Below are positions 1 to 64,000 of a DNA stretch of 64,000 bases, in pieces. Source of the DNA: Klebsormidium nitens (taxonomy: Eukaryota; Plantae; Klebsormidiophyceae). Position 1 is the first letter of the stretch; every line of letters begins with the position of its first letter. A program made the translations under genes and the position numbers. The notes beneath the pieces are model-generated. The model was given only the letters and a program-made list of their open reading frames with translations. It was not told the origin of the DNA and ran no database searches. The DNA lies in assembly GCA_000708835.1 (NCBI GenBank), contig DF237465.1, positions 1-64,000 of the forward strand. Reading direction: 5' to 3'.

Positions 1-860
1 AGTGCCAGATGGACTCTTTGCCTGAGGCGTCGACCGGTTGAAATAGTATTTGCTGATGGCTTTAAGAGCGGTCATCAATACACATGTGAGCTTCATCTGG
101 TTGCAAGCGCAGCGTCGATTTCCAAAACAGGAGCGGTTTCCCCTTCTTGGTAATGGATGATACGGCTTGCTAGTAATGCTGTGGTTATCTAGCTTGAAAT
201 TTGTGACTTTAGGGACTGAAGCAGGACTGAAGCTTACAATGCACAGGTAACTTTTCTGGCCGGGTGCTGTCCAGATGATCTTGTCTTTTGCTGGTGGGGC
301 TAGCTGCCTTTTGGTACTTATTTACCTCGGGACAGTCTATCAAATCCTGCCTGTTCGTTGATTCTACAGAAATATGAATTTTCGAAGATGTTCTTCTGCG
401 TGCACAATGTGTCAGCGTTGGAGCTATGGATGGTTGCTGGGGAGACCGTTGTGCGGCTCGACGGCAGTTTGTCATGTGCTTGTTGAGGGCGAGACAGTCA
501 ATAACAGCAACCATCAGTATTCAGCATGTGTACAACCTGCCTGTCAGATTTGATACTCATCTGAGGCACTCACAAGTGGGCTTTGAACACCCTTCAGCTC
601 CTCATATCTGCACCCAGTAACGAGTTCCGGTCGAGAAGGCAAAAAGTGATCTCCAAGCGTTTCGTGAAGATAGACCAAGACACTCTTGTCAAGGGCTCAA
701 GAGGTTTTCTCTTGGGCCTCCTTACGAATGAAGATTATGTACTCTCATGTACTTGCTGTGTTCCGGTCCAAAAGCGGAAGTTACTGTCCTCATTCACATA
801 CCATATCATGAACAGTAGGAAGTTGTCACACGAGCTGAGATGCTTCATTTCTTGCCACAG

Positions 861-3251
861 GTGAAGAAGAAGACCGCCCGACAGAAGGTGAAGACCAAGC
901 TCGGCAGTCAGAGCGCCGTTGATGATGGCGAGGCAGCAATCAATGGCGATGAAGAGGTTTCGCTGCCTGCGGGCAAGAGCGCACAGCGGCGGCTTGCAAA
1001 AAAGTTGAAATTCCACAAAAGTAAGTGCCGTTTTAGATTCCGGTGCAGACACCGAGGTGAACGTGCTGATGCATCTCCAATTCGAGATTTGCCTACTCAA
1101 GTTTCTGTTCTGTGAGAATGTAGAAACCCGGCAGGAGCTTCTGCCAGCAATGAGCTGGCGTTTGGTTCCTCAGAAAGTCGATGTGATTCGATAAGATAGC
1201 CAGTTTGCAAAAGGTTATGACCCTCATGGGCTGATTCCAGTTAAGCCACTATTGTAAGTTGTGCGGGTCATTTGGAAGACTGCCCTTCCATCTTTTGTTT
1301 TGCCGCTGTCCGCGCAATTTTAGAAGCCTTGCAAACATGATGTACTTCGGATGTTTCATAAGAGCAAGCATACTTGGTTATGAATGAAACCGAGCATCTT
1401 TCATACAGATTTAGTAAGTACAAAGAAGGCGCTATCAGCCACCCGCACCCTGCAAAAGCCGAAGGTAAGCCACTGGACCTTGTTCCCGTTTTTTGGAGCA
1501 CCTTTACAATCCTACCTTATCGCAAAAGTGATCAGGTGCTCAATAGGTGAAAGAGTCCTGGCCAATTGAATTAGGGGTTTGGTTGCGTTTTCCCCTGATC
1601 TCAGGGAGGAACGTTTAAGCTTGTACCGCATGCCAAGATTTCCGATTGTGGAGTTGGGTCACGGATTGCAATCATAAGATTAAAGTCCTAGACATCTATT
1701 CAGAACTTGTTCTGTGGTCTAAAGTGGACAGAGCTGGGGTTGACCGATATTCAATGAGTCTCTTGAACCTGACAGAAACGTCAGACTGGTCCACCCAATC
1801 TTAAGCGCCTTACGTTTTTGTGATCAACGTCGGATCTCCAAATTTCCGCTCCGCAGACAGGTGTTTGGAGACGAAGGGGACCCCTCTTCACGGGCTCGGG
1901 CGAACTCCAGTTTCTCTTGAGGATCACATGTTCCCTCTGGTCAATGTTTCGCCCCTGAAATGTGAAAAGACCTTTTGGCAGCCTTTCCGCTTTTGTCTTT
2001 GTCTTCAACCCAATCCGTTGTAAAGTTTTCAACGCCAAGACGTGTTTGGCGTTGCTCTGCAGAAACGGAAAGGCCGGAGCCTGGGCCTCGCCCTCGAAAA
2101 CCTCTCCACTCTAGTTAACGACCTCCCAGCGGGGCCCAGCAAGCAGCAGAGTCGGCAGCCGAAAATTCTCAGGAGCAAAGCGAGGCAGGACATAACGTGA
2201 GTGCAGAGGTGGCGTATATTGACGGCAAATGTTTTGGAAATATATCTGTGTTCCCTGTACTTTCAGAATGGACTGGCCTCCCGTCTTGTGAAGCATCGCG
2301 TCTCTGCCCTTCCGGTTCTGTTGAAATAGGCCTCATACTTGCCGTTTCAGATCGAATGAGTCTTCTGGGAGTCAAGCTTGTGGGCTAACAAGCTCGTAGT
2401 TGCACACGAGCCGAATCTGCACGTGGAGTGCGTCTCCTATCCTTCGGTCCCCTTCAAGGGCCGGATCATGCTCTTTATCTACTATATTGTTTTGTACACA
2501 GAAGCGCGACCGCACTAGAAGCAATCAGAAGCAGGAAAACCCTGCTCGTACTACCACATCAATCTATCGCTGGTGTTGTGCCGTGATGCTTGATTGGAAT
2601 CACGTTCGGGGAATGTTTCAGTGCTTGCCTATCTGGTGTTACGAAAAGGTCTACAGAGTCGGCCGGTGCATGTCTCAGAAGCGGTCAAGTCAAGAATAGC
2701 CGGGACGTGGGCAGGTGTACTGCACAGTGCTCCCGCTTGGCACGGACGCTGCGAGTCGTAACTCTTTCGCTTTCTTTGGGCTCTTCGTCCGGTCTTACTC
2801 AGCAAAACTAGAAGCGGGCAGACTAGTCCAGAATAGACAATCCTTGAGAGCTGCGAAGGGGCTGAACGCACGTTTGTGTTGCATCGTGCGATTTTCGAAG
2901 GAACCTCCCTAGAAGAAGCTGACACCTTTTTCATTGTGGTCTGCCCATTACGAAAGGGAGGTTTTAATCGAGCATGAGCAGACACGTACACACATTGAAT
3001 GAGCAGAGGGGCTCAATCCGTGCGGTCGACTGTGCAGGACCCAAGAATCGAAGCAACTCGCAGCTGTTCTAGATCACCCAACGTTTAAGGCGAACCCCTT
3101 CGAAGCCATCCGGCAACATCTAACCAACACGGTGCCGCCACCCCCTCCCGCCCCGAAACCGAAACGGCCGACGGGCGCGAAACGAAAAAGGGACAAGAAA
3201 AAGAAGGCGAGAGCGGAAGACGGGATGGACGAGGAGATGGATATGCTATAG
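861..3251 (+). CDS. SLX9: Ribosome biogenesis protein SLX9-like (FAM207A family), 5' partial; exons 861-1020, 1409-1464, 2063-2196, 3038-3251
   Basis: Four GT-AG exons join in phase (1,0,2) to give VKKKTARQK...SAQRRLAKKLKFHKNLVSTKKALSATRTLQKPKKRKGRSLGLALENLSTLVNDLP...KARQDITTQESKQLAAVLDHPTFKANPFEAIRQHLTNT...DML*. The VLxHPxFxxxPxxAIxQHL C-terminal motif matches plant SLX9 as I recall it. No start-codon exon was identified. Confidence 0.75.
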
Positions 3252-4721
3252 GAGTCCTTCTGCCACGCCATGTCTCGCTTGTTCAGGAATTGAGAATGTG
3301 TGCTGATTTGACCTAATGGAATCTGAATCTGCACTACGATTGGTTTAAGCTCGTTAGTAAACACGGCCAGTGCGTGTGCGCCCTGCTAGGTTGCATACCA
3401 ACTCTTGGGCCACCAGCCTCCTATGACGCGAAGTCGACCTGACTAACCAAGACAGTCGAATTAAGCGCAAGTCCGAATGAACGGGCTGCTTTGGTGATTG
3501 GTGACAGCAGCATAGCCCCGGCGGGCGCGGGCTGCGTGTTTGCGCTCGCTCATGTTGAGGATATATTGATTGTGGTTGTGGATCCTGTCAGACCGCCGCA
3601 GCATCATCTGGCCGCGCACGCCTTCTAATCAGCCAAAGTCCTCTGAAGTTACAATCATCATACCGTCATGCTGATTAAAATTAATTAAATGCTGAGTACA
3701 TACGATCATCGTCGATACATATATCTCTCGGATACAATGCAAAAAATAGAGCTGGCCGCACGGTCGACTGGAATTCTAGACGATTGCACGTACGCACGAC
3801 GGTCGCATGCACTCTAGCCTGGTTATGCATACGTACTGCAGCCGGGATTTATAGTAGACATCTTAGTATGTAATCATTCATGCATTGGATGTAGTGTCGG
3901 ACGTGTACGCCGGCACCGTCGTGATCTAGGTCTGTGTGACAGAGACATTAATTGAGTCATGGTACCTCTAAATGCCTTTAATAATGAAAGCTTGTGTGAG
4001 TCCTGGCACGATGCTACATACCGCACTAGCTCCTGTGCATTTCCGGAGACCATAATTTTAAATAGCACATCTAATCCTAGTTAGTAAGTGATTTTAAGTC
4101 GCTAAAAACTCAGTTTTACAATTTCTTTTAAAACGCTGAAGATGCTCACGCCCGATCGAGCGTGGCAGATCCGAATCATAATTTTTATCCTGAACAGATC
4201 TGCAATTATATCGGCTAAGAATGCACGGTTCATAGGACATTCTCGGCCCTATTACTTCTGGATTCGTTCAACGAAACAAATCAGGCCGCCGAAAAGTTGC
4301 AAGAATAAGCGACACAATATATGCACGCATGCGCCAAGGTTGCAGATTATTGCCTTGGACCTCTAAGGAGCAGATGATGCTTCGATTGAAATCTGGAGGA
4401 ATCGCACAAAAGGTTCGAATTCGAGAGAATCTGCGAAATGTCTTGTTCTTTCCAAACCAACTCTGCGAGCTGGCAAGTCAACTGCATGAAGTTCAGTTCC
4501 ACCCAAAGCGAGGGAGAGCGCAGCGGTCGTTGACACGACGCAAAGGCGACACGCTTAACCTTATGCGGGTGACCGTACGAGACTCAGAAGTCATGAGGAC
4601 CCAATCTCGGAACCATAGCTCTGTCATTCGACCACATGAATCTGCCAGCTTATTTTTCACCGCCGCTTCTATTCTTCTCGAAGTCACACAACCAGGCGCC
4701 GTCACGGTTCCCCTGCCAGGC

Positions 4722-7427
4722 TTACGGGAAGAAACCGGAAGGTCCGCAGCCCGTCTTCTCGGTACCGACCGCGTTACCGGAAGGCGGGAAGTTTTGCTTG
4801 ATGGCTTCAATCGTAGACGCCTTCGCATTGAAGGCGACCTGCTCGATGCTGGTGGGGATGCCGGTGGGCAGAAAGAGCGCGCTGCCGATCCTCTGCAAGA
4901 CAGGGAAAGAAAGTGAGCGCCGCGAAGAGTAAGAGTTCTCGATCGGAGAAAATCTGCAAATGGAAGATGGCGAAATGCTGGGGGCGATCACCGGTGGGCA
5001 AAAAGAGGTTGAAGCGTTGGGACGTTAGCCAATGTGCGAAGTCCGAAGAACAGGGGGCTTGCGTAGGCTATCAATGAAGGACGTGAACTAAAGCGGCCGC
5101 TTGGAGACTGTATTGATCACAAGAGCGGACGCTTTTGTCTGGAGCCACCCTTCGTCCCTTGGAAGTCGGATTCCACCCGGAGGTTCATCGAGTCTGCCAG
5201 ATTTACAGTGCAGGCCCGTCCATCAAACATATATTCTTCGACACAAGTGAAAGTTCTATTTCGTCGCAGAGGAAAGGAGAATGTTCTCCGTTCACCCCTC
5301 TCTAGGTTTTCATTCTCCACAGTCTTCGGAGATAACTTTGGAATCAATGATTCTCAAGCAATCACTGTCCCAAACTTCTACGCCTCATGTTCTTTGACAA
5401 GACTGCGGTTGCAAGCATACTCTGACCTGGGTTCCCGGGTTCTGGCTGTTGAAAGCCGCGAGCGCCTTCGCGGGCTTGCGGGGGCTGGTGTTCTGCTGGA
5501 AGTGGATCAGACCGCGGGGGAAGACGAACACGTCACCCGCGTTCAGCGTCGTCGCATACAGTGTGTCTGTTGGCCGCGCAAAGTTTACGTCAGCGGATGT
5601 CTCGTAACATGCGCCACAGAGTCGAGTTGACTAAGGAAGGTGCCAATATTTTGCGAGCGCGGTCCGCTTTCAGGTCAAATGAGGAGAGAAAAGTTCGTTC
5701 GGCGATCGGAGGAGATTCAGCAGAAGAGGTTGAAGGCACAGACCGGTGAAAGATGAGGGTTATATTCGAGAATGAATGAGGAATTAGATAAACCTTAGTT
5801 GTGAATTTGGAGACCCCTTCCATTCTTCAGGTCTTCAATGCATGCTTCTGAAATTTGAAAAGCCCTCACCAGGTCAAATTTTATTAAGAAATAAAGGGTC
5901 CATCCGTTATCGGGTCAAGCAATCTGAGCCGGACGCCTAGAGCCGTCAACGCTCAAAACCTTGCCATTGACACGCAAAGCGTATTAAGCTGGGAGCTTTT
6001 GCCGCCACTCACTGTTTGTGTCAACGAAGCCGACGTACAGCTGGCCTACGACGACGAAGAGCAGCTCCGTTCCGCGGGGGTGGGTGTGAATGGGGCTGGA
6101 CACAGAAGCGGAGCGACCATTAGATACAATACTGAAAACGAATCCTGCTGGATTTCAGGCAGGAACTAGGACTTCCCCTTCTCAACAGGTCAGACGCGAT
6201 GTGATTGGAACGTCTGCGATCCGGTTCCGAGTGACTCGATGACGCGCCCTTAAGAAAGATGTTTGTCCCCTTCAGAGGTTGGCGAATCGCTCCTCAGCTC
6301 TTTGGTTCGCACGAGACGTCGACGAGAATTCAAGATATGCACTTTCATTTCGGTTTCGTCCAAGCGTCGAACAGCGCTTGAGGAACTGGAAATGGGCTAT
6401 AGCATTCCGTACTTACTTCTGGCCGCACGGCGCATAGTCGATGAACGTATACGAGACGCCCTGGGATCTGCAGAAGGCAATCCATGCCGTCAGTCTGTCG
6501 GACTGCAACGAATTTTATCCTTTAGAAGCATGCCCTCTCTGATTTGAATGGGTGAGGTGGACCTGGTTGAAGTAGGTAGGAAGTGGGGCCGAGTGCTCTT
6601 AGGTTTAAGTCGGTCAATCTTTTTGTCTAGTCACGTTGCTGTCGCTCTTATGGCAATCCCACGCACTCGGGACACTGTTCTGAAAAATAAACGCATTTCG
6701 CAGTAACCACAATGGTTACAGTCGTTAGCAAGGGCTCACGTCACAGCGGGGAAGGTTGCGGCGTTGGCGGACTTGGTCGCGCTGCCCTGGCCGGGCGGCA
6801 CGGTGACGTTATCCAGACGGCGAAAGGCGAAATTGGCGCCAGTCACTGCACGGCAAGGACTGGCGCCGCTTACGCGACGATAGCTTTGATGGTTAAGCTC
6901 ATTGATTTTGGATCGAATATGCAACACAACTTTTCGCTGGAAAGTGAGTTGGAAAGGAAACTGCGGAGCCAATGGATTAACCGGGCTGCTTCCGACCGTG
7001 CTCTGGAGCCAATCACTAGGAAAGTTCGCCACAGTAGCTGGTCCACGCCTGATCAGGAACCCTTTCATGTAGCAAACATACATGACTTCTTTTCAATTTA
7101 AGTGCCCGCTAACAAGGCTTGGACACAAAAATGAACTTCCTTAGCAGTACGGCTTATGAGGGCTTCAATAAAAAATCAACACCTCTTTGACAGAGCATTC
7201 ATAGAGTGCTCTTTTGTGGCTCTCATGAGGCGCTCCAAACCCTCTACATTCGACTTTCCACAGGCTCACCTCTGTGACCCCTCAAAAGAGTCAGCCTCCT
7301 CACCTTCGGCGCCAGTCAGTCCCGGCAGCAAAAAGTCCGCAAGGGGATCCGGGTCCGCTGCGGACGCCATCAGAACAGCCGCCGCCAGAACGAGCAGCGC
7401 CAAGCCGGCGCGATAGCTTATGGCCAT
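4722..7427 (-). CDS. Germin-like protein A (secreted cupin), 224 aa; exons 7427-7304, 6845-6740, 6467-6417, 6095-6013, 5566-5427, 4892-4722
   Basis: Signal-peptide-like [23 protein letters not shown], then DPDPLADF, germin box [10 protein letters not shown] and [16 protein letters not shown]. All splice sites are GT-AG and phases are consistent. Confidence 0.93.
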
Positions 7428-9298
7428 CCTGCCAAGGGGGATGAGGTCCCGAGTCCCGAGTGTGTGTGAGACGGTTCAGAAGAAAGAATTTTAGCTTTAT
7501 TTTTGGCGGTCTCAAGAGAGGGGAGGGTTGATCTTGCTGCGGCTTGCTGCGAATGTGTTAATCGAGATTTTGCAAAATGAAGATGCTCGAAGAGTTTGGT
7601 TTCGTAGCAGTCTTTTCAAACTGATCCCAGCTAGACATATGCAGGGCGGGGCCAGAAAATTTTGCAGGGCGCTCTTACTTTGCCGAGTCGGGCGCAGTAT
7701 TGATTGCGATCTTTGCACATGCAGGAACTTGAAGCAGGCTGCCGACGAGATGTGCCTTGAGTAGATTTAATGTTGCTCGGATCCTGCTTGCTTCTCGACT
7801 TCGGCTGCAAATGAAAACTCTCGTAGATATTCTCTCGTATCACACAGAATGACGTGGCAGGCGGGTGGTCACTGATTGCGAATCGCAACCTACTCTATGA
7901 ACACTGTCAATTCTTCAATCGATGGTGTTTCTCCGCATGCAGCCCAGTATTGTCTATGGTCGTTCACAAATTCCTCGGAAAAGTCATCTATGTTTTCGGA
8001 ACCACAGGTTTAGTAATCGTATAAGGTCAAACATGTGCGGCCTCATAAGATGACAAAGTTCAAGGATTAGTCGACTGAGAGAGCGGTATTATAAGACGCC
8101 AATCGCTTCAGCCTTGTGAGGGAAGAGAACAGTAGTAGAAGAGGGGATGGTTGAGCAATAACATTGCTGCCATCATCCGGAGAAGTCGAATAGGGCACCT
8201 TTTCGGTGTAGATGTCAAGGAACTCGGCGTTGTATCGAGTTCACAGCTGCTCATGAAGAATTGTGCGGTCGAGCATTGACTGCTCCGAGTCACCGTCACC
8301 CATTAAGCCAAGGTATCGCCTTTTTCTTGTTTGCGTCGAATAGGCAGAACCCGTTCAATTATACCTTACCCCACTTTTCAATTAGTACTTCTTTTCAGTA
8401 GAGAGTTCTTTGAGCGCTCGAGGAGTCCCAGACTAATAGCACTTGTCTCTTCCAAGCTTCTGCCGAAACGCTTCGCTGACATGGATCTTTCCTACAGGAA
8501 GCAAAAGCAATCTTTGTCTTTCGCTTACCCACGCACTGTAGTATAATGCTGGAGCGTACCAACGCTTAGTGAGCGCCAACCCGTAGGAGGTGTCGTTTCA
8601 GCAGCTCAGAAACTCCAGCCTTTGAACCGATTGCGTCGTGAGGTCTTTCAATCGACTCTCAGGCGTAACTTGCTTCAGATATGTGGGCGCACAGAGTCGC
8701 GCTCCAACCTCTTCATAATGGGCGCGCGCAGCGGCTGTCGTAAGCATGTAAGCATCCCATGCGACGGCGCACTCTCGAAACGCAGAGCTGAGTCTGCTGC
8801 TCGTTCACACGCCTTTCAGATGAATATCGCGCGGGTAAAAGTTGGATGACAGCGAGATGAAGCTTGCGAGACATCTTGAAAGTTGAAATATGTTTCAATG
8901 GTGTCGAATCTTGTTGCAGCAACTCGTTTCATCATGTCACTATCATGTCGCGTCACGTCGCAATGAGCTGCCTGCCCATCAGTGCTAAATAGAAGACCGT
9001 TTAATTGGGCAGTATGCGAGATGACGTAGTCGAATCAGATGCGAAGGAACGCGAAGCGTGTCCGGTGCATGAATGAAATTTTTGAAAGATCATAGGAGAA
9101 CAGAGCTGCTATGTGGAAGTGGCTACGGATTCCAGAGATAGCATCAAAATGTCTTCTTAGGTTTTACTGACGTCGGCCTCCAGATGCTAGCTTACATGGG
9201 GCGCGAGCGAACGGGAATATCTTCGAACTCAGAACGCTGGTTAATTAAATACAAGCAAGCAGCGTTCGTTCTCCAAATATCTGCTTCCGCCCAGCTGA

Positions 9299-12265
9299 CT
9301 ACATCATCTTCCTGCCTGACGGGAAAGTGGCGGACGGTCCGCACCCCGTGTTGGCGGTACCGACCGGGTTTCCGGACGCCGGGAAGTTCTGCTTGATGGC
9401 TTCGATGGCGGACGCCTGCGCATTGAATGCGACCTGGGAGATGCTGGTGGGGATGCCGGTGGGCAGGAAGAGCGCGCTGCCGATCCTCTGCAAAGAAACA
9501 AAGGTTTGTGAGCGGCACGATTGACGGAGCATTTGATCGGACGGCTGCGAGTGAGATGTGGGGAAATGCTCGTGAGAGTGCGGGTTGCGCAGGAAAGCGC
9601 GCAAGCCGACTCTTTGATTTTCAAAGGGAAAAGGCACGAGTTCGGGGTCTTGTTTGATGGTACGGTTGGTGGGATTTGATAGGACAGATCAAGCGAAAGC
9701 ATGCTAAGGTTTGATGCGGAAGTTTGCCTGGGGTTTAGGTGGGTCAAGGGTTCCAGCTTGTCCGTAGGCTGAAGTGGCCGCGACCACCCACCATCGGGAA
9801 GTGGCTGTTTTTACTTCCAAAACGTATCCTTTACCAATTGACGCCCAGGCAATCGCTCCCTGAAAGTTGGCGGCTTCAACAGAGCACAAGTGCAACTAAT
9901 ATTATGGTTCCCGACCATTCCGCCCTAAGACACCGTTTCTTCCGAGCCGTTTCGAATGAAGCTTCCTCCAAGAGGGATCCCTCGAGATTTGCCCACATCT
10001 TTCGTTCAGCCCGCTTTCAAGAAGAAGCTCATCAGTCTCGATATGTGGAGGTGTGCTAACCTGGGTCCCCGGGTTCTGGCTGTTGAGCGCCGCGAGCGCC
10101 TTGGCCGGGTTGTTGGGGCTGGTGTTCTGCTGGAAGTGGATCAGACCGCGGGGGAAGACGAACACGTCGCCCGCGTTCAGGGTCGTCGAGAACAGAGTGT
10201 CTGCGGCAAAGGCAAAGGTGACGTCAGCAAATACATACGGAAGGATGGGGGAATGCTAACGGATCAGCCCGCGAAGGAAGACAAAGACATTTCTCACGTT
10301 CAGGGTCGTCGAGAACAGAGTGTCTGCGGCAAAAGAAAGGTGACGTCAGCAGGTTAAGTACGGAAGGATGGGAGAATGGTGACTTCCAGCCTGCGGGAGA
10401 AGTTCAGATTCGGCCTACATTCAGAATTGTCGGGAACAGCGTGTCTGCGGCAAAAGGGAAGGTGACGTCAGCAGACTGAGTGCGGAAGGACGAGAGAACT
10501 GGTAGTAGTTTGAACCGTGGGGGAGACGAGTACGTCACCCCAGCTGATCAGCGTGCATATACGTGTTTCGGACAAGATGAGACGACGCCAGCAGCTTAGG
10601 TGCGGGAGTGTGGCGGCCCAGAGTCAATCGCTCTGACAGGGCGTCAAAGGTACAAGGAGCGTCTTTTGAGACGACTAAGAGTCCCTCTCTGACGCTGTCA
10701 TTGACAGTCCTACTAAGCAGCGCAATATTAACACTCCGTCGACGGCACTGCCAAGTCGCTCGACCCCTCTGCCACCAGAACGTTGACATGAGAAGGTAAA
10801 CTGAAGACCACGGCTGAGACCGCGTGCGAAGTCTCACTGTTGGTGTCAACGAAGCCGACAAACAGCTGGCCCTCGATGACGTACAGGATCTCTGTCGCGC
10901 GGGGGTGGGTGTGGATGGGGCTGGACACATAGCCGATCAGGGAAATGTCAGATACGTGTGCAGTTCCTCGGCTTCAAAACTGCCTTCAAATCTACCTTAC
11001 ATTATGAGGTCAGTAGTTCTCATTGTTTGCCCGTTCCGAGGAGCAAGAAATGAATGAAAGATGCCCCCAGGCCCTCTATAAACAAAAGGATATCGTGATC
11101 CAGGGTGACTGAACTCCTTTGCGAGATGAGCTTTCAACCTTTGAGGCTTAGCAAAGACCATAGTTGCAGGCTGGCAAGAGGCAGAGACGCACCAAACCTT
11201 CCATTGTTAGCACCCATGTGAAGGAAGTAGAAACTGGAGAACTGAAGATCCAGTGATTGATAGATAACGAAGCTCAAAGAGAAGTCTGAGAGGTTCTAAG
11301 GGTTGAACGTGTTAAGAAGGGCCCGGAGCCTCACTTCTGGCCGCACGGCGCGTAGTTGACGAAAGTGTACGAGATGCCCTGCGACCTGCACAGGACATAT
11401 GTTGCACTCAATACTCAAGCGAATCCAATGATGATTCGGAATCCGGAATCAATTTCAATCAAGGTTCGAGCTCAACTAGTTCAGCATCAGATCCACCAGA
11501 TAATCTAGCAAGAGAGTTTAGAGAAGCCTTCTTTTGGCAGAAAGTCAACAACAACGATCTGAATAATTGTGACTACTGTAGGGGGAGGACTTTCATCTAG
11601 ACAGGCAGGACCTGATGAACAGATCTACATGCGCATGTCGATTTGCCAAGAAACTTTCTGATGCTGAGGGATTTGCTCAAGGGACTGGAGCCTTACGTGA
11701 GAGCGGGGAAGGTTGCAGCATTGGCAGCCTTGGCGGCGCTGCCCTGGCCTGACGTCACGTTGACGTTGTTGAGCCCACGGAAGGCGAAGTTGGCACCAGT
11801 CACTGCAGCCCACCAAGAGCTATCAGAGCTTCAGGACAACCAGAAAAGATTTCACACTCCCTTAAAAAAATGTTTTTGCATTATATCTGCAACTGGTGAA
11901 CCTGCTTTGTAGAGACTGCCTTTTAGCAACTGGGGTCTTGTTTGAGACCCAGGCGACTACAGTAGCACCTTAGTTGAGACCCAAGGCTTAAAAATCTGTC
12001 GCTAGCTACAGACTTGAGGAGCCTGCATCCGTGACTCCTGAATATATCATATCATTCTACCTTATGAGCATCACTTCTGTAAACTCCCGGACTTTGAGCT
12101 CCTTCAAATCTTGGAGGATGTTTTGGAGATACCAGACTTACCTGGTGCACCATTCACTCCGGACAGTACGAAATCCGCAAGGGGGTCCGCGTCCGATGCG
12201 GACGCCACAGCTGCGACCGCTGCCAGGACGAGCAGCGCCAAGCCGGTGCGATAGCTTATGGCCAT
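9299..12265 (-). CDS. Germin-like protein B, 230 aa; exons 12265-12142, 11802-11697, 11385-11335, 10920-10838, 10200-10061, 9487-9299
   Basis: Same exon lengths as copy A for exons 1-5 (124/106/51/83/140). Carries [10 protein letters not shown] and [16 protein letters not shown], with an intact frame. Confidence 0.93.
10201..10590 (-). repeat. Tandem ~122-bp copies of the intron4/exon5 junction of germin-like B
   Basis: Minus-strand CAG acceptors at 10203-10201 (real), 10326-10324 and 10447-10445. A fourth decayed unit lies near 10566. Units 1-3 have GCTGACGTCACC upstream. Confidence 0.9.
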
Positions 12266-15056
12266 ATTTCTGAGAGGGACGTGAGAGCCTATATCCGCAG
12301 TGGACTAAATTAGCACTGTTGGGTTGCTTCAAGCAGGTTCCCTGCGTTGGCGTAGCACGCGGCGGGATGGTAGCTAGGAAAGGTTGGACTTGGTGTGAAA
12401 GAATGGACTATAAGGGACGCGCTGGACGCTGCTCTTTGTATCTACTGATTAGCCACAGCTCTTAGCTGCTCGGAAACAGCAGGGCCGTTTGGAGCTGAGT
12501 GTGGATGAAGATCACAATCTGGATCGGAGGAATTGGTTGAAGGAGCTGGAGCTGCTGTTGTAACTTTTGTAGCTACGACGCTCTTTTTGGAGCTTATATA
12601 TCAGAAGCTGGAGATATTGGATCCGCCCAGCTGGTTCCATAGTAAGACTCGGAAAGACTTGGTCAGATTAGCCATGACTGCGTGCTGCAGGGTTTGACCG
12701 CAATGCATGTGGCAGAGCACAGGTCTTTCCAGGAGTCCGGTGCACTGCAGTAATGCCAGCCATGCGACGTCCCACCGTTTGCTTTCTAATCTTAGCTGGT
12801 CTTTGCAGGGAACTTCACTGTCAGGAGCATGAGCTCACCCCAGCATATTGAACCTACGCAAAACTTACGTCACAAGAGGTACTATCCTGATCTGCATGAC
12901 GTGTGCTCTGAAATCATAGAGTGAGACTCAGTCTTGCTGCTTGTGGGGCCGTGTGCGTCAACCCGGCGTCTTCAGAACTCAGGTTGCCAAGCCTAAAGTT
13001 GACCCTGACTTTTGATTCGTGAGGCGGCAGCTTCCTGTGAGATGCGCAGCGCAGACAGAAGTTTGACCTTCTCGATTGTCGCATTAAATGCTTCCGGTGA
13101 CATCATCCGACGGCTCGCGCGCAGGTTGCGACGGTATGACGGAGGGTGCTGACAAGGACAGGCACATGCCCCGCCGAATACGACCTTGGTACAAAGTTCA
13201 AACCTGCGATACGTTTTACGTACCGCACCGCACTGAGCCTCCGATCCCGGCCATGCCAATGCCAGTGGATGCCGCCGCGCGCGCCCGCGCACTCAGACGG
13301 CGCTTCTGCGTACACGTACTGCAACTTGCAAGTAGTTACATAGCGTTGCATCTTCGCGGCCACATCTGAATCCGTCATAATAGACCTGGCACGGGTCAAG
13401 TCGCGACTCTGCACTCCCTGAATAAATGTGCACGGTTCCACATGTGACTAAAGTGGTCGTCCCGGCCCAGCTCGCTCGTCAGGCAACGTCGAGCCGGCAA
13501 CATCCACATTATACTGATTACAAGGACGTCAGCTTTAATATCGGACTCGAGCTCGGAACGTTTCGTTGTGAATGCAAAACTTTGGCAAAACTGCGTGTAT
13601 AATGTCCGGCTCACTACGTACTCATTTCTTTACAAGCAGTGGTTTTGGATTGACAAATGAATTGTTTCCAAACGTAGACTTCAAAAGCCCGATTAGTAAG
13701 GAGAATTAGATGTTAGAATTGATCAAGCGACCTACTCGAATTAGAGGATATATGGGAGCCATGCACCCAAGAGGCTAGAACCACGAAATACCAGTGATGA
13801 GGAAACAGATTCTTCATGAACTAGACTCAAGCCAAGTACTATCTAGCTACATGCCTGGTTGTCCATGCGTTTCAGCAATCGGCTCTCGCTGAGTCAATGC
13901 TTGGAGCTTGTCATAACAGCTTATAGTCAAAGAATAAAGGTTCGGTCGCGTAGATATTCAAGTGCAGGTCTTTCAAGTCCTCACGGTGGCGAGGATTCCG
14001 AAGTTGATTGCTTGATCGATCTGGAAGCGTCTAAATGAGTTTCATGTTGGGTGAGGGAGGCCTTAGAGGGCTGCGGTACATGACACCGCATGCGCATGAA
14101 AGACGCAGAGAACGCCGAGAGAAGGGCCGGGGTTGTTAGGTTCCGGCAGTAAGACATCAAGAAGCTGATCAGCGCGCCCCAAAGTCTAAACATGTAGCTT
14201 CGGATTGGATACCCTGTCTGGCCTTCGCTTCTGATGCACTATATAACTGAATACCACCTGCTTTCCTTTGAAACCCAAAGGACTCCCTTCGACCTCGCCC
14301 ATCGACGGGCGCAGAAGGGGAACAAATTGCGGGAGGCGGGCTAGGAAAGTTGAAGACGCAAGCAAGGGACGGATGAATGTTTCTTCATTGCGGGTCCTTG
14401 CTTGTCAAATGTGCAGATTGATCATATCCAAACGCTTTTGCACTGACGAGTCGCCACAAATACACAATCCAAGAGGAAGCTGTATGTAAATTGCGAATCC
14501 TTATCGTTCGTGCGCGCGAGTGATCCCCAGCAGATAGAGAACCAAGCTTGAGTCCATTGATCTTCCTTTTGCGTCTATTCTTTCCGGGTGGCGAAAAGTC
14601 ATTGGCGTTAGCGGTCGGCCTTGAGGCAAAATACGTGAACGGGAAAGCGCAGGGGCAGGGACTGTAGTCGGCCACGTCCGAGCACGGTCAACGTACCAGA
14701 GATGATCTCACTTTGTAAACAGAGGTGTCTTTAATCTAACTCTTGTAGACGCGCTTCAAAGCGCTTGAAGCCCCCTCGAAAGAAACGATTTCTCCGGTCT
14801 ACAATTTCCATGAACTCTTTCTGACAGCCAATAACTTACACCTCACTCACTCACTCACTTACCTAAATCACCGCGTCTTTCAGTTAGACGGGTACGTCAC
14901 GCCGGGTCCGCACCCCGTGTCAGCGGTACCGACCGCGTTCCCGGACGGCGGAAAGTTCTGCTTGATGCCTTCGATTGCTGACGCCTCCGCATTGAATGCG
15001 ACTTGAAGGATGCTGGTGGGAACACCGGTGGGCAGGAAGAGCGAACTGCCGATTCT

Positions 15057-15500
15057 CTGCAGGGAATGGGAAGGATCTGAGACGCACGATCATAGAGTGG
15101 ACGGTTTGCAGGACTCGGGCCGGTGGAGATGCTAGTTCGGACGCCAATGGGCAGAAAGAGCGCGCTGCCGCTTCTCTGGATAGAAGGCGAAGGATGTGAG
15201 CCGCAAGTTTGACGAAGCTTTAGAAGGACGATGCGATCGCGCGAGAATTTAATGCGAATGGGATGCCGGTGGGCAGAAAGGGCGTGCTGCGAACTCTGCA
15301 AGAAGCGGTGGATGTGAGCACCACGATTGAAGGAGCGTTTTATCAGAAGTTTGTACATGGGCCGAAAGTTGATGTCAGTGGGCACGAATATCGCGCTGCC
15401 GCTCCTCGGACGATTGCAAATGGGCAGAAAGAAAGGAGAAAGAAGTGCTGGTGGGAAACGCCGGTGGGTAGGAAGAGCGCGCTGTCATCTCTCTGCAGAG
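15057..15500 (-). repeat. Tandem decayed copies of the intron5/exon6 junction of germin-like C
   Basis: Acceptor G at 15057 (real), 15176, 15296, 15407 (AG lost) and 15493. Each is followed by a variant of AGxxxxGCAGCGCGCTCTTCCTGCCCACCGG. Confidence 0.85.
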
Positions 15501-15833
15501 AAGGCGGATTTGGAAGTTAGGCAACAAAATCCGTAAACTCCGTTTTCTCGGACGATTCACCATACGAAGTAAAGCTAACCCCACAGCCGCAGAGAATAGG
15601 GCGGAAGAAGGAGAGCCTGCCTCCTGGTCGATTTTTTTCCGCTCGAACGCTTGATTGAAGAAGAAAAAGGCGCCTGACTTGTTAAGTGACTCACAGGTTC
15701 GACACACAATGAAAACGCTGGCATTGATGAAGGGCGCACAGCGCTTCGCGCACGCGCGTGCGCCTGCTTTCGATTCGACCGCATGATCAAAATCTCTAGA
15801 GTACTCAAGGCATGTCCATAGGATCGTTCAGGA

Positions 15834-16071
15834 GATCCTTGCACTTGATCGTTCATTCCCGAGCGCTCTGTTCAATATCACCACTGCAAGACTGCCAATC
15901 TATCGAACTCAGAGCGGGCGGGTAAAAACAAGCTCGCGCTCCTGTTTCCCCACGCGACCACCTGATCATAAACCTGGTACTCAAAAAAATATCCGGCTCA
16001 TCTTAGAGGTCCTTGGACTTGATCGCTCTTTCACAAGCGCTCTGTTCAGCTTCACCATCGCAAGACTGCCA
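15834..16071. repeat. Direct duplication with 174-bp period
   Basis: agcgctctgttca at 15862 and 16036, and gcaagactgcca at 15886 and 16060, with similar flanks. Confidence 0.75.
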
Positions 16072-16478
16072 GAAGAGGTAAGAGGGAGAACATGGATTCC
16101 CGGCCAGCTTGTGCAATGTGATGAACCCCCTTGGGTATAACACCCCCAGATTGACCATTCGGCCCGACAGTGAGTGTCGCAAAACTTGCCTACTTGGATC
16201 AAGGCTGTTTGGTTGCACAGCCTAACCAGAGCAATCACTGTGAGCCTTTTGGTACAAGGGTTTGCGGGAAGCTGGCCTCTTCTAACGACTTTACGACTTT
16301 CTGGTTAAGTGTGCAAAGCCTAGCTAGCACATACACCTGTTTGGAGGCCATTCAGAACCTGCATATTCAGTGACATAGAGAATCAAAGCCTTGTCAGGTT
16401 GACCCACATATTGGAGCGATTCTTCGTGCAAAGAAGCTGGAGACACCTTTCCTGACATATTGCTTTGTGGTTCTTCAG

Positions 16479-16561
16479 ACCCCTCCACACCCATCCCCGC
16501 GCAACAGAGATCCTGTACGTTATTGAGGGCCAGCTGTACGCCGGCTTCGTTGACACCAACA
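16479..16561 (+). CDS. Inverted exon 4 of germin-like C ([28 protein letters not shown])
   Basis: ttcttcag|...aaca|gtgagt. It is 83 nt, identical in length and phase to exon 4 of copies A and B. Confidence 0.92.
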
Positions 16562-17097
16562 GTGAGTTCCGCCCACCATACCCGGCTGATTACAATCGTT
16601 GTGCTAACGACAGTTGTTTAAGTGTCGAAGAACGGTTTTCGGTTGCCTTAATAAACATATGTGCGTTTACAATGGTCCTTCACTTTTCCGACAACGTCTC
16701 ATCACCGACCGTGACATGTGCTTCGCTCAGTTTCCCTTTGATCGTCTGAACTAGCCTTGCTCCCTCTTTCCATTCAACTCCTGCATATAAGGGGAGCTTT
16801 TATATATGGGACTTGGGTAGAAGGCCATTCTCCGGATTGCCTACAGAACCACATGATAAAACCCGATGCTGTTTTATTTCGACTAAGATGAGACCGCCTC
16901 CGGCCTTCCTCTCTCTGTCACGGTACCTGGTGCCGATAAAGGGCTTGTCTGCCAGAGCCTGCTTCAATGCTGACGTCGTCTGTAGGATACGCTACTGTGA
17001 ATAAGGCTGGGCTCGACGTGTCCCTCTTCCCTTAGGCTCGTTTTGAACGCAGTCTCGCAAGCAATATGCTGACGTCGTCAATCCCCCTGTCCTGCAG

Positions 17098-17237
17098 ACA
17101 CTCTCTACGCAACGACGCTGAACGTGGGTGACGTGTTCGTCTTCCCCCGCGGTCTGATCCACTTCCAGCAGAACACCAGCCCGGACAATCCTGCCAAGGC
17201 GCTCGCGGCGCTCAACAGCCAAAACCCAGGAACGCAG
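17098..17237 (+). CDS. Inverted exon 5 of germin-like C ([47 protein letters not shown])
   Basis: cctgcag|...acgcag|gtgagc. It is 140 nt, same as copies A and B. Confidence 0.92.
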
Positions 17238-20200
17238 GTGAGCCGAAGGATCAAATTCTGCAAATAGTCCAGATGACGTCACACGTTTGACCGGACCGGC
17301 CTGGATGCAGATTGACAGAACGGAACGGAACCGAACGGAACGCACCTTGAGGAGAACATGGACTCCCGGCCAACTCTGGACAGGCCTAGACGGGGTCAAC
17401 GGTCTAAATGCAAAGGCTAACTAGACTGGAAAGAAAAAGCCAGTAAGATTGAAGCACCACCAAGGTCAGGGGAACGTTCCTATCTAGGTCAAAAAAGTTG
17501 GAAAAAGGAAACATCTGTAGAAACACACGGTAACTCACACTTGGCCGCACGGCGCATAGTTATAGAAGGCGGCTGAGATGCCTTGGGACCTGCAAGGAGT
17601 GGCAAGCTTTACTGCCCATTCAGCGTGGCTACGCTTAAATTCACCATGACACAAGATGTGATGTAGGATAAGCCTAGGGCCCATGACTGGCCTAGCGCCA
17701 ACATAGGAAGAGTTGATAAAGGGACTTCCTTACGGGCAGTCAAGAAGCAAGATCAGACAAGTTGAGAGTCGACATCAGACAGATTGATTGGTCCACAAAA
17801 GAACTATCTACCACAATGAAGAGCCCTGCATTGCACAGCATCTGTCTGCAGAAACATTGTGTCTCAATGCTAAGCGATTTCCTAATGGGAGTGAGGCCTT
17901 ACGCGAGAGCAGGGAATGTTGCGGCGATGGCAGGCTTGGCGGCGCTGCCCTGGCCTGACGTCACATTGACGTTGTTGAGACCACGGAAGGCAAAGTTGGC
18001 GCCAGTCACTGCAGCCCACCAAGCAACATTGAAGCTCATGACATCCAGAAGTTGGGGTCAATGCTGCTGGTAAAAGCATTTTACCTTTGTCTTACTTGCC
18101 AAAGGTGCCCTTACTTTGAAACCCGGTGAATTGTCGCATGCAGGTGGTCAATGGCAGACCGGGTTGTGTCAATGCAGCTCTAGTAATTTGCTTGCAAACT
18201 TATTGCTTTCTGATCCACGTTTCATATACACAGCCTTTGGACTTCAGCCTGAGTGAATGCAGATATGCCCAGCATTCAGGAAGAGTTGATTACGTATGAC
18301 AGTCTGACAACTCTTTTTTTTGCAGAGCTGAGGCATGCTGCATTGCTCGGCTCCTTAAAACGTTCGAGAATGCCCTCGGTATCATATGGCGCCTCAACTT
18401 TCTCACCTGGGGCCCCATTGGCTCCGGAAAGGATGAAGTCTGCGACCGGGTCTGGGTCCGAAGCAGACGCCACAATGGCGACCACTGACAGGACCAGTAA
18501 CGCCAAGCTAGTACCATAGCTCATAGCCATAATTCTGACTTGAAATAGAATTCAAGAAGCTACAAGGGACGGTGCCCCAGCTAAACTCTCTTCTCAGCTG
18601 AAGCTGAAGTTTGCTCAATAGTCCTGACTGCAAGCTGATGAAGCTGGACGTACGTGTTGAGACAAGTCGAAACGCGGGCAGCCTCCACGCCTCAGGGAGC
18701 CAGCCCTGTAGGAGCTGTTCCGTGTATTTTACACCTACACGTTCTGGCTGGCGCCTTCAAGGTGTTCTGGGAACTGACGTGCAAATGGCGGTGCAGCAAG
18801 TGCTGAGCGAATGTGGAATCTAGCTCTCTCTCGACATTTAGGTAGAATCCTGCAACCTGCAAGCCAAATTATTCGCAAACAAGTTACCTGGCATTGGCTA
18901 GCAGCAGAAGCCCAAGCTTCCTTCCACCAGCGTGTAGGAGGACGCCAAATGGAAGCTCAGAGCGCGTCCGTCGCTTTGGCCTCCGAATCCCGATCTGCAC
19001 TCTGCGCACATACCGGGGGCGGTCGTATAAGACGTCACTGCTGGCGACTCCGTAGATTGAGTTCCGCCGCTCGGAGTCGCCGCCGTCCACGCGCTGGATT
19101 GCAGGAGGTCAATGATTGGATGCTTCCGTGGCAGGCAATCATTGATTGATGAATTTCCGATCGGACTCGATCCGGCGCCGACTCCGGCCGCTATCCGGCC
19201 GCTATGCGGCTATCGCCCCTGCGCCCCGGCCGATCGCTGATGGTTTCTTCCGTGATCGTCGACGGGCCCATGAATGATCATCCGAACGCCATTCCGACGA
19301 GACGACGAATGGGCCAGTAGATTCCTTATCATTCTTCTTCTGGATGGTTGTCGAACGACGGATAAGTGGAATTAAGCCCGTTGTGTACGTTGTCGATGGA
19401 CAAAGGGGTATATGAGGCTCTTACAAGTGCGAGCTTGCATGGTGTGGAGACGGCGCGGCTCCCCCGTACATGACTTGGCATTCGCCGTCCAAAATCGTCC
19501 AACAATATACACGTCTTAAAGTCGACGGGAGGTCGAACTTGAGAACGTACTCGACTCAACCACGTCGTCACCTTGAAAAGGATACGGAAAGACCCATCTC
19601 GGCAATCAATCCACGCGACCAATTAGTGCGGCGCACTGTGGACCCGGACAGTCGGACAATGCTGTGAAACAAGGTAATGACCTGTTCTTGATCACGTCTT
19701 CATCCGGTGTTTCCTTCAGATGTTACTAATATTCTTTGCGACACTCAGGACTCGGAGCAATATAAACTTAGAGACTGTCATGAGATGATCTCTCATTCAA
19801 CAGCGACATACCAGTCAGGATACGCGGACGCGAAAAATCGGAATGAGTTGTGGGGCTTGTGGAGTCAACCCTCAGTTGAATCGGCAAAGGGCATTAAGAA
19901 CGAGACCCGCACAGTGACTCGACTTCGATCTGTTACATTGAGGTTGATAAGAGGACTTAGAACTTTTAAAGTCTTAGACGTATGCGTCGATAATGTGAGG
20001 ACAGGGTCGAGGACAAGGTCAGCTCTCGTTAGAGACATTCAAGATGCGAGTCGCTGCTTAAGAAGTGAAGTTTGTGCTGGCACATCTTTCGAAAGCTTAT
20101 CTGCCAGTCAGGCGAGTCGAAGCGCGACGTCGCCACCTGATTCACGTTAACCGTACCAGATGCTAAAGCCCCGCCTCTCCTGCCGCCACCTATCCTTATT

Positions 20201-20266
20201 TTTTATTTCAATGTTTTCTTGTAATGTGGTTCCAAATTAGCTCTTTATGCAGCACTCGTTCACCCG

Positions 20267-23200
20267 TTAGTCTGCATAGAAAGGCCAGTACAGCCCGCCG
20301 TTCTCGAGGTCCCAGATCGACCGGGCGAGCCTCACGGCCCCCGCCGATGCTGACGGGGCATCATGTTCTCCCTGCTCGCCTGCTGACGTGGCACTCTCTT
20401 CGGCTGCTGACGTGGCGCTCTCGTCGCGAATGCGCACCAGCCCAAGCGCGCACATCTCGCCCAGGAACTCCGTCAGCTCGTCGTCATCTCTTACCGTCAC
20501 CTCCGCGGTCAGGATGGCGTCAGGGCTGGCGTCACTCTTCTCTTCGTCAGTGACGTCAGCCTCCTCCTCGCCGGCAGGGACGCAGTCGAAGGGGAACTGG
20601 ACGCGGATGGTGCGCCGAACTGCGGCGACAATATTGTACATGGCAATCAGAAAAGGGGTCCCTGAGCCTTTGCGTAATCTAGAAGAGATTGTCTGATTGC
20701 TTTTTGGAAACAGCTTTCGTCAAGAAACGGCTTCTGTCCACTAGCCAGCTGAAAATGCTGCACGCGGCATCCATGATCATCATCTTTTAGGACGGACATT
20801 CTTTTCGTTCCAAAGAAAGCTGAGGACATGGCATTGAGGTCCAACCTAGCAAACATCACAGCATATGTCCTACCTACCGCGCTTTCAATATCAGGGCCGT
20901 AGCAGCTTTCACAAGTAACTTCTGCGACTGTCCTGACGGCAATCGCTTTTTCTGGCAGCCAGAGAAAAGCATTTGTTTATCCGCTGACGGAATCAGAGCG
21001 GAATGCGATCAGCTCTCGCACCGACTCCCTGAAGGTGTTCAGAGATGGGAAAGGCCCCCCAGACTTTTCTCGGACGCTAGGCAACCCTAAGAACAGCAGC
21101 CAGACACACTTTTTCGAAGCCGAGCCCGTTTCAGACCATTAGAGATGGTTAAAATTAAATTCCAAAATATCTGTGCCGTTAGGGAATTTCCGAAAAGGGC
21201 CTCACCCGCCAGTTCGTTGATTGCGCGCACGAGGCGCTTAGCGGGGCCTTTGGGCAGCCCAATCTCCTCGAAGTCTTCGGACGTCCAGTAGGGCAGGTCC
21301 GCGCCCGCGATCTTGGCCCTGCAAAGAAAACGGACGTCCTAATTCTGTAAGCTTTCTTTGCCGGCGATCCTTCGAGTATGACGGTAAAACACTTCGTGGA
21401 AATCCTCTCTTGAGCACGTGACCAATATTTGCTGACGTTTTGAGTGTTTCCTTCTTGCTTCTCGAAGCGAGAGAGCAAGTGCTGACGGAAAGCTGGTCCT
21501 TTTCTTGTAATTCCTCCCGTTAGTACTGGGAGGGAATCGACAAGCTTTTCTCTTCGACTAGATCGCGATGGCATGTCCGCCATCTCGAGTTCCCCTGTGA
21601 ATACGGTGGATTACCAGGAGACAGATTCATGCGTCTTCAGCCCGTTGAACCTAGAAACACACGAACACAAGAACAGCCCCGACTTTGACCAACTTCTGAC
21701 GTACGAAAAACTTTTTTCAGATTCTGGAAACGCGTCGAGATGTCGAGCGCCTGAATGAAAGGCCAGCGGGCTCACTTGAGGAAGCGGTGGACGTCCACCT
21801 TAGTTGTGAGGAAGCCTTGGTCCGCAGCCCACGTTACCACCTCCTGTGTGCTCCAGTCGCTCACCGGGTGTGAATGCGGGCTCAATGTTTCCTCTTCCTT
21901 TGCTTTCTTCTCTGCAGCGGGAAAGACAAACAAGAAGTGCCATTACTTTGCTTTCCGAGAAACCAAGCTAGCGCGGTCGATACAGAGGAAAGTACGTACT
22001 GCCGATGACAAAGAGTGGATCAGAAGAGCCGAGCGGATCAGAAGTGCCGACCGGATCGTTTGGCCCGATGGGCCGCGGATGGCTGATCTTCATGGCCTAG
22101 CAATCAACTGCCTTGAGACATTCAAAATGCTTCTCAATTTGGTAGCAAGATGGAAAAGGGAGACAAGCCCAGTGCACGAAGTTGAATATCCTTTAATGAA
22201 GCATATACACACGAGAGAAGCGGAAGTAACGGAGGCTGCATGGTCAAAATGTGCACCGAATCCTTCGACGACACCTTGCCTCAAGTCCTCGAAGGCAATG
22301 CCGTCGGGCCCAGTACGATACATCCTGGCTGTCCAGTCGATGCAAGGTCAAACCAATCTGATGAGTTTTAAACAGCGCAAAGGCAAGACTTCTAAAATAA
22401 AACTCGTGGGTTCCAATCGCTCCTGCTTTTACAAACACCTACTTTGCCTCGACTGAGAGGAAAACTTCCGGGACCGGGAGCTCAGTGCTAAATGGTAAAC
22501 TATCTAGAATCTGTGCCGTGCTGCGGCCACATCATCCAGGCCGTTTCTTTCCATCAACAATGCCGTTGGCCGGCAGAAATTCGAAAGGTCTCTGAATCTG
22601 TGGTCCCGACAGCGGTTTAAGTCATCTTTTTGAGGCTATCCAGGCCCTGAGGGGTTTCCTAGAAACGAAGAACTCTTCGTCGAAGCAGTCTCAAGAAGCT
22701 CTCGAAATTTCATCTAAATATTTTGTTTTCAACGGAAAGATTCAAAAAAGGCCAGAGGTCGGAGTCGAGGACAGTCTGCATCGGACAGTCTCGAGTGCCC
22801 TTCGAAAGGACCTTTTCGACGCTATCCTTCTCAAACAATTCAAAGTAGGTCACAGAGCCACAGCACAGCTAATTCAGCACTGGACTCGAGCTTTGTTGAT
22901 ACCACGTGCTTTCTCGCGGCCGGTAAATCGAACGGCGGATATTTCCAGGATTCAGATCCAGAACTCTAGTTCAAGTCTGATGAACAAGGAACTTCTGATG
23001 AACTCGAGCTAATGAAAAGCGAACCACTTGTGACGCACTCAACTAAGTGATTACAAACTTTGAAAGCACGAGAAGAAACGGAGTCACCCAGACTTGGACG
23101 GCCCCGAAATTGACGGTGGTCCGGATAACCCGCCAGCACTGGGGCGCATTGGGCGTCCAAGTTTTCTATCCATTTTCTCAAGGACATTACTGAATACAGA

Positions 23201-24883
23201 AAACAGAGGCGGTGAAAGAAGACTAGGTACAGGTTCACCAAATTTCCTCCTTGTTTCACAAAGAAGCCTCTGCGTTAAGCGGTTGACAGCTTATATCATT
23301 GACGGAATTGAGTCACTTTTTGCAAGAGGTCTTCTGGCATCTAACGGCCCCCTTCGTTCTGTTGAGAAGAACAGAACGCTCTTGGCCTTTTTGAATCATA
23401 ACCGTATGCCACTAGACTGGGCGCGATTGCCGCCGCGTGACAAAGCTCAACCGTTGTCAAATCACACTTGTTTGGTCCAGCTTCGTGCAAAGCTGACCCG
23501 CATGAATCATCACATCCGCAAAAAGTCTCGTCAAACTTTGCAGGCAACAAAGGGTGCCATAGTGCAAAAGCAGCGGCACAAGCGGAGAAGAGGTTTTTGA
23601 ATCGCATACATACCCGTGCACACAATTCCAACCGCTTAGAAGGTGTTGAAGACTTGGAAACGCTCAGAAAAGGTTGAAGACTAAGAAACCGCTCAAATGA
23701 AGTTTGAAGACTTGGAAAACCGAAGAACTTTCAGAACATGCCCACCTGCTTTTCTGGCCCTGACGCGCTTCTCGACCCGCTCCTCCTGCCGGTCCTTTTC
23801 CAGGCCCGCCACGTGCACCGCCTTCTTCGCCTCTTCGTCCGGCTCCACCCCCCGCTGCTCATCGCCTCTTATCTCCCGCCCATCTCCTATCCCCCCCTCC
23901 TGCTCGTCTCGTTTCTTATGCTGCTCGTGCCCTTTCTCCTCTTTCTGCTCACCTCGTATCTCTATTCGCCCATCTCCTATCCCTTGCTTCTCCTTCCTTT
24001 CATCTCCTGCCCATGGATCCTGCTCATTGCCTCTCTCCTTCAGCGCAACTCTCCTCCCCTGCTTTTCTCCGTCCCCTCTGCCTTCCTTCCGCGAGTCATC
24101 GCCCTTCCCCTTGTTTCGCTGATCTCCGTCCCGCCTCTGCGCATCTCCATCCCCTCCCGTCCGCTCCGTTTTGCCACCCTCTCTCTCCTCCGGGTGAACC
24201 CTCACGATGTGAAACAGACGTTTCGGCTGAGACCTCACGATCTGAAATAGTCGCATCCACGTGCTGGGGTAAGGCGTCCCGACCGCAGTCAGCCTCGGCA
24301 CCTTCATCCGCTGCCACGCCGCCTCTCTTTCTCCCCACCCCTCTTCATCGCCTTTCTTCTGCATGCGCTCCCTCTGCTGCGCAGGCTGGTCTTTGCTGAC
24401 GTCAGCCGACCCGGATGCAACGTCAGCAGACGTCCGTCTCCCTGCATTCTGCTTCTTTCCGTTCCCCAGAACGTCCCAGGCTTGGGTCTGATCGTCAGCG
24501 CTGCCACGTGCATGCTGCATTCCCGCCTTGTCATGGCCTCCCTCACTAGAAAAGCCCTGAAAAGAAAAGAGTGTCTTTCTATCGTCCCCTGCATTTCCCT
24601 CATGAGTTGCACTCGCTGCAGCTCTGATTCCCAGATACTGTGCGGGGCAAAGTTTTCTAGACGTTCTCTTCTTTGCATTTGACCCGGCCTCGGAATGCTT
24701 CTGACTCAAGAAATTGTTGTGGAGAAGGACTCTAGAGAAGGACCCTGCTCTGGTCACGTTTCGAAGGGGGACCACTTTCTGCCTCGAACTGGTCCCCACA
24801 TTCCCGTAGGTCGAGGCATGCACGAGCACCTGTCCATCTAGCCTTGCAGGTCTTCTTCCCAGGGCTGTGCTTGCAGTCGCCAT
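20267..24883 (-). CDS. SAM-domain protein with long charged low-complexity N-terminus, ~579 aa; exons 24883-23746, 21911-21776, 21318-21206, 20619-20267
   Basis: The exons join in phase (1,2,1). The spliced segment DWSTQEVVTWAADQGF...AKIAGADLPYWTSEDFEEIGLPKGPAKRLVRAINEL fits the sterile alpha motif pattern. The link of exon 1 to the rest and possible extra introns are less certain. Confidence 0.62.
23647..23730. repeat. Three ~29-bp tandem units (ttgaagacttggaaa...)
   Basis: Visible directly, just inside the intron after the exon-1 donor of the SAM gene. Confidence 0.7.
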
Positions 24884-25941
24884 TTAATCCTTTGTTTTTT
24901 TATCGACAGCTGGCCTTAGAGAAGCTCCATATCACATTGACAAGCTAGAAAAAGCCCTTGGTAATCTGACCGATGAGCTCTTCTTGATTACTTCGGCACA
25001 AATCGCTCGACTCTGTCGACTGCGCCGATGCTCTTGAAGCTCTTGTTTCGCTTCGAAGATCAGGAAGCTCGCCTCCTCTTACTCCACCTTGCGTCACCGC
25101 TCACTTCTGCAGAGAAGGAATTTCAAGCAGAACAGAATGAATGATCCGGATTATCTTTCGGAGAGCGAAGCTGTATCTTAAGCTGAATGGGCTGCTCGTA
25201 GAACGTAATGCCCCGATAGCGAGCTCTTAATCTTCAGCTCATGATCACGAGCCTTCGACTGCTCGGATTGTGCTCAAATGAATTGGAGCTGCTACAGCAC
25301 TCGTCGAATCAATCATGATCACGAGGCACATTGCGCCCCTGCATTCTACCCTGTATTGTTCTTCAGTAATCTTACAGTGAGTTAATGGATGACCAATCTG
25401 GCTTTCCTGGGGCTTCAACTCTGGGCCAAGCTGCAGCTGCTCAAGAGCACTCTTTGCCCGACTTTCGTAGCTTGGGTTAAGAGACTGGTTACGTACTAAC
25501 CTACTTCACCAGCAGATTCAACCGTCAGGTCGCTCCTAACCCTTCTCCAATCAGGGAGCACGCTGGAAGTGTCAAATCTCATCATGGTCGTCAGGGAGCT
25601 CAAGTTTTGACACTAGATAAGTTTCCTCGAAACCCAGATCACGTGCAGGCGGCGTGGTTACGCAACTGCGTGACTGGTTGCGATCCAGCAACAAGCGCGC
25701 ACTGCTCCTTCTGATGACAATGTGACAGTGATGGAAATGAAAACCAGCAAGCTGCATTGAAAGAGCGCTGGTCTCAGAAGTCTTAGAATTTGGGCAGCTT
25801 TCCCTTCTCAAACTTTTCTGCTGCTTCATTGCCGAATGAAGAGGAACAGATTCGCAACAGGGCGCAGCATCCATCCGACAAATTGTTCGATTGAGCTCCT
25901 GATCTACAATTCGCAGGCGATTTGCAAGTGAGCGTTCACCA

Positions 25942-28900
25942 ATGGAGGCTACAGTGAAACTGTCTAGAGAATGCTTCAGTCCTCCTTTAAGTGGTCAGAC
26001 CTGTTCTGGTCAGCTTTTCAAGCAAGGAAAACGCAAGTCTTGTGCAATACTTTCTTGGGATCACCAGAACTCATCAAGAAAATTGGTTGGCACATTTTCT
26101 GGAAGAAATGCTTCAGCACACAGCAAAGCAGACCGGCGGGAAGTGGAGCTCAAGACTGTCAAAGCGGGCGTCTTTGAAGATCCCGGAACACACGCGCCTG
26201 ACAAGATCTGTAGCGGTTTGCCTCCAAGCCGAAGATCAAGAGCGTTGAGAGGGGCCCGAACAATACAGAAGGCTCAAGCCTGTGCGGAAGGTTCTTCAAG
26301 CAATCTGCAACCAAACGAAGGCGGGTCTTCTGGCAGCAATCGTGCGCAACCGGGGGAGCTGCCTTCGGTTTCAGGAGGGATTCGAAGGGGCAATGACAAC
26401 GGGAATGGAGTGACACCAGAGTCACAAGAGGAGAAGAACCATCGAGGAAACATCAACTGGAGAAGGTTAGTCATTACTACAATTTGATGCTCATTGATTA
26501 TCGATCAATCATCAATACAATTTTGATGCTCTCCTTTTGCTTGGTCTCTCTGCTTCCCTAAAACAGGGGGCTCCGCTGGGTGTGTGACGACAGTTCTTTG
26601 CATCCTCAGTAGCTCAGCACGGGAAAAGGAAGCAATACTCAGATCTGGAAACCACTCGCCCTCAGATGCTCCCTGCCATGACAGAGTCTTCGTCTAGAGG
26701 TTCTGGTATCCAGGCTGAGAATGTGATGGTGAAAGAAAGTCGGGAAGATAGGCGAGGATGCATCCGGTTCTCAACAGTCACCTAAGCCTCAAATTGACCA
26801 TTTGAAGCCTTCAAAGCTCAAACGAAGATACTAAAAAGCAATCACTTTGCTGCAGGCGCGCACTCCAAGCTGTGAAAGGCGACGAGGTCCATATTACAGC
26901 GCCTCCGCCGGACTTTGTCTCAGACCGGCCGCAGCGGCCCTTCAGGATCTTCCTTGTGCGGCATGGTGAAAGCGAGGTGGGGCTTCTTGGTCATCGTGCC
27001 CCTGTTGGAATCAAAACACCGTATGAGTTTGGCAAGAAGTACTGCTAAGAAGACACTGCTGCTTGAAGGGGACGATATTGTCTGGATCAAATTGCAATAT
27101 ACTGGTAGGTTGTTCGCGTTGCCTGGTTCGTACTTGATCTGCAGTAGGGTCACTTTGGTGTACGGCACTTGTTTAATGTATGATATGCAGATGCAGATGC
27201 GGTCCAACATCATCTTGAAGTGTCAGGGTCAAATGAGCACTTGGTTCAAATGATTCTGGTAGGAAGCCCGGGTGGTACTTCTCTGCCCGTATCCACCTCT
27301 CAACCCCTTTCATTGCGCCTGAAACTCGATTCGCGAAACAAAGTAGGGCAAGCCCCCGTCTGCAGGCATGCATCCTGTAACATCCAGAAGTGGGTAAAGC
27401 AAACCAGTTCCAGTTGCGACAGTGAAAGGAGAATATTCATGACCAAACTAAAATGCATCTTTGAGGCGCCTTCTGTCAAACTGAGCCATCACTAACAACT
27501 CTGCCTCGACAGAGAACAACGGTTCGCAAAACTTTCCAGGAAAGTACATCTTGTGATCCCTCGACTTTTCAGGGCAACGTGGACGAGAGCATGTACTAGC
27601 CCGCCACTAACAACTCTGCCTCCTTGAAGAACTGAGAACTCAGAAGATAACAGGATTGAACATTTTGATCACTCAACTTTTCAGGGCAACGTGGACGAGA
27701 GCATGTACACGCGCATCCCCGACTCCAAGATCAGCCTCACCAAGCAAGGGAAGCATCAGGCGGAGGAGGCCGGGCGGCAGATCCGGGAGATCATTCAGGC
27801 GGGACAAGCGGAGGACGACGACAACTGGATGGTCTACTTTTACGTGTCGCCGTACCTGCGCACGCTGCAGACGCTGCGTGGCATCGGGGCCGCGTTCGAG
27901 CGGCGGAGGATCGCGGGGGTGCGGGAGGAGCCGCGCCTGCGGGAGCAAGACTTTGGTGAGGGGCGGACTCGATTGGAATTCCATCCGCAAAGTCTGGAGT
28001 AGGATTGAACGCCAATTGAGACTGACGAGAGTTCTGGATGCGCATCCACCCAACATAGATGAGTTCCAAAGGGAGTGTCAGGATGATTCCTAGGAGCGAT
28101 GGAGCTGTGGTCAAAGACGGGAGGGCTTGTGGGACTTGGGTGATGACTGGAATTTTAATCTGGTTCAGTAGTTTCTTGGTTGAAGTACCTTGTATGGCAC
28201 TCCCGTTTGCTGCTTCGCCCCGAGTAGAGTGTGTTCTGAAACCCCACCCGACCTTTGAGGCGCGCGTCGTCCTGAGCTGCGAAATTGTGAGAAGCTTCAA
28301 GCAAAGCCGTAATGTTATGTCGGACATGAAGGCTGGACAGGGACTCCCTCGGATAATTGCGGGAGTGCCGATTTGATTGACCCTCGAAACGAGCAATCAA
28401 GAACAGTTTCCGTTGACGCCGAAGTATCTTCCTTGCAGGTAACTTTCAGGACCGAGAGAAGATGCGCGTTGAGAAGACTATCCGGCTGCGCTTCGGCCGC
28501 TTCTTCTACCGCTTCCCGGACGGAGAGTCCGCTGCTGACGTGTACGACCGAGTGACAGGTCAGAACCTGCTGTTGATTCAACAAGGACTGGCTGTGTGTG
28601 AAACGGAACCCCTTCGTTTCCCCCAACTACATAAGCTTCTGCAGTTTCGAACGACATCGTCGTTGGGGAAGAGGCCAGGGCGCGGGTGATAACAACCCGA
28701 CGCAGCTGTCGGATGCTCCGTTTGCGCAAACTTTCACGCTCTTTCCTAGCAGTTACTGCTTGCCAAATACAAAAAGGACGTGGGGGTTTTAGCGTAAATC
28801 ATATGGTCAAAGTTCTTCGTTCGCTCCTCTGGTTAACGAGACCCCCTTCGCTCCGACATCAATGTTGGGCAGGTCCAAACGGAGGGGGCCCGACGCACCA

Positions 28901-31900
28901 CCATCAACCTGACCCGTAGCGTCAGGCGCGTCAGCCGTGCGCCTTCAAGCGCTTTCCTCAGATGCGACTCAATTCCATTCGGATTCTGAGACACAATTAT
29001 CCAGGATGATATCTTTTCCTCACCCGCTTTCCTGGTGTTTTGGAAACCCTTTAGACCGACGTCGGAGGAGGCGAGCCGACGCTTTAACGTGAACCTTACC
29101 CTTGGTCTCAGTCGCTTTGCCCTGCTGTGCTTGTGCTTGGAGGCTCACAGAACACCACTCTAGAGTCGAAATTACCAAGCATGCTGGTCTCCCTGTCCCC
29201 CTTTCAGGATTCCGAGAAACGCTTCGGACCGACATCGAACTCGGCAGGTCCAGGAAGACGGAGCCGGCGCGCCAACAGGAACCTTTTTCTGGTGTCAGGC
29301 ACCTTTTATCGCAATTATTGATCTCTCTCATCTGTCTCGCAGGGTTTTGCGAGACGCTACGCATCGACATCGATGTTAAGCGGTCCCAGAAAAGGCGAGC
29401 CGAAGTACCAACAGGCAATCATTCCTGGTGTCAGGCGCTCTGTGTCCCATTTCTTTTTGTCTGGGAGATGCACAACCAACTTACTGAGACATCTCTTACT
29501 AATCTCTCCTCCTCCGTTTAGGTTTCCGAGAAACATTGCGGACCGACATCGACGTCGGGCGGTTCCAAAAAGAGGCGAGCCGGCGCACCAACATGAACCT
29601 GATCCTGGTGTCGCACGGGCTGACGCTGCGCGTGTTCCTCATGCGTTGGTACAAGTGGACCGTGGACCAATTTCAGGCGCTGCACAACTTTGGGAACGCA
29701 GGGTTCCTCGTCATGGAGCTAGGGCCGGGGGGGCGGTGAGAATACTCTCACGCTTAGTCTGATTGAACCTTCTCTGATTGGTCGCATTTTGGACAATTAA
29801 GCAGCTCCATATCGACAGGGCGCGGGGTTCGTCGTTATGGAGCTGGATCTGGGGGGCCGGTGAGAAAATCCTCGCACTCGTGGTGTCAGGTCTGTTAGGA
29901 AGACTTTTTGTGGTTGGTTGACTTGGAAGATTCAGCAGTTGCACAGATTCGGAAAGGCGGGGTTTGTTGTTATGGAGCTAGGGCCGAGGGGACGCTGCGA
30001 AAACGTTGACGTTGCTGGTTACGGAGCTGGTTACAGAATGAAGCTTCCGGTTGGGCTGAATTTTCCAACCATTTCGGAAACGCGGGGTTCCTCGGCATAC
30101 AGCTAGGGCCGGGGGGCCAGTGCGAAGACCTCGACCTTATCACTTACAAAGTTGGTTAGATCTGAAGCCTCTGATTCGGTCGGTTTCTGGATTACTTTAT
30201 GAATGTGGGGTTTCTCGCATCAGATCGGGGCCGGGGAGCCAGTTAGGACTCACCTCTTTATCTGCAGAGTTGCTTCGGACGAAGTCCCTGGTTGGATCAA
30301 TGCAGACGATTCAGTAGACGCCAATTGGTCACACGGCCTTACCTTCTGATAGATTCTGAAACGGGAGGACCAAGCAAGCGAAAGTTCCAAGACTCACGTC
30401 ACTGGTTGCTCCTTGGCGAAGCCGTTGGAGCGAGCGGCAGTATCTGGCCACACGGATTGTCTGCTTGCGGAGCTAGGGCGGCATGCACGCCCTTTTCATG
30501 TCATCCTTCAGTGAAGAATTTGTTGAACTTTCTTGGCACGAGAAAGGCTTTGCTCTTAGAATTACGATGGAGAGGCGCCTGAGTACGATTGAGCGGGAAC
30601 GCCCTCGTGCGAGTTTCATCTGGCAAACTACTACTGTCAACCCGTTTTCGACGAAACACCGTCTACAAACGGTGGCATCCATTTCTGCAAAGTACGAGCG
30701 AGATTGACTGACGAGCCCTCCTGCACGTTCAGGTCGCGGCTTCTTTTGAGGCCTCTTCTTCGTGCTGCTCCAAGACTGTTAAATGATGTCCTAATCGTGT
30801 ACATCTCTTCGTCCAAAGTTACTGAAGTCGATTAAGGTTGACGCGGAGTCCGCACTCAGAATCCGTTGCCCTCTCTGCAGGTATACACAAGAATCCGGAC
30901 TGATCTCTCCGTTATTCTGCGGAACGGTCAAGGACCTCGCATTTGTGTACCTCATTTGTTCCTTTCTGGTCCAATGGAGATCGAACTGGAGCCGCACTCA
31001 GCACTCGTTGCCCCTTACTGCAGGTATAGCTTAACAGCGCACCACACGCATGAAGAACTGGCGACGTTCGGACTCTCGCCGGACATGATCGCCGACCAAG
31101 AGTGGTGAGCGTTCTCCGCAACAGTTTAACTTGCCCCCATTCATCTGAGCAGAAGTCCTGAAGTGCAAGAGCGAACTTTTGAGAGTATGAAAACGAGTAT
31201 TGTGAGTATCTTTTCTACATACTGCCTGCGCAAATCGAGTTCTGCTCACAATGCTATTTTTCGTCCTGGCTTTCACACTCCGATGGCTTACTCCAGTGGC
31301 GCCAAACTTCCCCACTCCAGATCGGCGCTCTGGATCTTGTTTTGGCCATCAGCTGCGCTCCGTATAGGGTTCAGTAGTTTTTTTGCAGATTCTATAAATT
31401 TTGATGTTTGTTGCCCAAAGCATGGCAAACATTACGCTTTGTCATGAGGCAAGGCTCTGAGGCGAATGGCTTGAATCAAAGGCAAAGGCTGGTCAACATG
31501 GAACCCACCCGTTCTTAGAGCTGGATCTCACATGTTCGGTCCCACTCAGTATGCGCCATGACATAAAATTTGGCATTTCAATTGGGCCGCGTGTCAAAAA
31601 GACCACGTGTCGATCATAGACCGGGGTCCGAGTCGCTCGAAATAAACTTTGATGCAACGTCATTTATGCGTCACAATTTTACTTTCAGAATATCGATGAC
31701 CAAAGGTGATTGAGAAATGGCATTGAACGGCCATCTAGGCCCACTCCATACCTATAACTGGACTCTTATATACGCTCATTTCAGATCTTATAACTCTTTC
31801 TTTCCCTTTTGATCTCCTTTTCCCCCGTAAATCTTGGCAGTGAGTGGGACCCCACCTGTGATTGCCCTTTCTTCGTTCCTTAATCTTTTGAGAGACTGAT

Positions 31901-32126
31901 CTACGTTTGTCTGGGGCGTCGCAGGCAGGTAACGGCTCGTCCGGGTGACTTGAATTCCGAGTGGCCAACTTCGGGGCCTAGCTTTTTCGACTACTTTGAG
32001 AACCTACAGGACGGGGATGGGCTGAAATATCCTGACAGATCCCCTCAATTCGACAAGATAATCCGCGATCTGGAGTGCCCAGCAACTCGGGAAGAACTAG
32101 AAGTAATCAAGCAATTTCCAACGTGA
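25942..32126 (+). CDS. Histidine phosphatase / phosphoglycerate mutase-like protein (AT74 family), ~510 aa, probable plastid transit peptide; exons 25942-26465, 26856-26976, 27685-27955, 28439-28558, 29522-29735, 31024-31104, 31925-32126
   Basis: RIFLVRHGESEGNVD catalytic motif, then YVSPYLRTLQT, EPRLREQDFGNFQD, RFPDGESAADVYDRV, LVSHGLTLRVFLMRWYKWTV and DQEWQVTARPG. All junctions are in phase. Confidence 0.92.
29030..30260 (+). repeat. Decayed copies of both ends of PGM-like exon 5
   Basis: Acceptor-side copies start at ~29035, 29208 and 29343 (real 29522). Donor-side copies have donor positions 29860, 29995, 30120 and 30242 (real 29736). Confidence 0.88.
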
Positions 32127-33585
32127 CACTTGCATTTGAGTGGTAAAGTGTGCCAGAAAGTACGTGTCTTGTTGCTTTGGCCACGTCACGTGTTGTATAT
32201 AAACAGTAGGAAGGACTTGCTGAACAATAAGCTTTGATTGACAGACTTTCATTGACATTAGTCATCCCGTAGGTAAACGCATATACTAATAATAAGACGC
32301 GATTGATAATCAGTACGTTATTCAATCCATAAATGATTGTCTTCACAATGCGTTTGGAATGTTCATGCACCTTTCGTATGGTCAGTGCGCTGCCGTACTA
32401 GCTTGTCGAGCTTCAAAGCCTTGGGAACAGCGAGCTGGTTCATATATTATGAGCCAATTGATCGGATCGCATCTGCCTACTAGACTGGTACTTGTAGCAA
32501 TCGCAATGCAACTCAATCATTGGCACTATACCTGCAAAACCGCCCTTCAACCGACGCTTGCAGTCCGGGTCGTTGAATATTGTCTTGCATGAGCACGCGC
32601 TCAAAGTATTCTGAACGTATGATCAAAGGGAGCATGCATCTTCGTGTTAGGCACTGATATAAAAGCTATCGCGATGAGGATCGTGCACTGACATTCGTTT
32701 TGATGATCGCATATAAGCATATACGGGATATATATCATATTGTATACAGACGACGTGGCTAGGGCTGTTCGTCTAGCTGTACGTTTTACGCGCATCATTG
32801 CGCATGGTCGCTTTAATTGTTCCAATGGGTCATGGTAAGTTTGCTGCGGCACGCGGTGCCCCGCGGCCCGGCAGCTATATAATGATATATAGCCATGCCA
32901 GCTCTGCCTGACCATATATACCTATACTTATTTCACATGCATCATGCCACTGAGGCTTCTGGTAGTGCTTGAACGAGCCTGCGAACGGTATTTCACTCAT
33001 TCGGAGTAGGTAACGTAGGGCCCTCAGACGTCTACTCAGTTTGGCCACAACATGGTGTAACGGAACCTGGGCTCGGGAATCTTGGGCGGTCATGGGCCAG
33101 CTCTTGCGGCACGGGGCTTGAAGGCCGGGCGGATGGAACACCATGCGTGTCTTGGGCGATCTGGATTGAGGGGATACGCCCAGGTCGTCCAGCGCCGGGC
33201 GTGAGATTGCAAGGACCGGACTCGATTATTGTAGAGATCGTGTACGCGACTGAAATGAGCTGACATGCAAATCGCTGTGCCAAAACTTGTGGCCACATCC
33301 GATCGGCATGCGAGACTAAATCTGCGGGTAAGTATTCAAATTGTTTGGAACTCGTGTTCTTCGTTGCAACTGCCTTGCCCACCAACTTCGTTGCATGCAG
33401 CGAGATGCTTGGGCTTGAACCCATTCTCGGGCACACAAGAGCAATTTCGCAACCGCGCATAACAACACCTCTCCCCGCATCTCATATACGGTCGTATGTG
33501 GGTCGTATGTGATTCTCAATGACGGCCAACATTGCTACTCCTGAGAACGTTCTGTCCTAAAAGGAACTTTTCATTACGCAGGTCG

Positions 33586-36500
33586 CTATCGTCCCTCCTC
33601 TCGCAGCGTCCCCGTGCCAGAGGGGAGGCCTAACAAGGAGGACAATTGGGCTGTGGAGTTCGCCAAACCTACTGGGACGTATTGTTGACTCCCTTGGTAG
33701 GCTACCTCTTGCAGTTGCTCAAGGCCGCCACCCGTGTCTGTGTGCCGTTGCTGCGGGAACTGTGCAGCGAAGCCGCCCCGATCCCGTCCATAATTACCCC
33801 ACCGAACTTCGGAGTAACCACTCTGTTGCTGGTAACTACCTTGGTTAGGGTGAAAACCGCTTTGGTTAGGTTGCACCGAGTACCCACCCTGGTTAGGCCG
33901 ATACAAGGACTCTGTTACGGCCGGGTCGAAACTCTGCGGAGCTCGTTGCGACTCCTCGGCCTGCGCGGCTGGACCCGCATTTACAGGGCCTCTCCAATCC
34001 TGACTGCGGTCACTCTGCGGCTGCACGCCGACGTAGAGGCCTTGCACAGACGGTTGTTCCTGCCACTGGTTGCGGAGGCCGTATTGGGCGGCCTGTTGTT
34101 GGGTTACAACACGACGGATAGGGAGGGGCTGCTGCGGAACAGGGCCCGAGCTTGGAGTTGGCGCCAGTGGGAGGCTTCGGAAATTAGTTGTGTCTCCGAG
34201 AGGACCCGAATTCAACCCTGAGCTTAACCCGGTTTGGCGGCTCGACACCCGGGCGTAGGAGGGGTGAGGTTCGGTGTAGACTGGGGCGGTGTTTAGGCCT
34301 TGGGGAGTGTGAGAAACCGGGAGACCGTGCATCCTCTGCTGGCTATCGAGGTTCAATAAAGCTTGCAAGGTCGAGGGAGGTGGGTTTTCAACCCCCCTGA
34401 CGGCAGCCGCTTGACCCGGTTTCGGAGCAACCTGAGGGTTTGGGAAAGCTGGGTTATGCGCCGCCCATTGGAGAGGCGCTAGACTAGAAGAACCGTCCGA
34501 GGCGCGGTGGGTCTCCGCCTGACTGACAAGGGTTTGCAACGTTTGGAGGTGCTGGGCGACCGATTGTAAGCTCGGATGGTGCTGGTTAAGCCGATAACCC
34601 CCGGACATGTTTGGCGGTGGGGCTTGTGGGTTAGGCGGATAACCGGCCGAGTTTGGCATGGAGGCTTGCGGACCGAGCGGGTGATTTGATTGCGCTGGAG
34701 CTCCGCCTAGCACTCTGGAACCCGCTGCTAAACCCGCTGCCAAACCCGGCTGCTGACCGCCAGGCCCTGTCGTGGGACCTCCCGCCGTCACCGACCCCGC
34801 TTTCTTGTCCTTCTTCGGCTTCGCAGGGCCTTTCTTGGCCTTCTTAGCACCCGTGTTCGGAGCGAATCCGGCGAGAGGTTGACCGGGAGGGAGCAGACCG
34901 ATCGGGGGGGCAAATTGCGGCCGGAAGAGCGGCCCCCCCTGAAGCTTAGCACCGCTCGGTTGGTTCGCCTCGGTAGACGGTCTCGAGATCGGACTCGCTC
35001 TTGCCCCGAGGCGCGGCCAATTGGGGGCCGTCTCCGGAGATTGCAACATACGCCGACTTTCTCCCGACTCTAGTTTCCCGGCCTCTCCCATTTCCGCGCC
35101 CTCTGCTCCGTCCTTGTTCTCTTCCCCCCCACTCCGGTCCCGGGGGGTGTTTATCGGGGCCGGCATCTGCGGCGGCGACATCGGATGGCTGCCCACCTTC
35201 TCCTTCGGGGGGATGATCCGGATCCGGACGATCTTCTTCTTGCCGTCCGAACCGGGAGCCGTCTTCGCCGCCAAACCCGCCTCCTGCGTTAACTTGGCGG
35301 AACCGCTCCCCGGCTGCGCGGAAACGCCAAAGCACGACCCCCCCGGACTTTGGTTTCCCAAATTCTCCAGACCCTGTTGTCCGGGACCCCCCATACCCTC
35401 TCCTCTTGACGCACCCCCCAATGCTCCCCCCTGCTTTTCCGCTGCCTTCTCCCCCGTTCCGTTCACGACCGACCGGAACTGCACCCCCCGGAAGTCATTG
35501 ACGCCCCCCAGACGCACCACCAGCCGCCCGTTCCCGCTATCCGACGGTCCTGGATCTCCGCTCACGCCACTCCCATTCTGCCCCCCCGCCACCAAGCCTT
35601 GCAAGGGACCCCCCGGGAGCCCCCCCCCTCCCCGTTTCTCGCCCCTCCATGCCCCCTGGTCGCGCCGCGCTTCTTCTTTCCGGCCCACAGGGGCACCCCC
35701 CCAAGTCGTCCCCCCTCGGGGATCCCCCCGATATCCACCCCCCCGCGCCAAGCCATCAATCGCGCCGCCCCCTCTTCTCCGCCCATTTCTGACCCCCCGC
35801 CGCCCGCTGTCTCATCCTCCGAAACCCCCTTGTTTTTGCTCGCCGACGGACGCCTGCGGCTGGGCCGGCGGCCCGGTTCGCTTCCCTCCTCGTCGGAACT
35901 AGAGGGGGGAGTGTCGGAGTCGTCTTCCCAGTCGTCGTCTTCTTTCGGCCGCCGGCGCAGTTGGCGCGTCGCGGGGCGCGGGTGCCGCTCGTCGGCTCTT
36001 CCCTCCGGAAGGCTCTCGTAGTCGTCGCTGGGGGCAAGAATGGGAGAAAGGTCAGTTTGACCTACAAACTCGTCGAAGTCTGCGACCATCAATATGCATC
36101 TGAGAGATTTGAGCGATGATCTTAACCTCAACTTTCTACTTCTCGAAGGAGAATAAAGCAGGACCGTGTACAGCTTTAGTCAACATTCGCTTACGGACAT
36201 CTACCTGGTTTCGGACAAGGACTACACCTGCAACGTATCTACCACACCAAAGCGGTAAGTGAGGATCAGAACCGGGATAACTCTTGATAGTCCCCTTCGT
36301 CGTCAGCGCGATAAAGTCGGATGCGACCATGCGAAAGTGCATCGCCAGATTGCTTTCCTGTTTTTCCTGATCTTAAACATGCACCTCAACCGCCTAAAAA
36401 TCAGAAATCGAAAAGCAGGTTCATGTGAACGGGGCTAGTTGGCCATGGATGCTGAAGCTTGATAAACGATCAAAGCGGGCCGCGTCTTAGCCCCATGAAG

Positions 36501-39500
36501 AAGTTTCAGGAAGGTTTTTCACTGCCTGGGGTTGGCAACATACGCTACGAGGACACGCCCGAACAGCAGCGACCTTCAAACCGCCGAAAGCGGTTTCTGA
36601 GCGAAATCCAATGTCAAGGAGAAACTTTTAAACGCTGTTGAAAGGTGCAGCAGCCCTGTAACGATTCAAACCCTAGAGCTTTCAAAGCTCAGGACAGCAG
36701 GGTCCTCACTCGCGCTTCCTCTTGATGACCCGCCCGAACCTGGACGTACTGGGCGCTTCCTCGCCCGTCCGCCGCCGCCTTCCGGACCCTCCGGACGATT
36801 CCCCGCCGTCCGAGAGCCCCCGCCCCCGGCGAGACGACGGGCGCAGACCTCTTCGGGTGGCCCGCGCAATGCCGCTGCCGTCGTCGTCACTATCGGAAAT
36901 CGACCCTGCAAAGAGAGAGAGTTTACATATCCAAATGATAAGCTGCACGAAGAATGAGATCAAAGCAAAGTGGGAACGACAAAATATAACAGGACGGGCG
37001 CAGGCCTCTTTGGGTGGCCCGCGCAACGCCGCTTCTGTCGTCGTCACTATCGGAGACCGATAAAACCACAGCGTGATGCCTGGTAAGTTGCGCGTTTCTC
37101 TTCCTCGATTGCGCCCCAAGGATTTGGCGGACGGACACGATCTACGTCGAAACGCAAATTTTGCTCTCAGACAGACCTCCAAACTTACTCAATTCTGGTT
37201 AGTGAATTCTTACCCGAATCGTCATCCTCGTCTCCCTCCTCCACGTCCCCCTCAAAGTCGTCTCGGAAGACAGTCGGCTGGCGGGGCGGCTGCGAGAGCG
37301 GGGGCGGCAGCGGCGCGGGTTCCAGGCGGGGCCCGTCTGCGTGGTGGCTGGTCCACACGTGGTGGCGGAGCGGCTGCGATGCGGCGGCTTGCGCGGCAAA
37401 GATCACCTGGGGGGTGGGCATCCTGCAGAACACATGGCACAGGAATTTAAACATTCAGTATTGGTGAGAATGGAAGAAGGGCTACATCGACGCAGTATTC
37501 CTGACATTCCAGTTCAATGGAGGCCAGCAGCGGAGTGCAATTCAAAGGACTAGGGAGTAGGCAACCTGCATAAAGTTGGCATGAAAAGTTATTGAGATCA
37601 GAACTAAACACGAAAGGATGCTGAGTCGGAGGTTTATCAACCTGTTAATTCATGTCTTGATAAGCTCCGACAAAATCCAGCGGCGAGATTTGAGAAGCGG
37701 AAGCCAGCGCCAGGAGTCGACCTGGGAGTGGGGCATCCTGGACCCTAAAAAAGCGAACACTTGACAAGATGGATTGGAGCGTCAAGATGGTCGGAAAAGT
37801 TTTCTGCAAATGATGAATGTCTTCTCGTCTGAAGTAGAAGCCCGATCGACCCTCCATACCCACCTCGCCATCGGCACGGGCAGCTCCGCCGCGAGCAGCG
37901 CCCCCGCGCCCCCGAACGCGCGCGCGCGCTCCGCCTGGTACGCGCTCTGCCACGGCTCCGGGTACGGCTCCATCTGCGCGTTGCACAGCGGGTCCTGGAG
38001 GTTGCGCAAGTGGACCGGGATGTCCATCGTGACGTCTTGCACGTAGCCGTTGACGTCTTCCGCCGTCTCCAGGTAGTCGCCCAGGAAGAACTGGTCGGGG
38101 GCCGCGGTGCGGTGCTGGCCGGGCGAGCCGGTGGCGTAGTAGTACACCTCGCCGATCTGCACGACAGAACGAAGTCCGTTTCGGTACTCGGATTTTAGAA
38201 AGGCTTTCGTTATGTCGAAGTTTGTTTTCGTCTATTTTGTCTGGGGGTCTGGATCCATCCTCCGTATAAGATGTGACACAGATTGCGAACACCCCAAAGG
38301 AACCATCTGCCACAGGTAGATGCTGTTACTGATGATTGTAAGGAAGTAAAGCAAGGGTCAGGGTTCGCTTGATCGTCCGGTCCTAGTTTGGGTTGGGGGC
38401 GGTATGGAAGCTGAAAAGGAAAGGGAGACGAAGGAAGGAAAAGGGAGAAGTTCAATCAGCCCACATCCTGTTCTTAAACTCCTACTCCTACTCCTAACAC
38501 TATGACGGAAGAGCAACGAAAATTAGTCTTAATGACGCGTCTTCCAACGAGCGCTTTAAGTATATGGGAGCGCCAGCGACTAGGAGCGGAGTGCGGAGAC
38601 CCAACCACTCACCAGAAAAACAAATGCTTTTCATCAGAGACAATTGCAGACGACCAGAAGCAATGTCAGGAGAAGGAAGAGACAAACAAGAACAGAATCC
38701 AACGCCCACAAGCCTTTGAGCCGAGCACCACTCGCAAGCAGATCGTACAGGCGACAACAAAATAACGAAGGCGCGACACAAAACGGACAGGTATTGGAGA
38801 GAAAAGCCGTAGGGGCGGACGTCAACACCTCGTTGGACGCAATGATCGCGGTCCCGTCCGGCGAGAAGCGCGCGTCGACCAGTTCCAGCTCCGCCTGCTG
38901 GAAGGTGCGCAGCGCGCGGCCGGCCCAGAGGTCCCAGATGATCAGCCGCCCGTCGTAGCCGGCGCTGAGAGCCATACGGGGATCCGTGGGGTGCACGTCT
39001 AAGACGTACGTCGCCTGCGGAAAGAGAAAAGGAACTTTCCAGCTACGGATACCCTTCTGGTGAGTGTGGGATAGCGGGTCGGGAACGAAGCTTCCACTAG
39101 GAAAAATTAGCTGAACCAGCCTGGGACGGGTGGGGTTAGTTTGGCGGTTTGGGGTGGGAACGGGTACGGGGCAGGTAAATCAGTGGGTTAGGTTTCTAGC
39201 AATTTAATGTAGGAGCTCACTTCTGCTAAACTGAAGGGAAATGGGTCGGGACCCTTCCAGGAAGCGCCCCGGCTTGCCGGGCGCCCCAACAGGAACCACC
39301 TCGCCTCCGTTTCCTCTTCTCGGGAAAAGCTAAAACTGTTAAGTACAACAATGAGGCCAAGCTCGTGCCGTACTCATCAACAGGGTAACCGAAGAACCGT
39401 CTGAACCTAGATGTGAAAAACGTGGGAACGCGCAAGTTGAACTTTGGCTTAAGATGGTCGGACAACTGTAATTATGGTATTGCTTCGGCGTTGAAAGGTG

Positions 39501-42500
39501 ACCTGAAAACTCCAGCCGCCCTTTGGCACCGACAAGGAATGTTGTTTTATTGTCATCATGACTATATAACAATGAAAAGGGTCGTAATGGGTCGACTCCC
39601 AGCTGGTCTCTTACTCATTTGTTTTGCATGAGGGCCGCTGAAGAAAGAGCTACGAGGGGGACGAATATGAAGGCTTTTGTAACGGCTACAACCAGTGATT
39701 ACCCATATCTACGTACCATACCTTCTCGACTACGTCAAGAGACGAAGTCGCGCGGTTGAAAATCTATTGCATCCTTACAACTTACCCGCTTGAGAAAACT
39801 ACACTTCTGACAAAAAACTTAGCCCACCAGTTGCGATCTCTGAATAAGATCCATGCCGCATGGTAGAAGAGACGGCGATTACATTCCGACATGTGATGCA
39901 CCTGGTCCGTGCATCTGCCTTTACTTCAATGATGGACGGCGGATTTGTATCGTGACAGATACGCAACCGAGCACGCGACGATTTGCAAAAAGCTTCGATT
40001 TAGCAGAAGCAAGCTTTAGCAGAAGTAAGCTGACCAGCCTGGACGGGTGGGGTTAGTTTAGATTTCAGCGTGGGTATGGGTGCGGAGCAAGTGATTTTGT
40101 GGGTTAGGTTTTCAGTGTTAAGGTTGGAGCTACTTTTGCTAAATTCAGGAGACTATAGTTTGCCCTCACCTTAGTGTGCCCATTCAGGGAGTGCACCAGC
40201 GTGCCGTCCCGCGCGTTCCAGACGCAGATGCGGCAGTCCATGATCGCCGCCAGGACGAACCGGTTGTCAAGCGACCACACGATCATGTTCACGCCCCGGG
40301 GGGTAGGATATGGGTGGCGCGGGAGCCCCCTGACTGTGGGCGGGACGGGGGGCTCGGGGACCTTCAGCGTGTGCGTCTTGACCCAGCTCATTATCTTGCT
40401 CTGAGGAAGAAAAGAGAGTACATGCTATTGAGTTTGATACAAGAGTCATTGAAACGAGAATTCGTGAGCATCGTTTTAACCCTGAGCCGCTTGAGGTAAA
40501 CGTGAATCGCGTCATTTTCGGGAAACATCTTTCGAGAACAAACTTTGTAGAAGCAGCTCTTACGCTCGAGATGTGCTCAAGCAACGAGAGGCGCAACAAC
40601 CAAAACGGTAGAAGTTGAAAAGTCTAGAATCTAACTTTCAAACTGGATACGGTCTACACAGTTGCGTCATAAGAAATTGCCGACTTCAAATTGCCCTTTC
40701 GTTCCAACAAAGTATCGAATATATCACATTGTAAGAATCGGCTCCATCGATTTCGTTTTCATCACACTGTCGGACGCCTGCTCAAAACGTTCGGTACGTG
40801 CAGACCCTTGCCAAAACGGCACTGATTCCTCTAAGTGCCGTGAAAAGTTTGTCCAAACTCACGTGCGTCTTCTTGGGCATCCAGATGATAGCGCTCCCGT
40901 CTTTAGAGCAGCTGACGATGTTCGCCGCGAGCGGAGCGACTTTAAATATGCGCGCACCGGCAGAGCCGTAAGAGGACGCAAGTTCTGGCGCGGTAGAGGG
41001 ACCGCATCCGCTGAACTGGACGAAGTTGACCTGGTTCTCGTGGCCTGCCAGCGTGTCAATCTCGTGCATCGAGTAGAGGGGGAACAACTCGGGGAGCGTG
41101 GGCGTCGACCAGACCTGCAAAGAGATGGTTCCGGTGTCTTTCGTCCTGTCCATACTTTGTGCTTCGTTTATCCTTTACTCTTGTCTCCTGTCCGTGTTGT
41201 TTGCTTGCCTCAGCCATAGATTTTGTCTCGTCATTGATAGGTTGCCAGATAGCTGCGGATACTCGAATGGGCTCGCCCGAGTTGACAAATTCGAGCGATT
41301 CTGCCAATTGAGCGGTGCTTTTCCCATATAGCTAGAATTTGGAACGGTGTTGAAAGCTGTTATCTGTCGTTGTGAGCGCATGGCTGGCAACTAACGGAGC
41401 AGAACCACTCAACCGACTCCCCAAAGGGTATTGTGGTGAACGGACCCAAGAGACTGTAATTGCAGCCAACTGTTGAGAAGCGCAAGCTTGATCTCGGAGG
41501 ACTTTCTTCCAGCCCACCTTTTCAAAACTCTCAGGCAGTAAACCATGAAGCCCTCCAAAAGTTCTCAAGCAAGACAGTGACTGTCTCCGCCCCTCAAAAC
41601 AAGTTCCTCGGTCCTGGCAAGGCACACCAACCTTCAATCTTAAGCACGACTACTCTAACTAGGGTAAAAGCGCCACCAACGCTTTTGAGATGGGCCCATA
41701 TGACAAGCCAGCATGGTGTCTCACCCTGGCCATCTTGTCAGTGCTTCCAGTCACAAAGAAGCGCCCGTCCGGGTTGTAGCTCGCCGCCAAGATCTCGTCC
41801 TTGGCAGCCGTTTTGGCCTTCTCTGCACCTGGCAGCGGTTTCGGGATGTATACCTGCGGCTTCACCTTGGAGCTGCGGGCGTCCCAGATGCGGCACGTGT
41901 TGTCTTCGGACGCCCTGCAGCGTCCGAACATATGCCTTTAGCGTCCAAGATTGTTCAGAAGTGGAACTAGAGAGTAAGAAGCTTGAAACATATTGCTAGG
42001 TCTCCCTTTTGGGGGCCTTGGATGGATTGCACTGCACAAAGACGTTCGATAGCGCTAGAACGATAGAACAATTAAAGTGAGAAAACATTGGTAAGCTTTC
42101 TGACCAAGCTCTTCTGTTAGTAATCACTTCCAGAATGGGAACAAAGCCTAGCTGCGCCGATTGCTGGCCCGCTAAGAAGATGATAAAGAAAAAAAAAACA
42201 GAATGCAAATCAGGAGGTCAAAGAGGGTCGTATCAACAGCAGAAAGCTTTGATTTTGCCAGCAAGCGCAGTACATGCAGAAAGAACGTTGGACACTCGCC
42301 TCTACTACTTCAACAATTTAAACGGTGAACGAGGAAGGGCAGCTTACGAGAGCAGCTGGTGCTCAAAGCCAGGGCGGGGGCTGAACTGGACCGCTGTCAC
42401 CGGGTTGGCATGCCCTTTCAACACGGATATTGGGTTGCCAAAGGGAAGAGACCATATGCGAATGGAGTGGTCGTTGGAGCCAGACGCCACGAACTTGTTG

Positions 42501-44574
42501 TCAGCGGACACGGTGAGATCCGTGATGTCGCCCTGCGGTCTCAACCGGAACAGGAGTCAGATCCGTTGAAAAGTGGGGCCAGGTGAGATAAAGAGGGCAA
42601 CAAAAGTAGAAAACTTACAAACGGAAGTTCTTTGGTAATGTGTGTGGTGACAATTGAATTCACCACTGCGTCGCCTGCATCAACGTCTAGAATCGACAGA
42701 GCTCATCATTGTCAAATGGTGACGTTAATAATCTGTAACAAACTCAACTCGCTGGCAGGCAAAGAAATCTAGTTGCATGCTAGAACTTCTGAAGAATCGT
42801 CGAGAAAACCTTTTGAGGTTTTCACCGTCGGGACATGAAAAGGGTGAGGACAATGCGAGGCCCGGGCCCGACTCACCGTGTGGCCCCTACACGTGCGCAG
42901 CAAGATCCCGGTGTTCATGCTCCATATTTTCACCAGAAAGTCGTCCGAGCCTGTCACCACGAGCCTCCCGCTGCGGTCGAACACCGTGCAGTACACAGCG
43001 TTCCGATGGCCCCTCAGAGTGGACAGACGCTCCATCCGTTCCACCAGCAGCGCAGGGTGCCCTAGAGCGTACTCCCCCGCCTTCCGAGCAGGCAACCGGT
43101 TGGTGGGGCCTGAGAACCCTCCCCCGATCTCTCTCAGCATCATCCCTAGCACGTGCCCTGCTTGGCTGTTAGGCCATCGAAGCCACTTGGGTAAGGGCTT
43201 CTGCTGGAGAGAAGCAGCGCGCTCCTTCTCGAGAAGCGAGAAGGGGCCCGTACCGAGGATTGTGTTTGCACTGGCAACGGTGAGGGTTCGCTCGTGGGGG
43301 CTGTCGGGGGGGCTGTGGTCGGCCGCGGTGGTGTGCATCAGCTGAAGGAGTAGCCTGCGCAGGTGGTCCTGGCTGATGCTGGGATGCCTGTGGGGGAGGA
43401 GGAACTTCCAAGTGAGGGCAAAGCTCGTACCCTGTCACAAGCCTGGTCGTACCCCCTCAATTGCTGATTGACTTGGTCAGCGGAGTCTCGTCACACAAAA
43501 ATCGCGGCAAAGCCTACAGCGTTGAAATCAGTCTTGGAGCCTGCTCAACATGGCCCTGCAGATCCCACCACTCGGATCCAACAGCTAGCGAGAATATTAT
43601 TTTTTGCTCTGGGCTATTGGGTCGGAGATGTTATTCGCAACACTGTCGTAGTGTCCAATGTGCATACCTTCCATCAAAAAGTGGACGTCCCGTAGTTCCC
43701 ACCCTATCATTCACGAGATATGACAAGAAGATGCAAACCTCAAATACAGAACCGATTCAAGCCGGATTTACTGCAGCAAGACAAATGCTGCATCAACCAG
43801 GTAGAATGACCATTCAAGTGCAGCAAGTCTGCAAAATTGACAACATCCCTCAGATGGAAACGCAGAAAGGAATACTGAAGTGGTGAATGCCAACATCAGA
43901 CCTCCTGAGCAGCCCACGCACACAAAATGTATGTTACTGGGTGCTGAAGCTCTTTCCATGGCTTTTCCCCACGGCTCAAAACCTCTCAGCATCATGCAAG
44001 CTTTTCACTCCTAAAAAGGTCGAGATGCTGGGCGCAAGGGACGTTTAAGGTCAGCCTGTCCAAGAATGAACATACTCATGCTATTTTTCACTTGCCAAGA
44101 ATCTCAAACAACATCAGACGATTGTTAACATAAAGCAATCGCTCTCTTCGCTTCCATTCGCCCTCGACGCCACCTCATTTGACAGTTTCAGTTATTGAGC
44201 TCTGTCGATTTTTATTTGGACCTGCCATCTTACCTTGCAGCCACCTCCTCGTAAGACACCGAAAGCGTCCTCCCATTATCGCCCACCAGCTCTGACGGCT
44301 GCCCGCTGCTGCTGTGGAAGGCATGGCCGCGGCGTGGCAGAAGGTCGTGCTCTCTAAGCTCCTGCTTCAACAACTCTGCAGCTTTGACACACGGGCCAGC
44401 AGACAGGAAGTGTGCCACCAAAAAGTACACTTCTCGCATGTCAATGAAAGGAGCTGCGTTCCTGATGGGACTAACTTGAACTGACGCACTTGGTGGACGA
44501 GTTGGGGGCTGCTTCGCAAGAGCTGCAGGCGCGTTCTGAATCTTCTTGTACGGCACCCCTTGGTTCCCAGCCAT
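33586..44574 (-). CDS. BRWD/PHIP-like WD40-repeat protein; exons 44574-44234, 43387-42877, 42532-42348, 41914-41725, 41114-40863, 40400-40170, 39014-38829, 38156-37864, 37422-37214, 36905-36710, 36027-(35562 or 33586)
   Basis: Characteristic N-terminus (EVYFLVAHFLSAGPC) and LRGHRNAVYCTVFDRSGRLVVTGSDDFLVKIWS. Also PTPRGVNMIVWSLDNRFVLAAIMDCRICVWN, ATYVLDVHP and PDQFFLGDY...PYPEPWQS. Phases are consistent through exon 11. The 3' end is ambiguous (see frameshift finding). Confidence 0.88.
39097..39230 (+). mobile_element. MITE-like element: G/T-rich core with degenerate inverted arms
   Basis: Core cgggtggggttagtttgg... is shared with 40015, 44862 and 62568. The right arm agctcacttctgctaaa matches the 40015 copy. 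Confidence 0.55.
40015..40143 (+). mobile_element. MITE-like element: core with 16-17 bp inverted arms
   Basis: tttagcagaagtaagct ... agctacttttgctaaa. No target-site duplication is evident. Confidence 0.65.
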
Positions 44575-44861
44575 GTTTGATGCAAGTGACGCAAACTTCC
44601 TTTAACTAGCTTTCAATCATGCAAACAAGCTTGGCCTCGACATGTTTCCGCTCATGGGATAAGAACGTTAACAGATAAACCCCAACGCATTTCGAGGCTT
44701 GCCGCAGCGCCAGAACGTTTTCGAGGCTTCAACAACTCAGCGTCCAGCATCCGCCATTCTTGAAGGAAAGAAGCGTCTAGGAACTACAGAAACGTTGTCC
44801 TCAATTCGAGACCCGAACTCAGAGCAGGCCTGCACGAGCATGCGTCGTCTCAATAACCATG

Positions 44862-45032
44862 AACTTTAATAGTAATAAGGATCTTAAGGTACTGAAAGTA
44901 CTGGATTTCCGACTTAACCAACACTAAAACCCTAAGGACAAAATGACTCGCTCCGCACCCGAACCCACCCTAACCACCAAACTAACCCCACCCGTACTCG
45001 TGTACCTTAAGTTCCTTATTACAATTAAAGTT
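44862..45032 (-). mobile_element. MITE-like element: same core (reverse orientation) with 31-bp inverted arms
   Basis: 44862-44892 aactttaatagtaataaggatcttaaggtac versus the reverse complement of 45002-45032 (2 mismatches). Confidence 0.7.
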
Positions 45033-45650
45033 TATCCCTATTCGTCATCTCTGTAATCCTGTACTAGCCTAGTCGGACTCGTAGAGTTTAGAGAGTACTA
45101 GAGACTGATTCTGAAGCTGCGACTCGCGACTCGCGAGCACCTTTTCGAAAGAAGCTGATTCAAACTCGACAAGGTTCGAACTGGAGCACGATTCCCGCCA
45201 GTTTTGTACCGGGCACAAAACAGCTCCCGAGTACTTCGGCATTGGCCGGGGGGGGAAAACGTAGATCGATCGAATAGACGGCCAGGCCGGGTTGTTGTTT
45301 TCACCGGCCCCGCTCGGCCTTCGGAGCTTCCGAGCCCTGACCGGGGCAACCCAGCGCCGGGTGCCGACTAGGTTCGAGGTGGCCCGGCTGGTCAACTGAA
45401 ATTTTGAATCCTTTAGTGGTACCGGTACCTACGTAGGCTAGGTAGGGTACCGCAAGCCCAGTACCGTACCGTGTACGTTTTAAAGACCGGTATGTACCGC
45501 GGCAAGAGAGAAGGCTGCAATACGGCGTCGGTAGGTAGGTACCTGGCAATGCGCTGCATGATTTTGAAGAAGACGCGCTGCTCTTCTCCATTGCTCCGCT
45601 TTGCTGGATTTGATTTCTGAAGGGAGCCAAAGCGTTGAACTTGAAGGACC

Positions 45651-46922
45651 ATGGCCAGGGAAACGTCAATCGATGATTTGCCGGAAGGTATACTGACAAC
45701 CATATTTGAATTCAAGCTGCGCACCATGGAGGAGATGATGACCCTCAGTTGCGTCTGCAAAAAGTGGAGGAGTGCGGCATTGCAGACAAGATACTTGTCT
45801 GTAGAGTCCAAGTATCTAGAAGAGCCAGAAAGTCCTTTTACAAAAGTACTGCTCCTTGATTTACTAGCCAAGTATACAATGCTGGAAGACGTCGAATTTG
45901 ATGTGACCGAATTGGATGCCCCTTTCCTTTGGGCATTCCTGAGGGGGAGGGACAGACTGACAAGGTTCACTTTTGAAGGAGGGCACCTCGATTTCGACAG
46001 CTCCGCTGCCCTTTTCTCAATGCTCATGCTTCTGCCAAAGTTGAGACAACTCAAAATCAAAGGACTGTCCTTAAATGCGGGCGTGCTAGAGCAGAGACGA
46101 AACAGGTCTTTCGAGTCTCTTCAACAGATCCATATGAGTACTTTCTTCATCTCCCAAGCTGATCTGGACTCCTTGATGTCTCAGTGCCCCAGTCTGCTTA
46201 AATTGACTCTCATACAGGCCACTCTGGAAGTGGATGTCATAGAGGACCTCTACATCCGATCGCTTTTGCTAGAAGAACTAGAGTTCCGTCTAGCTCGCGG
46301 TACGGTCGAGCTGTACATCGACACCCCATCCTTGAAGTCTGCCGCATTGGGTTTGAACAACTATGGGAGTGCAGTATTTCTGGCGCACCGGTTGATGTCC
46401 CTTGATCTACACGCCTGCAAGCTAATAACAACAGCAGGGTCCTTTTCAGGGGTGAAGAACCTAACATGGGGCACCGCATGGGGGCCTAAAGGTGTTGTCA
46501 GTATAAGCTGGGACAGCCTTGTTGGTCTGCTTAATCAGATGATTGGGCTAGAGTTTTTGTCTCTCTCTTGCAACAACGTCAGCATGGGAGCAACAGGTGC
46601 TCGTGCTGGCATTAGCCAGTTTTTTGAGGGTTTGGGAAACCTTACAGAACTTCATGTTGAAGGAGCCTGGTTTTTCCGCACGCTGGTAAAATCAACCCCA
46701 CGGAAGGAGCAGCCACTTAAGCTTGACACTCTGGACATTGAGCTGCCCAAGCCTCTCCCCCATCGTTGCATCAGCCATGTCAATTGGCTGCTATGTAGCA
46801 GCCCAAACCTTGAGTATCTGACCATCTTCACTGAGGCCAAAAGCCAAGCCCTGACCAGGCTTGTCTCCGCTTATCGGAAGGATCACCCAGATGTCCAAGT
46901 TGACTTTGAGCTAGAAGATTAG
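45651..46922 (+). CDS. Intronless F-box protein with LRR-like repeats, 423 aa
   Basis: N-terminal F-box IDDLPEGILTTIFEFKL...LSCVCKKWR. Later segments have LxxLxL spacing (LRQLKIKGL, LLKLTLIQA, LEFLSLSCN, LEYLTIF). Confidence 0.88.
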   Translation: MARETSIDDLPEGILTTIFEFKLRTMEEMMTLSCVCKKWRSAALQTRYLSVESKYLEEPESPFTKVLLLDLLAKYTMLEDVEFDVTELDAPFLWAFLRGRDRLTRFTFEGGHLDFDSSAALFSMLMLLPKLRQLKIKGLSLNAGVLEQRRNRSFESLQQIHMSTFFISQADLDSLMSQCPSLLKLTLIQATLEVDVIEDLYIRSLLLEELEFRLARGTVELYIDTPSLKSAALGLNNYGSAVFLAHRLMSLDLHACKLITTAGSFSGVKNLTWGTAWGPKGVVSISWDSLVGLLNQMIGLEFLSLSCNNVSMGATGARAGISQFFEGLGNLTELHVEGAWFFRTLVKSTPRKEQPLKLDTLDIELPKPLPHRCISHVNWLLCSSPNLEYLTIFTEAKSQALTRLVSAYRKDHPDVQVDFELED

Positions 46923-47857
46923 AAGTGCTTAACTTGTAAAACGTGTGAAGTCAGAATAAGTTGTAAATACAAGGTTAGGATTGCTTAGTTGCAAGAAGCT
47001 TCTTTTTCGTCTAGTCTACACGTTGGCATGCGAAATACCGTACTTCGCTGTTGCAAGCTGAGGAGCAGTCTCGTTCCTTCAATAACAAATGGAGACACAG
47101 ACCTTGGTTCAAGTTTTAAAGTCTGGTGTACTTTAGCGGGACAAAGGTGGCAAAATTGTAGGAAGATACTATATTTACAAAAGGCGCTTGACATATTCAA
47201 CGCAGCAGCTATGTTATATTAGTTGCTGCTGGATGTTGCATATGCATTGTCCTACGAGACACTGACCTGCCATACATAAAATGGCTATATACATTGGCCC
47301 GAGCTTGACAGGGGAAAGCCTTGGCCCGGGCTTGGCAGAGGGAAGCCTTGAACCGAATCGAGGTATCGCAAGTTGTGCATGCAAACCGGGTGCGATAGAG
47401 GACAGTCGTATCATTTTTGACCATATGCACGTATATTGTATTGTTGTCCAAGCACTCAGCAAATAACGCATGATTTGGCTTAAGAACTGATTTTTGCGTG
47501 TACGTCAACTAGCTAATCGAACAGAGGCGGCCGACCGAAGGGAAGAAACCATATATATGAACGTATGTATAATCTGCAGGCCAATGAGTGTATATGCGGT
47601 AGGGAACTTCGAGTCTGCTCCTTTCAGCTATACAAGTTTGCAGCTATCACATTCGATCGAGCTAGGCAAGCTGTAAGTAAGAAACTTAAATAGATACATT
47701 CATCACTTAGGGTCAACCATGGCTCCACGTACTGTATTAGAAACTCTGATTATGATCACCCGCAGCAAAACGCAACACTGACGAAAGCGATAGAGCCAAC
47801 TGCCGAGAAGCGGAATAATAATCATGTGCTAGTCCGCCTTTCAATGTGCTTTGTGTT

Positions 47858-50800
47858 TTACTTTAGCTGTTCCAACTCGTCCAGCAGGATCGTAAGCACC
47901 TCTTCTTTAAGCGGTATGTACAGGCAGTCCTGACCGTCGTGCCCTCTTCGCGTTTTGACCAGCTGGTGGTCTCGGAACTCGACAAGGTGCGTGCGCAACG
48001 TTGTCTCGCTGCTCACGATGAACTTCTCTCGGCAGAGTGTGTATAGACGATGGAAAGGGAGACCTGCGAAAGGGGGATTGTCAGTCTCCTTTTAGAACGG
48101 CTGACTTGTGCTGGCTGCCGTGATGGAAGCTTTTGAGGGAACTTGCAAACGGAGAAACCAATGGCCACGTCAGCGAAGACCACAGAATGGACCACAGAAA
48201 GGATCGGCAAGCTCTACAAGGAAGTCAAGGTTGCGCATGGCAGAACCGGGTGGTGACGTCAGCTATGGTGGGCGTCAAATAGCGGTTGACTGCTGTTCGA
48301 TAAATCGATCTTTAGATAAATGAGCCGGTATTAGATTGCCTAGCACCAACTCCCAATGGAAGTTCGATTCGAAGCTTAGTCCGAAGAGGATAAAGACGAT
48401 CGCTATGGCGCTGTGGTGTTTTCAATTCAGCTCTTTATGAAAGCTTCATGGGTTGGTCGGGATGCATGCCAAACGGCTACGACCGGTTGATCAGCAGGCC
48501 ATCAATAGATAACACCACTGGATATGAGTTCGGTCTGCGGCAACTCGAATCGTTCACGCAGACTGTCATTCAAGCGGACCTTATCAGCAAGTGCCGCCGC
48601 CGTTAGAACTGCAAAAGATGGACTAGGCAAGATCATCCTTCATTCGGGAACATAGTGAAAACAAACGAGCGTTCTAGCGGCCCCAAGCTGAGCTTACAAA
48701 ACGAGCGACGTCAGTACGAGTGTATTCACACCGACCTTGGTCGTGGTCGGGCGCCAGCTGCTGCCCGGCCAGCACTTTGAACACGCCCCGGGCGTTGGGC
48801 GTCAGACTTTTCAGCACTACGGCCGCGCCCCGAGCGCCTTTCTCGGCCCCCCGGGGAACTAGAAGTGGGGGAATGTGGGCGGTTTCCGCTGTGTACGGGG
48901 CGAAGGTCGGGGCGTGCTGCCACCACCAGCGGAAGAGTGTGCGCTCCGCGCGGTGGTCCCAGACTGCAAAAGGGAGGGTTAAGGAGGTTAAAGGGGTTAA
49001 CTGAGCGATAAAACGACGGCTTGTTGCGAGAGCCTCAAGGGAAGTCGGGGCGTGCTGCCACGAGCGGCGGAAGCGAGTGCGCTCCGCGTGGTGGTCCCAA
49101 ACTGGAAGAGGAGTGGGTTAGGAGAGGGTAAGAAGGGGCTAACCTGGGTGGTTTGACAAAACAATCGACTCCTGACCTGCTTGAATGAGCTTCGTACTTG
49201 GTTGCGCACCGAAAGAAGAGAGTGCCTTGACTGTGGGTTTACTCCACATGGACCGGGGATTCAGCACAAGGTAAATAAGCTTTTCCAATAAGTTGTGTTC
49301 TCATGGATGGATTCTCCGGATAGGATCAGGTCGATTGCCACCACAGAGCCACCCCAGATCTGGAAAAGGCGCAAACATGGTCCTCTCCCGCTTCGAAAGT
49401 CCAGTGTCGGGTAGGGACAGATTAGCACATACCGTGTTCGAGCTTCGAAGGGGACAGTTAGCTGGGGTTAAATGGCAGGTAAAACTTTCTCTGTTCTGCT
49501 CAATGCGGTCGGGATTTCGACCATGGACACCCCCAAGCAGAGGGCAGAGGGCCAAACTAAACGAGCGCTCGGCAACAAAGCAGTTATACCAAAAACCGCT
49601 TTTGGAAGGACCAACCAAGCTTACGCAGAGTGGCGTTAACGTTATCCACCGACGCGATTAGCCGCACCCCTCGACAGCGCGCCATCTCGCCGAGCAGCGC
49701 CTGCGCCTCCGGCTTCCGCAGATCTGGGCCGTCGATGTTGTGGACGATCAGGTAGAGATGCGATCTGAGCCGTCGATGGTCGAGGAAAGCGAGCAGGTCG
49801 TCTTCTTTGGCGGTGGAAGAGGGGTCGGGGGGGCGCTCCGAGGAGGGGGCGGGGCGTTTGCACTCGTGCTCCCAAAGAGTGCGGGTTACGAGGGCGAGGA
49901 CCTGGTTGACCAACTTGGTTAGGAGATCGCCGCAATTTCGCAAGAATTGAGAAACGGTGCAAAGTCGTGAGTAGTTCGCTTCTTTAGACAGAAAACAGGC
50001 TGGCAGAGCTCGACGGTGAGAAGGTCCAAGAACGGAAGCCATTGGTACCAGAGGTTTGGCTTTACCAATAAGGACTTGATCAACAACCGAGTAAGGACTC
50101 GACCAAGATGAACACTCAAGGACCCATTTCTGGTTTTCTGGAGACTTCGTTTTACGAGAGGCCACTCCCGCTTTTCGAAACACTTTCAGAGGTTGCTAAA
50201 ATTGGGGCTCGTTGAGACGGTTGAGGAACTTGGGTCGTGTGTTCAAAATCCGAATGGGAGGCTCCATTCTGGCCGGTTAAGTGAGCCCTTTCGCGAACAT
50301 TCTGACTCGTAGCCCTTGGTGCCACATCCTACTCAATTTTCGGTCAGTAGGGGCGACTACACGTCAGCAAGTGATCCTGATGACGGCAAACTTCACGGAC
50401 CCTGAAGGCAGTCCGGCTTCGACCTCCATGCAGCGCAGCAGTGCCCATCGTTAACCCCCCAAAAACGTCACCCATTTCCAGTTTACTTTTCGTGTGGCTT
50501 GATATGCTGCTGCCGAAAGTGCTGGAGCGTGCTATTCGACAAATCCTTACCTGTTTCAAATTTACAGCCGGAAGGAAGCCGTTGACCACGACCGCAGGCC
50601 CGTCGGTACAAGAAGCAGAGGCGAACCTTTCAAGCAACGCCCGCTTCGAGCCGAACCCGTAGAAAAGAAGGCTGAAACCACCGCTGCAAAGCAGCAACAA
50701 AAGCAATCTTGTTGACTCACCGTTCAAGGAGTTTATCCAGTGACATAGAGCGTCGATGTTCATGACAAACTAGTCAACCTCTAAACCAGTAGCGTTTGAA

Positions 50801-52790
50801 GTGTCTAGTCCTTGGCTTATAGTACAAAAGGAGGTTAGCAAGGACGCGGCTATGGATGCTGATCGCTGTTCTCGTCGACTGCATGCCCGTGCAGGCTCGG
50901 AGCTCCGCACGTGTCTTCTTGCCCGATAGATTCGGAATCTCGGATCTGTTTTCTGAGCGCTTTCCTTGTTGCAAACGTGGCGCCTACATTTCAAGGGAGA
51001 TACAGGAACCAATTTCTGCTTTACTCCCTTTCGACACCTTACTAATCAGACATTGGGGGTCGATCACACACTGGACAGAACTCCTGAGTTGCCCAAAGGG
51101 TATACGGCAATCGCCAATACAGAAGACAGAACCACCCCCTGAATATGAAAAGCGTATCAGTGTTTGCACAAAGAATCTCATAAATAGATTGTCTGAGTAC
51201 TAGTATTGTTCCTCGGCTAAGGAGAAACGTAAACTTTTTGGCGCTGCGCTTCGATTGACAACCCGTTTCGTCAAGCCCATTACAGAAAGTGACCCAACAA
51301 ACGATTACTTGACACTGAAATCCCATATTGCTGATTGAATAGGGAGTATTCACCTCAGTCGGAAGTGCCAGTCGTCAAAGTGCTGTGTATACGACTCCAG
51401 CAGTGCCGCCTGCTCCTCAGGATGCGACGGAGGCAGAGTCGCTTTGGCATCGCGCATCGCCTGCAACAAAGAAGGAACGAGGGGACTTTTCAAAGCCGAC
51501 TCCGAAAACTGCGTTTTGTCCTTCTCAAAGTTCCAAAACATCATCGAAATCAGACAGAAGCACGCTTCGAGGAAGGTCGCTGGACACACAGTCACAAGAC
51601 AGCTCGAATTTTGTCCAATGTTTCAGGTACTTTTCCATCATCGTCACCTTTAGAAGCCTAGGTCCCTTCTCTTTGCTCCCGCGTAAACCTCAGTACTTCT
51701 TGGCTTTGAAAGATGCTCATAGAACAGACAGATTTCCCAAGGTGAGGACTTCATCGCCCTATTGCCTGTTTGGTGAATTGAGGCAATGGACAAGAACACG
51801 GAATGGGCCCCCAAGTGACTCAGCAACCTTGGAAACAAATGCACAAGAAAAGGATGGAAAGTGCTTCGGCCCCCCATTGCACCTGCTCGCTAACTAGGTC
51901 GAGATCCTGCATCTTCCGGGCAGCTTTGCGGCCCCGCTTGGCCCCCTTGGGATTGGACGGCGGTTGGCTTGGGTCCTCATCTGATTCCTCACCGTCCCCC
52001 TGACTGCAAAAGACAAAGTAAAAGTCAACAATATTTGTCAGAGGTGAAACATCAACGTCCCTCATTCTGGCAGTAGCGTACTGCAGCCTTGTGCTGGCAA
52101 TTATGAAATTCCATTTCTCAAGTAATCGACGCCAGCGAAACAAAAACGACCGACCACTAGCTTTTATGTAGCTTGCGGCATTCAAGAAAGAAGGATGAGC
52201 TTGATTTGAAGCTTCTATTCAGACAATTGAGGCTTGTAAGCTGGCTTCAGGTTTCCCGATAAAAGTTTCTGGTGACATCAGCTCGTCTTCTGTTTGCTTT
52301 AGCTCGTGTTGCCCCAGCCACCAGCTAGAAGTAAAACCTTTTATGAAACTTAAGTCGACTTGTTTGCAGATCTCTGGTGCTTCAATGCTGCTGGTTAGTG
52401 TTGATGCACGTATTAGTGGTCACTGTGGTGCTTATTTCATCAGAAAGTGGGATTGTTGTCCTGTGCAAAGACAACAACTCTCAAAACAGTAAGTCACAGC
52501 ATTTGACTGTGCTACATCCTGGGATCCTTGACTTGAGCTCTGTGTGCCAACCCAGCTTGCTGCAAGCATAAAAGCGTTCTTTCTTGCAGCTTCCATTTAT
52601 TGTAGCACTCAACTATCTGCTGCAGAAAAAAGCAACCTCAGGTTCTCAACTAGTTCCACGTTTCTCACCCGAGGAGCGCTGCGATACTGGCGCCGTTCGC
52701 CTCAGTCTCCTTCTGCTTGCCCTTCTCTGCCCTTGAAGGCCCTGGAACAGCTTCTACATCCTCCCCTGCGCCAGCTGTGCTGTCCTCCAT
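47858..52790 (-). CDS. ORC2: Origin recognition complex subunit 2; exons approx. 52790-52669, 52003-~51890, ~51520-51354, 50683-50551, 49901-49625, 48963-48736, 48063-47858
   Basis: Motifs [66 protein letters not shown] and [27 protein letters not shown]. The boundaries of exons 2-3 are approximate. Confidence 0.92.
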
Positions 52791-53005
52791 AGATGCCACC
52801 AACTTACTGCACGGCGTGCTGTAGATCCAATGCAACTTCGAGATTCCTGACACCCTCACAAAAACAAAGCACAGGTCTTTGACGTCCGTCCCCTTGATTC
52901 GCATAAAAGCCTCCTCATTGAACTTGAAGTTGAAGCCTATTAGGCAGTAGGTGGCAGTAGGTAGGCAAAAAGGAAATTCCGGAAGCTTGCCACTCTCTGC
53001 CAGTG

Positions 53006-53077
53006 TATCAGAGGAAGGTTTCGATCCTTCGACCTGTGGGTTATGGGCCCACCACGCTTCCGCTGCGCCACTCTGAT
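53006..53077 (-). tRNA. tRNA-iMet: Initiator tRNA-Met (CAT)
   Basis: ATCAGAGTGGCGCAGCGGAAGCGTGGTGGGCCCATAACCCACAGGTCGAAGGATCGAAACCTTCCTCTGATA is 72 nt. It has an A1:U72 pair, CAT anticodon and AUCGAAA T-loop. A T5 run lies ~40 nt downstream. Confidence 0.97.
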
Positions 53078-53525
53078 GGAGCGGGCAAACAGGGTGCGCA
53101 AATGAATACATAAAGCATATTGCGCAGTTCTTCGGGCCTCCGCAAGAGCTTGTTTCTAGTTGCTATGGTTCGCTAGTTTTGGCCCTGCCTTTCAATAGAA
53201 CACGGCGTTCGTACCTCATGCTTCTTAGTGAGCGCGGGCGCGCGCGTATTCAAAGCTGAGCTGGACAGGCCCAGGGCCACGGGACAGATGCTACACTGCC
53301 TACAGCCTCAGGCAAGAGAAAGACGCCGCATCCATGCATGGGCGTTGGAGGGCGGCCACTTGCGTCCTCGAGGAAATCTGTGCAACTTCCCGCTAACCTG
53401 GCGTCCGGGAGGTGTTGAGATGCACATCCTGCCAATATTGCTGAGGTGCACCCAAAATGAAGCGAGATTGGCAATGAGAGCAATCTGCCGTTGAAGTGAC
53501 ACATTGTTCAGCTTGTGGCAAGAGG

Positions 53526-56500
53526 ATGGTGCACTCTGCTTTCAAGGCAGTCTGCCTCGTGCCCGAGAGCCGAGTGAAAGTGGAGAGCGTGGCGCTCTGG
53601 GGAGACCGCTTGCTGGTTAGTATCCGTATTCTCAGCGGCTCCCGCCTTTTGCAAATCCCTTTGATTTGAGCCTGCCAGAACGCAGCTGAGAAATCTGGCC
53701 TGATGTATACTGTGCTGGCGCACAACTTCCTCTGAAGATTTGTGCTCTTTATAACTTGTGAAGGGCCTGTCTTGTTGATTGGCACGATAGGGAAGCTTCG
53801 GATGTCTTGTGCTGCTGAGTGCATATTCCACAGAATAGAAGGATCGGTTAAGTGCGTCTGGCTAGCTAACACCCAATTAATTTATTCATATCCTGCTCAA
53901 TCATGGCACTCTGATCAATGAATGAAAGGAAGTGACCTACGCTTCAACAATGTTTAATTTGTGTCGGTTTTCCTCCAGGTTGGCTGCCTTGATGGATCAC
54001 TGCAAGTGCATGGTCCCCCCCAAGGAGCGGAGTCCCCAGATGGAGCGCCCTACGCTCTTGTTGAGAAAAGGGTCGGCTTTGGCAAGAAGTCCATCGTGCA
54101 ATTGGACGTGCTTCAAGTGAGGCTACTTTCCTTATTGCTTTGAATCAGGTGCCTCACTATAGTTTTGGAATTAATTTCTCCTGTCAGGATCCACTTGCAG
54201 AAAGAAAGACATCAGCAATCCTGTTTCGGAGATTGAGGTCTGTTCCGCACTGCTGAAGCATGAGCCAGCATCTGCTGTCTAGTTTCAATTCTTCACAATG
54301 GACCTTCCACCCGAATGTGTCCTTTCGTTTGATCAGAACATCTTTCTCCCGCCCCCAGACCAGGGCAGGGACACATATACGACTTGCACTGGTGCTGATA
54401 AATTCTCAATTGAGCTGGCAGATGTTTTTCTCGTTTGTCCACAATCTACCCAATAAACCAATGGTTTGTCCACAATGGTCCCAACCAACCAACGGATATA
54501 ACGAGAAAACGGCCTGAAAAAATCCAACGCCGTTTTCCAACACACAATCTCCACTACCCCCTCTCCAGTCAAGAGCGCTTCTCGTGTCCCTCTCCGACGG
54601 CATCAGCCTGCACACCCTCCCCGAACTCGACCTCGTAACGCACCTCTACAAAACAAGGGGGGCCACTTCCTACGCCCTCCAGCCCCCCGCCGGCCTCCTC
54701 GCCGTTGCGCTCCGCCGGAAGCTCCTCGTCTACTCCTTCGACGCCGCGAACAAGGATGACGTCAGCATCTCGGAGAAGGCTGACGTCAGCATCCCGGACG
54801 CGGTGCGCACGATGGCCTGGGCGGGAGAGGGGGCGGTGTGCGTCGGGATCGGGCGGCAGTATTCGTTGGTGAACGTGCAGACGAGAGCGATGACGGACGT
54901 TTTTCCGACCGGTCGGATCGGGCCGCCGGTCGCGGCGGTGCTGCCGGAGGGCGAGCTGCTTCTGAGCAAGGTGCAGTTTATGCGCGGTCTCGTCTTTGCT
55001 TTCCCCTCTTTTCTTCTCGGCCCCGTTTTCCGTCCCGTTGGTAACTTATCATGGGCAATCATAGGGCGATCTCCGGCAAGTTCCTCGTATTCACCGTGTT
55101 AGGGCAAGAAGAAAACAGTGTTCTTGTAAGTGCACTTCAGATTTCGGACAGGTAGTGTCATGGCAACCCTCATTCACGAACACGTTTCTTACTGTATAGC
55201 AGGCTGATTCGAGTCGAGAGTCCCAAAGAAATTGTTCGAAAACGAATGACAAGAAGCACTGGAAGTGATGGCTTTGAAGTTGCAGTGTTTCATCCAAAGT
55301 CCTATCTTTTCCTGAATTTGGCGTAAAGCCGGTGTCGGGCCTTTGTTTGCCAGCGTCAGATCATGTTGTAGAGAGATTTCATCCATCAGAGCTGTTCCGT
55401 CTGACGAGATTTCGTTCTCGATGCTCGTGGCATCTTATTGAACCGCAGGCTTTTGCCCCCCTTCGATTGCAAGATACTTCAAAGTGCAAGTTCGTCCTTC
55501 GTCGAAGAGTTTCTTCGATCTTAGTCTGCGTCAAGAATCCTGTTCTGCTTACATGCATTTGCAGGATAATTAACGGCGTCTTCGTGGATGCTGCCAGAGC
55601 TCCTCCCTTCATCTTACTTCCTTCCTTGTTCTTACACTTCGTTTCTTGGATGAGAGTCCCTTTTTTGTCTCTCTTGTAGAACAAGATTGCCGTGCTTGTG
55701 GTTGCTGCCAAAGCGCCCTCCTTCCGCCTACTTCCCTTTCTTGTCCTTGCTTCTTGTTCCTGATTCAAACGTCTCTTTGATGACCCTTTTGCGGGACAAC
55801 ATCGGCGTGTTTGTGCACTGCTACTGAAGCTCCGTTACTGCTACTCCTATCATTTGCTTCAGATGGTTTCAGCAGTTTTATCAGCTTAACCCGAGTTAAC
55901 GCTCGCAAGGAGCCCGGTGTGTCGGAAAGCTTTCTCAGTCTTTGGCTTTCTGTTCTCGCAGGACAACATCGGCGTATTTGTGGATGCTGCCGGCAAGCCC
56001 ACCCGGACCGGCGGCCTCAGCTGGTCGGAGCCGCCGGCCTCTGTTATCGCCTCACCTCCGTACATCATTGCTTTGCTGACGCGCTTTGTCGAGGTAAAAG
56101 GCTTTTGTCTCTTCTATTTTGGGAAGTCGTTCCGAGTCTCAAGCACAAACTACCTGCCAACGACGAAGTGTAATTTTGTCCATAGTGCTCGCACAGCCGG
56201 CGGGAGAATCGATGTCGAAAAGCTGGAACGTAGGACAAATTGAAATGGTTTCTGGACAGCGGTCCGTCGGCTCTTCCTCGTCACGAATTCTTCCCGGCTT
56301 ACAAGCCCTTTCTTATGCAACACGTTGACTTGAAACTCTGTTCTGTGCACTGCGGGCTACCTAAAACCAAAGTCTAAAATGCACAAGTGGAAGAAAAAAT
56401 CGGTTTCGTCCTGGGTGATGGTCTCGGTGACAGTATGCGTCGTCGGGTGGTCCCTTTACTTTGTTACCGATCAAGTCGTTGTACTCGCTCTTTTCGCGCA

Positions 56501-59500
56501 GACTTTTTCCGTCGGTCCGATTATCACCCAGAACTTCCGGCGTGATCCTTCATAGTTGTCTGACGCCACACCTAAATTGAATCTGACGTCATCTCTCCAG
56601 GTGCGCTCGCTGCGCCCCCCTCACTCCCTGGTGCAGACCGTCCCTCTGCGCTCCATGACCCTGCTGACGTCAGCGCCAGCTGGCAGCGCCCTGGTGGCCG
56701 ACGACAAGGCCGTGTACCGCTTGCAGCCGGTCGACGTGGCAGCACAGGTAGGCTCTGCTGCTTTCTGTCGTTTCAATGAAGTGAGCGCTTTGCAAATCAG
56801 AAATTGGTTGCTTGGAGGTTTTCTGTTCGCTGAGGCTTCAGAGAAACATGAAGTTCACGGCTCGGGGATGCAACAATGCCCTGCCGCAGAGACAGTGGAA
56901 CGAGTTGCTCTGCTCTGTAACGCCGTGATAGTGTTGACTTTTGACTTTTGAGAAGCTTTGTCCAGACCCGCCAAGTTTTTAAATCTCCATTGTCCGCCAA
57001 CACGAGCACGCACTTGCTGAAGCGCAAGCACACCGTTTCAGCACTGTTTGACCCCGTGATCTTCTCCATGGATGTGAAACTGTTGCCAGCTTTTGACGTT
57101 TGCTTGGACGTGCAGATCTCGCAGCTCCTCGCGGGTCGCCAGTACGAGGACGCGTTGCTGCTTTGCCAGCAGCTGCAAGGGGAGGAGGCGCAGTCACGAA
57201 CAGCGAAGGAAGACGAGATCCATACGCGCTACGCAGAGGACCTGTTTCAGAGGGGCGAGTATGAGAGTGCCATGGTGAGAAACTATCTGGTTTCTCAGCC
57301 AGTCTGATCTCAGTATTCCGACCGAGGAAAGGCCTACTCAGATTATGTTGTCAAGCGCTGGCTTGCAATGTGATTTGTTGAACCGACGGAACACTGTGCA
57401 GAGCTGTTTGTATCTCGAAGGACACGCGCGAAATGCTGTCGAGTAGTCGAGATCTCCGGGCGAAGGGCTGTCGTCAACGGCTTCGAGAGCGGGGCTCAAG
57501 CGGGAATCTGGAAGCTATGATGACCAAAAGGGCATCACGCGTGACCTTCAACCGCAGAATATCGAGACTCAACGTGCCAACAAAAAAAGAGCACTGCTTT
57601 TCAGCTCTGCTAATGGGGTTTTTACCCTATCGTTTCCAACACTTTCTTTCCTTTTGGACTTGAACGCTCCGGTTGCGTAGCCCGCCTTACTCAACGCTCC
57701 GTTTCCAACTGCAGGCTCACTTTGCGGCAGCTCCCCTGGACCTTCCATCCCTCCTATCTCGATACTCCTCCATCGAGCTCCCGTCAAACATTCCCTCTGA
57801 ACCTGAAGCCCAGTTGAGAACCGGCCCCGACAACCTAAACAATCCTTATACCGAAAGACCCGTTTCTAGAGAGAGTTCCCTCTCGCCAACCGTTGCAAAC
57901 AGCCCGCTTGCGGGCCTCACCCTTACCCGCGCTCTGAAAGCCCTTTCGGAATTCTTGACACTGAAGCGGCCGGGCATAGTATCCCTAGTCGAGCCTCGCC
58001 GAAGTAGTGTCAGTCTGCCCTCCTCCGATTACAGCTCGAGGGAGCCTGCACCTTCTCAGGGCCTCTCGCCGCAGCAGCAGGCGACCCTTCTTGACACCGC
58101 GCTGCTCCAAGCGCTGCTGGCGACGGACAGTGTCAAGCAGGCGCGCCAGCTGCTCGACGGCCCCAACTTATGCCACGTGGCGACCTGTGAGCCGCTCCTT
58201 TCGGCAGATGGACGGTTCGAGGAGCTTTTGGCGTTGTATAGATCGCAAGGGGCGCATCGAGAGGCGCTCGATCTGCTCAGACGGCTGGCTGAAGACGGGT
58301 CTGGGGGGTCAGCTTTCGGGCATGAGCGGCTAGCGGAGTATTTGAAGCAGCTGGGGAGCGACAATATTGGCCTCCTGTTGGAGTACTCAAAATGGCTTTT
58401 GGAGGTGAGCGAACGTTCTGCTCTCGATGGTGCGAGCAATTAACATCCTCAGTTCTGCTTCAATCTATGAGGTAGGGAGAGCGTGCGAGGGATCGTGCCA
58501 TCGTTCGTGGATGGAGCGGCTCTTTCGCCTCCTCCAGGTCGCGTTTCCAGTTTTGCGTGAATCAAACGCTTTCATTCGAGTAGGCGAAGTTCGCGTTTCA
58601 GCGCATCTCGCAGTCAGCCTTTGAGCAAGGCTTTGTGGAAACGTCTGATGGTGGTGTCAGGAGCAGAATCCGGATGGCTCCTGTTGCTAACAGTCAGCGC
58701 CCATGAGCAGCCACGCCTTGCCGAATCCATCGCTGACACTTGCATTCTCTCCATCAGCTTGGTAAAGATTTCTGTTGCCTCATGTTTCAGAAGTCGCAGA
58801 ACGAAGTACGCCTCATGTTTCACAAGTCGCAGAACGAAGTACCCACCCTTCTTTGCAGGCTCATCCTGACGAAGGCCTCGCCCTCTTCAAAAACCTGGAC
58901 CCCCCCATCCCGCCCCAAACCGTCCTCGCCCACCTGCGCACCCACGCTCCCCAGCTCTCCGCCGCATACCTCGAACACATTCTGGGGGGGTCCGCGGGGA
59001 GTCAGCCGCCCAGCCTGCCCGCCACCCCCCCGCAGCTGTCCCGCCTCAGCAGCAGCAGCTTCGGGGGGGACAGTTTCGGGGGCGAGAGCACCCCCCCGGC
59101 GGCGAAAACGCCGACCGAGGACGAAGGGCTGAGCAAAGAGCTGGTGCATTTGTATCTCGAACGTGTTTTGGAGGAGGCCAAAGCGGGGAGTGTTTCAGGT
59201 CGGGGGGTCGGAGCGGAAACCGGAACAGCGGAAGGGGGAAGAAAGTGGGACGAGCGAGCGAAAAGCGAGACGCGGCAGAAACTGCTGTCGCTGCTCGAGC
59301 GGTCGACTGCGTACGATCCGAAGCGGCTGCTGTCCGAAATTGCGGACGGAGTTCTGCTGTACGAACGCGCTCTTCTGTTGGGCCGGCTGGGAAAACACCG
59401 GCAGGCGCTGTTTCTCTACTCGCGAGCGTTGGGGGATCCCCCAGCCGCGGAGGAATATTGCACGCGGTTCCACGAAGAGGGGGGGAACGTGGCGGGGGGG

Positions 59501-61052
59501 ATCGAGCAGAGCATCGGAGTGGATACGGGGGCGGTCACTGGGGGGAGGGGACAGGGGGAGGGGGGGGTAGAAGGAAAGGGTGGGAGCGCCAGAAAAGGGG
59601 AGACGGAGGGGGTGAATATGTACTTGACACTGTTGGAGGTGAGTGACGTGGGCAGGCGCGTCGTGACAAGGTCTGTGGATTGCGAAATGCTAGAAGGTCT
59701 GGGATCAGCGAATCTCCAAGAACGGGCTATTCATGACTGTAGAGTAGAAGTTGGCATCCGATTTGATGCGGACAGTCGACAAGAGGCCATTGCATCTGGT
59801 TCCGCCTGTGAGCCTTGAGTCTGCTGCGTTGAGGCAGCTAGGTAACACACGTGCCTCGTTACAATCCATGAATCGTCCGAACTCCCCGTGAGTGTTTGAT
59901 TCAAGATCGGACCACGGTCAAACAACCAGTACATGCAAGTTGAATTCGACAAGGAGGTGTCAAAGGTCCTGCAAACGTTTTGTCAAGATTCTCTATGATG
60001 CGCAGGTGTATCTTGACCCTCACGTGGGAGCTTCCGATGTCCCTTCTCACCAGCGTGGAGCCAACGAGGACACTCCACGTGGCACTGCGAGCAACTCCGA
60101 CGGAGTCTCCACCTCAGGCGCCGGTAACGACGTCCAAGTCTTCCCGGGGGGTGCGCGCAGGGGCAGTTCTACCCCCCGGAGTCGAAAACCGCGCAACTTA
60201 CAGCCAAACTTAGAAACGATACGCGCCTCCTCTCAGAGCAGCGGTTCAGAGGAGGCCGCTTTCCAAAACGGCCCCGGTTTGGGAGCGGTTAGTGTAAACC
60301 AGGAGGTCATGCTTGACGATGCGCTGCGGCTCTTGGTGCGGTTTTGGGACCGAATAGACGGCGCAAAGGCAGTGCGGCTGCTACCGGGGACGGTCGAGAT
60401 TGGGCGGCTGATTCCATTTCTCGGGCCGCTGCTCCGGCGGATCAGCGAGGGGAAACGGAATGCCGCGGTCGTGAAGAGCCTGCGGCGCAGCGAGAATCTG
60501 CAGGCAAGCGACCGGCGGGAGTGCTCAAATTGCGGTTATATGCGAATGCCCGATTACGTATCTCCTTCTGACCCTTTCCCCTGTGTCCTTTGCTTTCATC
60601 CTAAAGAATGGCAGCCCGTCACCATTTTTTGCTTCCCGTTCTGACACCTTGCAACTTCGTGTCCTTGAGCACTCTTTCACCTGTTCGATATGGGATGTTT
60701 TATTGATCTGAAGTCGCAAATCGTAATGGAAATCGGAAGTATGTTCCGTTACCTTTGACGCCTGACCGATCGTAAGCGGACGACGCTGCAATTCAAGCCA
60801 TACATAACAAAGCGGAACGGAAAGGGATAGAAAGAAATGAACTTTTGAGACGTGGTTGAAAGCTCATCCTCCCCTCCTTCCGCACAGGTGCGAGATCGGT
60901 TGCTCGAAGAACGGCGGCGTTCGTTCCGTGTGACAGGTGGCACTCTCTGCACCATCTGTCACAAGAAGATCGGGACAGGCGTGTTTGCCGTGCATCCAGA
61001 CAACCGGCTCGTCCATTTCTCGTGCTATAAGGAGACCGGGACAGCACCATGA
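53526..61052 (+). CDS. VPS39: Vacuolar sorting protein 39 (Vam6/VPS39; CNH domain, helical repeats, C-terminal Zn finger), ~1066 aa; exons 53526-53615, 53979-54116, 54569-54970, 55962-56093, 56601-56747, 57116-57274, 57715-58404, 58859-59638, 60006-60503, 60888-61052
   Basis: MVHSAF start, DNIGVFVD, ALLDTALLQALL, ERALLLGRLGKHRQAL, VVKSLRRSENLQV and CTICHKKIGTGVFAVHP...VHFSC. All introns are phase 0. Confidence 0.93.
58781..58842 (+). repeat. 33-bp tandem duplication just upstream of the VPS39 exon 8 acceptor
   Basis: catgtttca(g/c)aagtcgcagaacgaagtac occurs twice. Confidence 0.85.
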
Positions 61053-62012
61053 AAACTTTATGCAAGTTTTGACTTGCGTACAAATCAAACATCTGTCGTT
61101 CTTCGGCTTCATCAACTTCGGACTCTACGTTCTTCTTGCTAGCCGGGCGCCCCTTGCAGTGGGGAGCACTGCCAGGATCGCGGTGGTACTTGCCTGCACT
61201 AAGGACACTGCAGCAATGCCAGTCGTTGTCAGACCGTTAATCTGATCCAAGCATAATAAATTCATGTCCGACCATCAAATACGCGGACTTCAACTTCTCT
61301 CGCTTAATGCACAGTTGAGACTGTGCGCTGCGTCAGATCTTTTGCCTAAGGGTACGGGTGATGCTGGAAGGGGGTCTAAGAAGTAGACAATGATTTTTAA
61401 TATGGCGTTGAGGCAAGCTCGGCCAATTGAGGCTCCTTATTTACGGCATACACGAGTTGTGTGCCTCTTTTCAAAATATGCCTGTGCACTACGAATGATC
61501 GGTCGAATGATGTGCACAAATGGATGTTTCCATATAATCATGTGAGCCGGGCCGCCGCGATTAATTGCAAAGCGATAACAATCTAATGCAATATGAACTA
61601 CGGGCAAATAGTATGCAATGGTTGCTTCGATCCGATTACATCAGTGTATAGCTATATAGGGCACAGCGTATACCCGGATACCAATTTTAGCCTACAGCTC
61701 ATGGGGGCCTACATGGCGCAAACAAGCCATGTGGAAGCCTTCGTTGTTGAAATCAAGTCTACGGAAAGAGACTATGAATTGTCCGCACGCCGCGCGCAAT
61801 TGCCAAACCGCGGCCGCGCCGGGCTGCCCGGCGGCCGGGCTGGACAAAGAAATCAATTATTGCAAATGTAGGTAAAAGCTACGTCCGTACAGCTTATCTG
61901 ACACCTGTTAAGGTCCATAGAACTCGGAAAACATTTGCATATTGGCTAAAGCATAATCTCATAATCTAATCCATAAGCGGATAGCGGATGAAATAACACT
62001 GCACGAAGACGC

Positions 62013-62099
62013 GGGCTATGAACTCTGTTGGTGATCGTATACGATATATGTATTACATATATGCAACGGGTATACGATCACCCACAGAGTTCATAGCCC
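62013..62099. repeat. 87-nt hairpin (30-bp arms, 1 mismatch)
   Basis: gggctatgaactctgttggtgatcgtatac (62013-62042) versus gtatacgatcacccacagagttcatagccc (62070-62099). Confidence 0.9.
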
Positions 62100-62567
62100 C
62101 GTTGCATCTGGGTTCTGGTTCTTCCACTAACCAAAGTCTCAAAGCCAAACCATAGATAGGCATGAATTTCCTCCAAACCCACACTAGAACCTGGTTTGAA
62201 CCGGTCAACCCCCTTCTAATGCCCACTATAAGGAGGGTATAGGCCATCATAAACCAATAAACTCACCATCTGCTTCCCGTTCTTGTGGATATACGTATAT
62301 CCATGGAGCACCATCTTGCTATCCAAAACAGCCCCTCTGCCCGGGCGTAATTCAGATGAAGCAATGCAACATTTGGCATGACGATGCAGCCTGACGCTGA
62401 CGAAGAATTGTGATTCTCAAACTTCAAAGGTTTGCTACCGGACCTGCTTCAAACGTGTGCGCGCGTGCAAATCGCAGTGAGCTTACCGTCCGGACAGTCG
62501 ATACTGATTCGACTAACCTGACGGGACGCGGTGTGCCACATCCCGATCGATGTAGTGACTGAAACAG

Positions 62568-62689
62568 CCAGTGAACAGTAACGGAGACGGGTAGGGTTGG
62601 TTAGGGGGTTAGGGTGGGTACGGGTGCGGAGCGGGTGTTTCCTTAGGTTAGGGTTTTTAGTAACCCCAAAATGCTTACTGTTCACTGGG
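62568..62689 (+). mobile_element. MITE-like element: same core with 14-bp inverted arms
   Basis: ccagtgaacagtaa ... ttactgttcactgg around gggtgggtacgggtgcggagcgggt. Confidence 0.65.
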
Positions 62690-62868
62690 CTTGCTGTTCA
62701 CTAGATCGAGAAATACGTGTGCCACCGTCGATGGGAATCGTGCAGGTCGGTGCACTAGCGACAAAACAAGCCACCAATCGAAAAGCTGGAAAGGCCGTCG
62801 CGACCGCCGAACTTAATATGCGCCCTCGCGAGTCGCGACCCCTTTCCTACTGTTTCTCTGCCAACAAA

Positions 62869-64000
62869 ATGAAGCGAAGCGCAATGGCGGCCATGGAAAC
62901 GGACGCCCAGGACGCACAGGAAGACGCGCTGAAAGCTCAAAAGCTAGACCATGTTATCTTCAACGATGCATCCAGCAGCGATGTTGTTATTCGTTTGGTG
63001 AAGGAGACAGCTGCAGATGGGGCTACTTCCGAAGCTTTGTATCTTCACACAGATGTCCTTGTTGCATGCAGCACTTATTTTGCTGCTCAACTCTCCGAGC
63101 GCTGGGTCGGGGCGGATGTCTCGGTGGACGAGCAAGGACGACTTGTTCTTGTTGTGCATTTGAACGACGCTGGGAGCTTTGAGGCGTTCTCTGTGGCCCT
63201 TGCTAAGTTGTACGCTGAACTTGGTGTTGGTAGGGGACAGTCTGAGAAAGACATCAGCTTTTCTGGCTTTCAAGAAGCCTTGGCGTGCCTGCAACCAGCA
63301 GACCAACTGGGCTTGGAGTCCCTGTACAAATCTGCAGTATCTTATCTCCAGTCGATCCCCTGGACAGTGCAAGAGGAGGGAATGATCGTGGAGCTGCTAA
63401 GCCGGACGCGAATTCCTGAGGAAAAGCTCTTGGAAAGGACTAGGGAAGCAAGCATCACGACTCAGTACAGAATCCTGGAAGCTGTAGTTGCCAATGCGGT
63501 CCAGGGTCTAAGATCCTCAGCATTTTGCCGCAGCTTCGTTGAAAAGTTGCTCAGTTCCGATTCCAGCAGCAACCGGCAAGTGATAGAGAGGGCACTCAAT
63601 GAGATCTTCAAAGATCTTGAAGCATCCAGCGTTGAGACATTGAAAAAACTCATTCAGAATCTAGTGAAAGATGCCGGTTTCAAGGCCTTCGCTGACAAGC
63701 TGGAATGGCTTTTTGGCCTCCCTCTTCCATTGGTTGCAAGTGAGCGCAGCCTGAAAATCAAGCGGAAGATAGTGGATGTGGTGCTCCCATTGAGGAGCGA
63801 CAAGTCAGACTTTCGCATATTATTCTGGAGCGCAGGCTTGTCCAATTTGCACTCGGTCCTCGTGGCAGAGGTCATCAAAGGGAGGCTTCCCCTGGATGTG
63901 GAATGCCGCAAAGGCTTGGTCGAAATGTGGTTCCTAGCTTTTAAGTCGCTTTCCGAAGCTGGCTGCTCTTTGGGTGGAAGGCTTCCAGATCCAGAGCTGG
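62869..64000 (+). CDS. BTB/POZ-domain protein (plant At3g05675/At3g50780-like), 3' partial, no intron in window
   Basis: Open frame to the window end: FNDASSSDVVIRL...LYLHTDVLVACSTYFAAQLSERW...LGLESLYKSAVSYLQSIPWTVQEE. It is absent from the ORF track, presumably because no stop is reached. Confidence 0.85.
   Translation, partial: MKRSAMAAMETDAQDAQEDALKAQKLDHVIFNDASSSDVVIRLVKETAADGATSEALYLHTDVLVACSTYFAAQLSERWVGADVSVDEQGRLVLVVHLNDAGSFEAFSVALAKLYAELGVGRGQSEKDISFSGFQEALACLQPADQLGLESLYKSAVSYLQSIPWTVQEEGMIVELLSRTRIPEEKLLERTREASITTQYRILEAVVANAVQGLRSSAFCRSFVEKLLSSDSSSNRQVIERALNEIFKDLEASSVETLKKLIQNLVKDAGFKAFADKLEWLFGLPLPLVASERSLKIKRKIVDVVLPLRSDKSDFRILFWSAGLSNLHSVLVAEVIKGRLPLDVECRKGLVEMWFLAFKSLSEAGCSLGGRLPDPEL

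What the first reader, a model, noticed from the sequence alone, without database searches (positions are those of the whole stretch)
16080..17348. Inverted exon cassette: exons 4-5 of germin-like C are flipped but the gene is otherwise flawless
Seen: the order along the minus strand is exon 1, 2, 3, [exons 5 and 4 on the plus strand], exon 6. All six exons have correct lengths, canonical splice sites, matching phases (exon 3 ends GT, exon 4 starts A, giving Val) and no stop or frameshift. Re-inversion gives a complete 226-aa protein. The flipped part carries all four metal ligands. As shown, exon 3 to exon 6 splicing is out of frame. Inference: (a) a very recent inactivating inversion, (b) a reversible ON/OFF DNA switch (phase-variation-like, unusual for a plant-lineage nuclear gene), (c) strand-switching/trans-splicing, or (d) a misassembly. 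No recombinase is encoded in the window. The plus-strand cassette could also yield antisense RNA against paralogs A and B.
Basis: partly seen in the sequence, partly recalled or inferred. Interest (0 to 1): 0.9.

Follow-up and report, generated by a model that had tools for sequence, protein, structure and literature searches.

The report
Recent inversion disables a germin-like gene
One of three neighbouring germin-like genes has its two metal-binding exons flipped by a real and very recent inversion of about 1.27 kb, so the sequenced strain makes only broken transcripts while a near-identical relative still makes the normal mRNA: a natural knockout, with no evidence of a DNA switch.

Summary
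Germin-like gene C lies on the minus strand (18530-14880). Its exons 1-3 and 6 are collinear with paralogs A and B. Exons 4 (16479-16561) and 5 (17098-17237) lie on the plus strand. All splice sites are canonical, and re-inversion gives a 226-aa cupin with every metal ligand.

It is not a misassembly. DNA contigs and RNA contigs from six further runs of at least five studies (2012-2024) cross one or both breakpoints, or carry the inverted-form splice products.

Those runs show no exon3-exon4 or exon5-exon6 junction of C. Exon 3 instead splices to exon 6 (frameshift), splices to a cryptic acceptor at 17257, or stays unspliced. The last two RNAs run on through the antisense of exon 5. All products end at 94-146 aa without the cupin core.

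One run under another organism label (X25) carries C-identical transcripts with normal E3-E4, E4-E5 and E5-E6 junctions and none of the aberrant forms. No sequence difference from C is listed. The inversion is therefore a very recent, lineage-specific null allele.

No inverted repeats or recombinase support a switch. The flipped piece is bracketed by two direct copies of a dispersed 50-70-nt repeat, which hints at a break inside a foldback element.

First-stage notes flag other small gene-breaking inversions elsewhere in this genome; I did not test them.

The parts
18407..18530 (-). Gene C exon 1 (124 nt; start codon, signal-like N-terminus, DPDP box)
   Evidence: Sequence and translation. RNA joint 18008/18407 with minus-strand GT..AG in all RNA runs.
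17903..18008 (-). Gene C exon 2 (106 nt)
   Evidence: RNA joints 18008/18407 and 17587(+2)/17901(+2). 84% identical to B exon 2.
17539..17589 (-). Gene C exon 3 (51 nt). Its donor at 17538 is used for three different fates.
   Evidence: Joints 17539->15056 and 17539->17257, plus unspliced contigs 17228-17568.
17305..17375 (+). Right copy (R) of the dispersed breakpoint repeat. Core 17351-17375.
   Evidence: Direct repeat D5. 2 matches in the window against 0 expected. Extended alignment and fold. Loose end at 17350 from another genomic locus.
17098..17237 (+). Exon 5 of C, inverted (140 nt; cupin motif 2 with the fourth metal-binding His)
   Evidence: blastn reversed against A and B. Cupin_1 E 2.9e-12. 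1FI2 alignment. Joints 16561->17098 and 17237<->15056 in run X25.
16562..17097 (+). Intron 4 of C, inverted with the cassette. Fully covered but never spliced out in RNA of the inverted lineage.
   Evidence: Collinear RNA contigs 15027-17159, 16037-17164, 16205-17164 and 16498-17164. No C-identical 16561->17098 joint in X5, X8, X9, X11, X12 or X26.
16479..16561 (+). Exon 4 of C, inverted (83 nt; HTHPRATE, three metal ligands)
   Evidence: blastn reversed against A and B. Cupin_1 E 8.6e-9. Joint 16479<->17539 in X25.
16060..16109 (+). Left copy (L) of the dispersed breakpoint repeat. Core 16085-16109.
   Evidence: Loose end at 16088 from another genomic locus in X1, X9 and X12.
17153..17257 (-). 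Cryptic 3' splice site at 17257 and the start of the aberrant terminal exon, which reads the antisense of exon 5
   Evidence: Joint 17257/17539 (CT..AC on +) at depth 9-23 in X5, X8, X9, X11 and X12. 105-nt contig 17153-17257 in X5, X8 and X26.
15058..15502 (-). Four decayed tandem echoes of the exon-6 acceptor region in intron 5
   Evidence: Repeat families D1 and D2. blastn to exon 6 of A and B. Sequence.
14880..15056 (-). Gene C exon 6 (last exon, through the stop codon)
   Evidence: Sequence and translation. Joints 15056/17539 (reference lineage) and 15056<->17237 (X25).

Best explanation
Gene C is the third of three tandem germin-like (Cupin_1) paralogs. In the lineage that was sequenced, a segment of about 1.25-1.27 kb was cut out and rejoined backwards. 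The segment runs from inside intron 3 to inside intron 5 and carries exon 4, intron 4 and exon 5.

Shown:
- The inverted arrangement is real and is the only one seen in DNA and RNA contigs of this lineage from 2012 to 2024.
- The gene is still transcribed from its own promoter.
- Exon 3 has lost its partner. About 40-45% of transcripts skip to exon 6 (frameshift, 146-aa product). About 35-45% use a cryptic acceptor at 17257 and run on through the antisense of exon 5, intron 4 and exon 4 (stop after 94 residues). About 15-20% stay unspliced.
- None of these can make the cupin core, so the allele is a protein-level null.
- A run filed under another organism label expresses C-identical exons with normal E2-E3-E4-E5-E6 junctions and none of the aberrant forms.

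Inferred:
- That organism carries the ancestral collinear allele.
- The inversion is so recent that the flipped exons have had no time to decay, which explains why the gene looks 'flawless'.
- The breakpoints coincide with two direct copies of a dispersed 50-70-nt repeat. With one copy inside the flipped piece, the ancestral state would have been a foldback (MITE-like) element of about 121 nt in intron 3 or intron 5. The likeliest mechanism is a double-strand break at the centre of that foldback, a second break in the other intron, and end-joining in the wrong orientation.
- The event is a one-off mutation, not a programmed switch.
For: Inversion relative to paralogs: (reversed blastn hits for E4 and E5, collinear for E1-3 and E6).

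Gene integrity.

Real in DNA: X1 contigs 14700-17155 and 17154-17964 cross both breakpoints.

Real in independent RNA data:
- X5 15027-17159 and 17228-17568
- X8 16037-17164 and 17228-17568
- X9 15996-16522 and 17228-17563
- X11 16037-16204 and 17228-17568
- X12 15995-16483 and 17228-17568
Introns 1 and 2 have depth 0 in X5, X8, X11 and X12, so this coverage is RNA and not DNA carry-over.

Aberrant splicing: joints 17539->15056 (depth 27/20/11/18/14) and 17539->17257 (23/13/9/12/17), against E1-E2 depth 61/32/21/30/25. Reading frames.

Intron 4 is covered at high depth but never removed in these runs. That fits minus-strand RNA, in which its splice signals are antisense.

Intact allele elsewhere, from X25:
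- Joint 16479<->17539 at depth 192 with 51 nt of exon 3, plus 8 loose letters equal to C's own exon-2 end
- Joint 16561->17098 (GT..AG)
- Joint 15056<->17237 at depth 190, with no listed mismatch to C at sites where paralogs differ
- No 17539->15056 or 17539->17257 joint
- Zero depth over 15943-16450, 16578-17085 and 17340-17466
- Low-depth intronic contigs 15649-15877 and 17666-17826 with 0 mismatches

No inverted repeats at the boundaries.

Repeat family: and loose ends at 16088 and 17350 in X1, X9 and X12 that are absent from the window. The two core copies differ at 2 of 25 positions, so they pre-date the event.
Against: - All read evidence is from assembled contigs. These drop rare variants and carry no strand, so a low-frequency opposite orientation in the reference lineage cannot be excluded.
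- The collinear DNA of organism G was not seen. Only its mRNA was, and no X25 contig crosses a breakpoint.
- X25 is labelled 'DNA?' although it behaves like cDNA. Its organism label is coded, so I cannot show it is a different strain rather than another culture of the same clone.
- The X25 'other letters' table was truncated (18 rows hidden), so 'identical' means 'no difference listed'.
- The foldback model rests on a hairpin that follows by construction from a direct repeat. No target-site duplication was found. Head-to-head, tail-to-tail and two-separate-copies geometries cannot be told apart.
Confidence: 0.75

Rival explanations
1. Reversible ON/OFF DNA switch. The same clonal lineage can flip the cassette. 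Run X25 shows the ON state and all other runs the OFF state.
For: Both functional states exist among samples whose sequence is indistinguishable over about 1.2 kb. The flipped exons and all splice sites are intact. A specific repeat sits at both boundaries.
Against: - The boundary repeats are direct, not inverted. Recombination between them would delete the cassette, not flip it.
- No recombinase or transposase domain in the 13 longest ORFs of the window.
- Seven laid runs of organisms A/B from 2012-2024 (X1, X5, X8, X9, X11, X12, X26) show only the inverted form or its products, and X25 shows only normal products. There are no mixtures.
- Intact exons are equally explained by recency.
Confidence: 0.06
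2. The inversion is older, and organism G (or its sample) expresses a second, collinear copy of C that the reference lineage lacks or lost. Under this reading the intact mRNA says nothing about when the inversion happened.
For: X25 gives only mRNA, not locus structure. The family is prone to tandem duplication: three paralogs plus exon-boundary echoes.
Against: - X25 lacks every aberrant product of an inverted copy, and lacks coverage of the cassette's introns, although C-type exons reach depth around 190.
- The inverted exons 4-5 show no listed difference from the X25 transcript. An old, unconstrained inverted copy would have diverged.
- The reference DNA contigs show no collinear junction.
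Confidence: 0.08
3. Assembly error. The true DNA is collinear, and the cassette was flipped by the assembler.
For: Small inversions flanked by repeats are a known assembly artefact. The best DNA run may be the assembly's own source.
Against: - De novo k-mer contigs from RNA runs of several other studies cross both junctions exactly as in the window.
- Those runs contain splice products that only the inverted DNA can give: E3->17257 running into antisense exon 5, and E3->E6.
- The normal junctions are absent from them.
Confidence: 0.02
4. The inverted gene is rescued at the RNA level by trans-splicing or strand switching between a minus-strand transcript (E1-3, E6) and a plus-strand cassette transcript.
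For: All splice sites of the cassette are intact. X25 shows E3-E4 and E5-E6 junctions that map as 'opposite strands' on this window.
Against: - In X5, X8, X9, X11, X12 and X26, where the inverted DNA is documented, no C-identical opposite-strand joint exists.
- Intron 4 is never spliced out there although it is well covered.
- The opposite-strand joints in those runs carry 8-22 mismatches and belong to paralogs.
Confidence: 0.01

Closest known systems
Germin / germin-like proteins (Cupin_1; barley oxalate oxidase, PDB 1FI2/2ET1)
   Same: Exons 4 and 5 hit Cupin_1. Exon 5 aligns to 1FI2 residues 118-159. The sequence has HxHxxxxE and PxGxxHxxxN motifs, a size of about 226 aa, and a hydrophobic N-terminus followed by DPDP.
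   Different: The usual N-terminal Cys of the DFCV box is absent (DFIL here). Enzymatic activity is unknown. In the sequenced lineage this copy cannot be translated through the cupin core.
Gene-disrupting intragenic inversions as null alleles (for example the F8 intron-22 inversion in haemophilia A; from general knowledge)
   Same: An inversion with breakpoints in introns separates exons onto opposite strands. The exons stay intact, but the mRNA is abolished or truncated.
   Different: The F8 type arises by recombination between large inverted repeats and is recurrent. Here no inverted repeats flank the segment, the piece is only about 1.27 kb, and both breakpoints lie inside one gene.
Invertible DNA switches of bacteria (fimS, hin, shufflons; from general knowledge)
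   Same: A short DNA segment whose orientation decides whether a functional product is made. Both functional states are seen among near-identical samples.
   Different: The defining inverted repeats and an adjacent site-specific recombinase are missing. No mixed orientation appears within a lineage. This is a nuclear, intron-containing eukaryotic gene.
Palindrome or foldback-element fragility (Drosophila FB elements, palindromic AT-rich repeats, hairpin-capped breaks processed by Mre11 complexes; from general knowledge)
   Same: Re-inversion places two copies of a dispersed repeat into a foldback of about 121 nt (DNA dG about -29 kcal/mol against -15 +/- 3 for shuffles). One breakpoint would then sit at its centre.
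   Different: The foldback is reconstructed, not observed. No target-site duplication was found. The family is known here only from four partial copies.
Inverted gene fragments that give antisense or hairpin RNA against paralogs (soybean CHS I locus, Arabidopsis PAI1-PAI4, maize Mu killer; from general knowledge)
   Same: Gene C's transcripts contain the reverse complement of exons 4-5. These are 81-90% identical to A and B. They share an identical 44-nt stretch (17135-17178) with a highly expressed paralog (contig depth 564 in X5).
   Different: No small RNAs and no silencing of paralogs were examined. This is a possible side effect, not a demonstrated function.

Membership tests
Germin-like protein (Cupin_1) | Cupin_1 domain above Pfam's gathering score | tested here: met
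   E4 scores 35.6 bits and E5 46.9 bits against a cut-off of 22, although each is only a fragment of the domain.
Germin-like protein (Cupin_1) | Metal ligands His, His, Glu (motif 1) and His (motif 2) | tested here: met
   HTHPRATE in E4 and [10 protein letters not shown] in E5. E5 aligns over the ligand His of 1FI2.
Germin-like protein (Cupin_1) | Secretory signal peptide and conserved N-terminal disulfide | not tested
   The N-terminus is hydrophobic, but no signal-peptide predictor was run. The usual DFCV cysteine is replaced (DFIL).
Invertible DNA switch (phase variation) | Inverted repeats at both ends of the invertible segment | tested here: not met
   No inverted pair of 20 nt or more in 14000-20000. 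No reverse-orientation match longer than 8 nt between the two breakpoint regions. Whole-window scan negative here. The boundary repeat is direct.
Invertible DNA switch (phase variation) | Site-specific recombinase encoded nearby | tested here: inconclusive
   The 13 longest ORFs of the window have no recombinase, integrase or transposase Pfam hit. Spliced genes and genes outside the window were not covered.
Invertible DNA switch (phase variation) | Both orientations present within one clonal population | tested here: inconclusive
   Only one form per run in 8 laid runs. These are contigs, which lose rare variants.
Trans-spliced / strand-switching gene | Mature mRNA joining exons on opposite strands in cells that carry the inverted DNA | tested here: not met
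   No C-identical E3-E4 or E5-E6 joint in X5, X8, X9, X11, X12 or X26. E3 goes to E6 or to 17257 instead.
Foldback / MITE-like element at the breakpoint | Multiple dispersed copies in the genome | tested here: met
   Two copies in the window, plus two other loci seen as loose-ended contigs whose 30 preceding letters align to the copies' inner part and are absent from the window.
Foldback / MITE-like element at the breakpoint | Terminal inverted repeats and a target-site duplication in an intact copy | not testable with these tools
   No intact copy is available. The hairpin follows by construction from re-inversion. No duplication is visible at the reconstructed flanks.

The most novel reading that the evidence does not exclude
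Run X25 and the reference runs come from the same clonal lineage, and the exon 4-5 cassette is a reversible, foldback-associated DNA switch. It turns a secreted cupin OFF and at the same time turns ON an antisense RNA against its paralogs. That would be a phase-variation-like device in a green-lineage nuclear gene.
Probability: 0.05. Interest if true: 0.9.

Novelty: new member of a known kind. Interest (0 to 1): 0.35.

Why it matters
In itself this is a well-documented natural knockout. A two-exon micro-inversion is caught so early that every exon and splice site is still perfect, and the matching intact allele is still expressed in a near-identical relative.

It is useful in three ways:
- It warns annotators that this gene model in the reference is a transcribed pseudogene allele, and that this gene is not universally lost in the species.
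- It shows what the spliceosome does when two internal exons vanish from the sense strand: skipping, a cryptic acceptor and retention in roughly equal parts.
- The breakpoints sit on copies of a dispersed repeat that would form a foldback in the ancestral state. First-stage notes flag other small gene-breaking inversions in this genome. If those hold up, a foldback-centred micro-inversion process may be shaping this genome and could be tested genome-wide.

The gene's own mis-spliced RNA carries antisense copies of the most conserved exons of an expressed gene family. This gives a testable route from a structural mutation to silencing of paralogs in trans.

Tried and rejected
- The loose-end sequences at 16088, 17350 and 17178 were searched in the window with up to 4 errors. 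They are absent, so they are other genomic loci and not alternative junctions of this locus. The loose end at 16566 is paralog B.
- The X26 loose end at 17539 (17 letters) was searched in the window and not found. It remains unexplained.
- An exact scan of metagenome contigs for the 22-nt repeat core gave 0 hits.
With exon 6 it gave 598 pattern matches but no relative. No DNA of an un-inverted relative could be fetched.
- Rfam on 14500-19000 at E up to 1 gave nothing, so the repeat is not a known RNA.
- The TSD idea (cassette inserted at a staggered cut) was rejected for three reasons. The two copies differ at 2 of 25 positions although the event is very recent. Homology extends beyond the 25-mer. 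Other copies exist in the genome.
- Recombination between inverted repeats was rejected because there are none.
- A plus-strand transcript of the cassette was rejected as the main RNA, because intron 4 is never removed and the E3->17257 junction feeds minus-strand RNA into the cassette.
- Two literature searches found nothing on this locus.
- I did not submit the full-length spliced protein to the large protein searches, because it has no reference and would have had to be typed.
- My guess at the organism (a Klebsormidium-like streptophyte alga) rests only on about 104 Mb of DNA contigs and two organism labels for the same DNA. It stays unverified.
Full report
WHAT IS THERE

The window carries three tandem germin-like genes on the minus strand. 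All have the same six-exon plan: A (about 7427-4725), B (12265 to about 9290) and C (18530-14880).

In C, exons 1-3 and exon 6 match B in the same orientation. Exon 4 and exon 5 match A and B only in reverse: 16476-16566 at 90% and E 1e-29, and 17064-17243 at 85% and E 6e-53.

Exact limits from RNA joints and sequence:
- E1 18530-18407
- E2 18008-17903
- E3 17589-17539
- E4 16479-16561 (+)
- E5 17098-17237 (+)
- E6 15056 to about 14880

Exon lengths (124, 106, 51, 83, 140 nt) equal those of B. Every exon keeps AG/GT in its own sense. The re-inverted CDS reads as 226 aa.

E4 and E5 are Cupin_1 pieces. E5 aligns to barley oxalate oxidase 1FI2 across the ligand histidine. The one correction is that exon 6 lies about 1.4 kb away, behind four decayed acceptor echoes at 15058-15502.

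IS IT REAL?

Yes. I laid Logan contigs of eight runs on the locus.

The DNA run X1 may be the assembly's own source. Its contigs cover 14700-17155 and 17154-17964.

Independent RNA runs of other studies and years give collinear contigs over one or both breakpoints:
- Left breakpoint: X5 15027-17159, X8 16037-17164, X9 15996-16522, X11 16037-16204, X12 15995-16483
- Right breakpoint: 17228-17568 in X5, X8, X11 and X12, and 17228-17563 in X9

In X5, X8, X11 and X12, introns 1 and 2 have depth 0. These contigs are therefore RNA and not contaminating DNA. Misassembly is excluded.

WHAT THE INVERTED GENE DOES

Introns 1 and 2 are removed normally. Exon 3 then has three fates.

- It splices to exon 6 (joint 17539->15056). 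Depths are 27, 20, 11, 18 and 14 in X5, X8, X9, X11 and X12.
- It splices to a cryptic acceptor at 17257 (depths 23, 13, 9, 12, 17). From there the RNA runs on through the reverse complement of exon 5, intron 4 and exon 4. Coverage falls off between about 16500 and 16000.
- It is not spliced (contig 17228-17568, depth 7-14).

These roughly add up to the exon 1-2 depth (61, 32, 21, 30, 25). The predicted products stop after 146, 94 and 94 residues. None has the cupin core.

Intron 4 is well covered but never removed in these runs. No C-identical E3-E4 or E5-E6 junction exists there. The 'opposite strand' joints seen at 85% likeness in X11, X12 and X26 carry 8-22 mismatches and belong to paralogs.

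Trans-splicing is therefore not happening. The RNA over the cassette is best read as minus-strand RNA, that is, antisense to exons 4-5. Strand is inferred from the splice signals, because contigs carry no direction.

THE INTACT ALLELE

Run X25 dates from 2023 and comes from another study under another organism label. It is guessed 'DNA?' but shows GT..AG joints and empty introns, so it behaves as cDNA. It gives a different picture.

- A contig of depth 192 joins exon 3 (all 51 nt, preceded by 8 letters that equal C's own exon-2 end and differ from B's) to exon 4 at 16479.
- Exon 4 is joined to exon 5 (16561->17098, GT..AG).
- A contig of depth 190 joins exon 5 (17237) to exon 6 (15056).
- At the sites where paralog contigs differ from the window, these contigs show no difference.
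- X25 has neither the E3->E6 nor the E3->17257 joint.
- It has zero depth over 15943-16450, 16578-17085 and 17340-17466, regions that the other RNA runs cover.
- Its few low-depth intronic contigs (15649-15877, 17666-17826) and its UTR contigs have 0 mismatches.

So a lineage indistinguishable over roughly 1.2 kb expresses C normally. The simplest reading is that it carries the ancestral collinear DNA, and that the inversion arose very recently in the reference lineage. That explains why the flipped exons are flawless.

Caveats:
- The DNA of that organism was not seen.
- The mismatch table was truncated.
- I cannot tell whether the coded label means another isolate or another culture of the same clone.

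SWITCH OR ACCIDENT?

A recombinational switch needs inverted repeats. There are none at the boundaries.

The 13 longest ORFs of the window have no recombinase or transposase domain. They yielded only F-box/LRR and Vps39 hits.

Seven laid runs of the reference lineage over 12 years show one state only, and X25 shows the other state only. I put a programmed switch at about 5-6%. It remains the most novel reading not excluded.

HOW IT MAY HAVE HAPPENED

The flipped piece is bracketed by a direct repeat. The 25-nt cores lie at 16085-16109 and 17351-17375, with 23 of 25 positions identical. There are 2 matches in the window against 0 expected.

Homology extends leftwards to about 16060 and 17305, around a variable microsatellite-like stretch.

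Contigs from two other genomic loci, seen in X1, X9 and X12, match the window only over this core. The 30 letters before the match align to the inner part of the repeat and are absent from the window. So this is a dispersed element with a sharp right edge.

The two copies differ at 2 of 25 positions. They therefore pre-date the very recent inversion and are not a duplication made by it.

If one copy lies inside the flipped piece, re-inversion brings the copies into a foldback of about 121 nt. Its DNA folding energy is about -29 kcal/mol, against -15 +/- 3 for shuffles. This follows by construction. The geometry is either of two:
- Head-to-head in the old intron 3: MITE-like, with outer terminal repeats, and breakpoints near 16059|16060 and 17304|17305.
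- Tail-to-tail in the old intron 5: breakpoints at 16109|16110 and 17375|17376.

A break at the centre of such a foldback, a second break in the other intron, and end-joining in reverse would give exactly the present structure. I rate this mechanism at about 40%. Two separate direct copies, each cut at its edge, is the alternative.

COMPARISON WITH KNOWN THINGS

The gene is an ordinary germin-like cupin. The lesion belongs to the known class of intragenic inversions that produce null alleles. It differs from the repeat-mediated, recurrent type (F8 intron 22) in lacking inverted repeats. It differs from bacterial invertible switches in lacking both inverted repeats and a recombinase.

The by-product resembles loci where inverted gene fragments silence paralogs. 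Here the by-product is a promoter-driven RNA carrying the antisense of exons that are 81-90% identical to A and B. It shares a 44-nt identical stretch with a highly expressed paralog (contig 17135-17178, depth 564 in X5). No silencing was examined.

VERDICT

It is a real, very recent, lineage-specific inactivating inversion, which makes C a transcribed pseudogene allele. It is not an assembly error. Trans-splicing is not seen, and a switch is unsupported.

Novelty: a new member of a known kind. Interest is moderate to low (0.35). It is raised a little by the intact/inverted allele pair, the foldback-associated breakpoints and the antisense by-product.

The scan's first-stage notes mention the same breakpoint repeat (s1-267558). 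They also mention other small gene-breaking inversions elsewhere in this genome (s1-267557, s1-267645). I did not test those.

Noticed in passing
window 15058-15502: Four decayed tandem copies (spacing about 86-122 nt) of the exon-6 acceptor plus the first codons of exon 6 sit in intron 5 of gene C, upstream of the real exon 6. None is used as an acceptor in the RNA contigs laid.
   Followed up: partly
window 10261-10460: Paralog B's intron 4 holds at least two extra decayed copies of the exon-5 acceptor region, for example 10327-10261 at 79% to C exon 5. It is the same kind of exon-boundary echo as in C.
   Followed up: no
window 15832-15897 and 16006-16071: A 66-nt direct repeat (83% identical, 174 nt apart) lies in intron 5 of C. 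Its second copy overlaps the left breakpoint repeat by about 12 nt. Its relation to the dispersed element is unclear.
   Followed up: no
window 17135-17178: A 44-nt stretch of exon 5 is shared identically with at least one other, much more highly expressed germin-like paralog outside this window. RNA contig depth is 365-564, and the loose end at 17178 runs into unlike sequence.
   Followed up: no
window 62013-62099: A clean foldback with 30-nt arms (97% complementary) and a 27-nt loop. It is the only strong hairpin element found in the window, and it is unrelated in sequence to the breakpoint repeat.
   Followed up: no
window 34001-36000: A G+C-rich island (65% against about 51% elsewhere) has long overlapping ORFs on both strands (for example 33586-35751 minus, 721 aa) and no Pfam hit.
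   Followed up: partly
window 17539 (run X26): One 2012 contig joins exon 3 to 17 letters that begin like the cryptic exon at 17257 (7 letters). They then continue into sequence not found in the window. It may be a further aberrant splice product or a chimera.
   Followed up: partly
window 45651-46919 and 57673-58440: Neighbouring genes recognised in passing: an F-box/LRR protein (PF12937, PF24758) and a Vps39 domain-1 exon (PF10366).
   Followed up: no
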